The notes under the pieces: generated by a model
Database searches by the model: none
Told to the model about the DNA's origin: nothing
What the model saw: only the letters and a program-made list of their open reading frames with translations
Program-made: the position numbers and the translations under genes
Shown: one piece after another, positions 1 through 64,000 of the stretch
Layout: each line of letters opens with the position of its first letter
Numbering within the stretch: position 1 is the first letter of the stretch
Assembly (NCBI RefSeq): GCF_050290165.1
Contig: NZ_JBNKHD010000003.1
Span: 85,752-149,751 of the forward strand
DNA length: 64,000 bases
DNA from: Tenacibaculum sp.
GTDB taxonomy: Bacteria; Bacteroidota; Bacteroidia; Flavobacteriales; Flavobacteriaceae
Direction of reading: 5' to 3'

Positions 1-2126
1 CCATTAAAGTGAGCATAATCGATAAACGGAATGTCTTTTTGTTCTAAAAATAGTCCTCCTTTAGCTTTGTATGCAAATTCTCCCCAGTTACTCAAATTGA
101 TTTTTTGGCGTAATTCAGAAAATACAAGGTCAGAATTCCATTCTGTATTTCCGGAACCAAAATTCTTTTTATATCCAATAAATAATGATGGATACTTACG
201 ACTTGAGATATTGTATTTCCCGTTAGGATATGATAAATACTTTTGTCCAAAATTTATGTTTGTTCCAAGAGAAAAAGTCCACATATGGTGTGGTGTAAAT
301 CCAGTGGTAAAGTTGGAAGGTTCTTGTGGATTGTTAGAAGTATAACTTACATCATCTTTAGGAAACATCACATAATCAGTAGTGTTAAATAATGGTTTTC
401 TATCTGCAAATTCTAAAGAAGAGAACATACGTATTCCATTAGTTACTTCTTGTGAAAATGAAACTTTAGCAAAAGTTTTTTCATAATTTTTTAGGTAATT
501 CCTTTCAAAAAATACTGAGCTTATCGTATTCCAAAATTTAGAAATAGGTTGTTTTTCGTTGAATTGCGGTGTAGCGACTCCTCCAGACATAGTTAAAACA
601 GGTTTGGTAGTATTGTTCCATTGGTAACTAAAATTAGCAGTAGGGCGTACTTTCTTTTCAGAAAAGCCATAGTTTACATCTGCTCCAATACTTAATCGTT
701 TTCCTTTTTTGTTTAGTAGTTTACGATAGTCAATCCCTATAGTAGAATTCCAACCTTGTACGGTATTAAAGTTGAGGTTTTCAATAGGGGAAGAAGTGCT
801 TAATGACCATTTATTGAAAGAATCTTCGTAGGTGTATCCAAAAAGAATATCTAACGGTTTAAATTTATTGTTTTTACCATCAATTGAATCCAAATACTTT
901 TCAGATGTTCGAATGGTTTTAATGCTATCTTTTAGCTTATAATCTGATATCTCTTCAGAAGTTAAAGCAACGGGACGAATGGTTTTCCAGTATACAGAAT
1001 CTTTTTCGGTAGCATGTTCAGCAAATGAAAGTATTTCATTACTAAAAGTCTGCTCAGTAAAGTTAGGAGTGAAATTATAATTAGAATATGCGGCAGAAAA
1101 TCGTCCGTTAAAATTAAAGCCAAACATTCCTGCTTTAAAGTCGATGGTTTGAGTTACAGGTACCCAAGCTTTATTATTGGTAGAGAAATTATAATTCTGT
1201 TTAATATGTAAAGTATCCACTATAGGTAAGCTTATTTGTGTCCCAGTAACAATAACATCAGCACCATAAATAGCCCAATCATCTTCAACTATGTAAATAA
1301 AACCACTAAAAACACGATCGTTCTTTCGTTTTGGAAGTAATTGGATTTTGTTGATCAACTTTCCGTTTTTATCATAAAAAACACCTGTTAGTTTGTAGTT
1401 GTAATAGCCAAAAGCACCATTAGCGATAGGGGAAATTACTTTAACATCAGCCAAATCAAAGGAGTTTTCGTAAAAGTTAAAATTTACATCTTCAGCCTGA
1501 TTAAAACTAATTCCGTTGTCTTGTCCACTAACTTTTGAAGCGATAATATGCTCTTTAAAATTTTTAGGTCTTTTTTGAAATGCAATTTTAGAGACTGTTT
1601 CAGATAGATACACAATTCCACTTCTGGTTGAATCCAGTCCACCTCCCATATCACCAATATCTTGTCCTAAAAACTTTTTCGGTAGGTCTTTAACTTTGAA
1701 TAAACCTCGAGAGTAAAAATCAGCAGTGAATTTTGCGAACTTATCAGTATTCTTTGCTTTATTAGCAATAGCATTTCTAATGATTTTATTGGCAGGATTT
1801 TCTTCTGAATTAACAACAACTTCATCCAAGGTAACTTCTTCTTCCTCTAAAATTATGTTTAAAGTATGAGGAAAAGAGTTTACATCTATAATTTTCTTGA
1901 CCGTTTTATATCCCAACATTTGAAAAATTATAGTGTATGTACCTGTTTTGGCAATGGGTAAACTATAGTCACCATTATTGTTGGTAGTGGTACCGGTAAT
2001 AGTATTTTCTAAATATACACTTGCTAAAGAGATAGGGTGGTCTTTAACGTCAGTAACTTTTCCTTTAATTTGAGAAAAGGTAATTGAAGAATATATTAAA
2101 AGTATAAGTGTAGCTATATTTTTCAT
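1..2126 (-). CDS. Carboxypeptidase-regulatory-like domain + DUF5686 outer-membrane protein (3' end truncated by window edge)
   Basis: Not in the ORF track. Manual translation from ATG at 2126 gives MKNIATLILLIYSSITFSQIKGKVTDVKDHPISLASVYLENTITGTTTNNNGDY..., i.e. a signal peptide plus CarboxypepD_reg-like fold. It continues with NPANKIIRNAI / FYSRG / YLSETVS, typical of DUF5686 proteins. The same frame is open at the left edge (...IPFIDYAHFN). Confidence 0.8.
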   Translation of the reverse strand, partial: MKNIATLILLIYSSITFSQIKGKVTDVKDHPISLASVYLENTITGTTTNNNGDYSLPIAKTGTYTIIFQMLGYKTVKKIIDVNSFPHTLNIILEEEEVTLDEVVVNSEENPANKIIRNAIANKAKNTDKFAKFTADFYSRGLFKVKDLPKKFLGQDIGDMGGGLDSTRSGIVYLSETVSKIAFQKRPKNFKEHIIASKVSGQDNGISFNQAEDVNFNFYENSFDLADVKVISPIANGAFGYYNYKLTGVFYDKNGKLINKIQLLPKRKNDRVFSGFIYIVEDDWAIYGADVIVTGTQISLPIVDTLHIKQNYNFSTNNKAWVPVTQTIDFKAGMFGFNFNGRFSAAYSNYNFTPNFTEQTFSNEILSFAEHATEKDSVYWKTIRPVALTSEEISDYKLKDSIKTIRTSEKYLDSIDGKNNKFKPLDILFGYTYEDSFNKWSLSTSSPIENLNFNTVQGWNSTIGIDYRKLLNKKGKRLSIGADVNYGFSEKKVRPTANFSYQWNNTTKPVLTMSGGVATPQFNEKQPISKFWNTISSVFFERNYLKNYEKTFAKVSFSQEVTNGIRMFSSLEFADRKPLFNTTDYVMFPKDDVSYTSNNPQEPSNFTTGFTPHHMWTFSLGTNINFGQKYLSYPNGKYNISSRKYPSLFIGYKKNFGSGNTEWNSDLVFSELRQKINLSNWGEFAYKAKGGLFLEQKDIPFIDYAHFN

Positions 2127-2146
2127 AGTCAGTTGGTTGATTGTGA

Positions 2147-2154
2147 CAAACATA
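2147..2154 (-). promoter_or_regulatory. Bacteroidota sigma-70 -7 element (TATGTTTG)
   Basis: CAAACATA on + strand = TAnnTTTG consensus, 20 nt upstream of the 2126 start. Confidence 0.6.
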
Positions 2155-2254
2155 AAAGAAGAACTTTGTAAAATGTATTTAATAAGTGTTAAATAACTTA
2201 CAAAGTTCTCTTAATACTATGTAGACTATGAAATAAGAAAAATGTTACTAAAAA

Positions 2255-4855
2255 TTACTTAACAGTATCTTTTTGTTGGCTTTTCTTCTTTTTTCCAAAT
2301 AAACCACCTAAAACGTCTGTTACTTTTTTTACTGTTTCGCCTTTTTTGTTGGTTGTAGAGGTGCTGTCTTTCTTTTTGTCACCTAATAATCCGCCCAAAG
2401 CATTATTTACTAGGTTATCTTTTTGCTGTTGAATCAATTTCTGACTCAATTTAGTAACAGATGAAGATAAATCTGTCGTAACCGACGGATTTGTCATATT
2501 ACCTGTTATGTTAGCAGTAACAGGAACCGTAATATTTTGTTGTTCTTTAGGGCTTAATTTTGAAAGCAGTCCTTGAGCTTCGTTACCTAAATATTTGGCA
2601 GGAACATTAAGAGTAACATTATAACTCATTGTTTTGTCAAAACCATGACTACCACCAACAGTAATTCCAATGTCGTTATATTTTAAATCAAAAGGTTTTA
2701 CCACTACTTTACCATCGCTAAAAGATAGGTGGGTTTTAATGTCTGATAAGTCTAGTTTTGTTAAATCAATAAATGATAATTTATCATTTAATAAACTTAA
2801 AGCTTTTGTTTTTTCAGGATTGATACTAGTAGTTAATAATTCTGCCAATGCTTTACCTGAAACAGAAGCTAAATTTGGAGTAAAATCATCATTTAAACTT
2901 CCTGCTAAATCAATGTCAGAATTTAATTTACCACTCATAGCTCCTGCAATAGGACCTAATGATTGTAATAAATCTAAGCCAGTAAATGATTGTGCAATGT
3001 CGAATGATTTAATTCCTAATTTCATGTCAAAAGTAGGTTGCTTTGGTTGGGTGTTAACTTCTCCGTTTAGTGCAATTTGACCGTTAAAAATATTTGCATC
3101 AACATTTTGAAGTATGGCTTTTTCATCCTTTAAAAGCAATGTTCCTTTAACATTTTGCAGGGTTAGATTGTCATAGTGTACTGTTTTTGCATTAGCCATT
3201 ACAGAACAATCTAAAAATGCAGGAATTTTTAAAGATTCTTTTGGAGCGTTTTCATCAGAAGTTTCCTCTTTCTTTTCAGAGGTTTCGGGATTTTCTTGCA
3301 TAAAATCACTTACATAAAATGCGTTTGAGTTTAATGCGAAGTTTCCTTGTAGTTTTTTGTCAGAAAGTAAAAAACCTAATAAGTTTTTAAGAGTTCCAGT
3401 AGCGTTTAAGTCACTTTTTCCAGTAGTTGCGTCAAACTTAGTTAATGAAACAGTACTTGGAGTGAAATTAACAACGGTATTTTTAATATGAATAGGATTC
3501 ACCAGATCTTCTGAAGAAAAGACAAAATTACTCACCTCCATTTTTCCGCTATTTTTAATACGACTTACAATACTATTTTCAATAGCTTTCATATCAAATT
3601 CAGTATGTAAATCCGCTTTTAAAATTCCACTTAGTTCATTTTCTAAGTTAATAGGGTAAGCTTGGTTTAATTTAGCAAGATTCAATGTTCCTTTTACGGT
3701 AGCATTAACTTTAGGGTTTGTTGTTAAGTTGTATACATTTCCTTTTCCAGAAAAAGTATCTTCATCAATTTTAAAAGATAAGTTATTGATGGAAACAAAG
3801 GTATTTTCAGTTTTACCAGTGGTGTTTTTTATTTGCGCGTCTATATTGATGTTTTGAACACTTTTAGGTAAATCAGGATATTTAAACGAAGCGTTGTTAG
3901 ATTGCATAGTGATGTCTAACTTCGGAATATGATTATCATCAATAATTCCATTTATTTTTCCATTTACACTAAAGTTACCAGTTGTAGAAACATTTGCAAT
4001 ACTTTTGGTATAAGCTTCAGGAATTAACCCTAAAAAGTTTTTAAAATCTGACGAAGGAGTTTTAAAATTAATGTCAACCTCTTGGTTGTTCTCATTCATT
4101 TGAAGATATCCGTCAAAAATTAAAGGCAAGTTATTCAATTTGGCTTCATTTTTTAGGAAAGAAAACTTCTTGTTAGTTAAGTCCATTCCTAAAACAGCAT
4201 CCAATTGTATTTTTTGATTTTTAGCATAGGTGTTTCCATCCATTCCGAATGAAACTAAGGTAGATGTTTGTGTATCTAACTCGGTATTTGATTGTGAAAA
4301 ATCACCACTTCCGCTATGGTTAAATTCTGTTAGCTCAAGAGTTAATTTTCCTTGCTTATCGTTGTACTTTATGGTTGAATTATTAATTGCGTATGAATTA
4401 ATAGACAATCCAAAAGAAGATGGTTCTTCATTTGTAGTTTCTTCTGTTTTTGAAGGCTTTGCAATATCGTAATTTGCATTCCCTTTTTCATCAACTAGTA
4501 CATTTACCAAAGCTTCGTCAATAGTAAATGATTTGATATTTAGCTGTTCAGAAGAAGCTTTAAAAAGATCGGTAAGCCTTAACGCTAAATTTATTTCTTT
4601 AGCATATACTAAAGTATCGCCTTCAAAAGGAGCTTTATTAATAACAGTTAAGTTCGATAACTGTACCGATGCATTTGGGAAATTTCTAAGTAAACTTAAA
4701 CTCGAGTCGCTGAAGTCAACTTGTGCATTTACATTGTCGTTAATGGTGGTTTTCACCAAGTTCATTACTTTATCTTGGAATAACAGGGGAATGCTAATTA
4801 AAAGGATAAAGAAAAAAATAATAACGCCTAATACTATTTTATAAATCTTTTTCAT
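2255..4855 (-). CDS. AsmA family / AsmA-like C-terminal region protein (repeating beta-groove envelope protein)
   Basis: 866 aa with a single N-terminal TM anchor (IVLGVIIFFFILLISIPLLF), beta-rich repeats and a typical AsmA C-terminus (GSHGFDKTMSYNVTLNVP). Confidence 0.8.
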   Translation of the reverse strand: MKKIYKIVLGVIIFFFILLISIPLLFQDKVMNLVKTTINDNVNAQVDFSDSSLSLLRNFPNASVQLSNLTVINKAPFEGDTLVYAKEINLALRLTDLFKASSEQLNIKSFTIDEALVNVLVDEKGNANYDIAKPSKTEETTNEEPSSFGLSINSYAINNSTIKYNDKQGKLTLELTEFNHSGSGDFSQSNTELDTQTSTLVSFGMDGNTYAKNQKIQLDAVLGMDLTNKKFSFLKNEAKLNNLPLIFDGYLQMNENNQEVDINFKTPSSDFKNFLGLIPEAYTKSIANVSTTGNFSVNGKINGIIDDNHIPKLDITMQSNNASFKYPDLPKSVQNINIDAQIKNTTGKTENTFVSINNLSFKIDEDTFSGKGNVYNLTTNPKVNATVKGTLNLAKLNQAYPINLENELSGILKADLHTEFDMKAIENSIVSRIKNSGKMEVSNFVFSSEDLVNPIHIKNTVVNFTPSTVSLTKFDATTGKSDLNATGTLKNLLGFLLSDKKLQGNFALNSNAFYVSDFMQENPETSEKKEETSDENAPKESLKIPAFLDCSVMANAKTVHYDNLTLQNVKGTLLLKDEKAILQNVDANIFNGQIALNGEVNTQPKQPTFDMKLGIKSFDIAQSFTGLDLLQSLGPIAGAMSGKLNSDIDLAGSLNDDFTPNLASVSGKALAELLTTSINPEKTKALSLLNDKLSFIDLTKLDLSDIKTHLSFSDGKVVVKPFDLKYNDIGITVGGSHGFDKTMSYNVTLNVPAKYLGNEAQGLLSKLSPKEQQNITVPVTANITGNMTNPSVTTDLSSSVTKLSQKLIQQQKDNLVNNALGGLLGDKKKDSTSTTNKKGETVKKVTDVLGGLFGKKKKSQQKDTVK

Positions 4856-4946
4856 TGTGAATAAAGTTTGTCATGTAATACTAACGAACAAAGTTCAACA
4901 ATTATTTGTAAAAAGAAAGTCAATGAAATGATAAATTTTCTTTTGG

Positions 4947-4954
4947 TAATTTTG
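4947..4954 (+). promoter_or_regulatory. -7 promoter element (TAATTTTG) for queG
   Basis: Matches TAnnTTTG, 20 nt upstream of the TTG start. Confidence 0.6.
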
Positions 4955-4974
4955 CGCTGATAAAATCACGTATT

Positions 4975-5901
4975 TTGAACCAGAAACAACAATATTCAAA
5001 CTTTATTAAAACACAGGCAAAACGCTTGGGGTTTTTGGGGTGCGGTATTGCAAAAGCTGATTTTTTAGAGGATGAAGCTCCGCGATTAGAAAAATGGTTA
5101 GAAAATGGATATCATGGAGAGATGCATTACATGGAAAACCATTTTGATAAACGCTTAGATCCAAGGTTGTTGGTAGAGGGTTCAAAATCGGTGATTTCTT
5201 TGTCGTATAACTATTTTCCAGCCGAAGTTCAGCAAGAAGGAAGTTATAAGATTTCTAAATATGCTTACGGACAAGATTATCATCATATCATCAAAGATAA
5301 ATTGCGAGAATTATTGCAGTTGATTAATGATGAAATAGGAGAAGTTTCAGGACGTTGTTTTGTTGATTCTGCCCCTGTGTTAGAACGTGCTTGGGCAGCA
5401 AAATCAGGGTTAGGTTGGAATGGGAAACACTCGTTATTAATTCAAAAGCAACAAGGATCCTTTTTCTTTTTAGCTGAATTGATTATTGATTTAGAACTCG
5501 AATACGACACGCCTTTTAAAACAGATCATTGTGGTAGTTGTACTCGTTGTATTGATACGTGTCCAACACAAGCAATTTTACCTAATAATACAGTAGATGG
5601 GAGTAAATGTATCTCATATTTAACGATTGAGTTAAAAGATGCAATTCCATCAGGGTTTGAAGGACAACTGCAAGATTGGATGTTTGGGTGTGATGTGTGT
5701 CAAGATGTATGTCCTTGGAATCGTTTTTCAAAACCACATGAAGAATCTTTGTTTACACCGCAAGAAAGTTTATTGAATATGACAAAACGTGATTGGCAAG
5801 AATTAACTCAAGAAACGTTTAGTAAAGTATTTAAAAAATCGGCAGTAAAGAGAACTAAGTTTTTAGGGCTCTCAAGAAATATTGATTTTTTAAAAAAATA
5901 A
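4975..5901 (+). CDS. queG: tRNA epoxyqueuosine(34) reductase
   Basis: Two 4Fe-4S motifs ([13 protein letters not shown]; [11 protein letters not shown]), plus YAYGQDYH and [12 protein letters not shown] start. Confidence 0.95.
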
Positions 5902-5926
5902 AACAGGCTCTAGAGCCTGTTTTATT
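5897..5926. terminator. Bidirectional intrinsic terminator (perfect 30-bp palindrome)
   Basis: AATAAAACAGGCTC-TA-GAGCCTGTTTTATT between convergent queG and the PAS gene. Confidence 0.85.
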
Positions 5927-5932
5927 TTAGTG

Positions 5933-6571
5933 TTATTTTGGATCAGTTTCTCCGAAGAAAAACCAGTTGATTCCTTTTTTAATAATTCCACTCTCTTTAG
6001 AAGGAGCATTATCATTGTTTTCTTTTGAGTTAGAAGCTTCTTGTTCAAATAAATTTACTACAAAATCTTCATAAGATGAATTTACTTCTTCTTGAAGGTA
6101 AGAGTTAAAATACAATTCACTTGCTTTTTCTCCTTTAACTTTTTCAATTTCTAACAAAGTTTTGTATAAAGGTTCAATTTTTTTCACAACATTTTCAGGT
6201 AAAGCTTTTCTTCTTCCTGTATAACCTGTAATTTTTCCTGTTTCATCTTTTTCTACATCAAAATCAGTAATAACCCAGTAATATCTACCTGTTCTTGTTA
6301 AGTTTTTAACAATAGCGTGAAAGTTGTTTCCCTGTTTTAGATTATCCCATAATACCTTAAATACAACTTTAGGCATATCTGGGTGTCTAATAATATTATG
6401 AGGTTCTCCAATCAGTTCTATTTTATTGTACTCTGAAGCTTCTTCAAAGGTGTCGTTCATGTATAAAATAGTTCCAACAGAATCAGTTTTACTAATAATG
6501 GTTTTTGATTTGTCCCACTTAACCTCCTCATCTATGACTTTGGAAGGTTTAAGAGTGTCATTTGTGTTCAT
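5933..6571 (-). CDS. Stand-alone Aer/CetB-type PAS domain protein (paralog 1)
   Basis: ISKTD..G.I.Y.ND.F, GEPHNIIRHPDMPK, LW, VKN and YYWV match the FAD-binding PAS of Aer. There is no TM, HAMP or kinase domain. Confidence 0.85.
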   Translation of the reverse strand: MNTNDTLKPSKVIDEEVKWDKSKTIISKTDSVGTILYMNDTFEEASEYNKIELIGEPHNIIRHPDMPKVVFKVLWDNLKQGNNFHAIVKNLTRTGRYYWVITDFDVEKDETGKITGYTGRRKALPENVVKKIEPLYKTLLEIEKVKGEKASELYFNSYLQEEVNSSYEDFVVNLFEQEASNSKENNDNAPSKESGIIKKGINWFFFGETDPK

Positions 6572-6615
6572 TTATGTTTTTTTAATAGTTTCGGGTAGCT
6601 TTTTTTAAAGGTCAG

Positions 6616-6623
6616 CAAATGTA
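6616..6623 (-). promoter_or_regulatory. -7 promoter element (TACATTTG) for PAS paralog 1
   Basis: CAAATGTA on + strand, 44 nt upstream of the start. Confidence 0.55.
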
Positions 6624-6765
6624 AAGCTTTTTTACTTCAAGAGTAAACTACTTTTTTTTTAAAAAAGGTTAAAAAAAGTTAAAGTTATAATTAAGAAATA
6701 GAAAAATATTGTGCCAGCACTTTATGTTGAGAATAAGGGAAGAGTACAAAGTGTTTTTAAATAAA

Positions 6766-6797
6766 AAAGGATAGAGTTCTTAAAAACTCTATCCTTT
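6766..6797 (-). terminator. Intrinsic terminator after PAS paralog 2
   Basis: 13-bp stem AAAGGATAGAGTT/AACTCTATCCTTT with a 6-nt loop, followed by a U-tract on the minus strand. Confidence 0.8.
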
Positions 6798-6832
6798 AAT
6801 GTATACTGGTTAAGGGAATTTATAGGGGGTAT

Positions 6833-7450
6833 TTATTTTGGATCAGTTTCTCCGAAAAAGAACCAGTTTAACCCCTTTTTTATAGGACTTGTTTCGTTTT
6901 TAATTTTTTCAGCTTCTTCTTTAGAAAGTTCTTCATTAAATAAATCAACAACAAATTCATTATAGGTTTTACCAACCTCTTCTTTTAAGTAAGCATCAAA
7001 ATACATCTCACTTGCTTTTTCTCCTTTTAATTTTTCAATGTCTAAAAGTGTTTTGTATAGAGGCTCTACTTTTTTAACAACACCACTTGGTACCGCTTTT
7101 CTTCTCGCTGTATACCCAACAATATTACCTTCTTCGTCTTTGTCTATGGTAAAGTCGGTAATTACCCAGTAGTATCTACCAGTTCTCGTTAGGTTTTTAA
7201 CTATAGCATGAAAGTTTTCACCTTTTTTTAAGGCATCCCATAATACTTTAAAAGCTACTTTAGGCATGTCTGGGTGACGAATAATATTATGCGGTTCACC
7301 CACTAACTCAATAGTGCTGTACTCGCAAGTTTTAGAGAAAACATCGTTTGCGTATAATATGGTTCCGTAAATATCTGTTTTACTTACAATGGTTTTTGTT
7401 TTGTCCCATTGTACTTCTTCGTCAATAATGTGTCTTAATGTAGTTTCCAT
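6833..7450 (-). CDS. Stand-alone Aer/CetB-type PAS domain protein (paralog 2)
   Basis: Same PAS motifs as 5933-6571 and the identical C-terminal NWFFFGETDPK. Confidence 0.85.
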   Translation of the reverse strand: METTLRHIIDEEVQWDKTKTIVSKTDIYGTILYANDVFSKTCEYSTIELVGEPHNIIRHPDMPKVAFKVLWDALKKGENFHAIVKNLTRTGRYYWVITDFTIDKDEEGNIVGYTARRKAVPSGVVKKVEPLYKTLLDIEKLKGEKASEMYFDAYLKEEVGKTYNEFVVDLFNEELSKEEAEKIKNETSPIKKGLNWFFFGETDPK

Positions 7451-7552
7451 TTATTCTGTTTGGTTTAAAGTTGTACAAAAGTCAGAAGTATTCAGGAGAT
7501 TAAATATGACTTTTATCAGGTTACAAAATATTTTTACTTCATAAACAAAATG

Positions 7553-7560
7553 TATATTTG
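7553..7560 (+). promoter_or_regulatory. -7 promoter element (TATATTTG) for maeB
   Basis: Consensus TAnnTTTG, 27 nt upstream of ATG. Confidence 0.65.
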
Positions 7561-7587
7561 TAAGTTCAAACAAACAAGAACGAACCT

Positions 7588-9891
7588 ATGAGAGATTCTA
7601 GAAAGAGGCATGAAGCTCTACTTTATCATGCTAAACCGAAGCCAGGAAAAATAGCAGTAGTACCTACTAAAAAATATGCGACACAACACGATTTGTCGTT
7701 GGCATATTCACCAGGAGTAGCAGAGCCTTGTTTAGAAATAGCAAAAGACAAAAACAACGTTTATAAGTATACTTCAAAAGGTAATTTAGTAGCAGTTATA
7801 TCTAATGGAACCGCGGTTTTAGGACTTGGGGATATTGGTCCAGAAGCATCTAAACCTGTAATGGAAGGAAAAGGATTACTGTTTAAAATTTTTGCTGATA
7901 TTGATGTTTTTGACATTGAAGTCGATACGACTGATGTAGATAAATTTGTTGAAACAGTAAAAGCTATTGCTCCTACTTTTGGAGGAATCAATTTAGAAGA
8001 TATCAAAGCTCCAGAAGCTTTTGAAATAGAAAGAAGATTAAAAGAGGAATTAGATATTCCTGTAATGCACGATGATCAACATGGTACAGCTATTATTTCT
8101 GCTGCAGCTTTAAAAAATGCATTGGAAATTAATGAGAAAAACATTGAAGATGTTAAAATAGTTGTAAACGGAGCAGGAGCTGCGGCTATTTCATGTACAC
8201 GTTTGTATTTAGCTCTTGGAGCTAAACGTGAAAATGTAGTAATGTGCGATAGTAAAGGAGTTATTAGAAAAGATAATGAGAATTTAACTTCTCAAAAAGC
8301 AGAGTTTGCTACTAGCCAAGATGTACATACCTTAGAAGAGGCGATGTTAAATGCAGATGTGTTTATTGGACTGTCAAAAGGGAATGTTGTGACTCCTGAA
8401 ATGCTCTTATCGATGGCGAAAAATCCTATCGTTTTTGCTATGGCTAACCCAGAACCAGAAATTGATTACGATTTAGCAATTGCTACAAGAGATGATATTA
8501 TTATGGCTACAGGAAGATCAGATCATCCTAACCAAGTAAATAATGTATTAGGTTTTCCATTCATTTTCCGTGGAGCATTAGATGTTCGAGCAAAGAAAAT
8601 CAATGAAGAAATGAAAATGGCAGCGGTACATGCTTTAGCAGATTTAGCTAAGCAATCAGTACCTGAGCAAGTAAATATAGTATACGACGAAGTAAGTCTT
8701 TCTTTTGGAAAAGAGTATATTATTCCTAAACCATTTGACCCAAGATTGATTTATGAAATTCCACCAGCGATTGCAAAAGCAGCAATGGATTCTGGTGTAG
8801 CTCAAGAACCTATTGATGACTGGGACAAATACCGTGAAGAATTAATGGATCGTTCAGGTACAGGAACTAAAGAAGTACGATTGTTACATAACCGAGCTAA
8901 AAAAGATCCAAAACGTTTGGTGTTTGCAGAAGCAGATCATTTAGATGTATTAAAAGCGGCGCAAAGAGTTTATGAAGAAAAAATAGGGAAACCGATTTTA
9001 TTAGGAAGAAGAGAAATCATTTTAGAGCTAAAAGCAGAGTTAGGTTTTGATGCAGATGTGCCAATTATCGATCCTAAAACAGATGAAGAAGAAGCAAGAA
9101 GAAATCGTTATGCGGAGGCTTTTTGGAAAACAAGACAACGTAAAGGGGTGACGTTCTTAGAAGCGCAGAAATGGATGCGTGAGCGTAACTATTTTGCTGC
9201 AATGATGGTGAATTCTGGTGAAGCAGACGCTTTAATTACAGGGTATTCAAGACCTTATCCGTCAGTAGTAAAACCAATGTTAGAGTTGATTGAAAAAGAT
9301 CAAGGAGTAACGAGGGTGGCGGCTACGAATATGATGTTAACAAAACAAGGACCATTGTTCTTAGCAGATACAACCATCAATATAAACCCAACTGCAAAAG
9401 ATTTAGCTAAAATTACGCAGTTAACCTCAGTATTAGTAAAAATGTTTGGAATGAAACCAAATGTAGCAATGCTAGGTTTTTCAAACTTTGGTTCTTCAAA
9501 ATCTGAAAGCTCAACCAAAATAAGAGAAGCAGTTTCATACATTCATCGTCATTATCCTAATGTGGTAGTTGATGGTGAGTTACAAGCAGATTTTGCTCTA
9601 AATCCTGAATTGTTGGCGAAAGAATTTCCTTTTTCTAAGCTTAATGGAAAAAGAGCGAATGTGTTGATATTTCCTAATTTAGAATCGGCAAATATTACTT
9701 ATAAGTTAATGAAAGAAGTTGATGAAGTAGAAACTATTGGGCCAATTTTATTAGGAATGAGTAAGCCTGTGCACATTTTACAATTAGGGGCTAGTGTGGA
9801 TGAAATGGTAAATATGGCGGCAGTAGCTGTTATTGATGCTCAAAATAAAGAAAAGCAAGCAAAAAATAGTACAAAGGCTATAAATGCATAA
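7588..9891 (+). CDS. maeB: NADP-dependent malic enzyme with C-terminal phosphotransacetylase-like domain
   Basis: [35 protein letters not shown] and [10 protein letters not shown]; PTA-like C-terminal half. Confidence 0.95.
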
Positions 9892-9947
9892 GGCTTTTTT
9901 TTAAAAAATAATTTTGCCTATTTTAGGCAAATAGAAAAAATAGCTGG

Positions 9948-10529
9948 ATGATTACACAAATTAAGGGGAAGCTTGTGGAAAAAAATCCTACATATGCCGT
10001 GGTAGATTGCAACGGAGTAGGATACTTAATGAATATTTCTTTAAACACATTTTCATCACTACCTAGTGATGAAAATGTGTTGTTATATACACACTTATCT
10101 ATAAGAGAAGACGCTCATACGCTATATGGTTTTTCAACAAAAATGGAACGAGAGGTCTTTTTATTATTAACTTCAGTTTCTGGAGTAGGCCCCAGTACAG
10201 CAAGAACCATGTTATCTTCTATGACTTCAGAAGAAGTTCAACAAGCCATCGCTTCTGAGGATGTGAAGCTGATACAATCGGTGAAAGGCATTGGAGCAAA
10301 AACAGCACAGAGAGTAATTGTTGATTTAAAAGATAAGGTTTTAAAGACTTTTGGATTGGACGAAGTTTCTGTGGTACAGAACAATACAAATAAAGAAGAA
10401 GCGTTATCTGCTTTAGAGGTTCTAGGCTTCGTTCGGAAGCAAGCCGATAAAGTAATAGGGGGAATATTAAAAGAAACACCTGATGCAAGTGTTGAAATAC
10501 TTATAAAACAGGCGTTGAAAAAATTATAA
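9948..10529 (+). CDS. ruvA: Holliday junction branch migration protein RuvA
   Basis: N-terminal OB fold, HhH motifs (SVSGVGP; VKGIGAKTAQR) and C-terminal EALSALEVLGF. Confidence 0.97.
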   Translation: MITQIKGKLVEKNPTYAVVDCNGVGYLMNISLNTFSSLPSDENVLLYTHLSIREDAHTLYGFSTKMEREVFLLLTSVSGVGPSTARTMLSSMTSEEVQQAIASEDVKLIQSVKGIGAKTAQRVIVDLKDKVLKTFGLDEVSVVQNNTNKEEALSALEVLGFVRKQADKVIGGILKETPDASVEILIKQALKKL

Positions 10530-10535
10530 AAAAGA

Positions 10536-13500
10536 TTGGAAAAAGCAGTTATGAATAGATTACTTACAGCACTTACTTTTTTAGTGAGTGTTGTTTCGTT
10601 TTCACAAAATACACAAGTCAATAGTACAAAAGCTATTAAAAAAGATACTGTCGTTCCTCTCAAATATAATTTTAAATACAACCAAAACGGAACTCTCTAT
10701 TTAAATAACCCTACTCAAAAAATTGTTACTTACGATAAAGCGTTAAACAAATTTATGGTGGTGGAAAAAATTGGAGACTACTATGTAGGAACTCCTATTT
10801 TTATGACCCCTAGAGAGTATGATGAGTATCGCTTAAAAAATGACTTAAAAGACTATTTCAAAGAAAAGGTAGATGCAACGAATCCAAAGAAAAAAGGAAA
10901 TGATGCAGCTCGTAAAAATTTACTTCCAAAATATTATGTAAACTCTAAATTTTTTGAATCTGTTTTTGGAGGAAATACAGTTGAAGTAAATCCAACAGGA
11001 CAGATAAATATAAAGTTAGGAGGGGTATATCAAAACAACGAAAATCCTCAAATATCTGTTGAGAACCAAAGCAGTTTCACATTTGATTTTGATCAACAAA
11101 TTAGTGCAAGTTTACAAGCAAAGGTAGGTAAACGATTGAAAGTGACAGCTAATTATGATACCCAATCGACTTTCGATTTTCAAAACGTTATTAAGTTAGA
11201 GTACACTCCTACCGAAGATGATATCATTAGAAATATTGAGGCAGGTAATATTAGTATGCCAATTAAGAATTCATTAATCAATGGAGCACAATCATTGTTT
11301 GGGGTGAAAACTGAATTACAGTTTGGTAAAACATACATAACTGCTGCATTTTCACAACAGAACTCACAATCTAAAACTGTGGTAGCTCAAGGAGGTGCTA
11401 CCATAGAACCGTTTGAGTTAAGAGCTTCGGATTATGATAACGACCGACACTTTTTCTTATCTCAATATTTTAGAGAAAATTATTCAAACGCGTTAAAAAA
11501 CTATCCATTAATCAATAGCCCTATTAATATTACAAGAGTTGAAGTTTGGGTAACTAATAGAAATCAAAATGTAAGTGATTATCGTAGTATTGTAGCATTA
11601 GCCGATTTAGGGGAGTCATATGATGCAAATGAGGTAAACCCAACAGAAATAACAACAACCCCAGGAGCAATATCAGTAAACTCTCAATTTATACCGTATA
11701 ATGGAGTGAACAATTTAAGCTCGTTATTAACTGCTACCACAGATGGAATTAGAGATGTGGCAACAATTGATGATGCTATTAATGGGATTGGAGTACCTGC
11801 AAAACAAGGATTCAATTATACATATTTACAAAATGCACGTAAGTTACAACCAAATGAATTTAGGCTACATCCTCAGTTAGGGTTTATATCTTTAAATAGA
11901 AGATTAAATGATGGAGAAGTATTAGCTGTAGCGTATGAATATACGGTGGTTGGAGCTTCAAATGGAGAAACTGTTTTTAAAGTTGGAGAGTTCTCAAACG
12001 ATGGGATTGTTGCCCCTGCTAATATTGCAGTTAAATTACTTCGTAGTGAAATTTTAAACACAATACGTTTAGATGATACAGGTACGCCAATAGTTCCAGC
12101 TGAAGCATTCCCAACTTGGCGTTTAATGATGAAAAACGTGTATGCTTTAGGAGCATTTCCTTTACAACGTGATGGTTTCCGTTTTGAATTATTGTATCGA
12201 GATGATGAAACAGGGACTTTACAAAATACCCTGCAAAATGCGCTAACTCCAGGAATAACAGATAAACCATTATTACGTATTTTAAATTTAGATAAATTAG
12301 ATCAAAGTGAATATGCGGTTCCTAATGGAGATGGTTTTTTTGATTATGTAGAAGGTATTACGGTAAATTCAGAGAGAGGGTATGTGTTGTTTCCAGAACC
12401 AGAACCTTTTGGAGATGATTTAAAAGATGAATTAACCAATGCTACAGATCAAGACAAATATGTCTTTGAGGAATTATACTTGACTACTAAGATTCAGGCA
12501 AAAAATGAATATCAGAATAAAGACAAATTCTTTTTAAAAGGATATTTTAAGTCAGAAACAAGTAGAGGAATTTCTTTGGGGGCTTTTAATGTCCCAAGAG
12601 GTTCTGTAAGAGTTACTGCTGGAGGTAGACAATTGGTTGAAGGGATTGATTATGTGGTCGATTATCAATTAGGACGTGTACAAATTTTAGATCCAGGTTT
12701 AGAAGCCTCGGGGATTCCAATTAATGCTTCTGTAGAAAACAATACTTTTTTTAATCAACAGCGAAAAACATTTATAGGAATAGATGTTGAACATCGTTTC
12801 TCAGACCAATTCATATTAGGTGGAACATTTTTAAATGTAAGCGAAAAACCTATTACTCCTAAGGTAAATTTAGGTGGAGAACCAATTGACAATATAATGT
12901 TTGGTTTGAATTTAGATTATTCTTCTGAAGTACCTTATTTAACAAAATTGGCTAATAAACTACCGTTTGTTGAAACTGAGGCTCCGTCAAATGTTTCGGT
13001 ACGAGCTGATATGGCGTATTTATTACCAGGATCTCCAAGTGGAATTAATGTAGATGGTACCGCTACTTCATATTTAGATGATTTTGAAGCATCTCAAATA
13101 CCAATTAACTTGAACTCACCACAACAGTGGTTTTTAGCAAGTACACCAGAATCACAGGGATATGATGGAGGGTCTTTTGGATTAGAATATAACTATAAAA
13201 GAGGGAAATTAGCATGGTATAATATCGATCAGTTATTTTATGGTAGTGGGAATAGACCAAGCAATATTGATGAAAATGAGTTGTCAAGAGACGAGGTTCG
13301 TCAAATTCGTTACAATGAATTATTTCCCAATACAGATTTAGATATTACCCAACAAAATTTGGTACGTACGCTAGATTTGGCATATTATCCAGCAGAAAGA
13401 GGGCCTTATAACTATAATGAGAATGCAAATACGGTAACTCCAGAAGAACGCTGGGGAGGAATTATGCGATCGCTAACTACCAATAATTTTGAACAAGCGA

Positions 13501-16500
13501 ACGTAGAATACATTCAGTTTTGGTTAATGGATCCTTATGAGAATTATTCGATTACAACTGAAGAAGGATTGCAAGCAGGAATCAACCCACAAGATCCATC
13601 TAATCAAGTAGGGAAATTATTTATCAACTTAGGAAATGTTTCAGAGGATATTTTGAAAGATGGTAGAAAACAATATGAAAATGGGTTGCCTGCAGATGGA
13701 GTAAAAGTAGATGGAGGTAATGTACGTTCATCATTTTGGGGTAATACACCTATAAATCCTTCAATTTTATATGCTTTTGATTCTAGCAATGATGCCAGAA
13801 CCAATCAAGATATTGGTTTAGATGGGTTAAATGATGAGGAAGAAAGAGCAAAATACCCTGCTTTTGCTGGGTTGGATGATCCTGCAGGAGATAACTTCCA
13901 GTTTTTTAGAGGAGGTGCTATTGAAAATACCGATCCTTCGGTATTATCTCGATATAAAAATTACAATGGTACGGAAGGAAACTCGCCAACAGCAAGTCAA
14001 TCAGGAGAATCATATCCAACATCATCAACCACCTATCCAGATACAGAAGATATCAACAAAGATCAAACAATGAACCCTGTAAACAGCTACTTTGAATATG
14101 AGGTTTCATTAAACAAAACAGATTTAGTATTGGGTCAAAATCATATTATTGATGTAAAAACACAAGAAGTTACGCTGTTAAATGGAGCAACAAGAAACTC
14201 TACTTGGTATCAATTTAGAATTCCAGTCAGAAATTCTGATGCTCAAAAAATTAACAATATTACCGACTTTAATAGTATTCGTTTTATACGTATGTTCTTG
14301 TCGCAGTTTAAAATGCCAGTGGTATTGCGTTTTGGTGAGCTAGAGTTGGTAAGAGGAGATTGGAGAAGATATACAAAAAATGTTCCTGATGATGAGCTTA
14401 ATAATTTTGAAGTAGGGGTAGTAAGTATTGAACAAAATCCTAATCGTTATCAATTACCCCCAGGAATTCAAAGAGAACGTTTACAAGGAACCAATAGAGT
14501 TCAACGTCAAAATGAACAATCGGTTACCTTAAAAGTTACAGATTTAGAAGCAGATTCCTTAAGAACAATCTATAAGAATATTAGTATTGATATGCGCAGG
14601 TATAAAAAGCTACGTATGTTTTTACATGCTGAAAAGATAAGTAGCGCAAACGATGCTGGCAATGATGATATGGTAGCGATAATACGTTTAGGTACCGATT
14701 TAAACGATAACTATTACGAAATAGAAAAACCGTTAAAAATATCTACTTCGTATGCATCACCTACAGATGTTTGGCCAACGGATAATGATTTAGATATTCC
14801 ATTGAAAGAATTAGCCAATCTTAAAATTAATAGACCTGCAGGAGATCCTATTTCTAATGTTTTTTCTGGGGTAACTTCTAATGGGTTGAATATATCTGTT
14901 AAAGGTAATCCAACTCTGGCACAAGTAAGAACGGTAATGTTAGGGGTTAAAAATGATACTAGTTCTCCAAAATCGGTAGAAGTATGGTTTAATGAACTGC
15001 GTGCCGTTGGTTTTGATAATAAAGGTGGTTGGGCAGCAGTTGTAAATGCTGATGCGAATATGGCCGATGTATTAGATGTATCCTTAGCTGGACGAATGTC
15101 AACTGTTGGTTTTGGTAATGTAGAAGATCGTGTACAGCAACGAAGCATAGAAGAGGTAAAACAATATAGTGTAGCTACGAATATACAGCTAGGTAAAATG
15201 ATGCCTAAAAAATGGAACATGCAAGTACCTATGAGTTATAGTTATGGTGAAGAGTTTAGAGATCCAAAGTACGATCCGCAGTTTCAGGATGTTGAATTAA
15301 AAGACGCTATTGATAAAAACCCAAATAGTAAGAATGCACAAGATTATACAAGAAGAAAGAGCATTAGTTTTATCAATGTAAAAAAGAACAGAAACCCAGA
15401 AAGTAAGAAAAAACCTAAGTTTTACGATGTAGAGAATTTTTCTGCTTCATATGCGCATAGCGAAGAGTTCCATAAAGATTATAATATTGAAAAATATGAA
15501 AATAAAAATGTAATGGCAGGAGCTAGTTATAATTTTAATTTTGTTCCTTTCGTTATAGAGCCATTTAAAAAGTCAAAAGGATTTAAGAGTCGATATTTAA
15601 AGTTTATTAAAGATTTAAATTTTAATCCGGTACCTAAAACCTTAGCTGTTAATTCTAGGATTAATAGAAATTACAATAGTCAGCAGTCAAGAAACCTAAT
15701 TGATTTACCAGTAGCACAGCCAGAATTAATTCAGCGAAGATTTTTATTTAATTGGGATTACACAATTGGTTTTGACATTACTAAATCGTTACAGTTAAAT
15801 TTTAACGCCGCTAATAATTACATATATGATAGTTTTGGCGAAGAAGAAAACTTAGAGGTATACGACCAATTTTTTAATGTAGGAAGACCAGATAATTATC
15901 ATCAAAAATTAAATGCTACCTATAAATTACCACTAGATAAATTCCCGTTTTTAAACTTCATCAGTTCTGATTATGGTTATACGGCAGATTTTGATTGGAA
16001 AGCAGGATCGCAAAGTAACTTAGTATTACCAAGTGGAGATAATATTAGTTATTTAGATGTTGTGGGTAATATGATTCAAAATGCAAATACTCATAACTTA
16101 AATACCAATATAGATTTTGGACGTTTTTATAAAATTATTGGAGTAGATAAATTGTTGTTAAAAGGAGCTAAAAACCAACCAACACAAAAAGGAACAACCG
16201 CTCTTGGAGGCAAAGAAGTAGTTCAAAAAACAAAACTTAAAAAGAGTGCTTCTTTTGGTCAAAAGTTAGGAAAAGGAGTGTACGATGTATTAACATCAGT
16301 AAAAAGAGCAAAAATTAGTTACTCACAAAATAATGGAACCTTATTACAAGGGTATAAGCCTTCGATAGGGTTCTTAGGAAGAAATAATTTTGACGGAGGA
16401 ATGGCTCCAACGCTTGGTTTTGTCTTTGGTAGTCAAACAGACATCTTAAATAAGGCTATTGAAAATGGATGGCTAGTAACCAGAACAAGTCAAGATGATC

Positions 16501-17654
16501 CTAACCAACCTTATTATAGTAAGACCTATGGAAAAACAAGGTATAAAAAGTTAGATTATAATGTGTCTGTTAAACCACATAAAGATTTAACTATTGATTT
16601 ACGTGGAAATAGAATTCAAACAAGCAATTTATCACAACAACTCGATGTTATTTCTGATGGTAGTGGAGGATTTCAACAAGACCCTAACATCAAGCCTTTT
16701 GAAACAGGAAACTATAGTATAAGCCATGTAATGATAGGTACAGTTTTTACTGATAATGAAGAGTTGTATCAAAAGTTCTTGGATTATAGACAAACGATTT
16801 CAGGAAGAATAGCGAACGAACAAGGAGTAGCTGCTAATGATTCTGATCCGAGTAATAATAACCCAGGATTTAAAACAAATGGGCAACAAGCCATGTTACC
16901 AGCTTTCATTGCTGCATATTCAGGAAGTAGTCCTAATTCTATAAGTACTGGGGTGTTTAGAAATATCCCTATTCCGAACTGGACATTGAACTATAACGGG
17001 TTTATGAAATTTAAATGGTTTAAGAAAAACTTTAGTTCATTTACATTGTCTCATGGGTATAAATCATCTTATACTATAGGAAATTACACCAATAATTTAC
17101 AGTACGATACTACTAGTTCAACAAATACAAATACTTCTGGTAATTATCAACCAGAACTCTTAATTTCGTCCGCAACTTTGATAGATGAGTTTTCTCCATT
17201 AGTAAAAGTAGATTTTAGAATGAAAAATTCTGTTTCTTTTAAAGGTGAAATTCGAAAAGATAGAAGTTTAACGCTAAATTTTAATAACAATACTTTGACA
17301 GATGTTAAAGGAACAGAATATGTTTTAGGATTTGGATATAAGATCAGAGATGTTAAATTTGTGACCAGATTTACAGGAAAGAAAGAAACCTTAAAAGGAG
17401 ATATAAATTTAAGAGCTGATATTTCGTTAAGAGATAATTTGACGTTGATAAGAAGTGTTGATGAAGAGAATAGTCAAATTACAGGAGGGGAAAAATTATT
17501 TGGTTTGAAATTTATTGCCGATTATAATTTAAGCAGCAACCTAACAGCCTCTTTTTATTATAATCATCAAACATTTGAGTATGCGGTTTCTACTACTTTT
17601 CCAAGACAATCTATTAACGCAGGAATTAATTTAGTATACAACTTAGGAAATTAA
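10536..17654 (+). CDS. sprA: Type IX secretion system outer-membrane translocon SprA (Sov)
   Basis: 2372 aa, in the conserved ruvA-sprA-gcvH context, with SprA motifs (NFEQANVEYIQFWLMDP, VWFNELR, YAVSTTFP). The start may be the ATG at 10551. Confidence 0.95.
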   Translation: MEKAVMNRLLTALTFLVSVVSFSQNTQVNSTKAIKKDTVVPLKYNFKYNQNGTLYLNNPTQKIVTYDKALNKFMVVEKIGDYYVGTPIFMTPREYDEYRLKNDLKDYFKEKVDATNPKKKGNDAARKNLLPKYYVNSKFFESVFGGNTVEVNPTGQINIKLGGVYQNNENPQISVENQSSFTFDFDQQISASLQAKVGKRLKVTANYDTQSTFDFQNVIKLEYTPTEDDIIRNIEAGNISMPIKNSLINGAQSLFGVKTELQFGKTYITAAFSQQNSQSKTVVAQGGATIEPFELRASDYDNDRHFFLSQYFRENYSNALKNYPLINSPINITRVEVWVTNRNQNVSDYRSIVALADLGESYDANEVNPTEITTTPGAISVNSQFIPYNGVNNLSSLLTATTDGIRDVATIDDAINGIGVPAKQGFNYTYLQNARKLQPNEFRLHPQLGFISLNRRLNDGEVLAVAYEYTVVGASNGETVFKVGEFSNDGIVAPANIAVKLLRSEILNTIRLDDTGTPIVPAEAFPTWRLMMKNVYALGAFPLQRDGFRFELLYRDDETGTLQNTLQNALTPGITDKPLLRILNLDKLDQSEYAVPNGDGFFDYVEGITVNSERGYVLFPEPEPFGDDLKDELTNATDQDKYVFEELYLTTKIQAKNEYQNKDKFFLKGYFKSETSRGISLGAFNVPRGSVRVTAGGRQLVEGIDYVVDYQLGRVQILDPGLEASGIPINASVENNTFFNQQRKTFIGIDVEHRFSDQFILGGTFLNVSEKPITPKVNLGGEPIDNIMFGLNLDYSSEVPYLTKLANKLPFVETEAPSNVSVRADMAYLLPGSPSGINVDGTATSYLDDFEASQIPINLNSPQQWFLASTPESQGYDGGSFGLEYNYKRGKLAWYNIDQLFYGSGNRPSNIDENELSRDEVRQIRYNELFPNTDLDITQQNLVRTLDLAYYPAERGPYNYNENANTVTPEERWGGIMRSLTTNNFEQANVEYIQFWLMDPYENYSITTEEGLQAGINPQDPSNQVGKLFINLGNVSEDILKDGRKQYENGLPADGVKVDGGNVRSSFWGNTPINPSILYAFDSSNDARTNQDIGLDGLNDEEERAKYPAFAGLDDPAGDNFQFFRGGAIENTDPSVLSRYKNYNGTEGNSPTASQSGESYPTSSTTYPDTEDINKDQTMNPVNSYFEYEVSLNKTDLVLGQNHIIDVKTQEVTLLNGATRNSTWYQFRIPVRNSDAQKINNITDFNSIRFIRMFLSQFKMPVVLRFGELELVRGDWRRYTKNVPDDELNNFEVGVVSIEQNPNRYQLPPGIQRERLQGTNRVQRQNEQSVTLKVTDLEADSLRTIYKNISIDMRRYKKLRMFLHAEKISSANDAGNDDMVAIIRLGTDLNDNYYEIEKPLKISTSYASPTDVWPTDNDLDIPLKELANLKINRPAGDPISNVFSGVTSNGLNISVKGNPTLAQVRTVMLGVKNDTSSPKSVEVWFNELRAVGFDNKGGWAAVVNADANMADVLDVSLAGRMSTVGFGNVEDRVQQRSIEEVKQYSVATNIQLGKMMPKKWNMQVPMSYSYGEEFRDPKYDPQFQDVELKDAIDKNPNSKNAQDYTRRKSISFINVKKNRNPESKKKPKFYDVENFSASYAHSEEFHKDYNIEKYENKNVMAGASYNFNFVPFVIEPFKKSKGFKSRYLKFIKDLNFNPVPKTLAVNSRINRNYNSQQSRNLIDLPVAQPELIQRRFLFNWDYTIGFDITKSLQLNFNAANNYIYDSFGEEENLEVYDQFFNVGRPDNYHQKLNATYKLPLDKFPFLNFISSDYGYTADFDWKAGSQSNLVLPSGDNISYLDVVGNMIQNANTHNLNTNIDFGRFYKIIGVDKLLLKGAKNQPTQKGTTALGGKEVVQKTKLKKSASFGQKLGKGVYDVLTSVKRAKISYSQNNGTLLQGYKPSIGFLGRNNFDGGMAPTLGFVFGSQTDILNKAIENGWLVTRTSQDDPNQPYYSKTYGKTRYKKLDYNVSVKPHKDLTIDLRGNRIQTSNLSQQLDVISDGSGGFQQDPNIKPFETGNYSISHVMIGTVFTDNEELYQKFLDYRQTISGRIANEQGVAANDSDPSNNNPGFKTNGQQAMLPAFIAAYSGSSPNSISTGVFRNIPIPNWTLNYNGFMKFKWFKKNFSSFTLSHGYKSSYTIGNYTNNLQYDTTSSTNTNTSGNYQPELLISSATLIDEFSPLVKVDFRMKNSVSFKGEIRKDRSLTLNFNNNTLTDVKGTEYVLGFGYKIRDVKFVTRFTGKKETLKGDINLRADISLRDNLTLIRSVDEENSQITGGEKLFGLKFIADYNLSSNLTASFYYNHQTFEYAVSTTFPRQSINAGINLVYNLGN

Positions 17655-17681
17655 AAACAAACACAATAAAAAATAATTACA

Positions 17682-18062
17682 ATGAACATTCCATCAGAAT
17701 TAAAATACACTAAAGACCACGAATGGGTTAAGGTAGAAGGTGATGTAGCAACTATTGGTATTACCGATTTTGCACAAGGTGAGTTAGGAGATATCGTATA
17801 TGTAGATGTGGATACTTTAGATGATACTTTAGATGCAGAAGAAGTATTCGGTTCTGTAGAAGCAGTAAAAACTGTTTCAGATCTTTTTATGCCAGTATCA
17901 GGTGAAGTAGTAGAATTTAACGATGCTTTAGAGGACGAACCAGAATTGGTAAACTCTGATCCTTATGGAGAAGGATGGATGATAAAAGTAAAATTATCAG
18001 ACGATTCACAAGTAGCGGATTTATTAAGTGCTGAAGAATATCAAGAACTTATTAAAGGATAA
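17682..18062 (+). CDS. gcvH: Glycine cleavage system H protein
   Basis: [24 protein letters not shown] and lipoyl-lysine motif [10 protein letters not shown]. Confidence 0.97.
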
Positions 18063-18405
18063 ATTAATAATACTAGCAATACTTATCTCGATAAGTATTG
18101 CTATTGTTAGTTTAATAAAGCTAGGTAAAGCCCCTGTAAAAATTAATCATATAGATAAATTAGAACATGCTTTTGCTTATTTTGTATTAACCATCATATG
18201 GTTAAGAGCTTTGATAACAACAAAAATTAATAAATACTTTATAGTTTTTTGTTGTTTTTTTTACGGCATAATTATTGAGGTTTTACAAGTAACTATAACA
18301 ACGTATCGATCAGGAGAGCTTTTAGATGCTGTTGCAAATTCGATGGGTATTTTGGTGGCTTTAATTACTTACAATTCATTTTTTAAGAAAAATAAAGCTA
18401 TTTAA
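18028..18405 (+). CDS. VanZ-like family membrane protein
   Basis: [29 protein letters not shown]; GTG start overlapping the gcvH 3' end by 35 nt. Confidence 0.8.
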
Positions 18406-18468
18406 AGATTAAGCTTGTAAAAGTTGAAATAAATTAATTAAATTAGCGAACTATTAAAAACATTTAGG

Positions 18469-19191
18469 ATGGAAATTAAGAAAAATCCAAAATCAAACTT
18501 AGAAAACTATAGTAAACTGTTTATGCAGATAGGTTTGGTTTTAGCTTTATTTGTAACGTATGTTGCTATTGAGAGTAAAACATATGATAAAGAGTATGGA
18601 GATTTAGGAGTGGCTAATATGGCTTCAGAAATTGAAGAAGAAACTATTGAGCTTCAAGTTGAGCCACCAAAGCCAAAACCAAATACCCCTCCACCACCAG
18701 CTCCTGAAAAAATTGAAGTAGTAGAAGACGAGAAAGAAGTAGAAGAGACAGTTATTGAGTCTACTGAAACAGACGAATCTGAAGCTGTAGAAGTAGAAGA
18801 TATTCAAGAAGTAGAAGAAGTAGAAGAAGTAGTAGAAGATGTACCTTTCGCTATCATTGAAGAGGTTCCTGTATTTCCTGGATGTACAGGTACTAAAGCT
18901 CAAAAGAAAGCTTGTTTAAATGAAAAATTACAAAAACACGTTCAACGTAATTTTAACGCTGAATTAGCTAACGAACTTGGATTATCACCAGGTAAAAAGA
19001 GAATTTACGTTCAATTTAAAATTGACAAAGATGGTTCTATTACTAATGTAGTGGCGAGAGCTCCGCATCCAAGGTTAAAACAAGAAGCAGAAAGAGTAGC
19101 AAAAAAGATACCAAAAATGGAACCAGGTAGACAAAGAGGTAGACCTGTAAGAGTAGGTTATACATTACCAATTACATTCAACGTTGAATAG
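18469..19191 (+). CDS. tonB: Energy transducer TonB (acidic, Pro-rich linker)
   Basis: N-terminal TM helix, PPKPKPNTPPPPAP linker and TonB_C domain (VPVFPGC...PGRQRGRPVRVGYTLPITF). Confidence 0.9.
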   Translation: MEIKKNPKSNLENYSKLFMQIGLVLALFVTYVAIESKTYDKEYGDLGVANMASEIEEETIELQVEPPKPKPNTPPPPAPEKIEVVEDEKEVEETVIESTETDESEAVEVEDIQEVEEVEEVVEDVPFAIIEEVPVFPGCTGTKAQKKACLNEKLQKHVQRNFNAELANELGLSPGKKRIYVQFKIDKDGSITNVVARAPHPRLKQEAERVAKKIPKMEPGRQRGRPVRVGYTLPITFNVE

Positions 19192-19210
19192 TTACTACTT
19201 ATTTAAAAAT

Positions 19211-19243
19211 AAAAAAAGCAACCCATTTTGGGTTGCTTTTTTT
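19211..19243 (+). terminator. Intrinsic terminator after first tonB
   Basis: AAAAAAAGCAACCCA-TTT-TGGGTTGCTTTTTTT. Confidence 0.85.
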
Positions 19244-19295
19244 ATTGGCATGTTTCTTGTTTTCAATAAAAACAATAATTATAAATACAATTACT

Positions 19296-20042
19296 ATGAA
19301 AACAACAAAAAAACATGCACGAAAGCAATTAGAGAGTTTCTCAACTATTTTTATGCAACTGGGTTTGGTGCTTGCCCTGTTTGTAGTTTTTCTTGTTTTA
19401 GAACACAAAACAGTTAAAGAAACAGCAATAGTACAACCGTCAACAGACAGAGTTTATGAACCTATACCTACATTTCAAAAGCCAATTATTGTTAAAAAAC
19501 TAGAACAGACAAAAGAAGTAATAAAAAAGAATGCTGTGCCTAAAGAACTTTTAAACCCTAAAGTTGTAGATAATAAAACAGATAACACAACTGTTGTAGA
19601 TACTCCAAAGAATGATATTCCTTTGATTAATTTGTCGAATTTGCCACAAGCGAAAGAAGAAGAGATTATAGAAACGAGTGATGATCCAGTTTCAATTAAC
19701 AATGTACAGAAATCACCTGTTTTTAAAGGATGTGAAGGTTTATCAGAGTTAGAGAATAGGAAATGCTTTGAAAGAAAAATACAGCAGCATATACAACGTA
19801 ATTTTAATGCAGATTTAGCTCAAGATGTAGGGTTGAGTTCAGGGAAATACAGAATTTCAACTCAGTTCGTTATTGACAAAACAGGAAAAATTACAGATAT
19901 ACAAATTAGAGCACCACATTACAAGTTAGAGAAGGAGGCTAATAGAGTAGTTCACAAAATTCCACAATTTCAACCAGGGAAACAGAATAATAAAGAGGTA
20001 AAAGTAAAGTATACGTTGCCAATTACTTTTAAAGTTGAATAG
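19296..20042 (+). CDS. tonB: Energy transducer TonB paralog
   Basis: Paralogous TM (FMQLGLVLAL) and TonB_C (PVFKGC...PGKQ...YTLPITF). The ATG at 19296 (MKTTKK) is preferred because the ORF-track start at 19233 lies inside the upstream terminator. Confidence 0.85.
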   Translation: MKTTKKHARKQLESFSTIFMQLGLVLALFVVFLVLEHKTVKETAIVQPSTDRVYEPIPTFQKPIIVKKLEQTKEVIKKNAVPKELLNPKVVDNKTDNTTVVDTPKNDIPLINLSNLPQAKEEEIIETSDDPVSINNVQKSPVFKGCEGLSELENRKCFERKIQQHIQRNFNADLAQDVGLSSGKYRISTQFVIDKTGKITDIQIRAPHYKLEKEANRVVHKIPQFQPGKQNNKEVKVKYTLPITFKVE

Positions 20043-20047
20043 AAAAC

Positions 20048-20076
20048 AAAAGCTCAATCAAAATGATTGAGCTTTT
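20048..20076 (+). terminator. Intrinsic terminator after second tonB
   Basis: AAAAGCTCAATCA-AAA-TGATTGAGCTTTT. Confidence 0.85.
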
Positions 20077-20266
20077 ATATGTAAAATATAAATAAACAAA
20101 TAGTTTTAATAAATGAATATGGGTACTGCTAGAATCTTAATAATAATGGCTTTACTATTTGTGTTGAAAGTGGGGACAAATATCAGCTGAAGAAGAATAA
20201 AATAATTAAAGTTTAATTTAATATTTATATAGGGTTAAAAAAACATTAAAATTTTTTAAAAAGTAT

Positions 20267-20297
20267 TTTGTAAAAATAAAATCTTGTCTTATATTTG
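20267..20297 (+). promoter_or_regulatory. Consensus Bacteroidota promoter (-33 TTTG, 19-nt spacer, -7 TATATTTG) with no downstream ORF
   Basis: TTTG at 20267-20270 and TATATTTG at 20290-20297. Confidence 0.7.
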
Positions 20298-20301
20298 AAT
20301 C

Positions 20302-20372
20302 GTGGTTGAAAAACCACTTTCTTTTTCTTTTTCATAGCAATTTTTCCCACTCAATTTTGAGTGGGTTTTTTT
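20302..20372 (+). ncRNA. Candidate ~70-nt small RNA
   Basis: Starts just after the consensus promoter: hairpin GTGGTT-GAAA-AACCAC, single-stranded pyrimidine tract ending in TTTTTCATAGC, then terminator CCCACTCA-ATTT-TGAGTGGG-T7. Confidence 0.6.
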
Positions 20373-20487
20373 ATGGGGTATTTTTAAAGTTAGATTTATT
20401 ACAACAGGATTTTACCCTCTAAAAGAAGAGAGTTTTCTACTAAGATAATCTAATACTTGGTTGTAGTTTTTAATTCTTAAAAAAGGC

Positions 20488-21978
20488 TTATGCTTTTGAG
20501 AATAGTGATTTGTAAAACACATATCCAAAACCAACAAAAAGCATTAAATGAAAAGGAAATAATCCGAAGTCTCCTCCTTGGTCACCTACTATAAAAGCAC
20601 TGTACATACCAAAAGCAAAATAAACAGCTAACAAGCCTTCGATAATTACATGTAATGATGGTTTTTTACGAATATATTTATTGGTTTTCCAACTATCTTT
20701 TAGTGATTTAATATTGAATTTTGGTGTTCTAACAAATTCACTTTTTTTACCTATATGTCCTTCTAATACAGCAATCGTATTATGTAGTGAGAAGCCCATC
20801 GCGATAGAAAAGAAAGCAAAAAAAGCTCCTATATATTTTATAAAGTTTATGAACCCTCCTCCGTAGGTTTTTTTGTACATAAACCAATAACAAATAAAGA
20901 AAATTATCGTGCTAACAATAAAAAAGCTCATCACTAAAAAGTAAATTCTTAAATGTGCATATTCATTTTTGATATACAACATAGGAATGCTTAATATAGC
21001 GACTAAAAAAATACAGGTAAACATAGAACTGTTTAACAAATGTAAAGTTCCATGAATTTTTGTTTTAAGCGAAATAGTATTGCTAGTAATAATTCTTTTT
21101 AGCATTTTTTGAAAGTTCTCAGCCCCTCCTTTGTTCCATCTAAATTGTTGAGAACGTGCAGCACTAATCACAACAGGTAATTCGGCAGGTGTAACTACAT
21201 TTTCTAAATATTTGAACTTCCATTTTTTTAATTGTGCTCGGTAGCTCAAGTCTAAATCTTCCGTTAAGGTGTCTCCTTCCCAGTTTCCTGCATCATAAAT
21301 ACATTCTTTACGCCATATACCAGCGGTACCATTAAAATTGATAAAATGACCTTGGCTATTACGTCCTACTTGCTCTAGTGTAAAATGAGCATCTAAGGCA
21401 AAAGCTTGAATTTTAGTTAAGGTTGAATAATTTCTGTTAATATGTCCCCATCTAGTTTGAACTACTCCAATTTCTGGATTTTTAAAATAAGGAACAGTCT
21501 CTAAAAGCCAGTTTGTTTCAGGTAAAAAATCGGCATCAAAAATAGCTATAAACTCGCCTTTAGCAGTTTTAAGTCCTTCTTTTAAAGCTCCGGCTTTAAA
21601 ACCTTGACGATTTTCGCGTCGAATATGTTGAATGTCTAAACCTGTTTTTTGAAGTTCTTCTATTTGTTTTGCAGTACTTTCAACCGATTCATCTGTAGAA
21701 TCATCTAATACTTGAATTTCTAATTTTTCGCGAGGATATTCTAGTTTAGCAATATTGTTTAGCAAACGTTCCATTACATACAATTCGTTAAAAACGGGTA
21801 ATTGAATAGTTACAAATGGAATTTCATCTGGGTTTGTAAAATCAAATTTAGGTGAGTTGTCATTTTTCTTTCTTGCTCTTAAATAATTAAGAAGTAAGTT
21901 TAATTGCGCTAAAGCGTATAATAAAATAAGAACTAATGATATAGTGTATAGCGTAATTATTGTGTATTCTAAAACCAT
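20488..21978 (-). CDS. Glycosyltransferase family 2, cellulose-synthase-like processive membrane GT
   Basis: D,D,D,QxxRW signature (LDDSTD, IFDADF, TEDLDL, QQFRW), KAGAL and multiple C-terminal TM helices. Confidence 0.9.
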   Translation of the reverse strand: MVLEYTIITLYTISLVLILLYALAQLNLLLNYLRARKKNDNSPKFDFTNPDEIPFVTIQLPVFNELYVMERLLNNIAKLEYPREKLEIQVLDDSTDESVESTAKQIEELQKTGLDIQHIRRENRQGFKAGALKEGLKTAKGEFIAIFDADFLPETNWLLETVPYFKNPEIGVVQTRWGHINRNYSTLTKIQAFALDAHFTLEQVGRNSQGHFINFNGTAGIWRKECIYDAGNWEGDTLTEDLDLSYRAQLKKWKFKYLENVVTPAELPVVISAARSQQFRWNKGGAENFQKMLKRIITSNTISLKTKIHGTLHLLNSSMFTCIFLVAILSIPMLYIKNEYAHLRIYFLVMSFFIVSTIIFFICYWFMYKKTYGGGFINFIKYIGAFFAFFSIAMGFSLHNTIAVLEGHIGKKSEFVRTPKFNIKSLKDSWKTNKYIRKKPSLHVIIEGLLAVYFAFGMYSAFIVGDQGGDFGLFPFHLMLFVGFGYVFYKSLFSKA

Positions 21979-22077
21979 TATTTAAAGTGATATTAAAAAA
22001 AATCTGACTTGTTTTTTTGACGCCGCTAAGATACTATCTTTTATGGTTTTTGAAACTTTTGATATGTTTTAAATGAA

Positions 22078-22111
22078 AAAATCCGACAAATAGGTTTATT
22101 TATCGGATTTT
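22078..22111 (-). terminator. Intrinsic terminator after S46 peptidase
   Basis: 15-bp stem with one G-U pair on the minus strand, 4-nt loop and U-tract. Confidence 0.7.
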
Positions 22112-22131
22112 ATGTTGGTTTTTTGAAAAAA

Positions 22132-24225
22132 TCACTTCTTTTTAGGGTGTACTAATTTCATTTCTTCAATTAAATGTTTTGCTCCAGCATATTTATCAAT
22201 AATAAATAATACGTAGCGAGCATCCACCATAATATTTCTACAAATTTCAGGGTCGTAATTCATATCACTCATGGTTCCTTCCCACACACGATCAAAGTTT
22301 AATCCAATTAAATTCCCATGCGCATCAATAGCAGGACTACCTGAGTTACCTCCTGTTGTATGATTAGTTCCTAAGAAACATACAGGAACTTTTCCGTTTT
22401 TATCTGCATACTGACCAAAATCTTTAGCGTCGTATAAATCACGTAATTTCTGCGGAACATCAAACTCGTAATCACCAGGTACATATTTTTCAATCACACC
22501 ATCTAAGTAACTCACAGGATTGTAATATACTGCGTCTCTTGGAGAGTATCCGTGAACTTGTCCGTAGGTAACACGTAATGTACTGTTAGCATCTGGAAAA
22601 TAGCGAGCATTTGGCAAGGCTTCCATCAAAGCCTTCATGTAGGTTTTTTGTAAAGCAGTAATCGGTTGGTTTTTTTGCTGAAACTCAGGATTGATTTTTT
22701 TGTAAAATTCTTCAATCATAGGTTTTGCATATAGGTAGGCAGCATCTTTGCTTAAATTTTTAACTACTTTTTTAGCATCTCCTTCCAATAATTTTAAAGC
22801 TTTATCTAAATTGGTAAAACTCGTTTTGTTGTAGATAGAAGTATTTACATTGTTAGGGTTGTATAAAGGCATTACATTGTTAAATACACCTTTGTCTACA
22901 TTTACATCAAAGTTTTTGTGAATTCCTTTGATCTGATTAATTAAAGCGGTTCTTGCTTCTTCAAACTTTTCTGGCTTATTTAAAGCAACTTGCTCTAATT
23001 GATAAGCTCTAAAAGTCATTTGCATCAACTCGTTAGTTACTAAAAAAACTTCAATAAAGTTTCTTCTTTTAATATTGATTTTAGCAAAATCAGCGTATAA
23101 TTTATCAAACTCTGGAAGAATATTTCCGTAACTAGCTTCTAACCCTTTTTCTTTTAACGCTTTTTTAAAAGTAGCTTCAAAAGCTAAACGTTCTGCAATA
23201 GCGTTACTCTTTTTGATTCCTAAGTTTTCTCCAATCCACTTTTTCCAAGCATTGGCAATGCGTGCTTGTTTTGATGCATATTTGATACGAACAGCATCGC
23301 TCGCTTTCATTTGTGCATCAATTTCTTTTAACGCAGCTTCTCTTATAGCAATGTTACTTGGGTTAAACTCTTGTGTAATGTGTTTGATAGCAGCAGCTGG
23401 TAAATACTCATTGGTACGACCTGGGAACCCAAAAACCATCGTAAAATCACCTTCTTCAATTCCGTCTAAAGAAACTGGTAAAAAGTGTTTTGGTTTATAA
23501 GGAACGTTGTCTTTGCTGTATTTAGCAGGACGGTTGTTTTTATCAGCGTAAATTCTAAACAACGAAAAATCCCCTGTATGACGAGGAAAAACCCAGTTAT
23601 CTGTATCGCTACCAAATTTTCCGATACTACTAGGAGGAGCACCAACCAAACGAACATCTTCAAATTTCTCAGTAACAAATAAAAAATACTGATTTCCTTG
23701 GAAAAAGGGTTTTACCTTAACATCTTGCCATGTTTCTTTTTGTGTTGTTTTTCTAATTTCATTGATGTTTTTATCAATAGCTGATTGCTTTTCACGCTCT
23801 GTCATTGTATTAGTAACCCCGTTTAAAGTTTGAGAAGTTACATCATCAATACGTACAATAAACTCAACATATAAATTGTCGTTTGGCAATTCTTCATTTT
23901 TGTTCATTGCCCAAAATCCATCTTTTAAATAATCATTTTCTAAAGAAGAATGTGATTGAATTTGTCCAAAGCCACAGTGGTGATTAGTTAATATTAATCC
24001 TTCAGGAGAAATTACTTCACTCGTACACCCTCCATTAAAATGCCCAATAGCATCTTTTAAACTTGAGTTGTTAACGTCGTAAATATCTTTTGCGGTTAAT
24101 TTGCTTCCTAAAGAAGTCATTTCTTGTTCGTTCATTCCTTGTAAAAGAGAAGGAATCCACATGCCACCTTGTTGTGCAGTAACTTGAACGGCAATAAATA
24201 AGAATAGAATTTTTATGTACTTCAT
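22132..24225 (-). CDS. S46 family dipeptidyl peptidase, DPP11-like (Asp/Glu-specific)
   Basis: Signal peptide + GGMW, TNHHC (His), HTGDFS (Asp) and TGGNSGSP (Ser). The FDRVWEG motif carries Arg at the S1 specificity position. Confidence 0.9.
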   Translation of the reverse strand: MKYIKILFLFIAVQVTAQQGGMWIPSLLQGMNEQEMTSLGSKLTAKDIYDVNNSSLKDAIGHFNGGCTSEVISPEGLILTNHHCGFGQIQSHSSLENDYLKDGFWAMNKNEELPNDNLYVEFIVRIDDVTSQTLNGVTNTMTEREKQSAIDKNINEIRKTTQKETWQDVKVKPFFQGNQYFLFVTEKFEDVRLVGAPPSSIGKFGSDTDNWVFPRHTGDFSLFRIYADKNNRPAKYSKDNVPYKPKHFLPVSLDGIEEGDFTMVFGFPGRTNEYLPAAAIKHITQEFNPSNIAIREAALKEIDAQMKASDAVRIKYASKQARIANAWKKWIGENLGIKKSNAIAERLAFEATFKKALKEKGLEASYGNILPEFDKLYADFAKINIKRRNFIEVFLVTNELMQMTFRAYQLEQVALNKPEKFEEARTALINQIKGIHKNFDVNVDKGVFNNVMPLYNPNNVNTSIYNKTSFTNLDKALKLLEGDAKKVVKNLSKDAAYLYAKPMIEEFYKKINPEFQQKNQPITALQKTYMKALMEALPNARYFPDANSTLRVTYGQVHGYSPRDAVYYNPVSYLDGVIEKYVPGDYEFDVPQKLRDLYDAKDFGQYADKNGKVPVCFLGTNHTTGGNSGSPAIDAHGNLIGLNFDRVWEGTMSDMNYDPEICRNIMVDARYVLFIIDKYAGAKHLIEEMKLVHPKKK

Positions 24226-24317
24226 CTGTTAATTTTTAAAACGCTAAAGATACAAATTGACCGTTAACTACTTTGGTTAAACGAAGAAGTATTAAAGTTA
24301 AAAAGAGTTAAAAATGA

Positions 24318-24348
24318 AAAAACCGCTAAGGTTGTCTTAGCGGTTTTT
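24318..24348 (-). terminator. Intrinsic terminator after hemD
   Basis: AAAAACCGCTAAG-GTTGT-CTTAGCGGTTTTT. Confidence 0.8.
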
Positions 24349-24365
24349 ATTTTATTGGTGAAGAA

Positions 24366-25115
24366 TTATTTCTTACCGTTTACTTCTTTAATATACTTTT
24401 CTAAAGCCATAGTCATTGATGGAGTTTCTGGTGTTGGTGCAGCAATATCTACACGCAACCCTCTATCTTCAACAGCTTGGATAGTTGTATTACCAAATAC
24501 AGCTATTCTGGTATTGTTTTGTTTAAAATCAGGGAAGTTTTCAAATAAACTATCAATTCCTGAAGGGCTAAAGAATACTAAAATGTCATAAAAAACATTT
24601 TCTAAATCTGATAAATCGCTTACTACAGTTCGATATAAATCGGCACGTTTCCAGTCAACTCCTAATTGATTTAATTCTTCGGGGATTGACGGTTTTAACT
24701 TGTCTGATGATGGTAGCAAGAATTTTTCGTCTTTATGTTTTTTGATTAACTTAGTTAATTCAGGAAATGTTCTGTTTCCAACATAAATTTTACGTTTACG
24801 GTAAACCACATACTTTTGCAAGTAGTAAGCTACTGCTTCTGATTGACAAAAATATTTCATGTCGTCAGGTACAGTAAAACGCATTTCTTCTGCAATTCTG
24901 AAGAAATGATCAACAGCATTTCTACTAGTTAAAATAATTGCAGTGTAATTTTTTAAATCCACTTTTTGAGCTCTAACTTCCTTTACAGGGATTCCTTCAA
25001 CATGGATGAATGAGCGAAAATCAACCTTCACTTTTTGCTTTTCAGCTAAATCAAAATAAGGTGAAGTTTCTGTCTTTGGTTCAGGTTGAGAGACTAAAAT
25101 AGTTTTCACTTTCAT
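24366..25115 (-). CDS. hemD: Uroporphyrinogen-III synthase
   Basis: MKVKTILVSQP, IILTSRNAVDH, YRTVVSDL, VFFSPSGI: the Bacteroidota HemD pattern. Confidence 0.9.
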   Translation of the reverse strand: MKVKTILVSQPEPKTETSPYFDLAEKQKVKVDFRSFIHVEGIPVKEVRAQKVDLKNYTAIILTSRNAVDHFFRIAEEMRFTVPDDMKYFCQSEAVAYYLQKYVVYRKRKIYVGNRTFPELTKLIKKHKDEKFLLPSSDKLKPSIPEELNQLGVDWKRADLYRTVVSDLSDLENVFYDILVFFSPSGIDSLFENFPDFKQNNTRIAVFGNTTIQAVEDRGLRVDIAAPTPETPSMTMALEKYIKEVNGKK

Positions 25116-25127
25116 AAACTTTCTCTA

Positions 25128-25766
25128 TTACGTAGTTGTTGTTTTATAAAGAATTAATAGCGGTGCTATTTCAAGTGTGCAAAAGTACAAAATAAAATAA
25201 AACATTTTACCAATAACAATTCTTTTATTATTGTTTAAAATTAAAAAGGCTCTGAAAACAAATAAGATACTAAAAGAGCTTATTAAAAAAATCGGACTTT
25301 TAAAAGTGAATTGATATAAGACAACAAAAGGGAGTAGCCATAAACATGATACATATAAATACCCAAGTTTTGTGAGCAAAAAGTATTTGAGAATTTGAGT
25401 AAGTCCTAAAACATTAACTAAGAAATAATCTAATGCTTTTCTAAAAAGGATATAACACAAAAGGCATAAGAATAAAATTGAAAAAGTGTAAAAGTCATGT
25501 TTAAATGATTTCGGTAACAAAACTAAAAACGCAAATAGCGATATAACTATGGCAGTATATGTAAACAAAATCAAATTAAAAGGACTTGTAAAAGAAGGAT
25601 TATCTTCCACACGTTTCTGAAAAAAACCTGGCGTATAAAAAGCGGTAGCATAGCCCAATAATTTGTCTGAGTTTAGTAATTTCATTAATGACAGCAATAT
25701 GATAGCTATTAAAATAACTATAGTAATCCAACTTTCATTATTAATAATCCGTTCTACTGCTTGCAA
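25128..25766 (-). CDS. DUF4271 family membrane protein
   Basis: Multi-TM protein ending in the family-typical FYFILYFCTLEIAP motif; upstream of hemD. TTG start. Confidence 0.8.
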   Translation of the reverse strand: MQAVERIINNESWITIVILIAIILLSLMKLLNSDKLLGYATAFYTPGFFQKRVEDNPSFTSPFNLILFTYTAIVISLFAFLVLLPKSFKHDFYTFSILFLCLLCYILFRKALDYFLVNVLGLTQILKYFLLTKLGYLYVSCLWLLPFVVLYQFTFKSPIFLISSFSILFVFRAFLILNNNKRIVIGKMFYFILYFCTLEIAPLLILYKTTTT

Positions 25767-25791
25767 TTGTTTTTTATGCTTTTTATTAACA

Positions 25792-25821
25792 CAAAATTAG
25801 TAATAAATTAGTGTATCTTTG
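25792..25821. promoter_or_regulatory. Divergent -7 elements (minus TAATTTTG 25792-25799; plus TATCTTTG 25814-25821)
   Basis: Two consensus TAnnTTTG elements back to back between divergent operons. Confidence 0.6.
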
Positions 25822-25843
25822 CCCTAATTCATACGAAAATTAC

Positions 25844-26566
25844 ATGAAGTCAGACGCTTTAGTTATAATCCCTACATATAACGAAAAAGAAAACATCGAA
25901 GCTATTGTTCGAGCAACGTTTGATCAAGAAAAGGTGTTTCATGTATTGGTGGTAGACGATAATTCACCTGATGGAACTGCTGAAATTGTAGAAAACTTAC
26001 AAAACGAATTCCCTGAACGTTTGTTTATTGAAAAGCGAAAAGGAAAAAACGGATTAGGTACGGCCTATATTCATGGATTCAAATGGGCTATAGCAAAAAA
26101 ATACGATTATATTATTGAAATGGATGCAGATTTTTCGCATAATCCTAACGACTTAATTCGATTGTATAATGAGTGTGAGAAAGAAGGAGCAGATGTAGCA
26201 ATAGGTTCAAGATATTCGGTAGGTGTAAATGTAGTAAACTGGCCAATGAGTAGAGTGTTGTTGTCATATTTTGCTTCAAAATATGTGAGATTAATAACAC
26301 GAATGCCAATTCATGATACGACAGCAGGTTTTGTGTGTTATAAAAGAAAAGTATTAGAAACAATCAAACTTGACAAAGTTAAATTTGTAGGATATGCATT
26401 TCAGATTGAGATGAAATATAAAGCATGGAAACACAAATTTAACATCAAAGAAGTTTCGGTAATTTTTACTGATCGAGTTTTAGGAAAATCGAAGCTTAGT
26501 AAAGGAATTATTAAAGAAGCAATCTTTGGTGTAATAAAAATGAGAATTAACGGATTACCAAAATAA
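25844..26566 (+). CDS. Polyprenol monophosphomannose synthase (Dpm1-like GT2)
   Basis: IIPTYNE, VDDNSPDGT, GLGTAY, EMDADFSH, GYAFQIEMK. ATG at 25844 is preferred because the ORF-track GTG at 25811 overlaps the -7 element. Confidence 0.9.
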   Translation: MKSDALVIIPTYNEKENIEAIVRATFDQEKVFHVLVVDDNSPDGTAEIVENLQNEFPERLFIEKRKGKNGLGTAYIHGFKWAIAKKYDYIIEMDADFSHNPNDLIRLYNECEKEGADVAIGSRYSVGVNVVNWPMSRVLLSYFASKYVRLITRMPIHDTTAGFVCYKRKVLETIKLDKVKFVGYAFQIEMKYKAWKHKFNIKEVSVIFTDRVLGKSKLSKGIIKEAIFGVIKMRINGLPK

Positions 26567-26570
26567 GACA

Positions 26571-27032
26571 ATGTTCCAAATAACCACTAGAATAGCAAAG
26601 AAAGAAGATTTAGAAACCTTGTTAGAGTTTGAACAAGGTATTATTGAAGCTGAAAGACCTTTTGATCCATTGTTGAGAGAAGGAAAAATTAGCTACTACA
26701 ATTTAGAGGAGATGATTTTTGCTGAACATGTACATTTAATTGTAGCTGTTGCGGAAGATGAAATTGTGGGGTCAGGTTATCTTAGAATAGAAAAATCGGG
26801 TAGTTATCATAAAAATGAGTTAAACGGTTATATTGGGTTCATGTATGTAAAGCCAAATTTTAGAAGGAAAAGAATAAGTTCTGTAATTTTGGAGTCTTTA
26901 AAAGAATGGGCCAAGAAACAAGGATTGAAAGAACTAAGGTTAGATGTTTATAATGAGAATTTAGGAGCAATTAAGTCTTATGAACGTTTTGGTTTTAACA
27001 AGAGTTTGATTAACATGAAAATGGAAATTTAG
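26571..27032 (+). CDS. GNAT family N-acetyltransferase
   Basis: MYVKPNFRRKRIS (motif A) and NLGAIKSYERFGF. Confidence 0.85.
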   Translation: MFQITTRIAKKEDLETLLEFEQGIIEAERPFDPLLREGKISYYNLEEMIFAEHVHLIVAVAEDEIVGSGYLRIEKSGSYHKNELNGYIGFMYVKPNFRRKRISSVILESLKEWAKKQGLKELRLDVYNENLGAIKSYERFGFNKSLINMKMEI

Positions 27033-27038
27033 CAGACA

Positions 27039-28379
27039 ATGAAACAATCAATTTTAATTAAGAATGCACAAATCGTTAATGAAAACAAGGTTTTTAAAGG
27101 CGATGTTTTATTAGAAGGAGAATTCATTAAGGAGATAGGAGAAAGCATCACTTCTACAGATGATATGCAGGTAATAGATGCTACAGGAAAATACCTAATT
27201 CCTGGTATGATTGATGACCAGGTGCATTTTCGTGAGCCTGGATTAACACATAAAGCTAACATTGCTACAGAAAGTAGGGCGGCTATTGCAGGAGGAATTA
27301 CGTCATTCATTGAAATGCCAAATACAGTTCCACAAGCAACGACTCAAGAATTATTAGAAGACAAGTTTGATATTGCAAGCAAAACATCGTACGCTAACTA
27401 CTCGTTCATGTTTGGTGGTACTAATGATAATTTAGAGGAGTTGTTAAAGACAAATCCTAAAGATGTTGCAGGAATCAAGTTGTTTTTAGGATCTTCAACA
27501 GGAAATATGTTGGTAGATAATGAAGAAGTACTGGAAAAAATATTCTCATCAACTAAGATGCTAATCTCAGTACATTGTGAAGATGAGGCAACTATTAGAA
27601 AAAATACGGAGGAATACAAAGCGAAATATGGTGATGATATTCCTATGAAGTATCACCCATTAATCCGTAGTGAAGAAGCATGCTATTTATCGTCGTCAAA
27701 GGCAATTGAATTAGCAAAGAAAACAGGAGCGCGTTTACATATTTTCCATTTGTCTACAGAAAAGGAAACGCATTTATTCAGAAACGATATTCCACTAGAA
27801 GAAAAACAAATCACAGCAGAGGTTTGTGTACATCACTTGTGGTTTACCGATGCTGATTATGATACAAAAGGAACACATATAAAATGGAATCCTGCGGTAA
27901 AAACACAAAAAGATAAAGACGGTTTATGGAAGGCTTTATTAGATGATAGAATTGATATCATTGCAACCGACCATGCACCTCATACTTTAGAAGAAAAAGA
28001 TAACGTATATACCAAAGCGCCTAGTGGAGGACCCTTAGTACAACATGCGGTTATAGCTGTTTTAGAAAAGGTAAAGGAAGGAGTATTATCAATTGAAAAA
28101 GCGGTGGAAAAAATGAGTCATAACCCTGCTAAAATCTTCAAAATTGAAAAAAGAGGTTTTATCAAAGAAGGGTTTTATGCAGATGTTGTTTTAGTTGATG
28201 CCGATAAGAAATGGACAGTTACCAAAGACAATGTTTTGTATAAGTGTGGATGGTCTCCGTTTGAAGGGGTTGAGTTTTCAAATCAAATAACACATACTTT
28301 CGTTAATGGAAACCTAATGTATAACCAAGGGGAGTTTAACGAAGAAATTAAAGGAAAACGACTATTATTTAATAGATAA
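27039..28379 (+). CDS. pyrC: Dihydroorotase
   Basis: PGMIDDQVHFREPG, EMPNT, KWNP and ATDHAPH. Confidence 0.9.
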   Translation: MKQSILIKNAQIVNENKVFKGDVLLEGEFIKEIGESITSTDDMQVIDATGKYLIPGMIDDQVHFREPGLTHKANIATESRAAIAGGITSFIEMPNTVPQATTQELLEDKFDIASKTSYANYSFMFGGTNDNLEELLKTNPKDVAGIKLFLGSSTGNMLVDNEEVLEKIFSSTKMLISVHCEDEATIRKNTEEYKAKYGDDIPMKYHPLIRSEEACYLSSSKAIELAKKTGARLHIFHLSTEKETHLFRNDIPLEEKQITAEVCVHHLWFTDADYDTKGTHIKWNPAVKTQKDKDGLWKALLDDRIDIIATDHAPHTLEEKDNVYTKAPSGGPLVQHAVIAVLEKVKEGVLSIEKAVEKMSHNPAKIFKIEKRGFIKEGFYADVVLVDADKKWTVTKDNVLYKCGWSPFEGVEFSNQITHTFVNGNLMYNQGEFNEEIKGKRLLFNR

Positions 28380-28876
28380 TGAGAACAGTTTTATATATAC
28401 TTATCGGTTTAGTTTTGGTTTCGTGTACCAGTAACACGATTTATAAAAAACCTAAAAACTTGATTCCAAAAGATTCGATGGTGGCTTTGCTAACCGATAT
28501 GTATATTGCTTCTTCAGCCAAGAACCAAAAGAATAAATTCTTAAAAAGAGAGAACAATTATGTTGTGTTGGTCTACGAAAAATATAAAATAGATAGCACT
28601 CGTTTTGACATAAGCAATACGTATTATACTTCAAAAATTGATGAGTATACAGAGATGCTAAAAAAGGTTAAATCAAACATTGATTCTTTAGAAGTAATGT
28701 ATAGAGAAGAACAATTGGTTCAAGATTCTTTAAAAGGATTAACAGGAAAAGACAAGGTTAAAAAAGATACGTTGTTAAAAAGAAGAATGGAGTTAACAGA
28801 TCTCCCTGAGGAATTGGTTCAAAAGAAAGAAAAAGCGCTTAACAAAAAAGAATTAGAAATAGAGAAGGAAAGGTAG
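28379..28876 (+). CDS. DUF4296 family lipoprotein
   Basis: Lipobox LVSC, KPKNLIPKDSM and YEKYKIDSTRF...YY; start overlaps the pyrC stop (TAATG). Confidence 0.8.
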   Translation: MRTVLYILIGLVLVSCTSNTIYKKPKNLIPKDSMVALLTDMYIASSAKNQKNKFLKRENNYVVLVYEKYKIDSTRFDISNTYYTSKIDEYTEMLKKVKSNIDSLEVMYREEQLVQDSLKGLTGKDKVKKDTLLKRRMELTDLPEELVQKKEKALNKKELEIEKER

Positions 28877-28877
28877 T

Positions 28878-29879
28878 TTATGGTTGGAAATCACTGCAAA
28901 CTTTAGAAATAACTTTATCAATGGGTTCAAATTCAAAGTGGACTTGTTTTTTAATTTTTTCTGAAGAATAATAAGATGTATTATGTGACGATTTTGCGGA
29001 ACTTTTCATTAATAAAGGCTCTTTACCAGTTAGTTTTGTAAGTAACCAATCTATTCTCCAAAAAACACCAGTGATTAACCTCCCTGTTTTAATTGAAGGT
29101 CTTTTTTTATGCAAACCATCGGCAATAGAAAATAAAACATCTTTATACGATTTGTTTTCTGATACCAGGATAAAACGCTCGTTTTTCACAGTTGATTCAG
29201 TGAGTTGTATCATAACTTTTGCTACATCTGTTACTCCAACAAAGCCTGTTATTCCTTCAGTGTAAAAGGAAAAACCAGTATTGATTTTTGAGAATAATTT
29301 TCCAGAACCTTCATTCCAAAATCCACTACCTAAAATAACACCAGGGTTTACAATTACTACATTAAGCCCTTCTTGACTACCTCTCCAAACTTCCATTTCA
29401 GCCCCATATTTGGTTATAGAGTACTCATGATTGTCGGTTGAGTCTGTCCATTCGTTTTCTTCATTAATGGTTTTTCCGTTTATGGAATCACCAACGGCAG
29501 CAATAGAGCTTACAAAGCAAAGTTTTTTTACCCCTTGATCAATAGAAAAGTTTACAATATTGGCTGTTCCTTCAATATTCACCCTACGCATTCTTCTATA
29601 ATCTCTTGGATTAAAAGAAACTAAGGCGGCACAATGATATACTTTAGTTACATTATCAAATACGGGCTCTAAAGATGGTACATCGGTAATATCTGCTTGT
29701 ATCCATTCGATTTTAGAAAAGTACTGTTGAACATCATCTGTGTAAAAAGAAAAGATATTTTTTACATGTTCACGTTTTTTATTTGTTCTAAAAATAGCTC
29801 TAACGGTATCATACTTTTGTGTAAGATGATACAGTAAATGTGAGCCTACTAAACCAGTTCCGCCAGTAACTAAAATCAT
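28878..29879 (-). CDS. NAD-dependent epimerase/dehydratase (extended SDR)
   Basis: VTGGTGLVG, HCAA and YSITK (YxxxK). Confidence 0.9.
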   Translation of the reverse strand: MILVTGGTGLVGSHLLYHLTQKYDTVRAIFRTNKKREHVKNIFSFYTDDVQQYFSKIEWIQADITDVPSLEPVFDNVTKVYHCAALVSFNPRDYRRMRRVNIEGTANIVNFSIDQGVKKLCFVSSIAAVGDSINGKTINEENEWTDSTDNHEYSITKYGAEMEVWRGSQEGLNVVIVNPGVILGSGFWNEGSGKLFSKINTGFSFYTEGITGFVGVTDVAKVMIQLTESTVKNERFILVSENKSYKDVLFSIADGLHKKRPSIKTGRLITGVFWRIDWLLTKLTGKEPLLMKSSAKSSHNTSYYSSEKIKKQVHFEFEPIDKVISKVCSDFQP

Positions 29880-29912
29880 ACAGCGAATTTAGTTTTTTTT
29901 AGTTGATAAAGT

Positions 29913-29920
29913 TATCTTTG
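29913..29920 (+). promoter_or_regulatory. -7 promoter element (TATCTTTG) for tyrS
   Basis: Consensus, 20 nt upstream of ATG. Confidence 0.65.
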
Positions 29921-29940
29921 TGCCTTTAAAATAGAATATA

Positions 29941-31245
29941 ATGACCAAGAATTTAGTAGAAGAATTACGTTGGCGTGGAATGATTCACGATATCATGCCT
30001 GGAACTGAAGAGCAATTACAAAATGAAATGACAACTGCCTATATCGGTTTCGATCCAACATCTGATTCGTTACATATTGGTAGTTTGGTGCCAATTATTT
30101 TATTGGTACATATAGAAAAAGCAGGGCATCAACCTATTGCTTTAGTGGGAGGAGCTACAGGAATGATAGGTGATCCTTCAGGAAAATCTGATGAACGTAA
30201 TCTGTTGAATGAAGAAACATTGGCAAAAAACGTTGCTGGAATAAAAAGAACTCTTGGACGTTTTTTGAATTTTGATAATGGAAAAGAAAACTCTCCAATA
30301 TTGGTAAATAACTACGATTGGATGAAAGACTTTTCTTTCATTGAATTTGCACGTGATGTTGGTAAACGTATCACGGTAAATTATATGATGGCAAAAGATT
30401 CTGTAAAAAAACGTATCACAGGAGAAGCTGGTGGAGGAATGAGTTTTACCGAGTTCACATACCAATTAATACAAGGGTACGACTTCTATCATTTATACAA
30501 AGCATATAATTGTAAATTGCAAATGGGAGGTTCTGACCAATGGGGAAATATCACTACGGGTACAGAACTAGTCCGTAGAATGACTCCGGGTGAAGAAGCT
30601 AAGGCATTTGCGGCTACTTGTCCGTTAATTACGAAAGCTGATGGTTCAAAATTTGGAAAATCAGAAGGAGGAAATGTGTGGTTAGATGCCGATAAGACTT
30701 CAGTTTACAAGTTTTACCAATTTTGGTTAAATACGTCGGATGAAGATGCTGAAAAGTACATTAAAATATTTACGTTCTTAGACAAAGAAACTATTGAAAC
30801 TTTAATTGCTGAACACAGAGAAGCACCACATCAAAGAATTTTACAGAAAAAATTAGCTGAAGAAGTTACAACTTTTGTACATTCAAAAGAAGAGTTAGAT
30901 AAGGCAATAGCTGCATCAAATATTTTATTTGGTAAATCAACAGCAGATGATTTAAAGAGCTTAGATGAGCAAACTTTCTTAGATGTGTTTGACGGTGTTC
31001 CTCAAGCAGAAGTATCTTCTGAAGATATTAAAGAAGGTTTGGATATGATTGCTGCTTTAGCTGCAAAAACAAGCTTCCTAAAGTCGAACGGAGATGCCCG
31101 TAGAGCTTTAAAAGAAAGCTCTATATCTGTAAATAAAGAAAAGGTAGGCGAAGATTTTGTAATTACATCAAAAGATTTAATTGCAGGTAAGTACGTACTG
31201 TTACAAAGAGGTAAGAAGAACTATTTTCTATTAAAAGTACAATAG
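29941..31245 (+). CDS. tyrS: Tyrosine--tRNA ligase
   Basis: [12 protein letters not shown] (HIGH-like), [15 protein letters not shown] and C-terminal S4-like domain. Confidence 0.97.
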
Positions 31246-31268
31246 TTCTGTACTACATATATAAAAAC

Positions 31269-31300
31269 AAAACCTTAAAAGAAGATACTTTTAAGGTTTT
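31269..31300. terminator. Bidirectional intrinsic terminator
   Basis: AAAACCTTAAAAG-AAGATA-CTTTTAAGGTTTT between tyrS and the convergent small ORF. Confidence 0.8.
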
Positions 31301-31340
31301 TTTGTGTTTACATTTAATAATAAACGTGGGGAAAATATTT

Positions 31341-31538
31341 TTAGGAAACAGCTTTAAAATCAAACGTTAAAGGACATCGCTTACAGTTTATCCCTTTCTT
31401 CTGATATTTATTACAACATTTACTTTTTGGTTTGATACAGTTAGAAGTACATACCGAATTGCAAGCTGTTAAATTTTGCGCTTTTTGTATAGGAACCACA
31501 GAGGTAACCTTCTTAGTACTAGTATAAAAAACAATCAT
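31341..31538 (-). CDS. Small Cys-rich protein (7 Cys; CC-x9-C-x2-CP), candidate metal/[2Fe-2S]-binding
   Basis: 65 aa with C26, C30, C34, C41, C42, C52 and C55. It has its own consensus promoter upstream and a terminator downstream. Confidence 0.65.
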   Translation of the reverse strand: MIVFYTSTKKVTSVVPIQKAQNLTACNSVCTSNCIKPKSKCCNKYQKKGINCKRCPLTFDFKAVS

Positions 31539-31555
31539 TCTTCAAAAATTCGATG

Positions 31556-31563
31556 CAAATATA
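31556..31563 (-). promoter_or_regulatory. -7 promoter element (TATATTTG) for the small Cys-rich ORF
   Basis: CAAATATA on + strand, 17 nt upstream of ATG. Confidence 0.65.
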
Positions 31564-31568
31564 AATCT

Positions 31569-31593
31569 TTTATTTAGAATAAATTAAAATAAA
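31569..31593. promoter_or_regulatory. Putative Fur box
   Basis: TTTATTTAGAAT-A-AATTAAAATAAA. The core matches ATTTAGAATTATTCTAAAT (Fur box recalled from Riemerella work) at 15/19 and overlaps the expected -33 region. Confidence 0.55.
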
Positions 31594-31609
31594 AACATAA
31601 TTTTTTCGA

Positions 31610-31640
31610 TTGCGCAGCAAAAAGGATAGCAGTATCTTTG
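31610..31640 (+). promoter_or_regulatory. Promoter (-33 TTG, 20-nt spacer, -7 TATCTTTG) of the leader-TBDT operon
   Basis: TTG at 31610-31612 and TATCTTTG at 31633-31640. Confidence 0.65.
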
Positions 31641-31664
31641 TAATCATAAATAAAACCTCTCTTT

Positions 31665-32033
31665 TTGTTAAAGAAAGTAAGCATATTTTTTCTTGTTGGA
31701 TTGTACATGGTCGCCATGTTACGTCCCATAGCTCCTTTTGTTGAGTATGCAATAAACTATGATTATATATCAAAGGTTTTGTGTATCAATAAAGATAAGC
31801 CGGAGCTTGCCTGTAATGGAAAATGTCAGCTTATGAAAAAACTTGAAAAACAACAAGACGATGATTATAAATCGTTACGAATTTCAATGGAAGAATATCC
31901 AATAGGGTTTGTAACTATTTTAGATATTGAAACTCAAAAGCTTTTTTCATCGATATCGAAAAAGCATTTTAATTATAATAGAAACTATTTCTATTTATCT
32001 AGTGACAAGATATTCCACCCTCCTACAGTTTAA
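31665..32033 (+). CDS. Membrane-anchored Cys-motif leader protein (CINKDKPELACNGKC; C-terminal IFHPP), CruR/CutF(DUF2946)-like candidate uORF
   Basis: N-terminal hydrophobic segment, C40 plus C50xxxC54, and a di-proline motif 2 codons before the stop. It sits directly upstream of a metal TBDT. TTG start. Confidence 0.75.
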   Translation: MLKKVSIFFLVGLYMVAMLRPIAPFVEYAINYDYISKVLCINKDKPELACNGKCQLMKKLEKQQDDDYKSLRISMEEYPIGFVTILDIETQKLFSSISKKHFNYNRNYFYLSSDKIFHPPTV

Positions 32034-32034
32034 A

Positions 32035-32113
32035 TTTTACATACCACTTTTTTTTCAACGCAAACAATTCAAAATTTTTGAATTGATATGTGTTGCTATA
32101 TAATTATGTAAAA
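32035..32113 (+). other. Long intergenic RNA stem-loop between leader ORF and TBDT
   Basis: Outer pairing TTTTACATA(32035-43)/TATGTAAAA(32105-13); middle CAACGC/GTGTTG (32056-61/32090-95); inner CAATTCAAAA/TTTTGAATTG (32065-74/32076-85). Confidence 0.5.
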
Positions 32114-32131
32114 AAAATAAACTCAATTTTA

Positions 32132-34216
32132 ATGAAAAATTTAGGATGGATGCTTTTTAGCATCTTCACTATAAGTGTGTCTGCACAACAAAAAAAAGAC
32201 ACAGTTAAGCAACAAATCATACAGTTAAACGAAGTGATTGTTAATGGAAAAATAAAAACGAATCCTGTTCATGCTACAGTAAAAAATGACTATCAAAAAA
32301 AGGTAATTCAACCTAAAAATGTAGCGGACTTGTTTTCTGAAATCAATGGATTTTCAGTTATAAAAAGGGGAAACTATGCGATGGATCCAACATTTAGAGG
32401 CGCTGCTTACGAACAGCTAAATGTTATGTACGATGGGGGTACTAAAGCAGTGAATGCTTGTCCTAGTAGGATGGATCCAATTACCACCCATATCATACCC
32501 GAAGAAATTTCAAAAATTGAAATTATCAAAGGCCCTTTTACGGTAAGATATGGGGCGACTTTTGGGGGAATTGTAAATATGGTTACCGAAAACCATAGAT
32601 TGTTAGATGACGGATTTCATGGAAAATTTTCATCAGGTTATGAAACGAATGGGAATTCATTTGTAAATATGTTACAGTTACAACATGTTACCAACAAGTT
32701 TGATGTGGTAGGGAACGTTGGATATCGAAATTTTGGAGATTATAAAGATGGAAACAATACAGAAGTTCCTTCTTCATTTACCAGTACCGATTATGGTGTA
32801 AAGTTAGGGTATAATTTAACAGAGAGTCAGCGTTTACAAGCACACTGGCGTCAATCGTTTGGTAGAGACATAAAGCATGCTGCATTACCAATGGATACAG
32901 ATTATGATAACAGCACAATTGTATCGTTAGATTATAAGGCAATAAACATTGGTAACACTTTAAAAACAATTACTACTAAAGGATTTTATAGTTATGTAGA
33001 TCATTTAATGACGAATGAAGACCGCCCCAATTTTAATATGGTATATGCCTTGTCGCCAGTAAAATCTGAAACCACAGGAGGTAAAGTAGAGTTTGAATTA
33101 AATTTACATGATGATTTTAAGTTATTTGTAGGAAGTGATATCAATCATATAAAACGAGAAGGAAATCGTACTCGTACCATTAAAATGATGAATGGTACGA
33201 TGCTACCAATACCAATGGTTAAAGTAGATAAGATTTGGCAAGATGCTTATATAAATGATGTAGGGGTATTTACCGAAGCAAAATTTAATTTAGCTCCTAA
33301 AACCGTTTTAACTACTGGGGCTCGTGTTGATATTGTAAAAGCAAATGCAAAAGATTTAGAAGCTGATTTCGCAGCAATGTATCCAATAGTGAAAACTCAT
33401 GAAACTAATGTAAGTGGTAACATTTCATTAAAGCATGCATTTTCTAAGAAAGCAATTCTTGAAGCTGCTTTTGGTAGAGGAGTTCGAACAGCTAGTATGG
33501 CCGAACGTTATATCAATCATTTTACAATAGGGTCAGATTCTTATGAATATTTGGGGAATCCATTGTTAAAACCAGAGATAAATAATCAGTTTGAATTAGG
33601 CTTAAAAGGAAAAATTGGGTTGAGCAAAAGTTTACAATTACACTATCAAACATCCGTATTTTACTCAATCTTTGAAGATTATATTTCCGCGGTGGTAGAT
33701 CCAACAATTCCAAGAAAGTTTATGCCAACAATGCAACCTCAATATACAAAAGTGTTTACTAATATAGAAAATGCTACCAAAAAAGGGTTTGAAATTGTAG
33801 TAAAGTTAGAATTGTTAAATGATTACTATCTACAGACTGAGACAGCATATGTAAAAACAAAAAATAAAGATTTTAATGAATCACTACCATTAAATCCGCC
33901 TTTTACTTCAAAAATTTCTATAGGGGTAGATAAAGAAAGTTATTGGGCAAAAATGCAGTACAATATTGTATCAAAACAAGAAAATATAGCTCCTTCTTTT
34001 GGAGAAACCGAAACAGCAGGTTATCAAATTCTAGATGTAAAACTAGGAGTAAAACCTATTAAGAGAGTTACTATAGGAGTGGCTTGTTTAAATGTGTTTG
34101 ATAAAACGTACACAAACCACTTAAATTTTGCTTATAAAAACCAATCGGGTTTACCAATGTCAAAAATCAATGAATCTGGAAGGAATTTCACAGCCTTTTT
34201 ACAGTATAAATTTTAA
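32132..34216 (+). CDS. TonB-dependent receptor, OprC/NosA-like copper transporter
   Basis: Plug motif NACPSRMDP (CxxxM), barrel VDHLM (HxM), Met-rich loop KMMNGTMLPIPM and C-terminal Phe. ATG at 32132 is preferred over the ORF-track GTG at 32090. Confidence 0.8.
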   Translation: MKNLGWMLFSIFTISVSAQQKKDTVKQQIIQLNEVIVNGKIKTNPVHATVKNDYQKKVIQPKNVADLFSEINGFSVIKRGNYAMDPTFRGAAYEQLNVMYDGGTKAVNACPSRMDPITTHIIPEEISKIEIIKGPFTVRYGATFGGIVNMVTENHRLLDDGFHGKFSSGYETNGNSFVNMLQLQHVTNKFDVVGNVGYRNFGDYKDGNNTEVPSSFTSTDYGVKLGYNLTESQRLQAHWRQSFGRDIKHAALPMDTDYDNSTIVSLDYKAINIGNTLKTITTKGFYSYVDHLMTNEDRPNFNMVYALSPVKSETTGGKVEFELNLHDDFKLFVGSDINHIKREGNRTRTIKMMNGTMLPIPMVKVDKIWQDAYINDVGVFTEAKFNLAPKTVLTTGARVDIVKANAKDLEADFAAMYPIVKTHETNVSGNISLKHAFSKKAILEAAFGRGVRTASMAERYINHFTIGSDSYEYLGNPLLKPEINNQFELGLKGKIGLSKSLQLHYQTSVFYSIFEDYISAVVDPTIPRKFMPTMQPQYTKVFTNIENATKKGFEIVVKLELLNDYYLQTETAYVKTKNKDFNESLPLNPPFTSKISIGVDKESYWAKMQYNIVSKQENIAPSFGETETAGYQILDVKLGVKPIKRVTIGVACLNVFDKTYTNHLNFAYKNQSGLPMSKINESGRNFTAFLQYKF

Positions 34217-34279
34217 TTTTAATGTAAGGTTGCTTAATTTTGATGACCAATCAGAGAAATTAATCATTAAAATAATAGT

Positions 34280-34822
34280 ATGAAGAAATCAATTTTATCA
34301 GTTATAGTATTTGTTGTAGCACTTGTGTTTTCTAATGAAGTAGCGGCTCAAAAATTTGCAAGTTTAGATAAAAGTCCAATGGATGCCTCAACGTACCCTG
34401 CGATTTATAGAGTTTCTGATAAAAAGGTAAAAGTTATTTATGGACGCCCACAGTTAAAAAAAAGATCATTAGCAAAACTAGCTCCAACTGGAAAAGTATG
34501 GAGAACAGGAGCCAATGAAGCTACTGAAATTACATTCTATAAAGATGTTACTTTTGGAGGAAAAGACGTAAAAGCAGGAACCTATACGTTGTTTACCATT
34601 CCAGGAGAAAAAGAATGGACTGTTATTTTAAATACAGCAGTAAATGTATGGGGTGCCTTTTCTTACAACGAATCGGATGATGTTGTACGTGTAACAGGAA
34701 AAGTTTCCAAAGTAGCAAAACCTATAGAGGTTTTCTCTATTGCTTTTGAAGGAGAAGAGGATATTTTTAATATGTATTTAGGATGGGGTAATGTTGTAGT
34801 TACTGTACCTGTTAAAGGATAA
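34280..34822 (+). CDS. DUF2911 domain periplasmic protein
   Basis: Signal peptide, VIYGRPQLK, KVWRTGANEAT, AGTYTLFTIP and WGAFSY. Confidence 0.85.
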   Translation: MKKSILSVIVFVVALVFSNEVAAQKFASLDKSPMDASTYPAIYRVSDKKVKVIYGRPQLKKRSLAKLAPTGKVWRTGANEATEITFYKDVTFGGKDVKAGTYTLFTIPGEKEWTVILNTAVNVWGAFSYNESDDVVRVTGKVSKVAKPIEVFSIAFEGEEDIFNMYLGWGNVVVTVPVKG

Positions 34823-34844
34823 AAACTTTTATAAATATTTAATG

Positions 34845-34871
34845 AAAGCATAACCAATTTGGTTATGCTTT
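34845..34871. terminator. Bidirectional intrinsic terminator
   Basis: AAAGCATAACCA-ATT-TGGTTATGCTTT. Confidence 0.8.
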
Positions 34872-34888
34872 TTTATTTTAAAGTAATA

Positions 34889-35890
34889 TTATTCTACTAG
34901 TTTGTATTTTAACTCAATACTAGGTTCCATTTGATATGTAAATATTATTGAGCTAAAAAGAAAGGGGTGCTCAATTCCCATTTCTAAAGGTATTGTTAAA
35001 GATGATTCATTTTTTGTTAGCCAAATATCTTCATAAACATGCACTAGGGTGTCAAGTACTAGATAATTGTATTGCTCAATATTTAATGGTTTAATCACTA
35101 CTTCTTTATCAGAAAGTTGACTAGGTACTGAGTTTTTGGCTGTGTTAGAAAGGATAGCTTTTCTAACATCAACAATGGTGTCAATTTCTTTAGATGTATG
35201 TTCAGAGTTAGTAGTTGAATTGGCTGATAGACTCATCTTTACCAGCACATTTTCAGGAATTAAAGTAACTTCTTCTGATAGTTGAGGTAATAAATTGAAT
35301 ACAATGGGAACATAGCATTCTCTGTATAGTAAGGCATCTAATGTTTCACTAAAAAGAATATGATACTTTTCAGCTTCAGGGATTTTGAAAGTAACAGCAT
35401 CAGCAGTATAGTAGTTTGTTATGTAATTGGTAAGCTCCAGTTTTTGAATAAGGTTTTTGGCATACTCTAAAGATTTATCATTAATCTCTAGTAATGAAAA
35501 CTGAACTTCTTCAGGACTAAAAAGAGGCGCAATCAAAGTAACAAATGGAGCATAGGGTCCGCAACCAGCATAAAAAACATGAATAATTTCATTAGGGTGG
35601 CTTTGTAGCTTGTCTTTAATGGCGGTTACTATAGCCTTTAAAAACTTCACAGTTCTTTTATAATCCAGTAAACACTGTGCTGCATGATTCAATCCCAGTG
35701 CTTTTCCTTTTGCTGTTGTTACAGCAGCAAGATGCTCTATATCATTATCAAATCCAGTTAGCTGAGTGAGTTCTTGAAAATAAGAATGTATTTCATTAAT
35801 TAAGCTTTCTACTTCAGTTTGTTGAGTGGTGCTTTCGAGTAGCATTAATACTTTCTCTTTAAGATCTATAGCAGTTGCATTTTTGTTCAT
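34889..35890 (-). CDS. Class I SAM-dependent methyltransferase with PRMT-like motifs
   Basis: CLLDYKRT, motif I YAGCGP, post-I LLEIN, TAD and ILFSETLDALLYRE (E182/E191). Confidence 0.65.
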   Translation of the reverse strand: MNKNATAIDLKEKVLMLLESTTQQTEVESLINEIHSYFQELTQLTGFDNDIEHLAAVTTAKGKALGLNHAAQCLLDYKRTVKFLKAIVTAIKDKLQSHPNEIIHVFYAGCGPYAPFVTLIAPLFSPEEVQFSLLEINDKSLEYAKNLIQKLELTNYITNYYTADAVTFKIPEAEKYHILFSETLDALLYRECYVPIVFNLLPQLSEEVTLIPENVLVKMSLSANSTTNSEHTSKEIDTIVDVRKAILSNTAKNSVPSQLSDKEVVIKPLNIEQYNYLVLDTLVHVYEDIWLTKNESSLTIPLEMGIEHPFLFSSIIFTYQMEPSIELKYKLVE

Positions 35891-36044
35891 AGCTGATTAA
35901 TAGATGGTTTTTAGGTTAGTTTTCGATCTAAAAATAGAATAATCGTAGTTATTAATGAAGTGAAGACTTTCTTATTTTTAAAATTAGGGTGTTCTTGAAC
36001 AGGATAAAAATATATGGATGCTTTCTACTTCCAAACAATAACTG

Positions 36045-36052
36045 TAAATTTG
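36045..36052 (+). promoter_or_regulatory. -7 promoter element (TAAATTTG) for leuS
   Basis: Consensus, 25 nt upstream of ATG. Confidence 0.65.
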
Positions 36053-36077
36053 CGTCCTTTAAAACAAGAAGTTACAA

Positions 36078-38897
36078 ATGCAGTACAATCATCAAGAAAT
36101 AGAACGTAAGTGGCAAGAATTTTGGGCAAATAACCAAACATTTAAAGCCAGTAACAATTCTGATAAACCAAAATATTATGTGTTAGATATGTTTCCTTAT
36201 CCTTCAGGAGCTGGATTGCACGTTGGGCATCCATTAGGATATATCGCATCTGATATTTATGCACGTTACAAGCGTCATAAAGGGTTTAATGTATTGCATC
36301 CACAAGGATATGATTCTTTTGGATTACCTGCTGAACAATATGCGATTCAAACAGGACAGCATCCAGCAATTACGACCGAAACAAATATCAAAACATACCG
36401 TGGTCAGTTAGACAAAATCGGATTTTCATTTGATTGGTCTCGCGAAGTACGTACTTCAAATCCTGAGTACTACAAATGGACACAGTGGATTTTTATCCAA
36501 TTGTTCAACTCTTGGTATAATAAAGATACTGATAAAGCAGAAGATATTGCAACCTTAGTAGCTACCTTTGAAGCAGAAGGAAACGCGAATGTGAATGCGG
36601 TTTCTGATGAAGATGTACAGCAATTTTCTGCGGAAGAGTGGAAGAACTTCTCAGCAACAAAACAACTAGAAATATTATTACAATACCGTTTAACCTTTTT
36701 ATCGGATACCGAAGTAAACTGGTGTCCAGCTTTAGGAACGGTATTAGCAAACGATGAAATTGTAAACGGAGTTTCAGAACGTGGAGGACATCCAGTAATT
36801 CGTAAAAAAATGACCCAGTGGTCTATGCGAATTTCTGCCTACGCACAACGTTTATTAGACGGTTTAGAAACTATCGATTGGCCTCAACCGTTAAAAGATA
36901 GCCAAACCAACTGGATTGGTCGTTCACAAGGGGCGATGGTTTCTTTTGATGTGGATGGACACGATGCTAAAATAGATGTGTTTACTACACGTCCTGATAC
37001 TATTTTCGGAGTGTCTTTTATGACCTTAGCTCCAGAACACGATTTAGTGGCACAAATTACTACTGCTGAACAAAAAGAGGCAGTTGAAGCTTATATAGAT
37101 GCGACGTCAAAACGTTCTGAACGTGATCGTATGGCAGATGTAAAAACTATTTCAGGAGTGTTTACTGGTGCCTATGCATTACATCCATTTACAGGAAAAC
37201 AAGTACCCATTTGGATTGGTGATTATGTATTAGCAAGTTACGGTACAGGGGCTGTTATGGCGGTACCATGTGGTGACCAACGTGATTACGATTTTGCAAA
37301 ACACTTCGGATTAGAGATTCCAAACATTTTTGCAGATGTTGATATTTCTGAAAAAGCAAATGATGCTAAAGAAGGAATCAAATTAGCGAATTCTGATTTC
37401 TTAGATGGTTTAAACTATAACAAAGGAATGAAAACCGTGATTTACGAACTAGAAAAACGCGGTTTTGGTTACGGAAAAATAAACTATCGTTTACGCGATG
37501 CAGTATTCAGTCGTCAACGCTACTGGGGAGAACCATTCCCGGTATACTACAAAGACGAAATGCCGCAAATGATTGATGCAAAGCATTTACCAATTGTATT
37601 ACCTGAAGTTGAAAAATACTTACCTACTGAAGACGGAAAACCACCATTAGGAAACGCTGAGGTTTGGGCATGGGACACAACAACAAATACTGTTGTTGAA
37701 AATACTAAGATTGACAACGAAACTGTTTTCCCACTAGAGTTAAATTCAATGCCAGGGTGGGCAGGAAGTTCTTGGTACTTTAACCGCTATATGGATTCGA
37801 ATAACGAAGGAGAATTTGTAAGTAAGGAAGCGGTTGACTATTGGAAAGAAGTAGATTTATATATCGGAGGTTCTGAACATGCAACAGGACATTTATTATA
37901 TGAACGTTTTTGGCAAAAATTCTTATTTGATAGAGGTTTCTTACCTGTTGATGAATTTGCTAAAAAACTCATCAACCAAGGAATGATTTTAGGAACTTCT
38001 GCTTTTGTATATAGAGTTGAAGGAACAAATACGTTTGTTTCTAAAGGATTGATTGGAGATAAAATAGTGCAACCTATTCATGCTGATGTTTCGTTAGTAA
38101 ATTCTTCTGATGAATTAGATATTGAAGGATTCAAAAATCATCCGTTAAATATTGATTTTAAAGATGCAGAATTCATTTTAGAGGATGGTAAATACATTGT
38201 AGGTCGAGAAGTTGAAAAAATGTCGAAGTCGAAGTACAACGTAGTAAACCCAGATTTGATTTGTGAAGAGTATGGAGCCGATAGTTTACGTTTATTCGAA
38301 ATGTTCTTAGGTCCGTTAGAGCAAACCAAGCCTTGGAAAACTTCAGGGATTTCAGGAGTATATTCTTTCCTAAAGAAATTATGGAAATTATTTGCTGATG
38401 AAAATGGTATCAATGTTTCAGACACAGCACCAACTAAAGAGGAATTAAAAACCTTACATAAAACGATTAAGAAAGTAGAAGAAGATATTGAGAACTTCTC
38501 GTTCAACACGTCAGTTTCTACTTTTATGATTGCGGTGAATGAGTTATCGGCCTTAAAATGTAACAAACGTAGTATTTTAGAACCATTGTTAGTATTGATT
38601 TCTCCGTATGCTCCTCATATTGCAGAAGAATTATGGAGTCAGTTAGGACATGCCGAATCTATTTCAACTGTAGCTTTCCCAAAATTTGAAGAAAAGCATT
38701 TGGTTGAAAGTTCTAAGAACTATCCAGTTTCTTTCAATGGTAAAATGCGATTTACGTTAGAGTTACCGTTAGATATGAGCAAAGATGAAATTGAAAAAAC
38801 GGTAATGGCACACGAAAAAACACAACAACAATTACAAGGAAGAAAACCGAAAAAAGTGATTGTTGTTCCAGGTAAAATTATTAACATTGTCGGCTAA
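36078..38897 (+). CDS. leuS: Leucine--tRNA ligase
   Basis: MFPYPSGAGLHVGH, editing domain and KMSKS. Confidence 0.97.
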   Translation: MQYNHQEIERKWQEFWANNQTFKASNNSDKPKYYVLDMFPYPSGAGLHVGHPLGYIASDIYARYKRHKGFNVLHPQGYDSFGLPAEQYAIQTGQHPAITTETNIKTYRGQLDKIGFSFDWSREVRTSNPEYYKWTQWIFIQLFNSWYNKDTDKAEDIATLVATFEAEGNANVNAVSDEDVQQFSAEEWKNFSATKQLEILLQYRLTFLSDTEVNWCPALGTVLANDEIVNGVSERGGHPVIRKKMTQWSMRISAYAQRLLDGLETIDWPQPLKDSQTNWIGRSQGAMVSFDVDGHDAKIDVFTTRPDTIFGVSFMTLAPEHDLVAQITTAEQKEAVEAYIDATSKRSERDRMADVKTISGVFTGAYALHPFTGKQVPIWIGDYVLASYGTGAVMAVPCGDQRDYDFAKHFGLEIPNIFADVDISEKANDAKEGIKLANSDFLDGLNYNKGMKTVIYELEKRGFGYGKINYRLRDAVFSRQRYWGEPFPVYYKDEMPQMIDAKHLPIVLPEVEKYLPTEDGKPPLGNAEVWAWDTTTNTVVENTKIDNETVFPLELNSMPGWAGSSWYFNRYMDSNNEGEFVSKEAVDYWKEVDLYIGGSEHATGHLLYERFWQKFLFDRGFLPVDEFAKKLINQGMILGTSAFVYRVEGTNTFVSKGLIGDKIVQPIHADVSLVNSSDELDIEGFKNHPLNIDFKDAEFILEDGKYIVGREVEKMSKSKYNVVNPDLICEEYGADSLRLFEMFLGPLEQTKPWKTSGISGVYSFLKKLWKLFADENGINVSDTAPTKEELKTLHKTIKKVEEDIENFSFNTSVSTFMIAVNELSALKCNKRSILEPLLVLISPYAPHIAEELWSQLGHAESISTVAFPKFEEKHLVESSKNYPVSFNGKMRFTLELPLDMSKDEIEKTVMAHEKTQQQLQGRKPKKVIVVPGKIINIVG

Positions 38898-38923
38898 TAA
38901 TAACAATTTAAATATTTAATTAA

Positions 38924-39376
38924 ATGAAAAAGATTTTTAAAATTAGCTATGCAGTTTTAGTATGTTTAACATTAGTAATGAGCAGTTGCTCTGACAGTGA
39001 TAATGATCCGTCAGGAATAGCTGAAACTAACTTGTCAGGGAAAGTATACGGAGTAAGTTTCAGTGCAAAAGGAGGAAAAGCGTTTACATCTGGTGATAAA
39101 ATTTCAGTAAACATTACCAATATTGAAGCTGATTGTACTTCTTCAATATTTGATTATGAAATTGCTATCTCTACATACATACCTGCGGAGGTTGGAGTTT
39201 ACAATGATGTAAATGTAGTATTTGAAAAAGAAGGAGAAACACCTTTAAATTTTTTAGGTGCTAACGTTGAAGTTTTAAGTATTGCAAATGATGAGATTAC
39301 TTTAAAGGTAAAAGCAAATTCAAGTGCTGATAATACTGTAGAAGGACTTTTTAAAGTTGCTTATTGCCAAGAATAA
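38924..39376 (+). CDS. Hypothetical lipoprotein (likely surface-exposed)
   Basis: Lipobox VMSSC followed by acidic SDSDND; second and third Cys (ADC, AYC). Confidence 0.75.
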   Translation: MKKIFKISYAVLVCLTLVMSSCSDSDNDPSGIAETNLSGKVYGVSFSAKGGKAFTSGDKISVNITNIEADCTSSIFDYEIAISTYIPAEVGVYNDVNVVFEKEGETPLNFLGANVEVLSIANDEITLKVKANSSADNTVEGLFKVAYCQE

Positions 39377-39399
39377 TTTAATAAGGCATAAAAAAATAT

Positions 39400-39431
39400 A
39401 AAAAGCTATTGTTATATAACAATAGCTTTTT
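39400..39431 (+). terminator. Intrinsic terminator (perfect 32-bp palindrome)
   Basis: AAAAAGCTATTGTTA-TA-TAACAATAGCTTTTT. Confidence 0.85.
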
Positions 39432-39530
39432 TTTAATGATTAACTTAGTATATAAGCAATATTAGATATATAATTTTATAGTACGATCCAAAAACTTTTC
39501 TCAAATTTGCTTTCCAAAAAAAAAATAAAT

Positions 39531-40487
39531 ATGAAAAAAGTATCCCTTAACAACACTTGGTTCTTTGCAATAATTCCAATTGGAATCTTCATTTTTGTAG
39601 CACTTCCACAGTTACAAAATACTTATGAATCGTTTCATAAAAGAGAAATGGAAATGCAACAGAGTATGCGAGAACTAGATTCATTGCAACAGCTTACAAA
39701 TCCTACAAGAAAAGATTTAAACAACATTAAGCGTCTTGAAATTAGTGTTCCAATTCATCAGTTAAGCATAGAAAAACAGCGATATATTTACTATAAAACA
39801 GGAGGAATGCTAGCTGTATTAGCTTTTATGTTTATCGGTATGTTTGGCTCTAGTTATTGGGCACAAAGAAAGAAAAAATCATCAAGTAATAAACAAATAG
39901 AATTTTCTTTTGGTGACTTTACAACCGATGCCATTGGGCAACATATTTCTTGGAATGCACTTAAAGGTTCAGGGAGCAATTTTTTAAGTGAACGATTACG
40001 AAAAACAGCTTTTGGATACAAAATTACTTCCAGTTCATATATGAAGTTTGTAGCTTGGAGTTTCTTTTTAATGGGTTTAAACTATGTAGCTTGGTCATTT
40101 ATAGAGTTTTTTGAGTTTTCAAAAGAACCCTTAACATTTATGCATGGTGGAAAATTATTTTTTACTTCAGGAGGCTCTTTTTTATTAGTGGGAGGATTTT
40201 TATTGACTTCTTTTGGAGCTACCACCTATATAAACTCACAAAAAAGAAAAGTTTTAGTTGATGGTAAAACAATACCTTTTCAACAATTATACGCCTTACA
40301 AGTATTGTCAAAATTTGTAGAAGGCAATAAGTCTGGAGGTTACTACTGTTATGAGTTAAATGTAGTAACTCAACAAGGAGAACGTTATAACTTATTAAAT
40401 CATGGAGATAAAGAGTATTTGTTGAGTGATATGGTGAAAATAAGTAGGCTTTTAAAGATTCCTGTGTGGAATAGAAATGTGGCGTAA
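39531..40487 (+). CDS. Hypothetical multi-pass membrane protein
   Basis: About 4 TM segments and a C-terminal soluble domain (YELNVVTQQGERYNLLNHGD). ATG at 39531 is preferred over the TTG at 39507. Confidence 0.7.
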   Translation: MKKVSLNNTWFFAIIPIGIFIFVALPQLQNTYESFHKREMEMQQSMRELDSLQQLTNPTRKDLNNIKRLEISVPIHQLSIEKQRYIYYKTGGMLAVLAFMFIGMFGSSYWAQRKKKSSSNKQIEFSFGDFTTDAIGQHISWNALKGSGSNFLSERLRKTAFGYKITSSSYMKFVAWSFFLMGLNYVAWSFIEFFEFSKEPLTFMHGGKLFFTSGGSFLLVGGFLLTSFGATTYINSQKRKVLVDGKTIPFQQLYALQVLSKFVEGNKSGGYYCYELNVVTQQGERYNLLNHGDKEYLLSDMVKISRLLKIPVWNRNVA

Positions 40488-40546
40488 AGAAATTTTAAAG
40501 ATTTAGTAAACTTTTACTAATTTACACTCAAATAATAAAAAGGGGT

Positions 40547-41740
40547 TTGGTAAAAAATTTGTCGTGTAAAAAAAGAGTATCTAATGCGTGCTATTTTTCT
40601 TCGGTTGATGATATTGCTGAAGAAGTTTGGCAAGAACTTCAGTGTGAAGGTAATTTGTACTTTCAGCCAAAATATTTAGCAGCTTTAGAAAAAGGGAATC
40701 CACAAATACAGTTTGCTTATGTTTTACTGTTAGATGATGCTAAGAAAGCAGTAGCATTGGCTACAATTCAAGTAATCGATTTTCATTTAGATAGTGTTCA
40801 AAACAATTTACAATCAGTTGTTGAATGGGTTAGGTGCATGGGAAGAAGATTACACTTGCTATCATCACAAAAACCGTTTAAAATACTTACCTGCGGAAAT
40901 ACTTTTGTAAGTGGAGAGCACGGAATTTTTATCAAGTCTGATCAAGATAAAAAACAAATAGTACAACAACTTGCCAAGGCAATTGTAGCTTTTGAAAAAG
41001 ATATTTCAGAAGAACCTATTGATGCTTTTATGTTGAAAGATTTTGTCAATGAATCGCTTTTTATAACGGATACTTTATACGATGTAAGTTATAATTCGTT
41101 TAATGTAGATCCTAATATGGTATTAACACTAGGAGATGATTGGGATACATTTGATGATTATTTAGCCGTTTTAAAAACAAAATTTAGGGTAAAAGCCAGA
41201 AAAGCGATAAAACAAAGTGCTCATTTGCGAATTGAAGATGTTCAAATTGATGAGATAGCGCAATTATTGCCTAAAATGACGTTATTGTATAAGACAGTAT
41301 CCAACAAAGCGAGTTTTAATTTAGGGGATTTTAATTTAGAGACCTATAAGTTTTTAAAGGAAAACTTGAAAGAAAATTATTTTATTAGAGCGTATTGGTT
41401 GGAGGATAAGTTGGTAGGTTTTCTATCAGGAATCATGAATCAGAACTCATTGGATGCACATTTTGTTGGAATAGATTATCAATATAACAAGACCTATGCA
41501 ATTTATCAGAGAATGTTGTACGATTATATTTCTTTAGCAATAGAGCAAAAGGTAAAGATGATAAACTTTGGTAGAACAGCAAGTGAGATAAAAAGTTCAG
41601 TAGGAGCGGTTCCTCAAGATTTAACTATTTATTTGCGTCATAAAAAGAGCATACCTAATAGAATCTTAAGCTTATTTTTAAAACGAATTCAACCTACAGA
41701 GTTCAGTTTAAAAAAACCTTTTAAACTAGAAGTAGTATAA
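40547..41740 (+). CDS. GNAT/FemAB-like two-lobed acyl- or aminoacyl-transferase
   Basis: 397 aa with FDDYLAVLKTKFRVKARK, HFVGIDY, IYQRMLYD and NFGRTASEIK, typical of Fem-like GNAT proteins. Confidence 0.65.
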   Translation: MVKNLSCKKRVSNACYFSSVDDIAEEVWQELQCEGNLYFQPKYLAALEKGNPQIQFAYVLLLDDAKKAVALATIQVIDFHLDSVQNNLQSVVEWVRCMGRRLHLLSSQKPFKILTCGNTFVSGEHGIFIKSDQDKKQIVQQLAKAIVAFEKDISEEPIDAFMLKDFVNESLFITDTLYDVSYNSFNVDPNMVLTLGDDWDTFDDYLAVLKTKFRVKARKAIKQSAHLRIEDVQIDEIAQLLPKMTLLYKTVSNKASFNLGDFNLETYKFLKENLKENYFIRAYWLEDKLVGFLSGIMNQNSLDAHFVGIDYQYNKTYAIYQRMLYDYISLAIEQKVKMINFGRTASEIKSSVGAVPQDLTIYLRHKKSIPNRILSLFLKRIQPTEFSLKKPFKLEVV

Positions 41741-41771
41741 AGAAATAAAACCTCTTTATTGTAATTAATAC

Positions 41772-42641
41772 ATGAAAAACACACAAGAATTATTAAATAT
41801 ACTTACCCTTGATGATATAGGAAATGGTAATTTTAATGGAGTAAGTAGAGATATAGGAAGCCCGAATGTTTTTGGTGGACAAGTACTGGCACAAGCATTA
41901 AATGCAGCATATAGAACAACCCCAGAAGAACGTATTTTACACTCATTACATTCGTATTTTTTAGAAGCAGGAAACTTAGAGTTGCCAATTACGTATAATG
42001 TACAAACAATTCGTGATGGAGGTAGTTTTTCTACCCGAAGAGTTACTGCACACCAAAAGGATAAAACTATTTTTATTCTGGCTTGTTCTTTTCATAAAAG
42101 GGAAGAAGGATATGAGCATCAAATGCCCATCAAAAAAGACATAAGACAGCCTGAAGAATTGTTGAGTTGGACAGATATGTTAGATAGATTTGGTGATTTT
42201 TTACCAAAAAAGATGAAAGCTTTTTTAAGTATAGAACGCCCAATAGATTTTAAACCGGTACAACCAGGAAATCCGCTTGAAAGAAAAGATTTGCCACCAG
42301 TTGTTGATGTTTGGTTTAAATTAAAAGGAGAAGCGAGGGACTTACCATTATCAATTAAGCAACAAATCTTAACGTACATTTCAGACTATAATATTTTAAC
42401 TGCTTGTTTAAATCCAAATGCAAGTGTAGCTAATTTTGGAAATACACAAATGGCAAGCTTAGACCACTCCATGTGGTTTTACCGTGATTTTGATTTTGAT
42501 GATTGGATGTTGTTCTCGGTTGAAAGCCCCAATACTTATGGCGCTCGAGGTTTTGCTTGTGGAAATATTTATACAAGAAAGGGTGAGCTTATAGCTTCGG
42601 TAGCTCAAGAAGGTTTAATGAGACCGATGAAAAAGAAGTAG
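41772..42641 (+). CDS. tesB: Acyl-CoA thioesterase II
   Basis: VFGGQVLAQAL, HSLHSYFL, RDGGSFSTRRV, YISDY, ASLDHSMWF and QEGLMR. Confidence 0.93.
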   Translation: MKNTQELLNILTLDDIGNGNFNGVSRDIGSPNVFGGQVLAQALNAAYRTTPEERILHSLHSYFLEAGNLELPITYNVQTIRDGGSFSTRRVTAHQKDKTIFILACSFHKREEGYEHQMPIKKDIRQPEELLSWTDMLDRFGDFLPKKMKAFLSIERPIDFKPVQPGNPLERKDLPPVVDVWFKLKGEARDLPLSIKQQILTYISDYNILTACLNPNASVANFGNTQMASLDHSMWFYRDFDFDDWMLFSVESPNTYGARGFACGNIYTRKGELIASVAQEGLMRPMKKK

Positions 42642-42660
42642 AAGTTCGTATATATGAAAT

Positions 42661-42691
42661 AAAAAAGCCGAGTTTAAAACTCGGCTTTTTT
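42661..42691. terminator. Bidirectional intrinsic terminator
   Basis: AAAAAAGCCGAGTTT-A-AAACTCGGCTTTTTT. Confidence 0.85.
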
Positions 42692-42702
42692 ATGTTGTTT
42701 GA

Positions 42703-44964
42703 TTAAGCTTCTATTTCAACAGCTTTTGTGCTTATATGAAATTCTTGGTAAGTTTCTAATAAACTCATCAATCCAGAAACTAAATCTTGTGTTTCAATCA
42801 AAATACTAAAGTATAAAGTAGTATTTTTAGGACTTGTTTCATCTGTTCTAATTCGTTCTACTTGTTTTTCAATAGACTTTGATACATCTTTTAATAATTC
42901 TTTCTTCTCGTTAATGATATGTTCTAAATTATCAAAACTTCTAGCCTCAAAAGTATTACTAATATCATCTAATAATTTAGAAAGGGTGTTGTCAATACTT
43001 TTTAGGTCTTTAATTTGTCCTTTTTTAAGGTTTTTATGATTGTTATTTACGTGCTTGTAGGTAGCTCTAGAAATATAACTAATAGATTGTGCTACGTCTT
43101 GTAAATACCCTAAAATTAAAATATAGAACCTACTTGCTTGTACCGAAGTATCATCTAGAGATTTAATGAAATAGAATACACCATCTTTCAAGCTATCAAT
43201 TTCATCATTTAATTTGGTAACATGCTTATCCGTTTTACGCAATTTTACTAAATCGTGTGTAGCCAAATCATTAACAACACTTGAATATAATTTGTTAACA
43301 CGTTGTGCTACCCCTGCGATATGATCAGAACTTTCTTCAATTACTCCATTAATAGTAATTAACTCAGCTCTTTCCATGTGAATTTGCTTCTTTTCTTCTT
43401 TAGATTTTCTTCTGTGTATTAAGGTGTTTCTTCCAATTAAAAGCGCAACTACTAATAACAACACAGGAATCATTGTTTTATCCCAACTAATTAAATAAGC
43501 TACCACAGCTGAAGCAACGAATGCTACAAAAGCGGTTAAAAACCATCCTCCAATTACATTGATTACACCAGCAACTCTATACACAGCACTTTCACGTCCC
43601 CAAGCTCTATCAGCCAAAGAGGTACCCATTGCTACCATGAAAGTTACATAAGTAGTTGATAAAGGTAACTTCATTGAAGTTGCAATAGATATTAAAATAC
43701 CAGCAACAATTAAGTTAACCGAAGCTCTTACTAAATCGAAAGCAGGCATTTCATAAGTTTTGTCTTTAGGTAGTTCAATTACTGGTTTTTGAAATTTAGA
43801 GTCGATAAAAGCTAAAGTTTTCTTAGGAAAAATAGCATTGATACCTAAATTAATTCCCATTGAAGTTCTAACAACAACTCTTGATAATGGGTTTGGTTGA
43901 AACTTCTCATGTCCATCACCTTGACGTGATAAATCAATTCCTGTTTTAATTACGTTTCTTGCTTTGCTAGAAGTCCATAAAGTAACTACCATAATGGCTC
44001 CTGCTAATAAAAGTAACCATACATTAGAAGGTACTTTTTTAGCTAATATTCCCATTGAAAAGGCGTCAGCAGCTACTCCTGAAACTTCCCAGGCTTGGTA
44101 TGAGTTCCATGCTGCGATTGGTACCCCAATAAAGTTTACTAAGTCATTTCCTGAGAATGCCATTGCCAACGAGAAAGTACCAACTCCAATAATTACTTTT
44201 AAAATATTAACTTTAAAAAATTGGATTAAGACTTGTGATATAGCACTCCAGAAAACAAATCCTCCTGCAATAATAATTAAGGTATTACCTTCAATTAAGT
44301 GCTTTAAATCTTTATAAAAAGGAGTTCCTTTTAATCCTTTTACGAAGATAAAATAGGTAATTGCAGTAATTGCAAAACCACCAAACAAAGCGTTGATATA
44401 AGAAGCCCTTTTTTCGAAATTAAAAGAATAAATTAAACGAGAAAAGAACTGTACAATAGCTCCAACAGAAAAGGCAACTACTACCGAAAGGAGAATACCA
44501 TTTATAATTTGAATGGCTTTTTTATGGTTGATATAATTCCAAATATCTGAAATAGACTGCGAATCATTAGCCGCAATTTTAATAAACGAAATACATACTG
44601 CAGCTCCTAATAATTCAAAAACGATAGATACCGTTGTTGAAGTAGGCATTCCTAATGAGTTAAAGATATCTAGTAATAAAATGTCTGTAATCATTACTGC
44701 CATAAAAATGAACATGATGTCTTGGAACATGAACATGCTCGGGTTAAAAATACCCTTACGAGCAACTTCCATCATACCGCTTGATGTTACAGCTCCCAAG
44801 AAAACTCCAACACTAGCAATTATCATAATATTTCTTACTTTAATTGCTTTAGAACCGATTGCTGAATTTAAAAAGTTAACAGCATCGTTACTAACTCCCA
44901 CAACTAAGTCAACAACAGCTAAAACAGCTAAAGCGACTAACATCAAAATATATGGATCTCCCAT
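42703..44964 (-). CDS. Inorganic phosphate transporter (PiT/PHO4) with C-terminal PhoU-like helical domain
   Basis: Duplicated PiT signature (GVSNDAVN; FSGNDLVN), PTSTT / PLSTT, and a soluble helical C-terminus. Confidence 0.85.
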   Translation of the reverse strand: MGDPYILMLVALAVLAVVDLVVGVSNDAVNFLNSAIGSKAIKVRNIMIIASVGVFLGAVTSSGMMEVARKGIFNPSMFMFQDIMFIFMAVMITDILLLDIFNSLGMPTSTTVSIVFELLGAAVCISFIKIAANDSQSISDIWNYINHKKAIQIINGILLSVVVAFSVGAIVQFFSRLIYSFNFEKRASYINALFGGFAITAITYFIFVKGLKGTPFYKDLKHLIEGNTLIIIAGGFVFWSAISQVLIQFFKVNILKVIIGVGTFSLAMAFSGNDLVNFIGVPIAAWNSYQAWEVSGVAADAFSMGILAKKVPSNVWLLLLAGAIMVVTLWTSSKARNVIKTGIDLSRQGDGHEKFQPNPLSRVVVRTSMGINLGINAIFPKKTLAFIDSKFQKPVIELPKDKTYEMPAFDLVRASVNLIVAGILISIATSMKLPLSTTYVTFMVAMGTSLADRAWGRESAVYRVAGVINVIGGWFLTAFVAFVASAVVAYLISWDKTMIPVLLLVVALLIGRNTLIHRRKSKEEKKQIHMERAELITINGVIEESSDHIAGVAQRVNKLYSSVVNDLATHDLVKLRKTDKHVTKLNDEIDSLKDGVFYFIKSLDDTSVQASRFYILILGYLQDVAQSISYISRATYKHVNNNHKNLKKGQIKDLKSIDNTLSKLLDDISNTFEARSFDNLEHIINEKKELLKDVSKSIEKQVERIRTDETSPKNTTLYFSILIETQDLVSGLMSLLETYQEFHISTKAVEIEA

Positions 44965-44989
44965 TTTTTAGTATTTAATTTAAGTTTTG

Positions 44990-45034
44990 CAAATTTACTT
45001 ACACAAGAATGCTCTTATGTTATGTTTATGTTAT
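44990..45034 (-). promoter_or_regulatory. Promoter (-7 TAAATTTG) with 11-bp-period ATAACA direct repeats (Pho-box-like)
   Basis: CAAATTTA at 44990-97; TGTTAT at 45018 and 45029. Confidence 0.5.
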
Positions 45035-45038
45035 CATT

Positions 45039-46241
45039 TTAGAAATGAATATCTACTTGTAATCGATACATTAATTGGTTTGCAGCCGTTGGTATATCTA
45101 AATAACTAACATCGGTTTGAATCTTTAATTTATGTCCGACAATGTATTTTGATAACCCTAATGTATATTGATTTTCAATGTCTTTTCCTGTAATGTTTTT
45201 GTCCAATGCAATATTGGTATAACGCCCTGTTACTTCCCAGTTTTTAGCAAATAAATATCCCGATTGAAGGTTTAATCCACTTCCTACTTGTACTACATCA
45301 CCCGTTGGAGTTCCATCAGAGTTTTTTGCAATAGGGTCTTTGGCATCTCTATAAGCATATTCCCCCATAAAAGAAAAACCTTTGTATTTAAACATGGCGT
45401 CGGCAAATATAGTAGTTATATTCGTTTCATAGTACCCAATATCATTTACCATGTAGGTACCTTGGTTACTTCTGTTTTTAACAGCATTATTGTTAAAATC
45501 GTAACTAGTACCTATGGCAAGCTTAGGAGTTTGTTCTCTTTTTAAATCACCTCCTTTATAATCTCCACCTCCTTCAAAATTACCAAAGGGTAAAAATTCT
45601 AAACGAGCGGTATATTGGTGTCCGCCAAGGTTTCCTACAGTAACATTTCTTCCTTCACCTTGTGCAAAAGAGAATGCTTCACGAACAATAAACTTATCTG
45701 ATAAATTAAAATGGTGTCTTAATTGTAAGCCCATGTCTCTATCAATATTAAATCTGCTGTTTAGTAAAGATCGGTCAACAAGTTGCATGTTAGCTGAAGA
45801 TATAACGCGTTCGCGGTTACCTGGTAGTTTAGTTTGTCCAAACCACAGTTCAAAATTTTGATGAAAATTCCATTTTACAACGGCATCTAAAATATATCTT
45901 GGAGCATTTCCAGTATGTTCTGAAGCTCCACTAATATCTTTATTAGATAAGCCAAGTTCTAATTTGTATTTTAATTTAGGCGAAAGCACAAACCCGTCAA
46001 ATTTTAAACGGGCTCTTCTTACAAGCATTGATGAGGATGGATTGTATAATCCTTCTTTGTTAGAATCCCATTCAGCAGTAGCTAAAAATTGTACTCTAGC
46101 CCCCATGTTCATAGACCATGTGCTATCTTTTCCTATTAGGTTAAATAAACCTTTACCAAATTTTGGAGAGTTAGTTTGCTGTGCATTTGTATATGAAAAT
46201 ACAAACATACTTACTATGGTAAGTACTGTTTTACAGTTCAT
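45039..46241 (-). CDS. Phosphate-selective porin (OprO/OprP family)
   Basis: Signal peptide, RRARLKFDGF, FGQTKLPGNRERVISS, DRS, DRDMG and C-terminal Phe; upstream of the PiT gene. Confidence 0.8.
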   Translation of the reverse strand: MNCKTVLTIVSMFVFSYTNAQQTNSPKFGKGLFNLIGKDSTWSMNMGARVQFLATAEWDSNKEGLYNPSSSMLVRRARLKFDGFVLSPKLKYKLELGLSNKDISGASEHTGNAPRYILDAVVKWNFHQNFELWFGQTKLPGNRERVISSANMQLVDRSLLNSRFNIDRDMGLQLRHHFNLSDKFIVREAFSFAQGEGRNVTVGNLGGHQYTARLEFLPFGNFEGGGDYKGGDLKREQTPKLAIGTSYDFNNNAVKNRSNQGTYMVNDIGYYETNITTIFADAMFKYKGFSFMGEYAYRDAKDPIAKNSDGTPTGDVVQVGSGLNLQSGYLFAKNWEVTGRYTNIALDKNITGKDIENQYTLGLSKYIVGHKLKIQTDVSYLDIPTAANQLMYRLQVDIHF

Positions 46242-46287
46242 TAGAATATCGTTATTAGTTTTTGTCGCGGCAAATAACTAACACTAA

Positions 46288-46315
46288 TGTTAAGTTAGTG
46301 TTAATTGAATATTAA
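46288..46315 (-). promoter_or_regulatory. Three 11-bp-period TTAACA/TTAATA direct repeats (Pho-box-like)
   Basis: + strand TGTTAA at 46288, TGTTAA at 46299 and TATTAA at 46310, upstream of the porin start. Confidence 0.55.
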
Positions 46316-46342
46316 AAAACTGCCTTAGAAAAAGGCAGTTTT
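46314..46342 (-). terminator. Intrinsic terminator after the metallophosphoesterase gene
   Basis: AAAACTGCCTT-AGAAA-AAGGCAGTTTT with a U-tract on the minus strand. Confidence 0.7.
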
Positions 46343-46502
46343 AGGTAAGTCAAATAAATAGTCGACAAAAACTAATAAATTTATAATGACTGTACATCCT
46401 CTAGTAGAGGGAAGTCAAAATTACTGGCTTTTTCCGATACTAATATTAAGTGTAATTTAACAAACTGTTACCAAGGTAAATTTTAAGTTAACTTGGAGGG
46501 AG

Positions 46503-47390
46503 CTATATATAATCTGCTATTTTTTCTGGTCCTTCTAAAATGGTTCGCACAATTTGCATGGTTCCATTTTTATTTGTGATTAAATGCCACTTAATGAGTG
46601 TTATTTCATTGTTTTCAATTTCGAGACCAGTAATACATCTTGGATGCACGCAACTGCCATCATTAAAATGAGGCAATTCTTCGCATGAAGGAAACCTTGG
46701 ACGATGCGTATGACCAGTAACAATCATTTGACGATTGTTTTTTTGAATCCATTTTTCTAATCGGTGTTCTACTTTTATTAGTCCTTTAAAGTTTTTTGCG
46801 GGGCTCGTAGGATCTTTAATCCCGTATATTTGAAGTGGGCGCCATAAAAAGCGAACTAAAAACCGGCTGAGTTTCCAAAAAGTATAATTAAACCAATCAG
46901 CTTGGTGACCGTGGAGTAGAAAGATTGATTTTCCGTCATGTTGAACTAATCGAATAGCTTCTGAAAAGGAAGCGTTAGGTAACAATTCTTTTTCTTTTCC
47001 ATCGATAGTGTCGAGATAAGTACTTAGGTTTTTTGTTACATTTTTAGGGTTTTTATAATCCATATCATGGTTTCCCCAAATAAAATGTAGTTTGTTTTGC
47101 TGGTAAAATTCTTTAAGTAATAAGTAAATATCTTTATTAGCATTAAAAATGTTTTCAAATTTGTTTTCCCATAGTTCATCACCATCGCCTAATTCTATAT
47201 AGGTAAATTCTTTTTGAAGATATTGAGATAGGGCATAATGGTATATTTTTCTATTATGCACAAAATCATCGGCAAAACTACTATCACCTCGATGACAATC
47301 AGAAAATATAATGTATCTAGACTTTTCGTTAAAAGGTAACTTTTTCGCTTCTCTAAAAGCTTTACTGATTCTACTGTTTGAAGAAAACAT
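46503..47390 (-). CDS. Calcineurin-like metallophosphoesterase (LpxH-like subgroup)
   Basis: FSDCH, LGDGDE, WGNHD, LHGH and GHTH. ATG at 47390 is preferred over the ORF-track start at 47438. Confidence 0.85.
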   Translation of the reverse strand: MFSSNSRISKAFREAKKLPFNEKSRYIIFSDCHRGDSSFADDFVHNRKIYHYALSQYLQKEFTYIELGDGDELWENKFENIFNANKDIYLLLKEFYQQNKLHFIWGNHDMDYKNPKNVTKNLSTYLDTIDGKEKELLPNASFSEAIRLVQHDGKSIFLLHGHQADWFNYTFWKLSRFLVRFLWRPLQIYGIKDPTSPAKNFKGLIKVEHRLEKWIQKNNRQMIVTGHTHRPRFPSCEELPHFNDGSCVHPRCITGLEIENNEITLIKWHLITNKNGTMQIVRTILEGPEKIADYI

Positions 47391-47581
47391 GTATACTAAT
47401 TTTACTAGATAAAGATGCATAAAAAATAAATAAAACACTGAATTTCTATAAACTTACTGAGAATACATTTTGAAATTAAGTTTATGGGTAAGTAAGATGT
47501 TAAAATACTTAAGTGTGTTATAATGTTAATTTTTAATAACTTACGTAAAAATTTAAAAACTAACTTTAATACCCTTCAAAA

Positions 47582-49663
47582 ATGAAAAAAAAGTATTTAT
47601 TACTTTCGTTACTATTGCTGTGCCTTAGTTTTTCTAATGTTTACAGTCAAGAAAAAATGTTTTATGGTACTATTGAAACTAAAGATGCCTTAAAACTACA
47701 AAAAGTTGCTCCCTCTGATATTAAGATTCTTTCCTCCCAAAATGGATTTAGTGCTGTAAAGCTAAGCCATCATGCAGCTGAAAAATTGCATCACATGATT
47801 TTAACTCATGGTCCAGGGTTTATTTATGAACCGTCTGAAAAACAAGCTATACAAACAATTCAGAAACTACAAAGTAAGAAAGCTTATCAGCAGAGAGCAT
47901 CATATACTATTAGTGAAGATCAACTTGTAAGTCAAAGTTTAGGTTTGGTAAACAATACAAATATTGCCAATCATATTGTAGAGCTTGAAAACTATGGTAC
48001 TAGATATCATACTACCCAGAAGGCAACACAGGCAGTACAAGACTTAAAACAAAAATGGGAAACTATGGCCAGTGGTAGATCTGATGTTAGTGTTAGAATA
48101 GTTGACCATAGTAGTACCACTATGCCTTCCGTAGTTATGACAATTCAAGGAAGTGATCTTCCGAATGAATATGTAATTATAGGTGGTCATATCGATTCTG
48201 TTAGTCCAGAAAGAGAAACTAATGCTCCTGGTGCTGATGATAATGCTTCTGGTATTGCTACAATTACCGAAATGGCTAGAGTGCTTTTTCAAATGGATTT
48301 TCAACCTAAAAGAACAATAGAGTTTATGGCATTTGCTGCTGAAGAAGTTGGTTTAAGAGGTTCAAAAGAGATTGCTCAGGATTATAAAAATAGTAGTATC
48401 AATGTTTTGTCGTATGTGCAATTTGATATGACTAATTATAAAGGATCGCCAAAAGATGTTTACATTTCTGATGATAGCTATAATAGCAGTACACTTAATG
48501 CTTTTTTAGCGAGCCTTATGGATCATTATAATGCTTCGGGGAACCATCAATTTACCTACGATTATACACGATGTAATTACGGTTGTTCTGATCATTATAG
48601 TTGGGCGCAACAAGGATATGATGCTGCTTTTCCTTTTGAAGCATCATTTAACGATTCAAGTCCTTATATTCATACTGTTAATGATACTTCAGACCGATTC
48701 CCAACAGCCAATGCAACACATGCAGCAAAATTTGCAAAGCTTGGTTTAGAGTATTTAATTGAAGTAGCAAAAAGTAAAGGAAGTGTTAGTGTACCAGCTT
48801 ACTGCGATTCAAAAGGAAACAATATAAATGATGAATATATTCAAAATGTAAAACTTGGGACTATTAATAATAATTCAGGAGCTACAAATGGTTATCAAGA
48901 TTTTACGAATATTTCTACCAATTTAGAACAAGGTAGTTCCAATACAGTTACTATTATTCCTAAATGGACAGGTACAGTTTATAAAGAAGGATATGCAGTT
49001 TGGATTGATTACAATCAAGATTCTGACTTTGAAGATAGCGGAGAGCAAGTATGGGTTAAAAGTGCATCTACTGATAGCTCTGTGAATGGGACTTTTACTA
49101 TACCTAACACTGTAAAACTAGGAACTACAAGAATGAGAGTTTCTATGCGGTATAATACGATTCCTTCTTCTTGTGGTTCTTTTGATTATGGAGAGGTTGA
49201 AGATTATACTATAAATATTATTGAAGGAGATGGTGATACTAGTACAAATATTTGTGACGGAGTACCGCAATATGATTCTTCTCAAAGCTATCAGGTTGGT
49301 GATAGAGTTGTTTATTTTGATGTTTTGTATGAGAGAACATCAAGTGGATGGAACAGTATTGGAAATTGTAGTAGTGCTAAAGTCACTAAATCAGATACAA
49401 AGGAAATTTTAGTAAATGATAAAAATGTAATTGAATTTTCTCCCAACCCTGTTGAAAAGGGAGTAATCACCTTACAAGTAAATAATGAATTGTGGAAAAA
49501 CAAAGAAGTTGCTATCTATAATGCAAATGGAAGGTTGCTTCAAAAAGTAAAAATGAGTTCAAGAAGCAACAATATAGATGTTTCAAAGTTATCAGCCGGG
49601 ATTTATTTTGTGTCTCTTGACGATACGGGAAAAATGTATACTAAACAATTAGTTAAAAAGTAA
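47582..49663 (+). CDS. Secreted M28 leucyl-aminopeptidase-like metallopeptidase with GEVED, CBM5/12-like module and T9SS type A CTD
   Basis: GGHIDS, GADDNASG, AAEEVGLRGS, SDH and IHT; YGEVEDY; QYDSSQSYQVGDRVVY; FSPNPVEK...GIYFVSL...KQLVKK. Confidence 0.85.
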   Translation: MKKKYLLLSLLLLCLSFSNVYSQEKMFYGTIETKDALKLQKVAPSDIKILSSQNGFSAVKLSHHAAEKLHHMILTHGPGFIYEPSEKQAIQTIQKLQSKKAYQQRASYTISEDQLVSQSLGLVNNTNIANHIVELENYGTRYHTTQKATQAVQDLKQKWETMASGRSDVSVRIVDHSSTTMPSVVMTIQGSDLPNEYVIIGGHIDSVSPERETNAPGADDNASGIATITEMARVLFQMDFQPKRTIEFMAFAAEEVGLRGSKEIAQDYKNSSINVLSYVQFDMTNYKGSPKDVYISDDSYNSSTLNAFLASLMDHYNASGNHQFTYDYTRCNYGCSDHYSWAQQGYDAAFPFEASFNDSSPYIHTVNDTSDRFPTANATHAAKFAKLGLEYLIEVAKSKGSVSVPAYCDSKGNNINDEYIQNVKLGTINNNSGATNGYQDFTNISTNLEQGSSNTVTIIPKWTGTVYKEGYAVWIDYNQDSDFEDSGEQVWVKSASTDSSVNGTFTIPNTVKLGTTRMRVSMRYNTIPSSCGSFDYGEVEDYTINIIEGDGDTSTNICDGVPQYDSSQSYQVGDRVVYFDVLYERTSSGWNSIGNCSSAKVTKSDTKEILVNDKNVIEFSPNPVEKGVITLQVNNELWKNKEVAIYNANGRLLQKVKMSSRSNNIDVSKLSAGIYFVSLDDTGKMYTKQLVKK

Positions 49664-49680
49664 TTGTTTACAGAGTATAA

Positions 49681-49712
49681 AAAAAACCCAAGTTTTAAAA
49701 CTTGGGTTTTTT
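49681..49712. terminator. Bidirectional terminator (perfect 32-bp palindrome)
   Basis: AAAAAACCCAAGTTTT/AAAACTTGGGTTTTTT. Confidence 0.85.
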
Positions 49713-49750
49713 GGGTTATTTATATCTAAATATTGGTTTGTTAAATCACC

Positions 49751-51715
49751 TTATTGTATAGTAAAGTTGTCTAAATAAATATCGAAAGGAGCACTCTTTC
49801 CAACTTTTAAAGCAAAGAAACTTTTGCTTAAATCAGATGTGTTTAAATCAGTAATACCTGTTAAATCTAAGGTGATCTTAACCCATTGTCCAGCAGTGTT
49901 GATAGAACCAGTATAGCTATTGCTACCACTAGCAGAAATAGTAGTGTCTCCAGTAATATCACCTAAATTAAATGGGTAGTATGATGTACCATCTGATTTA
50001 TATAAGTTGATAGAGATACTTTTTCCTGTTGAAGTTCCTTTAACATAAAAAGTAATAGAATTGTAAGTACTTGGTAATCCATTTTGAGCTAAAGAAGTAA
50101 AAACATAATCATTACCACCTGTTGAACTCATATTGATGCTTAAAGCAGTACTACTGTCAACTCCATTTCCTGCACTTTCAGTAGCGTAACTTTTAAGACC
50201 AAAACTGTTTAAACCATTTGTAAATGCTGTGAAATCTTCAAAATCACCTCCAGCAAAAGCTAAAGAACCAGTAGGTACAGGTGTACCACCTCCACCACAA
50301 GTTGTGTAATCTTCAGTAAAGTTTACATCAGCTTCATTTCTTAAATAGATTTGAACTCCATCAAAATTAGACATTACTCCAGTAAGAGTACCTTTTTTAT
50401 TACTTACAGGGTTATTAGCAAAGTTAGCTTGACTACTAACATATGTTGTTAAAGCATCTCCATCACATTCTGAAATTAACTCATTATTCCCACTATAATT
50501 TTTAGCGTTGTCTTTGAATTGTACTCCTTCAATTTGTACTAATTTACCTTGATAGTCTCCAGTTAAAGCTTGTGCTATGGTAATTACTTCAGGTGTTGGT
50601 AAAGTACCTGCAGTTTTACTAAGAATGCTAGATGGAGAAACATTTAATTGTAATAAACCTTTATATTCACTTAATTTAGCTCCACCAACTGCAATTTCTA
50701 CTTCGTCTCCTAAGTTTAAATCGTATGCACCACTAAAACGTAAAGCAATACCAGCTGATGCGTCTTGTGCAAAAGCATTTTGGTTTGATGTATTTCCAGC
50801 AGCTAAATCTGAAGTAATTACAAGTTTTACTTTTAAATTTTCAGTAATGGTAACTTCACTATTAGTATATAAAGACTTAACGTAAGCTAATGTAGCTTCT
50901 GTAGGGTTATTGTTACAACCATATTCTTGAGTAAAGTTAACATCGTTAGTGTCTCTAAGAACTAATTGATAGCTACCTGAAAATTCATCTAAAATAGCAG
51001 TAATACTTCCTTTTTTATCAGGAATTGGATATTCTTTGAAGCTAACGAACTTACTTGTAGAAATATCAATTTTTTCAAAAGTTTCACAAGAAGTCATAGT
51101 TCTTGTAATGTAACTATCGTCTTCAGGGTAAGCATATTGCAATCCTTTTGTTGCTGATTGTAAACCTTCAATTTTCACTAACGTATTGATGTGGTTATCA
51201 GTTAAGTCACCAATTGTTAAAGTAGTTGGTACGATATCTACGATTTCAGAAGATCTATCTATTTTGCTTACATAATCCTCAGCTCCAATTCTGTCAGTAC
51301 GATTACCAGTACCTTTGATACCAATTTCAAAAGCTGAGTAGGGTTTGCTTAAGGCTAAACCTTTTAGTTTAACATATACTTTTCTTCCTACATTATATCT
51401 AGCTCCTAAGTTAGCATCATCAATTTTAATTTCAACTCCTACTGTAGGATTTTCAGGTTTGTCTTGTATAACTAATGTTTTGTAGAAGTTACCTTCTCTG
51501 TCATCAGAAATAACATAACCAGAAATAGTAATATCGTCATTAAACTCTACTACATCACCATTGTACAAAGCAATGATTTCACTTAATGATTTTAAGTTAG
51601 TATATTCTTTGTCTGATCCAATTGTTGGTAATTCAAAATCGTTATTATCAACACATGAGGCTGAAATTGCAATAAAAAGAATTGCAAAAATCTTGTATAA
51701 ATTTATTTTTTTCAT
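49751..51715 (-). CDS. DUF5689 (OB-fold) surface lipoprotein with C-terminal CBM-like beta-sandwich
   Basis: Lipobox ISASC, GYVISDDREGNFYKTLVIQD (DUF5689), an internal repeat, and C-terminal WVKITLDL...IYLDNF. Confidence 0.75.
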   Translation of the reverse strand: MKKINLYKIFAILFIAISASCVDNNDFELPTIGSDKEYTNLKSLSEIIALYNGDVVEFNDDITISGYVISDDREGNFYKTLVIQDKPENPTVGVEIKIDDANLGARYNVGRKVYVKLKGLALSKPYSAFEIGIKGTGNRTDRIGAEDYVSKIDRSSEIVDIVPTTLTIGDLTDNHINTLVKIEGLQSATKGLQYAYPEDDSYITRTMTSCETFEKIDISTSKFVSFKEYPIPDKKGSITAILDEFSGSYQLVLRDTNDVNFTQEYGCNNNPTEATLAYVKSLYTNSEVTITENLKVKLVITSDLAAGNTSNQNAFAQDASAGIALRFSGAYDLNLGDEVEIAVGGAKLSEYKGLLQLNVSPSSILSKTAGTLPTPEVITIAQALTGDYQGKLVQIEGVQFKDNAKNYSGNNELISECDGDALTTYVSSQANFANNPVSNKKGTLTGVMSNFDGVQIYLRNEADVNFTEDYTTCGGGGTPVPTGSLAFAGGDFEDFTAFTNGLNSFGLKSYATESAGNGVDSSTALSINMSSTGGNDYVFTSLAQNGLPSTYNSITFYVKGTSTGKSISINLYKSDGTSYYPFNLGDITGDTTISASGSNSYTGSINTAGQWVKITLDLTGITDLNTSDLSKSFFALKVGKSAPFDIYLDNFTIQ

Positions 51716-51727
51716 CTTGAGTGTTTT

Positions 51728-54487
51728 TTAGAATCTATAATTTACGTTTAAGAAATAAGTGGTACCTCTACCGTACCAGTATTTGTTTCCGAAAGTAGGA
51801 GTTCCGTTTGCGTTATCGTCACGTAACTCACGGTAGTTAGCTCTTCTACCTTGTTCGTATCCTCCTGTTTTATATTCTTCATTGAATATATTATTAATAC
51901 TAGCAAATAAACCGATATATTTGCCATCACCTACTTTCCAAGATTTTCCTCCAATAGCATTTACTACGATATAATCGTTGAATTGTTCTTGCTGTAATAG
52001 TTTTCTAGCTAATATAGGGTCATAATCTGCAAAAGGAGCACCGTCTACATCACTTATAAAGTTACTAGTTCTTCTAATAGGGGAAACATCTACAAAAGAT
52101 TCATCTAAATAATTAATAGTAGCTCCAAACCACCAGTAATCAGGATCTCTGTATTCAAATCCAAAAGAGTATGCTTTTTGTGGTCCTGCAGCAATTCTAT
52201 AATCTTTAAGAGAAGCAGCTCCCATATCTCTTTTACCGTTTATAAATCCAGGAGTGGATGCATTTTCAGTAGTAATAACAAGATTAGGATTGTTATTGTA
52301 TGTATACTGACCAATATTTGCAGCCCCTTTTAATTTAATAGTAGAAGTAACTTGTGCTTCGATACCCAATTCAACACCAAAGTGTCTTTTATCAATGCCT
52401 GTTAGGATTTCCTGAATAAAAGCAGAAGTATCTCCTCCAATACCATCAGCAAAGAAGAAAGAAATCTCAGTAGCATCTTTAATATCTGTAAAATAACCAG
52501 TCACTTTTGAAGTGATTAATGGGCTTCTGAAAATGTAACTAATATCTCCAGATAAAATTTTCTCACTGTTTAATTCTGCTACATCAGCAACAGTAACATT
52601 ATTTGCTCTTGAATTAGCAAAAGAATTACGTAAAGAAGGTGCTTTTGTAATATAACCACCATTTATGTCTAGTAAATGACGACCAGAAATTTTATAAGTT
52701 AAACCTCCTTTAGCTCCGTAGTTAAAGAAGTCTAATTTATCTGACTTTCCATAAGAATTAGTAGGGAAGTATCCGTTTTGGAATAAGCCTTCTCTCTGAT
52801 GAGTAGTATTATTTGCTTGTCCAGCTACATAAAAATCAACTTTGTTGTACTTGAATTGTAATTGTGCAAAACCACCATATACTTCAGATTCAAAATTATA
52901 GTTGTATTTGAAACGATCACCCAAACCAACAGTTCTACTAGGTGTTAATAGATTGCTTTGTTGTTGGTCAAAAGTACTTCCAAAAGTATTAACATCTAAA
53001 TAACCTGTAGCTCCAAGCATATCTATTGGAGTAGCAAAGTTTTCAGATCTTAATTTTCTGTACTCTGCGTTGGCAGTTAATGTAATATTATCATTTAATT
53101 CAGAAGATAGAATCATGTTTGCAGTTAATTGCTTGTCATCGTTTCTGTCTTCATATAAGATAGCACGAGCATTTTCTGGACTACCTTCATTTCCTATGTA
53201 TAACTCATCCCAATCAATTTGTCCGTCATTTTGGAAACTAGTTAATGCTTTATATGCATTTTCGTAGTCAGGTCCATTAGGATCTGATAAATACCAACTA
53301 GGTAGTTTTCTATAATATGTAGGATCAGGATTGTTTGTTCCGTTATAATCTAAACGACTATTTCCAATCTCTCCGAATTGATAACCAATATTGGTGTTTA
53401 ACATGGTGTTATCAGAAAGGTTCCAATAGTGATTTAACATTATGATTGGCTCGTATAATCTCTTAACTCTTGAGTTTCTCATTTTTCCATTTTGATTCCC
53501 CCAGTAAGAGTTATAACGAATACCTCTGATATCAAAAACTTCTTGAGTATTAGGTGACGATTTACCTCTTTCATTTTCAGCAGCAATCACAGTTAAGTTT
53601 AAGCTGTGAACATCGTTAATCTGCTTTTCAAGTGATAAAAAGATAGAGTTAGCATCGTAAAAAGTTCCATCAACATAACCTTCGTTACCTGCTCGTCTAC
53701 TTCCAGAAACTGCTATTGCCCAACCATTAGCTAATAAACCAGAAGTGTAAGTGGCCATTAAACGATGTTTATAACTTCTATTAGAAGAAGCGTAAGAAAT
53801 ACGTGTTCCTTCACTATATTCAGAAGCTCTAGTGTTAATATTTGTAGAACCTAATACACCACCAAAAGCATAATTAGAAGGAGTTAACCCGTTACTAAAT
53901 TCTTGATTACGTAATACGTCGTTCAATCCTCCCCAGTTACTCCATTGAGGTCTTCCGTTGTACAACTTGTTCATTTCAATACCGTTAATCAAAACTTTAC
54001 CGTTCTCAGAATCTAAACCGCGAACTCTGTAGAATGAACCACTCCATTCAAAAGCAGCAGTACGTAAGTATATATCTCTGGTAGCTTGTAATAAACCAGA
54101 AATATTATCTGCAGCACTTGTGTCATCGTTTAATTCATCATCCGTAATGGTGATAGTACTTAAATCTTGGTCTTCAGATATATCTTCATACATAAAGATA
54201 GTTCCTAAGTCTACAGTTTTACCAGATAATTCTACTGGAAAATTTTGGGTTTCATACCCGTTTAATGATACCGTTACAATTTGTCTTCCGTTTGGTAAAC
54301 CATTTAATGTAAAAGTACCGCTAGCATCAGTAATGCTTGAAATGTTGGCGTCTTTTACACTTACAGAAACACCTTGCATAGGATTTTCTGAATCGCTGTT
54401 TATTACGATCCCCTTTACAATGTTCTGCGCATTAAGGCTAAATAAGCCTGAAAGCAACAATAACATTGTTATCGTAAAATTTCTCAT
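51728..54487 (-). CDS. TonB-dependent receptor with N-terminal carboxypeptidase-regulatory-like extension
   Basis: Signal peptide, KGIVINSDSENPMQGVSV (NTE), plug YRVRGLDSE...INGIEMN and terminal YFLNVNYRF. Confidence 0.85.
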   Translation of the reverse strand: MRNFTITMLLLLSGLFSLNAQNIVKGIVINSDSENPMQGVSVSVKDANISSITDASGTFTLNGLPNGRQIVTVSLNGYETQNFPVELSGKTVDLGTIFMYEDISEDQDLSTITITDDELNDDTSAADNISGLLQATRDIYLRTAAFEWSGSFYRVRGLDSENGKVLINGIEMNKLYNGRPQWSNWGGLNDVLRNQEFSNGLTPSNYAFGGVLGSTNINTRASEYSEGTRISYASSNRSYKHRLMATYTSGLLANGWAIAVSGSRRAGNEGYVDGTFYDANSIFLSLEKQINDVHSLNLTVIAAENERGKSSPNTQEVFDIRGIRYNSYWGNQNGKMRNSRVKRLYEPIIMLNHYWNLSDNTMLNTNIGYQFGEIGNSRLDYNGTNNPDPTYYRKLPSWYLSDPNGPDYENAYKALTSFQNDGQIDWDELYIGNEGSPENARAILYEDRNDDKQLTANMILSSELNDNITLTANAEYRKLRSENFATPIDMLGATGYLDVNTFGSTFDQQQSNLLTPSRTVGLGDRFKYNYNFESEVYGGFAQLQFKYNKVDFYVAGQANNTTHQREGLFQNGYFPTNSYGKSDKLDFFNYGAKGGLTYKISGRHLLDINGGYITKAPSLRNSFANSRANNVTVADVAELNSEKILSGDISYIFRSPLITSKVTGYFTDIKDATEISFFFADGIGGDTSAFIQEILTGIDKRHFGVELGIEAQVTSTIKLKGAANIGQYTYNNNPNLVITTENASTPGFINGKRDMGAASLKDYRIAAGPQKAYSFGFEYRDPDYWWFGATINYLDESFVDVSPIRRTSNFISDVDGAPFADYDPILARKLLQQEQFNDYIVVNAIGGKSWKVGDGKYIGLFASINNIFNEEYKTGGYEQGRRANYRELRDDNANGTPTFGNKYWYGRGTTYFLNVNYRF

Positions 54488-54554
54488 AAATAATTGTTTA
54501 TAAAATATTTAAATAAGTTAGTTCCCAGTGCCGAAAATTACAGCAAAAGGGAGG

Positions 54555-54600
54555 CAAAATTAATAAAATTATCATTATGTTAATATTAAGTTAATGTTAT
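54555..54600 (-). promoter_or_regulatory. Promoter of TBDT-DUF5689 operon (-7 TAATTTTG) with 11-bp-spaced TTAACA-like repeats
   Basis: CAAAATTA at 54555-62; TGTTAA 54578/AGTTAA 54589 and TATTAA 54584/TGTTAT 54595. Confidence 0.45.
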
Positions 54601-54647
54601 GAATGAGGGTTTTGTGTAAATTGTAAGTTTTGGCTTGAAAATTGTTT

Positions 54648-54655
54648 TACTTTTG
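54648..54655 (+). promoter_or_regulatory. -7 element (TACTTTTG) for the EEP nuclease
   Basis: Consensus, 18 nt upstream of ATG. Confidence 0.55.
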
Positions 54656-54673
54656 CCGCGTAAAATTTATTAA

Positions 54674-55723
54674 ATGAGAAATATAGCTACACTCTTAGTT
54701 TTAACTCTTGTTGTTTTTTCTTCATATGCGCAGCAAGGACAAAAAAAATATAAAATTAGAACCGTAGGTTTTTATAATTTAGAAAACCTTTTTGATACCA
54801 AAAATGACCCTGAAAAAAACGATGAGGCGAGTCCGATTATGGAAATGAAGGGAAATAAAGAAGAGGTTTATTGGGATAAAATAGATAAGCTTGGTGAAGT
54901 TATTTCTCAATTGGGGGAAGAAAAAGCACATACAAGTCCTGCTATTTTAGGGGTAGCAGAAGTAGAGAATAAAAAGGTGCTTGAAGATTTAGTGAAATCT
55001 GAAAGGTTAAAAAAGAAGCGTTATGATATTATTCATTTTGATTCTCCTGATAAAAGAGGGATTGATGTAGGTTTCTTATATCAACCACGTTATTTTAAAC
55101 CAATTCATTTTGAAGCATTCAATCCGAATATTTACGATCAGAATCATAAAGTCTATACACGTGACATCTTGTTAGTTTCAGGATACCTTGATGATGAACT
55201 TATACATATTATTGTAAATCACTGGCCGTCTCGTAGAGGAGGAGAAGCAAAAAGTAGACCTTTACGTGAAAAAGCAGCATATAAAGTAAAACAGCTTATA
55301 GAAAAAATTAAAGAGAGTGACCCAAATCCAAAAGTTTTAATAATGGGAGACTTTAATGATGATCCCATAAACTCGAGTTTTAAAACTGTTTTGCTAACCA
55401 AGAGCAAAAAGAATAATGTAAAAGAAGGTGATGTTTACAATCCATATGAAGATATGTTCCGTCGTGGATTTAATACACTTGGTTATAGAGATAATATTAA
55501 TTTATTTGACCAAATAATGTTTACTTCTCCATTATTGGATAAAGGAGAGAAAGATTTTTCAACTTATAAAATGTTCAAGTCAGCAATCTTTAATAAGCGT
55601 TTCTTGACACAAAAGAGTGGTCGTTATAAAGGATATCCTTTTAGAAGTTTTTCTTATGGAAAATATACGGGAGGTTATAGTGATCATTACCCGGTATATA
55701 TGTACTTGATTAAAGAGGAATAA
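54674..55723 (+). CDS. Secreted endonuclease/exonuclease/phosphatase (EEP) family protein
   Basis: Signal peptide, FYNLENLFD, GVAEVEN, NHWPSR, MGDFNDDP, LFDQI and YSDHYPV. Confidence 0.9.
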   Translation: MRNIATLLVLTLVVFSSYAQQGQKKYKIRTVGFYNLENLFDTKNDPEKNDEASPIMEMKGNKEEVYWDKIDKLGEVISQLGEEKAHTSPAILGVAEVENKKVLEDLVKSERLKKKRYDIIHFDSPDKRGIDVGFLYQPRYFKPIHFEAFNPNIYDQNHKVYTRDILLVSGYLDDELIHIIVNHWPSRRGGEAKSRPLREKAAYKVKQLIEKIKESDPNPKVLIMGDFNDDPINSSFKTVLLTKSKKNNVKEGDVYNPYEDMFRRGFNTLGYRDNINLFDQIMFTSPLLDKGEKDFSTYKMFKSAIFNKRFLTQKSGRYKGYPFRSFSYGKYTGGYSDHYPVYMYLIKEE

Positions 55724-55761
55724 AATTAAAAGGACTTGCAATTGCAAGTCCTTTTAATTTT
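55722..55761. terminator. Bidirectional terminator (perfect 40-bp palindrome overlapping both stop codons)
   Basis: AAAATTAAAAGGACTTGCAA/TTGCAAGTCCTTTTAATTTT. Confidence 0.85.
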
Positions 55762-56104
55762 TACAAATATCGTTTAAATAGTTGTTCATTCTTAATTGAA
55801 ATAAGGTACCTCTCAACAAATCATCTATTTGTCCCAATTCGACTAATGATACTGCCAAACTAATTTTGTCAGATGGGGTTTGTAGCAAAATAGATTTACA
55901 GTGCTTTCCCTTGATACACGTATCACAGTTTTTTTGTTGTCTTGAATCCATTACTTTTTCTAAGAACTCTTCAATTTCTCGTTCTTTTAAATGAAATCCA
56001 GTGTCTCTAAATATGAGTTGAATTAGGTTAGCCTTGTTTTCTTTCCATTGAAAAGAAATACCTATTTTATTGTCGTATATCTTTGTTATACTTTCCATAA
56101 TCAT
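55754..56104 (-). CDS. Small hypothetical protein with CxxC-x5-C motif and C-terminal Cys
   Basis: 116 aa with C60, C63, C69 and C114; own promoter and Fur-box-like site. Confidence 0.7.
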   Translation of the reverse strand: MIMESITKIYDNKIGISFQWKENKANLIQLIFRDTGFHLKEREIEEFLEKVMDSRQQKNCDTCIKGKHCKSILLQTPSDKISLAVSLVELGQIDDLLRGTLFQLRMNNYLNDICKN

Positions 56105-56118
56105 AGTTAATTATGAAA

Positions 56119-56126
56119 CAAATATA
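56119..56126 (-). promoter_or_regulatory. -7 promoter element (TATATTTG)
   Basis: CAAATATA on + strand, 14 nt upstream of ATG. Confidence 0.65.
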
Positions 56127-56130
56127 AAAG

Positions 56131-56155
56131 TTTATTTGGAATTATTCTAAATAAA
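56131..56155. promoter_or_regulatory. Putative Fur box (12-1-12 palindrome, one mismatch)
   Basis: TTTATTTGGAAT-T-ATTCTAAATAAA. The core ATTTGGAATTATTCTAAAT is 18/19 to the recalled Riemerella Fur box. Confidence 0.7.
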
Positions 56156-56162
56156 AAAAATA

Positions 56163-57848
56163 CTATTTTAAATCTTTTAACATTAGCTGAATAGAAGTGT
56201 ACCCATTCCAAGTATTTTCATCTAAGGTATAGGCAATGTCAAAATCGTTTTGTGTTGAAGTTATTTTGTCTCCCAAACCAAACCCAATTGCATTGTATGT
56301 TTTTTGGTCAGTGCCGTAAATGATATTCAATTTTAAATGACTACTGTCAGTGCCAACTTGTTTTCCGTAACCATTATCTCTCACAGCAGTTGTGGTAAAA
56401 ACAGGTTTCATGTTTTGCGGACCAAACGGGGCCATTTGTTGAATAATGCGGAAAAACTTTGGAGTGATTTCTGATAAGTCAATCTCAGCATCAATAGTGA
56501 TTTCTGGAGTTAACAAGTCTTTATCAATGGTTGCTTTAACTACTTCTTCAAACTTATTTTTAAAGTTTTGATATTGCTCAGGTAACAAGGTTAACCCCGC
56601 TGCATATTTATGTCCACCAAATTGTTCGATAAACTCAGAGCATTCTTCCAAAGCATTGTACACATCAAATCCTTTTACGGAACGAGCTGAGGCAGCTAAT
56701 TTTTCACCACTCTTAGTAAAAACCAACGTAGGTCTGTAGTAAGTTTCTGTTAAACGAGAGGCTACAATACCAATGACTCCTTTGTGCCAATTTTCGTCAA
56801 AAACAACTGTGGTGTAATTTTCTTGTTCGTTATTTTTTTCAATTTGTAATAAAGCTTCTTGGGTAATTGCTCTATCCAGTTCTTTTCTGTCTGAATTAAA
56901 TTTTTCAATAGCTGAAGCAAACTCAACGGCTGAATCAAAATCCATTTCGGTTAACAATTCAACTGCATAGTTTCCATGTTTCATACGACCAGCAGCATTT
57001 ATCCGCGGAGCGATGATAAAAACTACATCGGTAATGGTGAGTTCCTTTTTTTGTAACTGATGAATAATAGCCTTAATACCATTTCTGGGTTGCGAATTGA
57101 TGACTTGTAGTCCGTGATACGCTAATACTCTATTTTCACCAGTCATTGGAACAATGTCTGCGGCGATTGCTGTAGCAACTAAATCTAAATATGGAATTAA
57201 GTCTTCAATCGTTTGATTTCTTTTTGAAGCTAACGCCTGAATCAATTTAAAGCCAACACCACAACCACATAGCTCATCATAAGGATAGTTGCAGTCTATT
57301 TGTTTAGGGTTTAAAACAGCAATAGCTTTTGGAACCTCACTTCCGGGTTTATGGTGATCACAAATAATAAAATCAATTCCTTTTTTAGTAGCATAATCAA
57401 CTTTATCAATAGCTTTAATACCGCAGTCTAAAGCAATGATAAGCGAAAAACCATTGTCCTCAGCAAAATCAATTCCTTGAAAAGAAACTCCATAGCCTTC
57501 TTCGTATCGGTCAGGAATATAGGTTGCAATATTAGGGTGAATTGTTTTTAGGTAAGAAGATAGTAAAGAAACAGCTGTAGTTCCGTCAACATCATAATCA
57601 CCAAAAACTAAGATATTTTCGTTGTTAGTAATAGCGGTTTCTATGCGTTGAACAGCGAGCTCCATATCCTTCATTAAAAAAGGATTGTGTAAATCGCTTA
57701 GTGATGGACGAAAAAATAGTTTGGCTTCATCAAAGGTTTCAATACCGCGTTGCACTAAAATTTTAGCCAAGGTAGTATCCACAGCTAATTCTTTAGCTAA
57801 TTGTTTTACTTTAATGGTGTCTGGTTGCGGTTTTAGTGTCCAACGCAT
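56163..57848 (-). CDS. recJ: Single-stranded DNA-specific exonuclease RecJ
   Basis: GDYDVDG, DCG, CDHH (DHH), PRINAAGR, GGHKYAAG. Confidence 0.97.
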   Translation of the reverse strand: MRWTLKPQPDTIKVKQLAKELAVDTTLAKILVQRGIETFDEAKLFFRPSLSDLHNPFLMKDMELAVQRIETAITNNENILVFGDYDVDGTTAVSLLSSYLKTIHPNIATYIPDRYEEGYGVSFQGIDFAEDNGFSLIIALDCGIKAIDKVDYATKKGIDFIICDHHKPGSEVPKAIAVLNPKQIDCNYPYDELCGCGVGFKLIQALASKRNQTIEDLIPYLDLVATAIAADIVPMTGENRVLAYHGLQVINSQPRNGIKAIIHQLQKKELTITDVVFIIAPRINAAGRMKHGNYAVELLTEMDFDSAVEFASAIEKFNSDRKELDRAITQEALLQIEKNNEQENYTTVVFDENWHKGVIGIVASRLTETYYRPTLVFTKSGEKLAASARSVKGFDVYNALEECSEFIEQFGGHKYAAGLTLLPEQYQNFKNKFEEVVKATIDKDLLTPEITIDAEIDLSEITPKFFRIIQQMAPFGPQNMKPVFTTTAVRDNGYGKQVGTDSSHLKLNIIYGTDQKTYNAIGFGLGDKITSTQNDFDIAYTLDENTWNGYTSIQLMLKDLK

Positions 57849-57869
57849 AGCAATTTAATCGAAAATAAA

Positions 57870-58295
57870 TTAGTTGTTATGTAAATGAATAGCGGTAGTT
57901 ACATCAGCAAATTTTCTAAACATTTCCATAACACCACAGTATTTTTCAATCGATAAATCTACTGCTTTGTTAATTTTTTTCTCGTCTAAATCGCTTCCGT
58001 AAAAATGATAATCAACCAAAACTTTATGGTAATATTTTGGGTGCTCTTCGGTTAATTCACCAGTAACAACAATTTTAAAATCATCAATTTTTACACGCAT
58101 TTTTTCTAACATAGGAACGATATCTAAACCAGAACAACCTGCTAATGAAGAAAGCATCATGGCTTTAGGTCGTAACCCAGTATTATTTCCTCCATGCTCT
58201 TCAGAAGTGTCAATTACTATTGAATGTCCACTTGGGTTATCACTTTCAAATTGCATATTTTCTTTCCAAACGGTTGTAACTGTGTTTGTTGCCAT
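57870..58295 (-). CDS. OsmC/YhfA family protein
   Basis: GLRPKAMMLSSLAGCSG and SIEKYCGV (two conserved Cys). Confidence 0.85.
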   Translation of the reverse strand: MATNTVTTVWKENMQFESDNPSGHSIVIDTSEEHGGNNTGLRPKAMMLSSLAGCSGLDIVPMLEKMRVKIDDFKIVVTGELTEEHPKYYHKVLVDYHFYGSDLDEKKINKAVDLSIEKYCGVMEMFRKFADVTTAIHLHNN

Positions 58296-58414
58296 ATCTT
58301 GATAATTTTTTGTTTATTGCATAAGTAAGTCAATGTGTATTTTGACTTAAGTATTTAAATAGTAACACAAACTTACAGTAAAAAGTTAGTATTAAAAACT
58401 TAAAAAATAAAACT

Positions 58415-59005
58415 ATGCCTTTAGTAACTCCTTTAGATTCGAATCATGATGCAGAAACAAAACAGTTGTCTGATTTTTATAATGAAACCTTAGGTTTTTG
58501 CCCAAATTCGGTGTTAACAATGCAACGCCGACCAGAAATTTCTAAAGCATTTATCAATTTAAATAAAGCGGTAATGGCTAACCATGGTCGTGTGACTTCT
58601 GCTTTAAAACGTATGATTGCTTGGGTAAGCAGCAATGCTACAGGTTGTCGTTACTGTCAAGCACATGCAATTCGTGCTGCTGAACGTTACGGTGCAGAAC
58701 AAGAACAATTAGATAATATTTGGGAATATAAAACACACTCAGCATTTTCTGATGCTGAACGTGCAGCATTAGATTTTTCATTGGCGGCTTCGATGGTTCC
58801 AAATATGGTAGATGAAAAAATAAAAGAGGAGTTGTATAAATATTGGGATGAAGGAGAGATAGTAGAAATGTTAGGAGTGATCTCTCTTTTTGGATATTTA
58901 AATCGTTGGAATGATTCTATGGGAACAAGTATTGAAGATGGTGCCGTTGAAAGTGGAAAACAATATTTAGGAAAACATGGTTGGAACAAAGGAAAGCATG
59001 TATAA
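58415..59005 (+). CDS. Carboxymuconolactone decarboxylase / AhpD-like peroxidase
   Basis: CRYCQAH (CxxC-H), ERAALDF and LFGYLNRWND. Confidence 0.85.
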   Translation: MPLVTPLDSNHDAETKQLSDFYNETLGFCPNSVLTMQRRPEISKAFINLNKAVMANHGRVTSALKRMIAWVSSNATGCRYCQAHAIRAAERYGAEQEQLDNIWEYKTHSAFSDAERAALDFSLAASMVPNMVDEKIKEELYKYWDEGEIVEMLGVISLFGYLNRWNDSMGTSIEDGAVESGKQYLGKHGWNKGKHV

Positions 59006-59010
59006 AAATT

Positions 59011-59034
59011 AAAAGCTCGCATTTGCGAGCTTTT
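59011..59034. terminator. Bidirectional intrinsic terminator
   Basis: AAAAGCTCGCA-TT-TGCGAGCTTTT between the CMD gene and mscL. Confidence 0.8.
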
Positions 59035-59055
59035 TTTATTAAGTATCTAACTGAA

Positions 59056-59463
59056 TTATTTTTTTAATAAATCTCTAATTTCAGTTAATAGTTCTTCTTG
59101 ACTAGGTCCTTTAGGGGCTTCTGGAGCAGCTTCTTCTTTTTTCTTCATAGCATTTACAGCTTTTACGACCATAAACATTACAAAAGCTACAATGATAAAA
59201 TCAATAACATGAGTTAAAAATTCGCCATACATTATAGCAACTTCTCCTGTTACTTTTCCTGCTTCATCTGCAACACCTTCTTTAATTATATATTTTACAT
59301 CTTTAAAGTTGGCTTTGAAAATAAGTCCAATTAAAGGAGAAACAATTCCTCCAGTAAAAGATGTTACTACTTGTTTAAAAGCAGCACCCATTACAAAACC
59401 TACTGCAATGTCTACTAAATTGCCTTTCATGGCAAAGTCTTTAAACTCTTTAAGCATTCCCAT
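59056..59463 (-). CDS. mscL: Large-conductance mechanosensitive channel
   Basis: KEFKDFAMKGNLVDIAVGFVMGAAF and LLTEIRDLLK. Confidence 0.97.
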   Translation of the reverse strand: MGMLKEFKDFAMKGNLVDIAVGFVMGAAFKQVVTSFTGGIVSPLIGLIFKANFKDVKYIIKEGVADEAGKVTGEVAIMYGEFLTHVIDFIIVAFVMFMVVKAVNAMKKKEEAAPEAPKGPSQEELLTEIRDLLKK

Positions 59464-59508
59464 ATTTTTGATTTTTAATAGTTAACTGAATTGAAAAGTA
59501 TAAAAAAA

Positions 59509-60612
59509 TTAGTGTTTTACCAATCTTTTTATGCGTTGAGATAAAGAGGTAAGTATTTCATATGGAATGGTTTCACTCTTATGAGCCATATATTCCACAT
59601 GTTGTTGATGGTTAAAGATAATTACTTCATCTCCTTCGTTACAATCAATTTTTGTAACATCAACCATAATCATATCCATACACACATTTCCAATAATAGG
59701 AGCTGGTTGATTATTGATAAAAACAAAACCATTTTTATTTCCTAGTTTTCTTGAAATACCATCTGCATGTCCAATAGGAATCGTAGCACTTCGAGTAGGT
59801 TGATTTGCAACAAAAGCTCTATTGTAACCAACAGTTTCACCAGGTTGAATTAGGTGAATTTGAGAAATAATAGACTTTAAAGTATGGGTATTTTTTAATT
59901 GAGCAGTTTCTTGATCATCATTTCCAAAACCGTACAATCCTATGCCTAAGCGAACCATATCAAATTGAGCCTGTGGATAATTGATAATTCCAGAAGTGTT
60001 TAAGATATGAAGTGTAGGTTCGTAATCTAGGTGTGAATAAATTTGTTTTACAATATAGGCGAAGTTGTTAATCTGACCTATAGTAAAATCTTGCTCATAA
60101 GGATCTTCACTAGCAGCTAAATGTGAAAAAATTGATTCAACTTTTACATTGTTTGATTTTTTTAACCCTGAAATTAATGCAGGTACATCTGTGTGCCAAA
60201 ACCCTAGTCTGTTTAATCCGGTATTGAATTTTATATGAATAGGATAATTCATCAAAGGAGTCTCATCTGCAAGTTGCATAAATGCATCAAAAATTTTGAA
60301 ACTATATAAACTAGGTTCAAGACGATATTTTACAATCTCTTTTAAGTTTTGAATTTGAGGTTGTAACACTAAAATAGGAGTTGTTATTCCTGCTTCACGT
60401 AACGCAATACCTTCATTAGAGTAGGCAACAGCAAAGTAATCAACCTGATCTTGTACAATTTTAGCAATCTCTACTGATTCACTTCCGTAGCCATATGCCT
60501 TAACTACTGCCAAAATTTTGGTTTGAGGCTGTAATTTTTGTTTAAAATAAGCTAGGTTGTGCAACACAGCTTGCGAATCGATTTCTAAAACAGTAACGTG
60601 ATTGTTATTCAT
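59509..60612 (-). CDS. alr: Alanine racemase
   Basis: AVVKAYGYG (PLP-Lys), [21 protein letters not shown] and VCMDM. Confidence 0.95.
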
Positions 60613-61222
60613 TATCGGTTTCTTCTTCTTTATTATGAGCTTCTTGCTCTTTCATGGCTTTATAATAGGCAGCTCTGCTTAAAGGTTCATATTCTTGGGT
60701 TTCACCCAATAATACTAAATCGTCACTTTGTGCTTTCCTATAACTATAATGTGCTAGGTTGCCAGTACGGGTGCAAACTGCATGTACTTTGGTAACATAC
60801 TCAGCAGTTGCCATTAAAGCAGGCATAGGTCCAAAAGGATTTCCTTTAAAGTCCATATCTAAACCAGCAACTATAACACGAATGCCTCTGTTGGCTAAAT
60901 CGTTACAAACAGCTACAATTTCATCATCAAAAAACTGAGCTTCGTCTATTCCTACTACGTCAACATCATTAGCAAGTAGCCTTATGTTAGAAGATGCTGG
61001 TACTGGCGTAGAGCGAATTCTATTTTCGTTATGCGATACCACTTCTTCATCGTGATAACGAGTATCAACAGCAGGTTTAAATATTTCAACACGTTGCTTA
61101 GCAAACTGAGCACGTTTAAGTCTTCTAATTAATTCTTCGGTTTTACCCGAAAACATTGAGCCACAAATTACCTCAATCCAACCAAATTGTTCTGTGTGAT
61201 TTACCGTATTTTCAAGAAACAT
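60605..61222 (-). CDS. tdk: Thymidine kinase
   Basis: [14 protein letters not shown] and AGLDMDF; overlaps the alr start by 8 nt. Confidence 0.95.
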
Positions 61223-61324
61223 TTTGTAATTTTAAGCTCTAAATTATTGATTTTTGTATTACTTTCGAACGAGGAACAAATTTATTAAAATTTAATAGCA
61301 AAAAATAAAATACAAGGATAACTT

Positions 61325-62257
61325 ATGCACAAAAAACTAGCAGCAGATTTAACCAGTTTAGCACACAGTATCTTACAAATGAAAAATAAAGAGGATGTGT
61401 TTGAGTTAAAGCAAAAGGCATATGAGGTTTACGAAAAACTTTCGGTTTTAGCGTATGTAGAAGAGTACATTAATAATACTCCAAATCCTACTAAAACTAA
61501 AGATGAGTTGTTGCAAGAAGTGTTGTTGGCTGAGCAAAAGAAAGAAGAGGAGCTATTAATTGAGAATTCATTAGTTAAAGAAACAGTTGTTAAAGAGGAA
61601 GTAGAAGAAGTTATTGAGACTACTGAAGTTGTTGAGGTTGAAACTAAAGAGATAGCTCAGGGAGTTTCTACTTTAGAAGTAGTAAAAGAGGAAGAGTCTT
61701 TGGAAGAGGAAAGAATCATACATCATTTAGAAGTAGAAGAAGAGTTGGAGCAAGAGATTGATGAGATTTCCGAAAAAGTTATTGAAGAAGTAGAAGTCAT
61801 TAAAGAAGTACAAGAGAAAACAGTTGTAGAAGAAATCATAGAACAACCTTTTGATGAACTTGAAGAATTGTTACATGGTACTACTGGAGATGTAAAAGAT
61901 GATGTAAAGGATGTTGGAGAAAGAAAAACACTAACATTAGAGGATGAGTTACAAGATACTATTTCAGTAGATGTAATGAAAGACTTGTTTACTAAAGCAG
62001 AGCCAAAAAAATCATTAAATGACCATTTTCAAAGTACAATTCAAATTGATTTAAATGATAGAATTGCTTTTGTAAAGCATTTATTTGATGGAGATCAAAA
62101 TGACTTTAATAGAGTAATTTCTCAGCTTAATACATTTAAAACAGAAAAAGAAGCAAAAAAGTTTATCAATAAAATGATAAAACCAGACTATGATTGGGCT
62201 ACAAAAGAAGAATACGAAAACAGATTGTTAGAAATCATAGAAAGAAGATTTGCTTAG
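61325..62257 (+). CDS. Conserved hypothetical protein with long Glu/Val-rich acidic linker
   Basis: Folded-looking ends (MHKKLAADLTSLAHSILQ; IDLNDRIAFVKHLFDG) flank a low-complexity E/V-rich tract. Confidence 0.8.
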   Translation: MHKKLAADLTSLAHSILQMKNKEDVFELKQKAYEVYEKLSVLAYVEEYINNTPNPTKTKDELLQEVLLAEQKKEEELLIENSLVKETVVKEEVEEVIETTEVVEVETKEIAQGVSTLEVVKEEESLEEERIIHHLEVEEELEQEIDEISEKVIEEVEVIKEVQEKTVVEEIIEQPFDELEELLHGTTGDVKDDVKDVGERKTLTLEDELQDTISVDVMKDLFTKAEPKKSLNDHFQSTIQIDLNDRIAFVKHLFDGDQNDFNRVISQLNTFKTEKEAKKFINKMIKPDYDWATKEEYENRLLEIIERRFA

Positions 62258-63265
62258 ATGAATTCCGACTTCATAGTTATACATACTCATTTTCATAAAA
62301 GAAGAACGGGGGTTACAAGAAGTATTGAAAATGTACTTCCTGATTTAAAACAGTTATGCACAACGTATCTTTATGGGTATGGAATTGAAGGAGAGAAAAT
62401 CACAACTTCTGAATTAAAAAAACTATTATTCTCTAATAAAAATAGTGTTGTTCATTGCCACCGTAACAATGAAATTTTAAAAATGTTATGGTATCGAGTT
62501 TTAGGGGCAAAATTTAAGTTAGTGTCTACAAGACATGCAGAAACTGAGCCTTCAGGATTTACTAGGTTTTTATTAAAAAAATCAGATGAGGTAATAACAT
62601 TGACAAATTCAATGCATAAAAACCTAGGAATACCAAATACAAAAGTGTCACACGGAGTAGATACAAACCTTTTTGTTCCTAATTCAGAAAAGAAATTAAA
62701 TCATATTTCTCACAAAAATATAATTCTTTGTGCAGGCAGGGTAAGAAAAGCGAAAGGACAAGTAGTTTTGTTAGAAGCTGTAGCCCCTGAGTTACAAAAA
62801 AATGAAGATTGGTCACTAGTTATTGTTGGGAAAGTAGATAAGCCTCAGTTTTTAGAAGAATTAAAAGAAATTGCAGAGAAGAATCAAATAGAAAACCAAG
62901 TTTATTTTATTGATGAAACTTCAGAAATTGTTTCTTATTACCAAGCAGCGACCATTGCAGTAGTACCTTCTTTTACAGAAGGCTTTTCTTTGGTATGTGC
63001 AGAAGCTATGGCGTGTGGAAATACTGTTATAGCTACAGAAAATGTTGGAGTACACTCTGAGCTCATAACAAATTTAGAGTCAGGATACTTATTCAAATCA
63101 GGAAATATTGCTGAACTTCAAAAATTAGTTCACAAGTTGATAAATAAAGAGCTTCCGGTTTTGGGTAAGAATGCTCGAAAAGAAATAGAACAAAATTGGA
63201 GTGCTCAAAAAGAAGCGAAAGAACTTGTTAAGGTGTATGAAAAAGTAAGTCAAAAATTACTTTAA
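62258..63265 (+). CDS. Glycosyltransferase family 4 (LpcC-like mannosyltransferase)
   Basis: KRRTGVTRSI, HCHRNNE, GRVRKAKG and EGFSLVCAEAMACG (EX7E). Start abuts the upstream stop (TAGATG). Confidence 0.8.
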   Translation: MNSDFIVIHTHFHKRRTGVTRSIENVLPDLKQLCTTYLYGYGIEGEKITTSELKKLLFSNKNSVVHCHRNNEILKMLWYRVLGAKFKLVSTRHAETEPSGFTRFLLKKSDEVITLTNSMHKNLGIPNTKVSHGVDTNLFVPNSEKKLNHISHKNIILCAGRVRKAKGQVVLLEAVAPELQKNEDWSLVIVGKVDKPQFLEELKEIAEKNQIENQVYFIDETSEIVSYYQAATIAVVPSFTEGFSLVCAEAMACGNTVIATENVGVHSELITNLESGYLFKSGNIAELQKLVHKLINKELPVLGKNARKEIEQNWSAQKEAKELVKVYEKVSQKLL

Positions 63266-63356
63266 CAAAGGGATTTTCCCTGTAAATAGAAACAAGCTTA
63301 GAAAAACAATTACGAGTTTGTCAACTTTTAAATCACTTGCGACGTATTATTTTAAT

Positions 63357-63377
63357 AGAGGGGAAAACCCCTTTTTT
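63357..63377 (+). terminator. Intrinsic terminator after the GT4 operon
   Basis: AGAGGGG-AAAA-CCCCTTT followed by a U-tract. Confidence 0.7.
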
Positions 63378-63460
63378 CTTATTAGGTACCATGGGGAGAT
63401 TTGTTAAATATGCGTTAAATGATTAATTTTACATTCCAATTCGCGCTCCTTAGCGAGTTG

Positions 63461-63673
63461 TAACCTCTTACTACACCCCTTATTTAATTACCTCTCAACA
63501 TTATAATAACCTCTTACTATATCCCTTAATCCCTTTACCTCTCTACATAATAACCTCTCTTGAAGTTAAAAAATGTTGCCCTTAAATTTATTTTATTTAC
63601 CAACCTCTTAATAAAGATATTTTACAACTAACTCCATAAAAACTACAGGAAGTTAGTTTGCTGCGTGACCTCT
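63461..63673 (+). repeat. Array of seven ACCTCT motifs including an imperfect ~45-bp tandem repeat
   Basis: ACCTCT at 63463, 63490, 63509, 63537, 63553, 63603 and 63668; repeat units start at 63461, 63507 and 63551. Confidence 0.8.
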
Positions 63674-63767
63674 CTAATAACTTAAAATTAAAGAATAATA
63701 CTATGTAAAATATTACACTATGTTGCTTAATGACACACAGCCTGCCTGTAAAAGGAAAAGGTTAAAC

Positions 63768-64000
63768 ATGTTAAAAAAATGCTGCATTGAGAGTAATTTA
63801 AAAGGGTACCTAAATTGTATGACGGGTTTTCTTGTCATGCTTTTTTTGTTTTCTATAACTACACTCCATGCACAAAACGTGCCCACTGAGACGACCGTAA
63901 AAGCCAACTTTGGGGTAGACTCAGATGTACATTCAGGATTAGTTTCCTTTCCTAATGGAATGGTTTTCCCATTTGGAACAGACGATTGGTTCTTGGGTGA
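63768..64000 (+). CDS. N-terminus of a secreted protein (truncated by window edge)
   Basis: Manual translation gives MLKKCCIESNLKGYLNCMTGFLVMLFLFSITTLHAQNVPTETTVKANFGVDSDVHSG...DDWFLG, with a signal peptide ending LHA|Q. An in-frame alternative ATG lies at 63720. Confidence 0.65.
   Translation, partial: MLKKCCIESNLKGYLNCMTGFLVMLFLFSITTLHAQNVPTETTVKANFGVDSDVHSGLVSFPNGMVFPFGTDDWFLG

Follow-up and report, generated by a model that had tools for sequence, protein, structure and literature searches.

The closest known systems to the genes described here are bipartite energy-taxis receptors, whose PAS subunits include CetB and CetC of Campylobacter jejuni and CetB2 of Magnetospirillum gryphiswaldense. 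[quoted passage not shown] In Escherichia coli Aer, residues R57, H58 and D60 are required for FAD (PMC2628428), and the PAS domain is joined in one chain to an F1 region, a membrane hairpin, a HAMP domain and an MCP signalling domain. NifL and MmoS are likewise FAD-binding PAS redox sensors; their output domains, kinase-like or of another type, are part of the same protein, and they are not tethered to the membrane. To our knowledge, no role other than that of an input to flagellar chemotaxis has been established for sensors of the Aer/CetB type. Our literature search found no paper on Bacteroidota CetB-like proteins or on those that carry the C-terminal tail described below.

We analyzed a gene pair in a 64,000-nucleotide stretch of DNA from a marine, gliding Tenacibaculum sp. 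(hereafter, the window), for which an initial annotation made from the sequence had proposed two adjacent Aer-type PAS paralogs, separated by a terminator and devoid of an output domain. Both open reading frames were confirmed on the minus strand (Table 1), and their products shared 70% identity over 204 aligned residues. A Pfam search returned PAS_3/PAS/PAS_9 alone for both paralogs and detected no output domain in either. The family is represented in this genome by these two genes only, and the tail motif was not found in other reading frames of the genome. The pair is flanked by queG and maeB, with no co-located CetA-type TM-HAMP-MCP gene.

Table 1. Features of the paralog pair (window coordinates).
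Feature	Position	Strand	Remarks
Paralog 1 CDS	5933..6571	-	212 aa; N-cap, Aer/CetB-type PAS, three-helix extension, linker, tail
Paralog 1 PAS domain	6203..6541	-	About residues 11-123
PHNIIRHPDMP of paralog 1	6371-6403		Within PAS domain
Putative FAD-contact residues, paralog 1 PAS			H58 N59 R62 H63 D65 F71 W75 N90 R121; roles from PMC2628428, PMC12442639
Paralog 1 three-helix extension	6014..6196	-	Helices 126-146, 148-163, 167-186; common to CetB-like proteins
Paralog 1 acidic disordered linker	5987..6013	-	AF2 pLDDT <55; length and sequence differ among relatives
Paralog 1 tail IIKKGINWFFFGETDPK	5936..5986	-	Putative membrane-targeting sequence (MTS); compared with MinD MTS
Paralog 2 CDS	6833..7450	-	205 aa; architecture as paralog 1
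Paralog 2 PAS domain	7094..7432	-	About residues 7-119
Paralog 2 tail PIKKGLNWFFFGETDPK	6836..6886	-	
Intrinsic-terminator-like hairpin 3' of paralog 2	6766-6797	-	14-bp stem and T-run
Bacteroidota-type -7 box TACATTTG (TAnnTTTG)	6616-6623	-	45 nt 5' of paralog 1 ATG
Palindromic hairpin between convergent queG and paralog 1	5895..5928	.	Looks like a bidirectional terminator

The two genes have separate, conserved promoter and terminator signals. The hairpin downstream of paralog 2, which corresponds to the proposed terminator, was retained with compensatory changes in four other Tenacibaculum genomes (five in all). The -7 element that had been credited to paralog 1 was also present; TAnnTTTG by itself occurs in the window at chance frequency (98 observed versus 110 expected), but TAnnTTTGC does not vary at this site across five genomes. 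The 261-nt intergenic region gave no Rfam match near threshold to a riboswitch or other RNA element.

Among solved structures, the closest match was the PAS domain of E. coli Aer (PDB 8DIK; E = 1.6e-26; 40-44% identity), and the AF2 model (mean pLDDT 89.6) superposed on it with a TMt of 0.93 and an rmsd of 1.2 Å, with matching fold and FAD pocket. The pattern PHNIIRHPDMP...W...VKN, which contains the pocket residues noted in the initial annotation (RHPD, W, VKN), was present in both paralogs. The residues equivalent to Aer R57, H58 and D60 were identical in both, and those equivalent to F66, W70 and N85 were also kept. Seven of the eight CetB2 contact residues were identical in both paralogs, and the remaining position (V100) was occupied by Phe in both. 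The FAD residues were invariant across a 42-sequence family alignment. The proposed Aer-type FAD-PAS identity was thus borne out by structural match, superposition and residue conservation, and from this conservation and the modelled fold we infer that both proteins bind FAD non-covalently. NifL (2gj3; E = 5e-06) and MmoS (3ewk; E = 3e-13) were also matched but are far more distant. A LOV-type blue-light sensor was rejected, as the stretch equivalent to NCRFL reads NIIRHPD and carries no Cys; NCBIfam LOV models scored far below their cut-offs in these proteins. The suggestion that sequence differences near the pocket tune the paralogs differently is purely speculative, as the family varies at the very positions where the two differ.

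The similarity to CetB extends beyond the pocket. CetB is also a stand-alone Aer-type PAS protein of similar size, with the same FAD-contact residues and a C-terminal helical extension. MCP-adjacent relatives align with the query until about residue 174, well into this extension, and the AF2 model of paralog 1 has a pLDDT above 93 up to about residue 180. Compared with Aer, the paralogs have no output domain within their 205 and 212 residues, and where Aer has its membrane anchor they have the three-helix extension and the putative amphipathic tail. Compared with true CetB, they carry an additional linker and basic/aromatic tail. Judged by sequence, the paralogs are homologues of CetB across the PAS domain and the helical extension, and they form part of a separate sister clade whose members bear the tail, a relationship that the initial annotation had not recognised.

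We then compared the stand-alone relatives (170-310 aa, with PAS domain and extension in common) at 80 genome loci. An MCP gene was adjacent to 32 of 39 tail-less members but to none of the 31 tail-bearing members (Fisher p = 2e-13), and the same division held within Campylobacterota alone (12/15 versus 0/16; p = 3e-6). In a quick tree of the core built without the tails, the two groups were split with 99% SH-aLRT support, and the window proteins were placed in the tail-bearing sister clade and not with the MCP-adjacent CetB proteins. In Campylobacterota, a nested subgroup of this clade is encoded next to NosL/NosY, where nos clusters end.

The genome itself, which is 99.6% complete, yielded no MCPsignal, CheW or CheR match, in agreement with the expectation that a classical MCP/Che partner would be missing. 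Unlike CetB, the paralogs thus have neither an adjacent nor a distant CetA-type HAMP-MCP in a genome without che genes. They might nevertheless be CetB orthologues feeding a diverged chemotaxis- or MCP-like transducer encoded elsewhere. Such transducers exist, since some chemotactic lineages of the phylum fuse the PAS domain and extension to an MCP-like domain missed by Pfam. However, neither HMM nor tblastn searches with that domain, as fused in one family of the phylum, found a homologue in this genome, so it was rejected as the partner, and proteins of the tail-bearing clade are never MCP-adjacent. We therefore regard a hidden transducer as very unlikely.

Both paralogs end, as initially annotated, in KKG[IL]NWFFFGETDPK, with the final 11 residues identical and a divergent acidic linker preceding them. 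The tail is conserved well beyond this old duplication, as its core, KK[GS]LNWFFFG[DE], was found in 120 Tenacibaculum protein clusters. Among relatives, the terminal motif is kept whatever the length of the linker, which is 0 to about 110 residues. Tails outside Tenacibaculum, such as KKGFFSRLFGR, KKGVFSRLFGK and RKSFLKSLFGG, resemble the E. coli MinD MTS, KGFLKRLFGG. They share with it basic residues followed by F/L at i, i+1, i+4 and i+5 and then Gly, a pattern that is clear in Flavobacterium, Filimonas and Campylobacterota relatives; the Flavobacterium and Filimonas tails (KKGFFSRLFGR) have 7 of 10 positions in common with MinD. Like the MinD MTS, the tail lies at the extreme C-terminus behind a flexible segment, which AF2 predicts to be disordered. 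An unrelated protein precedes the MTS in MinD, and the resemblance reflects convergence on a motif and not common descent. No true MinD was found in this genome to serve as an internal comparator.

The Tenacibaculum tail itself fits this pattern less clearly. It consists of basic residues and an aromatic run (KKG[IL]NWFFFG in the window proteins; Tenacibaculum version KKGLNWFFFGE) in place of the clean amphipathic arrangement. Next to the MinD-like tails found in other genera, its hydrophobicity is more uniform and its amphipathic character less distinct, and AF2 models it as a short helix with low confidence. In hydrophobic moment it equals or exceeds the MinD MTS, but this measure discriminates poorly; scoring by hydrophobic moment did not tell the tails apart from ordinary helices and was dropped as evidence.

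The tail is a conserved element, very probably functional, and the MinD-like amphipathic motif at the equivalent place in the wider family suggests that it likely docks on the membrane, as had been proposed. A peripheral-membrane state of this kind would parallel that of CetB. The strict conservation of the tail within the genus could equally indicate contact with a specific protein. The C-terminal pentapeptide NWETF of enteric chemoreceptors tethers CheR and CheB, and the N-W-x-x-F of the Tenacibaculum tail resembles it; by analogy, KK[GS]LNWFFFG, strictly kept after a flexible linker, might be a short linear motif that binds not lipid but a protein, for instance a kinase, the gliding motor or one of the respiratory complexes. 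A CheR-tethering motif of the NWETF type was rejected, as this genome has no CheR. Outside the genus, moreover, only the physico-chemical pattern is kept and not the sequence, as in lipid-binding amphipathic helices, and that pattern is close to the MinD MTS. A protein-binding motif in place of a lipid-binding one thus appears rather unlikely.

The identical tails could also have arisen by recent gene conversion. This origin is excluded, because the duplication is old (dS 1.43), with the paralogs in separate old clades, and both copies are under purifying selection (orthologue dN/dS 0.04-0.12). The tail core is in addition genus-wide, and it contains synonymous differences between the paralogs, which point to selection rather than conversion. 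At the DNA level, identity of the tails is limited to the last 7 codons (about 0.035 by chance); a very local conversion may have occurred there, with no bearing on tail conservation. Paralog 2 is nearer to the copy found in single-copy genomes and is more constrained than paralog 1. The same data bear on the idea that the pair are functionless remnants of an energy-taxis system since lost, as the missing output domain, partner and informative gene context might suggest. The low dN/dS, the retention of both copies since an old duplication, the conserved terminator and -7 box, and the conservation of the tail and FAD residues across genera and phyla make this reading extremely improbable.

Gene context pointed to no partner. 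A link to the gliding/T9SS machinery, which had been suggested from the nearby sprA, did not hold, since SprA-RuvA-MaeB is syntenic in genus members without the PAS genes, which lack only the block of the 866-aa protein, QueG and PAS; sprA is present throughout the genus, and the PAS family is limited to one subclade of it. Flavobacterium homologues have unrelated neighbours (RuvX/DapD, fumarase, MFS, RecG and others). Neighbour clustering across 80 + 16 + 14 loci detected no conserved non-housekeeping neighbour of the tail class, and a neighbour-encoded partner was rejected on this basis. The genome encodes just one HAMP protein, a histidine kinase; this kinase occurs in 41/41 genus genomes, which makes its co-occurrence uninformative, and it was set aside as a candidate.

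The proteins might instead not be sensors at all; as flavoproteins associated with the membrane, they could serve in catalysis or electron transfer, their FAD exchanging electrons with quinones or with a complex of the respiratory or N2O-reductase type. In CetB2 the FAD is exposed at the surface and electro-active (PMC12442639), which would suit such a role, as would the nos-associated subgroup of the clade. However, no respiratory-gene link was found at the Tenacibaculum and Flavobacterium loci. As far as we know, every FAD-PAS domain of the Aer/CetB/NifL type that has been characterised is a sensor. We consider an electron-transfer role unlikely.

On balance, we slightly favour the interpretation, from sequence comparison and modelling, that the paralogs are peripheral-membrane FAD redox sensors with a chemotaxis-independent output, in a Tenacibaculum without chemotaxis machinery. 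Both gene products would belong to the Aer/CetB class as small cytoplasmic flavoproteins, in which the FAD-binding PAS domain would report the redox state of the cell or of the respiratory chain and the three-helix extension would pack onto it. The flexible acidic linker would lead to a short basic/aromatic segment acting, like the MinD MTS, as a peripheral anchor on the inner face of the cytoplasmic membrane. The tail-bearing clade would have dropped the adjacent CetA-type HAMP-MCP transducer, and the signal would pass by protein-protein contact to a probably membrane-associated partner, which would be a non-Che protein since this Tenacibaculum lacks the chemotaxis machinery; alternatively, redox-dependent membrane binding may itself be the output.

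A more specific version of this interpretation is possible, if doubtful. The tethered FAD-PAS might read the redox state of the respiratory chain and control a non-Che Bacteroidota target, for instance a membrane kinase, the proton-driven gliding/T9SS motor or a complex that serves respiration or metabolism. Membrane binding by MinD depends on dimerisation and, by analogy, control could operate through redox-gated dimerisation and membrane avidity. The two old paralogs could hetero-dimerise or cover two redox windows.

These findings indicate that the sensor module otherwise associated with flagellar chemotaxis is kept under strong purifying selection in bacteria without chemoreceptors, CheW or CheR, where a putative built-in membrane anchor stands in the transducer's place. 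The tail and an adjacent transducer are cleanly anticorrelated, which provides a testable evolutionary rule. If the interpretation is correct, the tail-bearing proteins would form a separate and widespread energy-sensing branch in Flavobacteriaceae, Chitinophagaceae and many Campylobacterota. They would also offer a concrete entry point to how gliding, non-flagellated Bacteroidota, among them Tenacibaculum with its fish pathogens, perceive oxygen or redox state.

The products of the two adjacent minus-strand genes, P1 and P2, were 70% identical, and both terminated in KKG[IL]NWFFFGETDPK (hereafter the tail), with a divergent acidic stretch just before it. Neither a third family member nor the tail in another frame was found in the genome besides P1 and P2. 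The two are separated by a terminator-like hairpin. The pair of adjacent, tail-sharing PAS paralogs with an intervening terminator described in the initial annotation is confirmed. P1 had also been assigned its own consensus -7 element: a TACATTTG box is present, and TAnnTTTGC is invariant when the P2-P1 spacers of five genus members are aligned, although the frequency of the box motif by itself in the window was not above chance expectation. Because this alignment conserves both TAnnTTTGC and the hairpin, whose stem is preserved by compensatory changes, transcription of P1 separately from P2 is plausible. The spacer, P1 leader included, matched no Rfam family; the leader, from the -7 box to the start codon, carries ACC(A/C)CCCGAA(T/A)AACTATTAAAACA, conserved in five genomes. 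A perfect palindromic hairpin (15-bp stem, A/T runs flanking both sides) between the convergent queG and P1 is likely a bidirectional terminator.

Coordinates of the gene pair, nearby elements and loci of relatives
Feature	Position	Strand	Detail
P1 ORF	5933..6571	minus	212 aa
P2 ORF	6833..7450	minus	205 aa
Terminator-like hairpin, P2 to P1	6766-6797		
TACATTTG box	45 nt upstream of P1 start
P1 leader	6572-6615	minus
Palindromic hairpin	5895-5928
QueG and 866-aa protein	2255-5901		compared with genus loci L119-L122
PAS-MCP-like fusions	L098:2627-7102; L099:3572-4966; L100:3671-5056; L101:2730-4178		L098, three tandem genes
PAS-only tandem pairs	L106:3537-5433; L107:3191-5080		~160 aa
...EEIHRFY genes	L016:8001-8522 (example)		L016, L017, L022, L023, L028-L030, L033, L043

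Searches of Pfam and NCBIfam identified only PAS in P1 and P2, with no transmitter, HAMP, MCP, kinase or DNA-binding domain, in agreement with the proposed lack of an output domain. The closest solved structure by sequence was the E. coli Aer PAS domain (8dik, E 1.6e-26). An AlphaFold2 model built from a 42-sequence alignment (mean pLDDT 89.6, pTM 0.82) placed the PAS fold at residues ~11-123, and Foldseek superposed this part on 8dik (TMt 0.93, rmsd 1.2 A). Three helices follow (126-146, 148-163 and 167-186; pLDDT > 93 as far as residue ~180), then a disordered segment and a short low-confidence helix at 202-206; the helical extension had no counterpart among the Foldseek PDB matches. FAD binding by Aer requires R57, H58 and D60 (PMC2628428), and CetB2, shown to contain FAD, has eight contact residues: H54, N55, R58, F67, W71, N86, R117 and V100 (PMC12442639). 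The three Aer residues and seven of the eight CetB2 contacts are identical in P1 and P2 and invariant in the family alignment; the eighth, V100, is replaced by Phe, and the LOV cysteine is absent. This conservation argues strongly that the PAS domain binds FAD, and the assignment to the Aer-type sensor class held. Different tuning of the two paralogs was not supported.

The tail had been regarded as functional, with recent gene conversion as the competing source of its identity in the two paralogs. Among the best 120 90%-identity clusters, all Tenacibaculum wherever named, the core KK[GS]LNWFFFG[DE] was nearly universal, and the residues past it varied (ETNPK versus DFL types). P1 and P2 fall into different, well-separated clades with orthologues of each in other species, and dS between them is 1.43. 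Their tail cores differ synonymously (AAA/AAG, GGA/GGG and TTT/TTC), leaving codon identity in the last seven codons only. These observations rule out recent gene conversion and, because synonymous changes lie inside a conserved core, indicate that the tail is maintained by selection, consistent with a functional role. Orthologue dN/dS was 0.08-0.12 for P1 and 0.04-0.05 for P2, and the gene in single-copy genomes is P2-like.

An exhaustive HMMER search over 1.8 billion representatives recovered many stand-alone relatives of 170-310 aa matching across PAS and extension, the latter with the consensus LYxxLLxIExxxGxxASExYLxxFLEExxxxYxEF. Most finish with a basic/aromatic motif, for example KKKGVFSRLFGK, TRKSFLKSLFGG, KERKSFFKRIFGY or KKKSIFTRLFLRGK, and longer relatives insert a 60-110-residue low-complexity linker with the terminal motif unchanged. 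The Filimonas/Flavobacterium tail KKGFFSRLFGR matches the membrane-targeting sequence of E. coli MinD, KGFLKRLFGG (PMC5471200), at 7/10 positions, and the two have in common an i, i+1, i+4, i+5 hydrophobic pattern. One 607-aa library protein (P0122) contains three successive PAS-extension modules and ends in KKGMFQKWFN; it represents a multi-module version of the tail-bearing sensor. A homologue from a contig labelled Lachnospiraceae (CAVBJB010000001.1, L002; 58% identity, tail KGFFSRFFGK) was nested in the Flavobacterium/Filimonas group; mis-binning or horizontal acquisition probably accounts for this contig.

When one genome per species was scanned, with ORFs extracted and neighbours clustered, three C-terminal classes emerged among the 80 loci. 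Tail-less proteins ending in ...SY[DE]EF[IV]xSL (39 loci; Proteobacteria, Campylobacterota and others) adjoin an MCPsignal gene in 32 cases by Pfam, often with CZB and usually directly downstream and overlapping, which is the known bipartite CetB/CetA arrangement. The tail-bearing class (31 loci; Flavobacterium, Aquimarina, Filimonas and many Campylobacterota) had no MCP within 6 kb. This difference (0/31 versus 32/39, Fisher p = 2e-13) persisted within Campylobacterota (0/16 versus 12/15, p = 3e-6). In the tail-bearing family the tail takes the place of an adjacent membrane transducer. In a quick tree of PAS and extension with tails removed, MCP-adjacent proteins split from tail-bearing and nos-type proteins at 99% SH-aLRT, and two changes suffice for the label "tail". 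P1 and P2 were placed within the tail-bearing clade beside Flavobacterium and Filimonas sequences, and by this placement they are CetB homologues outside the CetB group proper. The third class (nine loci), ending in ...EEIHRFY, is monophyletic within the tail-bearing clade and lacks the amphipathic tail. These Campylobacterota genes close clusters of nos (N2O reductase accessory) genes on the 3′ side, immediately after NosY- and NosL-like genes, an arrangement that suggests a redox-sensing or electron-transfer role linked to N2O respiration.

The premise that classical chemotaxis is lacking was borne out for this genome (3.26 Mb, 99.6% complete), in which no MCP signalling domain, CheW or CheR was detected. 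Its sole HAMP is a sub-threshold match within an ordinary TM-HAMP-HisKA-HATPase kinase, which is universal in the genus and hence uninformative as a partner signal. Flavobacterium genomes with tail-bearing copies are likewise without CheW. CheW-bearing lineages of the phylum have a split CetB/MCP pair or PAS-extension fused to a diverged MCP-like domain, of which this genome has no homologue. The fusions belong to one family; their C-terminal domain (~270 aa) has no Pfam match and shows MCP-hairpin-like motifs LSLNAQIGSSKL...SLSVVAEKMGEQS. Given these motifs and CheW/CheA-like genes a few kb away, they resemble soluble receptors of the Aer type whose signalling domain has diverged strongly. 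Genomes without CheW from another family carry a tandem pair of PAS-only genes, with neither the full extension nor the tail, downstream of a Roadblock/LC7 gene and of a gene for the zinc-binding CZB domain alone; this domain is also found on CetA-like MCPs (L039) and fused to PAS-extension in P0199 and P0266.

The nearest proteins to P1 and P2 were all from Tenacibaculum. The family is present in ~15/61 genomes of the GTDB genus, with 1-3 copies each, and carriers are exactly this genome's nearest relatives by identity of a universal kinase; it is clade-specific, not scattered. Phylum-wide, 30/401 sampled genomes (15/179 genera) had a match. In carriers the order is SprA-RuvA-MaeB, one or two PAS genes, then QueG, an 866-aa protein and DUF5686. 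A link to gliding through nearby sprA did not survive this comparison: PAS-negative members retain SprA-RuvA-MaeB (DUF5686 directly adjoins MaeB in two of four examined), so the closeness is incidental. The neighbours of third copies and of Flavobacterium homologues are unrelated housekeeping genes (PrmC, GNAT, kynureninase, SerA, fumarase, MFS, RecG, RuvX and DapD). QueG and the 866-aa protein (no Pfam match) share the region with the PAS genes, and six PAS-negative members had no QueG match at E<=1e-40; the PAS genes thus appear to have been gained or lost together with both.

The initial interpretation was partly supported overall. A targeted literature search found no publications on tail-bearing orphan CetB-like proteins: papers found treat CetB solely as part of CetA/CetB energy taxis (PMC2628428, PMC12442639), and neither Bacteroidota nor such orphans come up in a 2026 review on aerotaxis receptors. 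The loci examined offered no conserved neighbour as partner. What emerges is a PAS of the Aer/CetB type that is conserved, under selection and without an output domain, followed by a conserved helical extension, a flexible linker and a conserved basic/aromatic motif at the C-terminus. Like that of Aer and CetB2, the PAS domain would bind FAD and report redox state, and the tail, which probably binds membrane directly, would tether the protein to the cytoplasmic membrane, also the workplace of Aer and CetB. Extension and PAS surface may relay the signal to an as yet hypothetical partner; alternatively, redox-dependent oligomerisation may alter membrane avidity. Taken as a whole, we lean slightly towards an FAD-PAS redox sensor with a membrane-tethering tail that would signal by one of these two routes.

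What the first reader, a model, noticed from the sequence alone, without database searches (positions are those of the whole stretch)
20267..20372. Orphan transcription unit: ~70-nt sRNA candidate displaying an anti-start-codon tract
Seen: a consensus promoter (-33 TTTG / 19 nt / -7 TATATTTG) with no ORF behind it, then a GNRA-capped hairpin GTGGTT-GAAA-AACCAC, an unpaired UUUCUUUUUCUUUUUCAUAGC, and a strong plus-strand terminator (8-bp stem, U7). The upstream tonB already has its own terminator (20048-76), and neither hairpin has a U-tract on the minus strand, so these are not just gene-end terminators. The unpaired tract is the reverse complement of GCUAUGAAAAAGAAAAAG, i.e. AUG-Lys-Lys starts, which are very common in this phylum. 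In this window it matches the start of the 1-2126 gene over 10 nt (2119-2128). Inference: a trans-acting sRNA that targets start codons rather than SD sequences, fitting SD-independent translation in Bacteroidota.
Basis: partly seen in the sequence, partly recalled or inferred. Interest (0 to 1): 0.75.

Follow-up and report, generated by a model that had tools for sequence, protein, structure and literature searches.

The report
Conserved small RNA gene family member
The finding is a real ~70-nt small RNA gene: an extra copy of an undescribed small RNA found in about 87% of Flavobacteriaceae genera (usually just after the chaperone gene dnaJ), whose invariant pyrimidine-rich stretch is probably its working part, though what it binds is not yet known.

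Summary
It comprises a Bacteroidota-type promoter (TTTG, 19 nt, TATATTTG), a 5' hairpin starting at the predicted +1 (20302), an unpaired U/C-rich tract, and an 8-bp terminator with U7.

It is not an orphan. A covariance model built from relatives finds the same unit in 261 of 301 Flavobacteriaceae genomes (260 of 300 genera) and in no other family of the order.

Most genera have one copy. In 20 of 20 genera inspected it lies just after the dnaJ stop, with its own promoter. The window's genus (Tenacibaculum) has several copies. The window copy is a paralog whose tonB-like/GT2 neighbourhood recurs in at least 6 congeners.

Three results place the RNA on the + strand:
- Both stems covary strongly (97-99% paired, 0 of 500 shuffles).
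- G·U pairs fit only the + strand.
- The -7 box sits at a fixed offset.

UUCUUUUUCAUAGCAA+U4 never varies, while 100 of 114 5' hairpins differ. Seven viral contigs carry units with the same tract but different stems.

There is no Rfam family, no paper and no conserved antisense ORF for it.

The "anti-start-codon" idea stays unproven. There is no conserved long target, and pairing to start regions is only weakly enriched.

The parts
20267..20270 (+). -33 promoter element TTTG
   Evidence: Read; lies 19 nt upstream of the -7 box. A T-rich/TTG region at this position recurs in relatives (position table).
20290..20297 (+). -7 promoter box TATATTTG (Bacteroidota sigma-A consensus TAnnTTTG)
   Evidence: An exact TAnnTTTG ends within -5..+4 nt of the model start in 81 of 111 related units, 56 at the same offset. 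Present in 20 of 20 dnaJ-linked copies. The consensus position of -12 to -5 comes from PMC9723704.
20302..20372 (+). Predicted primary sRNA transcript, about 69-71 nt (+1 inferred as G20302, 5 nt after the -7 box)
   Evidence: Covariance model R1 match at 20296-20369, 69.6 bits, E = 7e-12. Fold. The TSS and the 3' end are inferred, not measured.
20302..20317 (+). 5' stem-loop GUGGUU-GAAA-AACCAC, the variable and covarying domain
   Evidence: All 7 modelled pairs of helix 1 show compensatory changes and 96.9-98.8% of cells are paired. 100 distinct hairpin sequences occur among 114 units.
20318..20345 (+). Single-stranded pyrimidine-rich tract. The family-invariant core UUCUUUUUCAUAGCAA is at 20325-20340, followed by U5 at 20341-20345.
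   Evidence: Unpaired in the MFE and centroid folds. The core is invariant in 23 units from 20 genera. The same tract occurs in 7 viral contigs with different stems.
20346..20372 (+). Rho-independent terminator: 8-bp stem CCCACUCA/UGAGUGGG, loop AUUU, U7
   Evidence: Helix 2 is 97.9-99% paired with compensatory changes at its inner pairs (CCCACUC in this clade, CCCAUCC elsewhere). The U·G pair in 13 of 23 sequences fits the + strand only.
19233..20042 (+). Upstream neighbour: TonB_C-domain protein, with its own terminator-like hairpin at 20046-20078
   Evidence: Pfam TonB_C, E = 2.3e-12. Hairpin. The same neighbour lies upstream of the orthologous sRNA copy in 6 same-genus genomes.
20488..21978 (-). 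Downstream convergent neighbour: family-2 glycosyltransferase. Because it converges, the unit cannot be a 5' leader here.
   Evidence: Pfam Glyco_tranf_2_3, E = 2.4e-23. The convergent GT2 is also present in L003, L006 and L008.

Best explanation
Window 20302-20372 (+) is a gene for a ~70-nt non-coding RNA. It is a paralog of a small RNA conserved across the family Flavobacteriaceae, whose ancestral single copy lies immediately downstream of dnaJ.

Proposed workings:
- It is transcribed from its own sigma-A-type promoter (-33 TTTG, -7 TATATTTG).
- The transcript begins directly with a 5' stem-loop. The stem's sequence is free to vary as long as it pairs, so it is most likely a 5'-end-protecting or scaffold element.
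- It then presents an invariant, unpaired tract, (U)UUCUUUUUCAUAGCAAUUUU.
- It ends at an intrinsic terminator.
- The tract is the functional site. Most likely it is a seed that base-pairs in trans with purine-rich mRNA sites of the form 5'-UUGCUAUGAAAAAG-3', meaning translation-initiation regions of genes that start AUG-AAA-AAG (Met-Lys-Lys), which would block initiation.

What is shown: the gene architecture, the strand, the family, the synteny, the covariation and the invariance of the tract.

What is inferred: transcription itself, action in trans, base-pairing, and the identity of the targets.

My odds: real independent sRNA gene family about 0.9; acts through the tract by RNA-RNA pairing about 0.55; start-codon regions are the main targets about 0.3.
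For: (1) Family. Model R1 matches 261 of 301 Flavobacteriaceae genomes, or 260 of 300 genera. It matches none of about 178 genomes from other families of the order. It finds 5 convincing copies plus 1 weak one in the window's own genome.

(2) Synteny. In 20 of 20 genera the copy follows the dnaJ stop codon (...DKSFFEKVKDMFS*, DnaJ_C domain) on the same strand, with its own TAtATTTG box. The own genome has grpE-dnaJ-sRNA-rnpB. The window paralog's tonB-like/GT2 context recurs in at least 6 congeners.

(3) Structure. 98.9% and 97.5% of cells are paired, 11 of 16 and 10 of 16 pairs have compensatory changes, and the covariation score is 0.545-0.584 against 0.03-0.17 for slid controls, with 0 of 500 shuffles reaching it.

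(4) Strand. G·U and U·G pairs are frequent, for example U·G in 13 of 23 at one terminator pair; on the minus strand these would be A·C mismatches. The U-tract lies on the + strand only. The -7 box is at a fixed offset in 81 of 111 units.

(5) The tract is the constrained part. UUCUUUUUCAUAGCAA+U4 is invariant across 20 genera, while 100 of 114 5' hairpins differ. Seven IMG/VR viral contigs, one a 100%-complete 37.5-kb phage, keep the tract and the hairpin/tract/terminator layout but use different stems.

(6) Start regions. The tract is predicted to pair with start regions somewhat better than composition-matched shuffles: 57 against 28.7±13.3 start regions at or below -12 kcal/mol, with 1 of 39 shuffles as high. 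For internal windows the figures are 49 against 35.2.

(7) Non-coding. Antisense ORFs in paralogs are 29, 16, 12, 15 and 9 aa with no shared peptide (read directly). No Rfam family reaches threshold.
Against:
- No conserved or extended target. The best non-self complement in the genome scores 20 of 24 with wobbles. 17-mers with up to 2 mismatches are not enriched, 156 non-self against 147 control in 20 genomes. The 20 best sites in other genera precede unrelated exported proteins or are diverged sRNA copies.
- Only 24 of 2707 genes here start ATGAAAAAG, and 38 have GCT at -3..-1.
- A 16-20-nt invariant stretch is longer than a typical seed, which would also fit a protein or a single conserved RNA partner.
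- Neither Hfq nor RRM_1 proteins are encoded, so no known chaperone is available.
- The 5' hairpin is followed by a U-rich run and could terminate some transcripts early.
- 97 of 104 units are co-oriented with the upstream gene at 40-130 nt, so a cis role, such as shared terminator or 3'-UTR processing, may coexist.
Confidence: 0.55

Rival explanations
1. Protein-binding or sponge RNA. The invariant U/C-rich tract is a binding platform for a conserved single-strand RNA-binding protein, such as ribosomal protein S1, a KH- or cold-shock-type protein, or an RNase. The RNA titrates or recruits that protein instead of pairing with mRNAs.
For: The invariant stretch of 16 nt plus U4 across 20 genera is longer than a usual seed. 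No conserved complementary target was found. Phage copies keep only the tract, which would also suit hijacking of a host protein.
Against: No candidate protein was identified: RRM_1 and Hfq are absent. Predicted pairing shows weak but real start-region enrichment. The GC-containing CAUAGCAA block looks like a seed.
Confidence: 0.2
2. Mainly a cis-acting element. The unit serves as the terminator or 3'-UTR module of the co-oriented upstream gene, or as an attenuating leader for the downstream gene. The small RNA would then be a by-product.
For: The upstream gene is co-oriented in 97 of 104 units, typically 40-130 nt away, and 72 of 88 units have both neighbours co-oriented. Many upstream genes have no other terminator.
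Against: The unit's own -7 box sits at a fixed offset. In the window, tonB already has its own hairpin and the downstream gene is convergent. Downstream genes are unrelated (rnpB, an ABC ATPase, enolase, a cyoE-like gene, an AsmA-like gene). The ABC gene has its own conserved TAtcTTTAC box. A plain terminator would not keep a 16-nt invariant unpaired tract.
Confidence: 0.1
3. A DNA-level element. The tract is the attachment core for temperate phages or integrative elements, which would use the sRNA gene as they use tRNA genes. Alternatively the unit is a dispersed repeat, with the paralogs being scars of integration and not selected RNA genes.
For: Seven viral contigs carry the tract. In provirus L192 the unit directly follows a tyrosine integrase, phrog_1, E = 1e-40. 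In L186 it lies at a junction between phage-like and host-like genes.
Against: No integrase homologue lies next to any of about 130 chromosomal units, nor next to the own-genome copies. Most genera have a single copy at a fixed syntenic site. The covariation respects G·U pairs, which is RNA-level selection. A complete phage carries the unit among structural genes, away from any integrase. The window paralog is kept at the same locus in at least 6 species. Use as an attB site could coexist with RNA function.
Confidence: 0.07
4. The minus strand is the functional one: an mRNA with a 5' hairpin encoding a short Met-Lys-Lys-Lys... peptide (29 aa in the window).
For: ATG AAA AAG AAA on the minus strand is preceded by an A-rich leader. 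The minus strand folds almost as well: -18.9 kcal/mol, z = -4.5.
Against: ORF length and sequence are not conserved: 29, 16, 12, 15 and 9 aa in the own genome, and about 7 aa or open in other genera. There is no promoter box or terminator on the minus strand. G·U pairs become A·C on that strand.
Confidence: 0.02

Closest known systems
FopS / GibS sRNAs of Bacteroides thetaiotaomicron (PMC11697453)
   Same: Both are Bacteroidota. Both are 65-70-nt multicopy paralogous sRNAs driven by canonical sigma-A (TAnnTTTG) promoters. Both have a conserved single-stranded seed plus a Rho-independent terminator. FopS binds next to start codons (of susC mRNAs) and blocks initiation. A copy of FopS is also seen in a phage.
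   Different: No sequence or model similarity: the paper says FopS was deposited in Rfam, yet no such hit appears even at E ≤ 10. The FopS seed is at the extreme 5' end, whereas here a 5' hairpin comes first. FopS works with the RRM protein RbpB, and this genome has no RRM_1 protein. FopS is confined to Bacteroidaceae; this family is confined to Flavobacteriaceae and has a single-copy ancestral locus at dnaJ.
Rfp sRNAs of Flavobacterium psychrophilum, e.g. Rfp18 (PMC9723704)
   Same: They are experimentally detected sRNAs in the same bacterial family, with sigma-A promoters and predicted base-pairing to mRNAs.
   Different: None of the listed Rfp1-89 sequences contains UCAUAGCA. Rfp18 has at least 3 stem-loops and pairs through a loop. 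A large genus, g190 (probably Flavobacterium; that identification is inferred), has the present RNA in only 2 of 11 genomes.
Sibling or multicopy seed sRNAs of Proteobacteria (OmrA/B, Qrr1-5)
   Same: Several paralogs share an identical seed and terminator while other parts diverge, which suggests dosage or differential expression.
   Different: Those sRNAs depend on Hfq, and no Hfq is encoded here. They target SD regions, and Bacteroidota largely lack SD-led initiation.
tRNA and tmRNA genes used as phage integration sites
   Same: A conserved small RNA gene, part of which is carried by phages or proviruses, in one case beside an integrase.
   Different: Only one integrase-adjacent case was found and no attL/attR pair was demonstrated. 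Chromosomal copies are not next to integrases.

Membership tests
Flavobacteriaceae dnaJ-linked sRNA family (defined here by model R1) | Match to the covariance model: 5' hairpin, tract and terminator | tested here: met
   Window 20296-20369, 69.6 bits, E = 7e-12, full length 1-75.
Flavobacteriaceae dnaJ-linked sRNA family (defined here by model R1) | Invariant tract UUCUUUUUCAUAGCAA followed by at least 4 U, unpaired | tested here: met
   Located at 20325-20345 and unpaired in the MFE and centroid folds.
Flavobacteriaceae dnaJ-linked sRNA family (defined here by model R1) | Own TAnnTTTG box ending about 4 nt before the 5' hairpin | tested here: met
   TATATTTG at 20290-20297, hairpin from 20302. 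This is the modal offset of 56 related units.
Flavobacteriaceae dnaJ-linked sRNA family (defined here by model R1) | Location directly downstream of dnaJ | tested here: not met
   The window copy follows a TonB_C gene. The genome's dnaJ-linked copy is C1:33101-33176. The window copy is therefore a paralog, not the ancestral locus.
FopS/GibS (Bacteroides) | Sequence and structure similarity to the family model | tested here: not met
   No Bacteroides sRNA family appears among Rfam 15 hits, even at E ≤ 10 over 20000-20520. Whether FopS is in release 15 rests on the paper's statement that it was deposited.
FopS/GibS (Bacteroides) | Single-stranded seed at the very 5' end | tested here: not met
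   The predicted +1 starts a 6-9-bp hairpin and the tract follows it.
FopS/GibS (Bacteroides) | RRM-1 protein partner (RbpB) | tested here: not met
   PF00076 is absent from the genome, while the B. thetaiotaomicron control is positive.
FopS/GibS (Bacteroides) | Represses translation by pairing beside start codons | not testable with these tools
   Only in-silico hints are available.
Rfam sub-threshold hits (STnc480, anti-hemB, Ref84) | Score at or above the family's gathering threshold | tested here: not met
   32.3 against 72, 22.6 against 49.5 and 28.6 against 52 bits. The alignments rest on the terminator and U/A runs.
Plain intrinsic terminator of a flanking gene | No own promoter, and nothing conserved beyond the stem and U-tract | tested here: not met
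   There is a fixed-offset promoter and an invariant 16-nt unpaired tract, and tonB has a separate hairpin.
Small-ORF mRNA (antisense 29-aa ORF) | Conserved reading frame and peptide among homologues | tested here: not met
   Antisense ORFs of 29, 16, 12, 15 and 9 aa with unrelated sequences, and about 7 aa in other genera.
MITE/REP-like dispersed repeat | Many copies per genome with terminal inverted repeats or target duplications, and no fixed locus | tested here: not met
   Most genera have a single copy at a syntenic dnaJ site. Paralog loci are conserved between species. Terminal repeats and target duplications were not specifically searched for.

The most novel reading that the evidence does not exclude
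A family-wide 'anti-initiation-region' riboregulator. In a lineage that initiates translation without Shine-Dalgarno pairing, one conserved sRNA (multiplied in some genera) uses an invariant 16-20-nt tract to mask the AUG and the first Lys codons, plus the -5..-1 positions, of a regulon of mostly exported Met-Lys-Lys proteins. Phages would carry their own copies of the tract to tap into this circuit. In addition or instead, temperate phages may use the sRNA gene as an attachment site, as they do tRNA genes.
Probability: 0.22. Interest if true: 0.8.

Novelty: new member of a known kind. Interest (0 to 1): 0.62.

Why it matters
Very few regulatory RNAs are known in Bacteroidota outside gut Bacteroides, and none is known that is conserved across the ecologically dominant marine family Flavobacteriaceae.

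This RNA is present in about 87% of sampled genera at a fixed locus beside the dnaJ heat-shock operon. It has a completely invariant unpaired tract, it has been amplified in Tenacibaculum and Polaribacter, and it is copied by phages. That makes it a strong candidate for a core post-transcriptional regulator in a group that lacks both Hfq and RRM-type chaperones.

It also gives a concrete, testable handle on how sRNAs control translation where Shine-Dalgarno pairing is not used. Finally, it could be added to RNA family databases, which would improve annotation of thousands of genomes.

Tried and rejected
- Rfam 15 at gathering threshold on the window, on 20 dnaJ loci and on the own-genome paralogs: only RNase P and tRNAs nearby. 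An E-value scan gave only sub-threshold, terminator-driven hits.
- A long perfect target in the own genome: none beyond the sRNA genes themselves.
- RNAduplex against about 9,800 candidate start regions: no outlier, minimum -18.7 against a mean of -7.2 with sd 2.6.
- 17-mer complement with up to 2 mismatches in 20 genomes: no enrichment over the reversed control. The best 20 sites precede unrelated exported proteins or are diverged sRNA copies.
- Pairing with neighbouring grpE, dnaJ or rnpB: nothing notable.
- Pairing with 16S, the spacer or 23S of a congener: best -15.4 kcal/mol, worse than the mean of shuffled tracts at -16.7.
- Chaperones: no RRM_1 and no Hfq.
- Cis-leader of the downstream ABC gene: rejected, because that gene has its own conserved promoter-like box.
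- Integrase next to chromosomal copies: none.
- Literature: the tract sequence is in no held paper, is not among the F. psychrophilum Rfp RNAs, and no sRNA study of Tenacibaculum, Polaribacter or Zobellia was found.
- The weak sixth own-genome hit (C17:68297-68377) lacks AUAGCAA and lies in a prophage-like region. I do not count it as a member.
- Weak model hits at window 31939-32090 and 19187-19240 are chance.

Full report
**1. The observation**

- TTTG at 20267-20270, a 19-nt spacer, then TATATTTG at 20290-20297.
- A hairpin GTGGTT-GAAA-AACCAC at 20302-20317.
- An unpaired run TTTCTTTTTCTTTTTCATAGCAATTTTT at 20318-20345.
- An 8-bp stem CCCACTCA/TGAGTGGG at 20346-20365.
- T7 at 20366-20372.

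The terminator scan reports both hairpins on the + strand only.

The unit sits in a 445-nt gap between convergent genes. Upstream is a TonB_C-domain protein at 19233-20042 (+), which has its own hairpin at 20046-20078. Downstream is a family-2 glycosyltransferase at 20488-21978 (-).

The 71-nt RNA folds into the two hairpins with the tract unpaired, at -20.9 kcal/mol and z = -5.2.

According to the F. psychrophilum TSS map, the sigma-A box TAnnTTTG occupies -12 to -5 (PMC9723704). That puts +1 at G20302, the first base of the 5' stem.

**2. It is not an orphan**

BLAST of the spacer against 40 relatives showed that window 20321-20375 recurs at 90-98% identity, several times per genome, in the window's genus. 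Longer matches start exactly at the -7 box.

The genus is Tenacibaculum in the GTDB sense. I infer this from contig-length identities between anonymous handles and named records. For example, G005:C51 at 378,015 nt matches a T. geojense contig, and G015:C72 at 20,153 nt matches an uncultured Tenacibaculum contig.

These were in Tenacibaculum, Polaribacter, Lutibacter, Aureibaculum, Flavicella, Namhaeicola, Lutimonas and others.

I built a covariance model, R1, with 16 base pairs from nine units. Its results:
- It matches 261 of 301 Flavobacteriaceae genomes, which is 260 of 300 genera, mostly once per genome.
- It matches none of about 178 genomes from other families of the order.
- In one large genus, g190, it matches only 2 of 11 genomes.
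- The window's genome has five good copies and one weak hit.

**3. Ancestral locus**

In 20 of 20 genera examined, the copy lies directly after the stop codon of dnaJ (C-terminus ...DKSFFEKVKDMFS, Pfam DnaJ_C). It is on the same strand and preceded by its own TAtATTTG box.

Downstream is either RNase P RNA or an ABC ATPase gene:
- RNase P RNA follows in the Tenacibaculum/Aureibaculum-like group. The own genome has grpE-dnaJ-sRNA-rnpB.
- The ABC ATPase gene carries its own conserved TAtcTTTAC box, so the unit is not its leader.

Among 114 units from the pattern scan, 48 follow dnaJ. The rest fall into a few recurrent loci, located before enolase, a cyoE-like gene or an AsmA-like gene.

The window copy is one such paralog. 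The TonB_C gene upstream and the convergent GT2 gene recur around the orthologous copy in at least six congeners. One congener has five copies in about 930 nt.

**4. RNA-level selection on the + strand**

On 23 units from 20 genera:
- 98.9% of pair cells are canonical.
- 11 of 16 pairs show double (compensatory) changes.
- The covariation score is 0.545, against 0.06-0.17 when the 3' partners are slid.
- 0 of 500 shuffles reach any of the five measures.

On 113 distinct units the figures are 97.5% paired and a score of 0.584, with 0 of 500 shuffles reaching the observed value for four of the five measures. The number of pairs with a double change was reached by 62 of 500. All seven pairs of the 5' helix covary.

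G·U and U·G pairs are common. One terminator pair is U·G in 13 of 23 sequences. On the minus strand these would be A·C mismatches.

An exact TAnnTTTG box ends within a few nucleotides of the model start in 81 of 111 units, and in 56 of them at the identical offset. A rough estimate from base composition gives below 1% for a 10-nt window by chance.

Antisense ORFs are 29, 16, 12, 15 and 9 aa in this genome, with no common peptide. The antisense-ORF reading is therefore rejected.

**5. What is constrained**

Across the 20 genera, UUCUUUUUCAUAGCAA plus at least four U never changes. By contrast, 100 of 114 5' hairpins have different sequences, and the terminator stem switches between CCCACUC and CCCAUCC types through compensatory change.

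Seven IMG/VR viral contigs contain the tract within units of the same layout but with unrelated stems, for example CGCUCC...GGGAGCG. Among them:
- One unit follows a tyrosine integrase at a provirus end.
- One lies among structural genes of a 37.5-kb phage that CheckV rates 100% complete.

No integrase lies beside the chromosomal copies. Phage attachment therefore cannot explain the family, although it may exploit it.

**6. Function**

The tract is the reverse complement of UUGCUAUGAAAAAGAA. It also has a precedent in Bacteroides FopS sRNAs, which block susC initiation next to the start codon (PMC11697453).

I could not substantiate it:
- No extended complement exists in the genome.
- Near-perfect 17-mers are not enriched in 20 genomes: 156 non-self against 147 control.
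- The best sites in other genera precede unrelated exported proteins.
- Only 24 of 2707 genes here start ATGAAAAAG, and 38 have GCU at -3..-1.

A composition-controlled test gives a weak positive. 57 start regions pair at or below -12 kcal/mol, against 28.7±13.3 for 39 shuffled tracts, with 1 of 39 shuffles as high. For internal windows the figures are 49 against 35.2.

Several other possibilities were checked:
- The tract is not complementary to rRNA.
- It is not complementary to the neighbouring rnpB, dnaJ or grpE.
- The genome encodes neither Hfq nor an RRM_1 protein.

A protein-binding role is therefore a serious rival.

**7. Known or new**

No Rfam 15 family matches. The tract occurs in no held paper. 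It is not among the 89 F. psychrophilum Rfp RNAs.

Two earlier first-stage notes of this scan flagged the same element after dnaJ in other genomes. They are unchecked leads. They agree with, but do not add to, what I verified here.

I file it as a new sRNA family, which is a new member of a known kind. The window copy is a paralog.

**8. Limits**

Transcription, the RNA ends, action in trans and the targets are all inferred.

Noticed in passing
L186-L192 (IMG/VR contigs), e.g. L191:458-526, L186:2961-3029, L192:1208-1277: Phage and provirus contigs carry sRNA-like units with the identical invariant tract but different 5' and terminator stems. In L192 the unit directly follows a tyrosine integrase. 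The record behind L191 is a 100%-complete 37.5-kb phage. This could be a phage mimic of a host sRNA, or use of the sRNA gene as an attachment site.
   Followed up: partly
L091:1-927 (uncultured Tenacibaculum contig; same as G003:C18): A tandem array of five complete sRNA units within about 930 nt, spaced roughly 170-280 nt apart, upstream of a 925-aa gene.
   Followed up: partly
own genome C1:32746-33176 (locus L140): The genome's ancestral copy lies in the order grpE-dnaJ-sRNA-RNase P RNA, all on one strand. In several genera two sRNA copies precede rnpB (L146, L148, L156).
   Followed up: yes
L149-L165, 20-35 nt upstream of the ABC ATPase start codon: A strongly conserved ACATTTAATATCTTTAC motif lies upstream of the ABC-transporter ATPase gene that follows the sRNA in many genera. 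It may be a promoter variant (TAnnTTTA) or an operator.
   Followed up: no
L171 and L175 (G129:C1:~1128100, G265:C1:~1014680), also L168: Diverged elements with ...AAGTGGAAAA(G/A)ATATGCTATGAAAAAGAA..., similar between two genera. They look like degenerate extra sRNA copies on the opposite strand that the model missed.
   Followed up: no
own genome C17:62000-74000: A prophage-like region with a holin-like ORF and three paralogous genes starting MKQNKETLKQFFETGDKPTQQQY. It contains a hairpin-CUUUUUCUUUUUC-terminator unit at C17:68297-68377 that lacks AUAGCAA.
   Followed up: partly
own-genome copies C1:33101, C1:302181 and C1:316959; L017; prophage L192: A subgroup of 5' hairpins shares the loop motif AGACGU despite different stems, and this includes the prophage copy. 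It could be a second functional site.
   Followed up: no
window 18469-20042: Two tandem TonB_C-domain genes of 240 and 269 aa lie just upstream of the sRNA, preceded by gcvH (17682-18062).
   Followed up: partly
window 20113-20190: A 25-aa hydrophobic ORF (MNMGTARILIIMALLFVLKVGTNIS) lies between the tonB terminator and the sRNA promoter. Its conservation was not examined.
   Followed up: no

Follow-up and report, generated by a model that had tools for sequence, protein, structure and literature searches.

What is encoded by a reading frame for only 65 amino acids, and what its product may do for the cell, is the question raised by positions 31341..31538 of the window, that is, of the whole stretch of 64,000 nucleotides of Tenacibaculum sp. 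DNA analysed here. A preliminary description saw here a cysteine-rich small protein with its own promoter and terminator, divergent from a copper operon, and likened it to the siderophore reductase FhuF, to Bfd and to metallothioneins. The reading frame, the cysteine motifs, the promoter and the terminator are all found where they had been placed, and the features of the locus are as follows.

31341..31538, minus strand: coding sequence of the 65-aa lysine-rich cysteine microprotein (ORF confirmed; pI 9.7, seven cysteines)
31437..31463, minus strand: N-proximal C-x3-C-x3-C, residues 26-34, kept in the genus and not family-wide
31371..31418, minus strand: invariant core CCNKYQKKGINCKRCP, residues 41-56, CC-x9-C-x2-CP, a putative ligand loop for a metal or Fe-S cluster
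31556..31563, minus strand: -7 element TATATTTG of the Bacteroidota TAnnTTTG type, 17 nt upstream of the ATG
31572..31590, no strand assigned: predicted Fur box ATTTAGAATAAATTAAAAT, with an extended 23-mer at 31570-31592, covering the -33 region
31269..31300, no strand assigned: bidirectional intrinsic terminator hairpin of 13 bp with a U-run (terminator scan, both strands)

The product, starting at an ATG, is MIVFYTSTKKVTSVVPIQKAQNLTACNSVCTSNCIKPKSKCCNKYQKKGINCKRCPLTFDFKAVS, and its start is unambiguous since the frame opens just one codon 5' of this ATG. Our analysis shows that the ORF is a real, conserved coding gene. An open and uninterrupted homolog is present in 19 of 24 Tenacibaculum genomes (six-frame search, E <= 5e-12), and among the 31 core codons compared, 9, 10 and 27 are variable at the first, second and third position, respectively. 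Pairwise codon differences among the orthologs of the genus amount to 442 synonymous versus 247 non-synonymous. Both the third-position variation and the synonymous excess indicate a translated gene under purifying selection. The products in the genus have a common N-terminus MIVFY and a variable linker, followed by C-x3-C-x3-C-[IL]xPKxKCCNKY[QK]KKGINCKRCP; the C-x3-C-x3-C is nearly invariant in two of our alignments (A1 and A4), and CC, C and C-P with the flanking lysines are invariant in these two as well as in the family-wide alignment A2. Thus the conservation of the cysteine pattern on which the preliminary description had made its proposal depend is there, the core being kept in the 19 genomes of the genus and in other genera. 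In a large protein collection, 97 homologs are found, from Tenacibaculum and Polaribacter, and each named copy is a 'hypothetical protein'. By exact look-up, the protein of the window is absent from a collection of 15 billion sequences, as are 13 of 18 copies. This absence, together with the many short ORFs expected in AT-rich genomes, is what speaks for the idea that the ORF is spurious, or that a non-coding element is open by chance. We regard such a reading as hardly credible, since stop-free frames are present in dozens of genera, the variation falls mainly on third positions with more synonymous than non-synonymous changes, residues are invariant between subfamilies having little DNA identity, and an Rfam scan of the region returns nothing above noise.

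The microprotein is cytoplasmic and strongly basic, with a four-cysteine loop embedded in lysines, and cysteines make up 7 of the 65 residues (11%) in the window. The loose pattern CC-x9/10-C-x2-C proves nothing by itself, because the six-frame translation of the genome contains 13 instances of it, mainly in junk ORFs; the specific pattern CC..[YF].{6,7}C..CP has a single occurrence there, which is this ORF. A secreted peptide was considered and rejected, as a signal peptide is absent and the one variant having a transmembrane helix puts its lysine-rich part inside the cell. A RiPP precursor was rejected as well, as no maturase lies nearby and the gene contexts vary. At the DNA level, the codons of GINCKRCP (31371-31394, minus strand) are identical, third positions included, in five species (GGCATCAACTGTAAGCGATGCC; orthologs L002, L004, L006, L007 and L008), and they form a 6-bp inverted repeat GGCATC...GATGCC which is lost in the window's own copy.

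Does the protein belong to a known family? Neither the ORF nor eight diverse variants of its family have a relevant match in Pfam and NCBIfam, and two profiles searched against PDB sequences have none. When 1.84 billion representative proteins were searched exhaustively with a profile, 15 matches resulted, all in the same small family except for one spurious repeat protein. Two AlphaFold runs gave low-confidence models (pLDDT 54 and 65), Foldseek found no structural match in the PDB, and our literature search found no paper on this microprotein gene. FhuF binds an unusual [2Fe-2S] cluster by the motif C-C-x10-C-x2-C, a single loop providing the four ligands (bioRxiv 10.1101/2023.07.04.547673). 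Membership in the FhuF_C family is not supported: the profile PF11575 (gathering score 20.5 bits) does not match the ORF in hmmscan to E 10, nor in a six-frame search of its own genome, and across 25 genomes carrying the gene it matches one copy at noise level (11.3 bits, E 3.2). Alignment by hhalign of the broad family profile A2 with E. coli FhuF gives a P value of 0.013, only the cysteine loop of 20-21 residues being aligned; with a 15-sequence FhuF alignment the value is 0.0063 with a probability of 5.9%, which is weak and again confined to the cysteine loop. The FhuF-like motif proposed earlier stands in part, CC-x2-Y...C-x2-CP being present while the spacing in the window is x9, not the x10 of FhuF.

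The likenesses and differences can be set side by side. With FhuF_C (structure 7QP5) the family shares CC-x2-Y...C-x2-C, and the exact C-C-x10-C-x2-C in most microprotein genera. In both, the loop is located at the extreme C-terminus, most family members ending 2-3 residues past the last cysteine (E. coli FhuF ends in RRTCCQRYRLPDVQQCGDCTLK, a typical family member in KKKCCKKYKKKGKSNCKRCPKL); in both, basic residues flank the CC, and the regulon is Fur-controlled, by prediction for the microprotein. On the other side, true FhuF matches all carry PF06276 together with PF11575, whereas the microprotein is a stand-alone product of 45-65 aa with no other domain and without the siderophore-reductase domain of FhuF, and its intervening residues are lysine-rich rather than RLPDVQQ-like. 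Judged from these sequence comparisons, the resemblance to FhuF is a mechanistic lead and not family membership.

We then present an overall view of the family, based on the profile A2, which was built from diverse members. It matches in 83 of 302 Flavobacteriaceae genera (E <= 0.01) and in 39 of 199 genera of class Bacteroidia (E <= 0.001). Only CC, C and C-P plus flanking lysines are invariant in it, so that the family core is CC-x8-10-C-x2-CP, with x10 in most other genera and x8-9 in a few. The N-proximal cysteines range from none to four, and the upstream C-x3-C-x3-C pointed out in the preliminary description varies, or is missing altogether, outside the genus and in other subfamilies; it is thus not a family feature. 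Typical members have 45-50 aa and end in ...KKKKCCKKYKKKGK[ST]NCKRCPK[LI], while a second subfamily reads (M/V)GKKKK...VKSKCCKKYKKGEKKRCKKCPCFDLLKKVA.

The gene neighbourhood in the other genera is telling. In a first family-wide set, a ferritin gene of about 170 aa lies immediately upstream in 22 of 28 loci, always on the same strand (22/22) and with an intergenic gap of 43-174 nt; in a second set, from other genera, 38 of 49 loci have the microprotein gene as the next one after ferritin, in the same orientation. Most of these gaps contain a terminator hairpin followed by a -7 promoter of the TAnnTTTG type, which means that the two genes are adjacent but separately controlled. Some loci outside this arrangement are worth recording. 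A variant IIVFYSEKSKD...CCEKYKKGKRCKRCPCFDL is found in four genomes of two genera (loci L101, L102, L083 and L084), and at L101:2167-3625 and L102:385-2068 it lies directly 3' of an FNR and a ferredoxin gene, on the same strand with a gap of about 55 nt; the FNR is a ferredoxin-NADP reductase of the thioredoxin-reductase type and the ferredoxin an adrenodoxin-type [2Fe-2S] protein. At L083 and L084, a 255-aa ORF separates the ferredoxin from the microprotein gene. No Fur box is found at these four loci. In addition, four unrelated genera of non-Flavobacteriaceae Bacteroidia (L104, L107, L108 and L110) have a different conserved palindrome, AATACC-N8-GGTATT, some 60-90 nt before the gene; it could be an operator for a further regulator or act as the terminator of the preceding gene.

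The distance from the -7 element to the ATG is about 15-22 nt in the orthologs of the genus, near-constant whatever the neighbouring genes are, and in nearly all contexts the microprotein gene comes with an AT-rich palindrome of 23 nt, TTATTTAGAAT-N-ATTCTAAATAA. In ferritin-linked genera the palindrome is placed 3' of the -7 box; in Tenacibaculum it is just upstream of the -7 box, in opposite orientation, and in the window 8 nt separate the box from the -7 element that follows it on the minus strand (6 nt when measured from the extended 23-mer). The 19-nt core of this palindrome, as derived here, is the Fur box predicted for Riemerella anatipestifer, ATTTAGAATTATTCTAAAT, where purified Fur shifted box-containing promoter fragments in EMSA (PMC5609570). 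The window's copy has 3 mismatches to it over 18 positions. We searched the upstream regions with the published Riemerella consensus at up to 4 mismatches over 18 positions, and the test is not circular because the consensus is a published one. The upstream regions with such a site number 11 of 12 for Tenacibaculum, 36 of 49 for the family and 5 of 11 for further families of the class, against 2 of 146 control windows. When the whole genome was scanned with a PWM, 9 sites reached 22 bits or more, versus none in three second-order Markov simulated genomes, and the top-scoring site in the genome is the box at 31572-31590.

The strong boxes of the genome are flanked by three TonB receptors, two imelysins, a DUF4856 protein and a siderophore-type PLP decarboxylase, and further by nqrA, an ACIII-type cytochrome c and homogentisate dioxygenase. 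The genes marked by the Fur-type box are an iron regulon. Those outside the window include C4:27065 (nqrA), C4:58527 (the ACIII-type cytochrome c) and C3:51932/52000 (TonB receptor / homogentisate dioxygenase), which hints at a direct Fur action on iron-consuming functions here, namely operons of iron-rich respiratory complexes and an iron-dependent dioxygenase. As the genome has two Fur-family genes, we infer from the content of the regulon that the box belongs to Fur proper. The link to iron made in the preliminary description has thus gained a concrete basis in the predicted Fur box of the gene. Since this box overlaps the promoter, the gene should be repressed in iron plenty and made in iron starvation.

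The window itself shows another neighbourhood. The microprotein gene has tyrS as its convergent neighbour and a copper-type TonB receptor operon as its divergent one, and in 6 of 12 Tenacibaculum loci it has tyrS on one side and a small ORF with the copper-type receptor on the other. Ferritin adjacency is seen in 0 of 12 loci of the genus, and the ferritin gene of this genome (contig C15) has no such microprotein ORF after it. In none of the loci of other genera is the copper operon adjacent, the neighbour there being ferritin or another gene. The position beside the copper operon, to which attention had been drawn at the outset, is therefore a peculiarity of part of one genus. At two loci of the genus (L008:1712-2290, minus strand, and L010:564-1440, plus strand), the gene is about 60 nt downstream of a pair of thioredoxin and TPMT-like methyltransferase genes on the same strand, and both copies retain their own Fur box and -7 element. 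In the window, 41 nt separate the stop codon from the terminator hairpin, which the gene shares with the convergent tyrS; the RNA fold of the minus strand has a dG of -18.4 kcal/mol and a z of -4.4. A leader or attenuator of tyrS was rejected, the two genes being convergent, and so was a part in the copper operon, as the gene points away from it, starts from a promoter of its own and adjoins it only in part of one genus. The microprotein gene is an independent transcription unit and not a member of the copper operon. Directly after ferritin, behind the ferritin terminator and with its own Fur-controlled promoter, is where the gene stood ancestrally and where it is still mostly found; in Tenacibaculum it has relocated to a place beside tyrS and the copper-type receptor operon, carrying its promoter along. 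The locus in the window is a case where a Fur-controlled promoter was retained after the departure from ferritin.

The same neighbourhood could be taken to favour a metallothionein-like role independent of ferritin, in which the protein would buffer Fe(II), Zn or Cu through its thiolates or serve these metals as a chaperone, and the seven cysteines and lysine-rich composition of the window's protein would agree with it, as in metallothioneins. Metallothioneins, on the other hand, have a high cysteine density, most of the cysteines being conserved in C-x-C, C-C or C-x-x-C clusters; the microprotein has just 11% of cysteine, only four cysteines are invariant family-wide and some members have exactly four, which makes the chelator idea of the preliminary description a weak one. 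Moreover, the gene carries a Fur box and not the site of a copper or zinc regulator, and the copper-operon adjacency is limited to the loci counted above. With this regulation, the four-cysteine core and the variable context, we hold a metal buffer to be improbable.

What, then, would a Fur-controlled protein encoded after ferritin do? We know of no assigned protein partner for the exit of iron in vivo from heme-free bacterial ferritin, and the only well-characterised release partner known to us is Bfd, which serves the heme-containing bacterioferritin. The position of the gene after ferritin and its own Fur promoter make acting on ferritin when iron is short the likeliest role. The chances seem about even that the microprotein is a predicted Fur-repressed partner of ferritin which binds a metal or an Fe-S cluster, a functional analog of Bfd, the precedent for iron release from bacterioferritin (PMC7760384). 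The analogy lies in a small size (about 50-70 aa), four cysteines, a gene beside an iron-storage gene, a predicted Fur repression with expression at low iron, and a proposed reductive iron release (PMC7760384). It does not extend to the sequence: there is no similarity, the microprotein is extremely lysine-rich, and PF04324 (BFD-like) has no match to the ORF, none in its own genome (six-frame search) and none in most relatives. The cysteines of Bfd form two separated pairs, unlike the CC-x9/10-C-x2-C here; the putative partner is a heme-free ferritin instead of bacterioferritin; and the gene of the window is not beside ferritin. Hence the Bfd-like, iron-mobilising idea of the preliminary description is to be kept as an analogy of function, for which ferritin as the immediate upstream neighbour in most other genera and the absence of a canonical Bfd from the genome both speak, and not as a kinship.

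In the mechanism that we infer, the lysine-rich surface of the microprotein would dock on the acidic shell of ferritin, the pI values of the two being 9.7 and 4.8. The four-cysteine loop would carry a redox-active centre, for which a FhuF-type single-loop [2Fe-2S] cluster is the most plausible candidate and a single metal ion the next; this centre would either pass electrons to the ferric core or take iron from it, a task parallel to that of Bfd for heme-containing bacterioferritin. The ferritin synteny, the Fur box, the absence of Bfd and the opposite pI values speak for a partner of ferritin, and the genes following a pair of ferredoxin-NADP reductase and [2Fe-2S] ferredoxin in two genera speak for redox chemistry. 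Several points stand against: in its own genus the gene is never beside ferritin (the 0 of 12 loci above), so extreme a lysine content would suit the binding of nucleic acids just as well, and the AlphaFold models are of low confidence. The mechanism of Bfd is also not directly transferable, because a non-heme ferritin has no heme to relay electrons. As for binding of an Fe-S cluster, the empty results in Pfam, NCBIfam and the PDB, the noise-level FhuF_C match and the spacing of x9 weigh against it. A more specific form of the proposal, in which the family would be free-standing single-loop [2Fe-2S] microferredoxins of the FhuF type, with 45-65 residues, fed by an FNR/ferredoxin chain and serving the heme-free ferritin Ftn of Bacteroidia as the long-sought physiological partner for the reduction and release of its iron, is put forward as a tentative one, and is more doubtful than not.

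The main rival to a ferritin partner is a Fur-regulated basic protein binding RNA or DNA, in which the four cysteines would form a zinc knuckle and the lysine tracts bind nucleic acid, helping, as an iron-sparing response to starvation, to stop the production of ferritin or of further proteins rich in iron. The FbpA/B/C proteins of Bacillus subtilis are very small, basic and Fur-regulated proteins of the iron-starvation response, and going by their descriptions the microprotein resembles them in size, basic character and predicted Fur regulation. A pI of 9.7-10.2, the K-runs on either side of the cysteines and the Fur box of the gene suit such a protein, the Fur boxes preceding nqrA and the ACIII-type cytochrome c make an iron-sparing circuit plausible, and a regulator encoded beside its target ferritin would explain the synteny. 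To our knowledge, however, Fbp proteins have neither a conserved four-cysteine motif nor a link to ferritin, and the microprotein family, again by description, is set apart from them in both respects. CC-x10-C-x2-C is no known zinc-knuckle spacing, whereas in FhuF it has been proven to bind [2Fe-2S]; the family searches show no resemblance to nucleic-acid-binding proteins, and the FNR and ferredoxin genes next to the variant of two genera suggest a redox function. We consider this nucleic-acid-binding, Fbp-type iron-sparing factor unlikely, and a metallothionein-like buffer or a role in the copper operon is less likely still.

With a Fur-box microprotein tied to the ferritin gene in many Flavobacteriaceae genera, the release of iron from ferritin becomes experimentally addressable. 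The gene is a marker of the iron-starvation regulon, in a genus that includes fish pathogens for which iron acquisition matters, and the family, mostly unannotated, is an example of the functional content hidden in ORFs of fewer than 70 aa. If the cluster binding is true, its members would be among the smallest ferredoxin-like proteins known.

Besides the microprotein gene, the window contains a further candidate for the regulon. A near-perfect Fur box, ATTTGGAATTATTCTAAAT, with 1 mismatch lies at 56134-56152, just upstream of a TATATTTG element at 56120-56127, and behind it is an ORF of 116 aa (55754-56104, minus strand) without Pfam match, which contains C-x2-C-x6-C (CDTCIKGKHC). Its promoter architecture is the same as that of the microprotein gene, which suggests another member of the iron regulon.

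Follow-up and report, generated by a model that had tools for sequence, protein, structure and literature searches.

To our knowledge, a nascent peptide has been found to exert copper-responsive control in just two cases, which are proteobacterial proteins of the DUF2946 family. CruR from Bordetella pertussis (Bp2923, DUF2946/PF11162) sits upstream of the TonB-dependent transporter (TBDT) gene bfrG (PMC9426467), and its arrest has been demonstrated in vitro (PMC12992588). RAPP/RGPP upstream ORFs of Cu-related genes have been reported to be lacking in Bacteroidota (PMC12992588). By computation, Ozturk et al. (2023) counted many Bacteroidota proteins as "CutF-like," and this phylum makes up 19% of their list D (PMC9973294). 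The definition used there is a protein of <150 aa with a PP in the last 15 residues, an N-terminal signal peptide, a same-strand downstream gene at ≤1,000 nt, and a Cys/His metal motif (PMC9973294). A literature search on the regulation of copper uptake in Bacteroidota found no paper. The sequence-only reading that preceded this analysis knew of no characterised example in the phylum. This stands for experiments, but it is qualified by the computational CutF-like counts (PMC9973294) and by DUF2946-like R[AG]PP proteins, which a phylum-wide scan showed to be present, although rarely, in Bacteroidota.

The window analysed here is a stretch of 64,000 nucleotides from Tenacibaculum sp. (GCF_050290165.1, NZ_JBNKHD010000003.1:85752-149751). 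It contains a 122-aa leader ORF followed by a TBDT gene and a DUF2911 gene (Table 1). The N terminus of the leader reads (M)LKKVSIFFLVGLYMVAMLRP..., the cysteines are C40 and C50-NGK-C54, and the C terminus is IFHPP-TV-stop. The hydrophobic N terminus, the cysteines and the terminal motif were all located where the sequence-only reading had placed them.

Table 1. Features of the leader-TBDT-DUF2911 unit, with positions counted from the first letter of the window
Feature	Position	Strand	Basis
Bacteroidetes-type -7 box TATCTTTG (TAnnTTTG), ~25 nt 5' of leader start	31633..31640	+	read from sequence
Leader ORF, 122 aa, TTG start	31665..32033	+	read from sequence; homologue and profile searches
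Hydrophobic N-terminal segment, residues 5-19 after K3K4, putative Sec signal peptide or signal anchor	31677..31721	+	hydropathy, AF2, conservation
Cys cluster C40 ... C50-N-G-K-C54, putative Cu(I) site	31782..31826	+	invariant Cys, suggesting metal binding
F117-H118-P119-P120 codons, candidate ribosome arrest site	32013..32024	+	P119/P120 invariance; Pro codons 32019-32024
Anti-TIR strand AGTTTAAATTTTACATA: last codon, stop and next 10 nt; complementary to the translation-initiation region (TIR) of the next gene	32027..32043	+	MFE fold, family complementarity
Two-part hairpin of 7 + 9 bp, central in the intergenic region, without T-run 3'	32056..32095	+	fold and comparison
A-rich start-region strand TATGTAAAAAAAATAAACT, -27 to -9 from TBDT ATG, pairs with anti-TIR strand	32105..32123	+	MFE fold
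OprC-like TBDT, Plug and barrel domains	32132..34216	+	profile matches, OprC alignment
DUF2911 protein (PF11138), signal peptide-like N terminus, final gene of unit	34280..34822	+	E 7e-48
Canonical intrinsic terminator, 13-bp stem and T-run, closes operon	34844..34882	+	terminator scan

The N terminus of the leader has Kyte-Doolittle means of 1.4-1.9 across residues 1-25. AlphaFold2 (AF2) places a helix at residues 2-18 (pLDDT 95), and residues 1-40 as a whole are confidently modelled as helical (pLDDT 87-95). The hydrophobic N terminus is kept throughout the family, and distant members have classical signal peptides of the ...LQA/FSK type. Residues 71-122 are hypervariable apart from the PP, constrained in length, and predicted to be coil, so this half of the protein is spacer-like. 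The TTG start is kept in 60 of 66 Tenacibaculum/Polaribacter loci, and about half of the diverse loci use a non-ATG start. Such weak start codons are compatible with a product of low abundance.

Pfam and NCBIfam profiles compared with the leader and 104 relatives gave noise only, with no family model. Besides 507 close homologues, the leader family comprises 5,605 cluster representatives (50%-identity clusters, E<=1e-3), and it is present in 108 of the 301 Bacteroidota genomes sampled. The first ~70 residues are strongly conserved across the family. In a 104-sequence alignment with a mean column identity of 32%, only P24, C40, C50, G52, C54, P119, and P120 are invariant. The motifs singled out in the sequence-only reading, the CxxxC and the terminal PP among them, are exactly the invariant columns, which is more than chance. 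The family signature can be written as C-x9-C-x3-C ... [FL][HRKQ]PP. A PP lies ≤16 residues from the C terminus in 138 of 149 diverse representatives, and the remaining 11 are shorter than full-length members and appear truncated. The terminal motif among the 138 is FHPP in 70, FRPP in 16, and LRPP in 5. The tail between the PP and the stop codon is 1-4 residues, mostly 2-4 (maximum 10), and the spacing from C54 to the PP is 62-71 residues, mostly 64-70. All four proline codons are in use at the PP, as are both histidine and both phenylalanine codons. This synonymous variety at FHPP indicates selection on the peptide.

In 116 of 116 loci, the leader heads a copper-linked operon. In 90 of these loci a TAnnTTTG box precedes the leader by ≤160 nt, with a peak at -40 to -20, whereas just one of the 116 intergenic regions between the leader and the next gene contains such a box. 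None is found inside the 98-nt leader-TBDT intergenic region of the window. Canonical terminators with a hairpin and a T-run occur in the window only outside the unit, at 31269-31300 and, closing the operon, at 34844-34872. The sequence thus fits the earlier proposal that one promoter serves all three genes. A candidate internal promoter before the TBDT (TAATTATG, ~32102) was discarded, since it departs from the box at one position and a box is so rare at this place across the family. A σ70 promoter scan gave 15 sites where 19 were expected; it is uninformative for Bacteroidota, so the TAnnTTTG box was used instead.

The top NCBIfam match of the TBDT is TIGR01778 TonB-copper (OprC/NosA) at 263 bits, which is under the equivalog cut-off of 472; copper is a putative substrate. 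Its nearest solved relative is Pseudomonas aeruginosa OprC (Protein Data Bank code 6FOK), with a full-length alignment at E 9e-37. The candidate copper motifs CPSRM (CxxxM, 32459-32473) and DHLM (HxM, 32999-33010) align in register with CPNRM and DHIM of OprC, so that the copper ligands are kept. The DUF2911 match scores 162.5 bits against a gathering score of 27, and DUF2911 recurs as the terminal gene of such operons in 37 related loci. The order of a TBDT with CxxxM and HxM followed by DUF2911, as first read, is therefore borne out. Across loci, the first cargo gene is MbnP in 34, an outer-membrane barrel in 32, a TBDT in 29, and a YtkA-like protein in 17, and further cargo includes MbnH, SCO1, YHS, COX1, and PepSY_TM. 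Copper-linked genes adjoin the leader at every locus examined. The expected adjacency to metal genes is thus observed, but the cargo is more varied than TBDTs. Efflux or detoxification genes are absent from the cargo classes annotated downstream of the leaders.

The RNA from 32013 to 32140 folds with a minimum free energy (MFE) of -21.1 kcal/mol (z -4.6; none of 200 shuffled sequences folds as well), and the base helices of this fold pair the stop-codon region of the leader with the TBDT start region. Across the family, the paired span of the start region has a median extent of -26 to -4 relative to the ATG. Duplexes of the leader 3' end with its cognate start region have a mean of -10.8 kcal/mol, and non-cognate duplexes a mean of -7.5 kcal/mol (p<0.0005 by permutation). 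Of 74 non-redundant loci, 32 (43%) have the best partner of the start region at the stop codon, compared with 8 of 107 junctions used as controls (Fisher p 1.5e-8). The loci are phylogenetically related, however, and these p-values overstate their independence. The helix is A/U-rich and modest, with a median of -9.2 kcal/mol compared with -7.3 kcal/mol in controls. The complementary strand begins a median of 7 nt past the first proline codon, which would place it inside the footprint of a ribosome stalled there.

Between the two strands is a central hairpin, for which compensatory changes are seen in five loci (L015, L016, L021, L028, and L046). Hairpins of different sequence are found at the equivalent place, 12-24 nt after the stop codon, in most short intergenic regions. 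A function as intrinsic terminator was rejected, because the hairpin is not followed by a T-run, whereas the real terminators of this genome are. A DNA operator is a less likely explanation of the inverted repeat than an RNA hairpin, since L046 preserves the stem through a G-U pair.

The 122-aa ORF is most likely a cis-acting regulatory leader rather than a structural component of the transporter, judging from its sequence and those of its relatives. We consider it fairly probable that it is a copper-sensing leader, in which a Pro-Pro stall at the end would open an RNA helix that hides the TBDT start. Comparison across loci makes such a stalling-leader mechanism well supported as a reading of the sequences, and it also supports the earlier interpretation of the leader as a copper-sensing arrest system of Bacteroidota. 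The comparison shows the conserved motifs with their spacing, the place of the leader after the promoter, the copper-linked cargo, and the complementarity of stop and start regions. We infer that the ribosome stalls, that copper is the ligand (from the neighbouring genes only), that sensing takes place in the periplasm rather than the cytoplasm, and which sign the regulation has.

In the proposed mechanism, leader, TBDT, and DUF2911 would be co-transcribed from the single promoter. The leader would be translated at a low rate from its TTG codon, and its N-terminal signal would target the Sec translocon. With the ribosome at F-H-P-P, two codons before the stop, the three-Cys cluster would be ~65 residues behind the peptidyl-transferase centre, a distance that would put it clear of the ribosomal tunnel and entering or leaving SecYEG. 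During a Pro-Pro pause, the ribosome would cover the mRNA from just past the PP codons through the stop codon. This segment would otherwise pair with the A-rich region 10-27 nt 5' of the TBDT start codon, so the pause would free the start and the transporter would be made. Copper bound at the Cys cluster would alter the duration of the pause. The sign is most likely CruR-like, with the uptake operon ON without copper and OFF with copper, because all annotated cargo classes acquire or deliver copper. Without copper the stall would persist. With copper the exported domain would fold round Cu(I) and pull on the chain, the stall would be released, and the helix would re-form.

Some observations count against a stall. 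The motif [FL][HRKQ]PP differs from known arrest motifs. RAPP arrest depends critically on its Arg and Ala, positions at which the leader family differs. A plain PP is normally resolved by EF-P.

The product could instead be a stable small envelope protein, signal-anchored or periplasmic, that acts in trans as a Cu(I)-binding accessory or chaperone, with the helix as ordinary translational coupling and the PP as a structural or interaction motif. The conserved N-terminal 70 residues, confidently modelled as helices, also fit a stable folded protein and count against the leader reading, the three invariant cysteines are a plausible Cu(I) site, the ORF always adjoins genes for envelope copper proteins, and RNA structure often provides translational coupling. 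Yet the partners are wholly different between loci (TBDT, MbnP, YtkA-like, outer-membrane barrel, or SCO1), which leaves a trans-acting protein without a constant partner, and some clusters (L125, L130, and L146) have tandem leaders, each at the head of its own sub-operon, which argues for action in cis. A search of the PDB with Foldseek gave zero matches to the AF2 model. A stable protein also sits poorly with the conserved weak TTG starts and with 50 C-terminal residues that are hypervariable save for the PP but constrained in length, and it leaves unexplained why the PP is placed 1-4 codons before the stop and immediately 5' to the strand that pairs. We regard this explanation as rather unlikely. 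The copper-sensing stall might instead have a transcriptional output, as CruR has before a TBDT (PMC9426467), if the parked ribosome kept Rho from loading or prevented termination at the intergenic hairpin rather than unmasking the start region. The conserved position of the hairpin agrees with this, as does the composition of the intergenic region in the window, with 12 C and 7 G. Taken over all loci, however, the intergenic regions show no clear C-rich Rho site (C 0.146, G 0.131), the hairpin is unlike a terminator, and such an output has no need of complementarity at a specific position between stop and start. It is an unlikely account of the family, although transcriptional and start-unmasking outputs could coexist.

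A stalling leader could also respond to a signal other than copper, such as Sec export activity, periplasmic thiol-redox state or disulfide formation on the three cysteines, or zinc or iron. Arrest peptides with a C-terminal PP that monitor Sec are widespread (PMC10987492, PMC12992588), disulfide formation between cysteines is part of the switch in the CutF model (bioRxiv 10.1101/2025.02.05.636593), Ni or Co sensing has been suggested for some CutF-like clusters (PMC9973294), and PepSY_TM and TBDT genes are found in iron systems too. Against these precedents stand the specifically copper-linked cargo (OprC-type ligands, MbnP/MbnH, SCO1, YtkA-like, YHS, and COX1), the absence of sec, yidC, and dsb genes downstream of the leader in 116 loci, and a three-Cys site that suits Cu(I). 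A non-copper signal therefore appears decidedly improbable. The copper-sensing leader that unmasks the next start is the reading we retain.

The family amounts to thousands of clusters in about a third of the sampled Bacteroidota genomes, yet it has no Pfam model. Its presence flags downstream genes as candidates for copper acquisition, including DUF2911, the uncharacterised outer-membrane barrel, and the YtkA-like proteins. If the stall is real, it would represent a new arrest motif and the convergent evolution of a design with signal, Cys site, spacer, and PP. It would also provide a test case for stall control of initiation without a Shine-Dalgarno sequence and supply Bacteroidota genetics with a compact switch that responds to copper. 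A more far-reaching proposal, which we put forward tentatively and with some doubt, is that metal-sensing arrest peptides evolved a second time, independently, in the form of these leaders, which would be the main copper-limitation switch of Bacteroidota. They would stall at the new motif [FL][HRKQ]PP after an aromatic-rich stretch, read periplasmic Cu(I) by a three-Cys domain on a co-translationally exported chain, and act through a stop-to-start RNA clamp without Shine-Dalgarno pairing, as a portable cis-regulatory cassette for each module (TBDT, MbnP/MbnH, YtkA-like, or SCO1).

The leader was compared with DUF2946 by profile. PF11162 has no match to the window protein at E<=1, none in the whole window genome at E<=0.01, and none among 104 members of the leader family even at E<=10. 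Alignment of the family by hhalign with six Bacteroidota DUF2946-like proteins from the phylum-wide scan gave a probability of 1%, although the alignment of those six is shallow, which makes this negative result weaker than one against the full Pfam seed. DUF2946 sequences were also searched for on Cupriavidus pMOL30, and none were found. The leader is therefore an analogue of CruR and CutF and not a member of DUF2946, in agreement with the word "analogue" used in the first reading.

SecM-secA and the RAPP/RGPP peptides that monitor Sec or YidC (PMC10987492, PMC12992588) share with the leader an exported nascent chain, C-terminal arrest close to the stop codon (a candidate feature in the leader), and remodelling of the downstream mRNA by the stall to expose the next start site, as proposed here. 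The leader family differs in its motif and its metal-related rather than secretion cargo, and it has no homology to them.

The leader resembles CruR as the small first gene of a TBDT operon (copper-repressed for CruR), with an N-terminal export signal (putative in the leader), a Cys motif, a Pro-Pro that precedes the stop by ~3 residues and keeps a constrained spacing to the cysteines, and cargo that includes a TBDT and a PepSY protein. In contrast to the CxxC of CruR, the family has C-x9-C-x3-C and no CxxC, and its [FL][HRKQ]PP lacks the R-A/G at -2/-1 of RAPP. The Cys-PP spacing given above is also constrained, but longer and looser than the ~45 ± 2 residues of CruR. Where CruR has a GC-rich Rho site, the leader family has 75-200 nt of A/T-rich intergenic sequence and a helix that joins stop and start. 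Translation initiation in Bacteroidota is not Shine-Dalgarno-based, which is another difference from the host of CruR.

CutF from Rhodobacter capsulatus has a Sec signal (putative in the leader), a CxxxC preceded by a further Cys, and a proline stall motif at the C terminus (candidate in the leader), and its stalled ribosome melts an RNA stem that masks the start of the next gene, as proposed for the leader (PMC9973294; bioRxiv 10.1101/2025.02.05.636593). With 122 aa, a PP at -4/-3, a hydrophobic N terminus, a 98-nt intergenic region, and CxxxC, the leader falls within the CutF-like definition, and its family may already be among the proteins of list D (PMC9973294). The family is set apart from CutF by description, the profile comparison having covered DUF2946. 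CutF has a PPP motif and a stem-loop that shields a Shine-Dalgarno sequence, and it switches ON a detoxifying oxidase at high copper, whereas the cargo of the leader serves uptake and delivery, for which the opposite sign is expected.

In the window, which is Tenacibaculum DNA, the leader is the first gene of a three-gene unit, also encoding a TonB-dependent transporter (TBDT) and DUF2911, with terminators on both flanks; a terminator scan found no hairpin-plus-T-run terminator inside the leader-TBDT-DUF2911 unit. The sequence-only reading had placed DUF2911 after the TBDT, where it was found, and its description of the leader ORF holds. The N terminus, (M)LKKVSIFFLVGLYMVAMLRP, has two lysines ahead of a run of about 15 hydrophobic residues, the cysteines are C40 and the pair in C50-NGK-C54, and the C terminus is IFHPPTV-stop. 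The top NCBIfam model for the TBDT is TIGR01778 TonB-copper, at 263 bits (under the cut-off of 472), and its best solved relative is the copper TBDT OprC from P. aeruginosa (6FOK, E 9e-37). The CxxxM and HxM motifs claimed for the TBDT were confirmed by alignment, in which CPSRM and DHLM match the OprC copper ligands CPNRM and DHIM.

Features of the leader unit and of the RNA stem between leader and TBDT (window positions)
Feature	Position	Strand	Description
Terminator	31269-31300		hairpin + T-run, flanks the unit
-7 promoter box	31633-31640		TATCTTTG, TAnnTTTG type, ahead of leader
Leader ORF	31665-32033	+	122 residues, TTG start
Stem base	32027-32032 with 32118-32123		paired
Stem base	32035-32043 with 32105-32113		paired
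Inner hairpin	32056-32095		7 + 9 bp, enclosed by base helices
TBDT	32132-34216		694 aa; 98-nt intergenic region separates it from the leader
DUF2911 gene	34280-34822		3' of TBDT
Terminator	34844-34872		hairpin + T-run, flanks the unit

Two further ORFs border the unit. One of 65 aa (31341-31538, minus strand) diverges from the leader promoter and contains eight cysteines (...CNSVCTSNC...CCNKYQKKGINCKRCP...). It has no Pfam or NCBIfam match but is kept at 52-85% identity in about 55 Tenacibaculum/Polaribacter loci, mostly just upstream of the leader and independently of the cargo behind it; a metal-related role, as partner or regulator, is possible. The other, of 333 aa (34889-35890, minus strand), is convergent with DUF2911 and has only methyltransferase-like matches below threshold (Methyltransf_31, E 0.14; RsmG, E 0.023).

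Searches of the leader against Pfam and NCBIfam gave no match, and none of 104 diverse members of its family has a Pfam match above noise. A word-seeded search found 507 relatives, mostly from Tenacibaculum and Polaribacter, every one named 'hypothetical protein'; the closest are Tenacibaculum proteins. When a leader profile was run against 1.84 billion cluster representatives, 5,605 matched at E<=1e-3 and 1,355 at E<=1e-10. In an evenly drawn sample of 301 Bacteroidota genomes, the family is present in 108 (58 of 143 genera), and 23 genomes carry two or three copies. The AlphaFold2 model (mean pLDDT 78) consists of helices at residues 2-18, 20-30, 32-38, and 53-70, followed by coil at 71-122, and Foldseek found no structural relative of it.

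Conservation is confined to few positions. An alignment of the 104 diverse sequences, with a mean column identity of 32%, has as its only invariant columns P24, C40, C50, G52, C54, P119, and P120, so that both the CxxxC and the terminal PP of the sequence-only reading are conserved. Among the 149 best cluster representatives, with the seed left out, PP lies within 16 residues of the C terminus in 138; the other 11 are shorter than full-length members and seemingly truncated. The family motif is [FL][HRKQ]PP, most commonly FHPP (70), FRPP (16), or LRPP (5), and is followed by 1-10 residues, mostly 2-4. The last cysteine precedes the first proline by 62-71 residues, mostly 64-70, and residues 83-116 are hypervariable, yet constrained in length. 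Across 111 distinct loci, the motif is encoded with every synonymous codon for Pro (four), His (two), and Phe (two), so selection is on the peptide rather than the RNA sequence.

The genomic context was compared in 116 loci (80 from genome contigs, 36 from the phylum sample, and the window), with downstream genes classed by clustering and Pfam annotation. A same-strand gene follows the leader in every locus, at 26-390 nt with two outliers. This first gene is MbnP in 34 loci, with the di-haem protein MbnH and an outer-membrane barrel behind it; this same barrel, which weakly matches Phenol_MetA_deg, in 32, usually followed by a TBDT and PepSY_TM; a YtkA-like gene followed by a TBDT in 17; and a YHS protein followed by SCO1 and Fe/Mn superoxide dismutase in two. 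Two further loci have a COX1 gene downstream of the leader, and DUF2911 is often the last gene of the unit. The proposed adjacency to TBDTs was found as one form of a wider pattern, in which copper-linked genes follow leaders and a TBDT comes first in 29 of the 116 loci. The annotated downstream classes of these loci include no gene for efflux or detoxification.

Comparison of L001-L066 with window positions 31245-36078 shows synteny within Tenacibaculum, running from tyrS through the Cys-rich ORF and leader to DUF2911 and often leuS. The genes between leader and DUF2911 vary (TBDT alone in about 12 loci, MbnP-MbnH-barrel(-TBDT), or barrel-TBDT-PepSY_TM), and the cargo seems to have been exchanged behind a fixed leader. 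Three clusters (L125, L130, and L146) have two leaders, each heading its own sub-operon. L125 (G027:C2:226170-237000) reads leader, YHS, SCO1/SenC, Fe/Mn superoxide dismutase, second leader, MbnP, MbnH, and L130 is similar; the position of the dismutase, after a putative switch for copper limitation, is suggestive of copper sparing. The protein of about 331 aa after MbnH (L001:8390-9385 and L008:6458-7504) has no Pfam match and clusters by BLAST with the barrel of about 348 aa weakly matching Phenol_MetA_deg. With 62 members among the loci compared, this cluster is a possible family of copper-associated outer-membrane channels.

Folding of window positions 32013-32140 yields a single long interrupted stem of -21.1 kcal/mol (z -4.6), and none of 200 dinucleotide shuffles was as good. 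The 5' strand of the base helix consists of the leader's last codon, its stop, and the next 10 nt, and the 3' strand lies -27 to -9 from the TBDT ATG. Among ten Tenacibaculum loci of identical gene order, the inner stems vary with compensatory changes, including a G-U pair in one locus (L046), and the base helix is largely unchanged.

Alignment-free tests carry the pairing over to the family as a whole. Across 77 non-redundant loci, the leader 3' end forms a duplex with its own downstream start region at a mean of -10.8 kcal/mol, against -7.5 for non-cognate combinations (mean row rank 0.21, permutation p<0.0005). A scan with 20-nt windows, running from -90 nt up to the downstream start region, looked for the strand that pairs best with the latter. 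In 32 of 74 loci this strand starts 1-12 nt ahead of the stop codon, and any other 12-nt bin holds at most five. At 107 control junctions, likewise same-strand, taken from the same DNA and equal in G+C content, positions are flat, with eight in the 1-12 nt bin (Fisher p 1.5e-8), and the median duplex energy is weaker (-7.3 versus -9.15 at leader loci; Mann-Whitney p 5e-4). The pairing sequences are unrelated between genera; one locus (L153) has a perfect 13-bp duplex, and another (L141) reaches -22.5 kcal/mol. In 47 loci the duplex has a strength of at least -8 kcal/mol. Relative to the stop, the pairing strand in these loci runs from -8 to +12; relative to the ATG, its partner runs from -26 to -4. 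Measured from the first base of the Pro-Pro codons, the pairing strand begins a median of 7 nt downstream, and its 5' part would therefore be covered by a ribosome paused with Pro-Pro in the P and A sites.

A Bacteroidetes -7 box, TAnnTTTG, is present within 160 nt ahead of the leader in 90 of the 116 loci, concentrated 20-40 nt before the start, and in only one of the 116 intergenic regions between leader and next gene. At window positions 31604-31640, and in many Tenacibaculum loci (L002-L021), the leader -7 box is overlapped by short inverted repeats of GATA/TATC type (such as GGATAGCAGTATC); they may be an operator for additional transcriptional control, with arms too short to judge alone. 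Non-ATG codons are a small minority among bacterial start codons. The leader starts with TTG in 60 and GTG in three of 66 Tenacibaculum/Polaribacter loci, and roughly half of a further 50, more distant loci have a non-ATG start even with preference given to any nearby ATG.

The best reading is that the leader is a cis-acting regulatory leader. It would be sparsely translated and exported during translation, and a pause at [FL][HRKQ]PP would occur with the three-Cys domain about 65 residues from the catalytic center. The paused ribosome would keep the stop-to-start helix open so that the next gene initiates, and metal bound to the Cys cluster would set the length of the pause. We infer the stall, its ligand, the sensing compartment, and the sign of regulation; the analysis backs leader stalling as a strong and testable hypothesis. 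Control possibly includes a transcriptional component as well.

CruR (PMC9426467) and CutF (PMC9973294), both DUF2946 proteins, are the sole characterized cases. Arrest by CruR was shown in vitro (PMC12992588), and copper releases its stall, so that the operon is ON at low copper (PMC9426467); for CutF, the stall is induced by copper (PMC9973294; bioRxiv 10.1101/2025.02.05.636593). All the annotated cargo of the present family acquires or delivers copper, one cluster adding Fe/Mn superoxide dismutase, which we read as copper-sparing. The sign is therefore expected to be CruR-like, ON at low copper with a copper-released stall, and not a CutF-like copper-induced stall.

The DUF2946 profile PF11162 has no match in the window genome and exceeds its cut-off in only four of the 301 Bacteroidota genomes, with 22 weak matches besides. 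These matches are other proteins at other loci, His-rich and with CxxC and R[AG]PP, and profile-profile comparison of the leader family with this DUF2946-like set gave a probability of 1%, in line with the sequence-only reading, which had called the leader an analog. The design is thus shared with CruR and CutF, and common ancestry is undetectable. Lacking the profile match, CxxC, and RAPP, the family is, as judged from sequence, outside DUF2946. The DUF2946-like small proteins of a few Bacteroidota genomes (L112, L114, L115, L117, L119, L120, and L121) have a transmembrane segment, a His-rich stretch, CxxC, and R[AG]PP 2-5 residues ahead of the stop; L120 shares its Flavobacteriaceae genome with the FHPP family. 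They may contradict the statement that Cu-related RAPP upstream ORFs are lacking in Bacteroidota (PMC12992588).

A literature search found no paper describing the leader family, its motif, or its RNA arrangement. One study compiled 5,334 'CutF-like' proteins by filtering for size, signal peptide, C-terminal PP, and same-strand neighbor; Bacteroidota account for 19% of them, or 40% after normalization, with TonB-like proteins among the commonest neighbors (PMC9973294). The leader family passes these filters and may be one of the 29 clusters in that study. The leader would be a regulator of an already known kind, in a variant form distinct from DUF2946.
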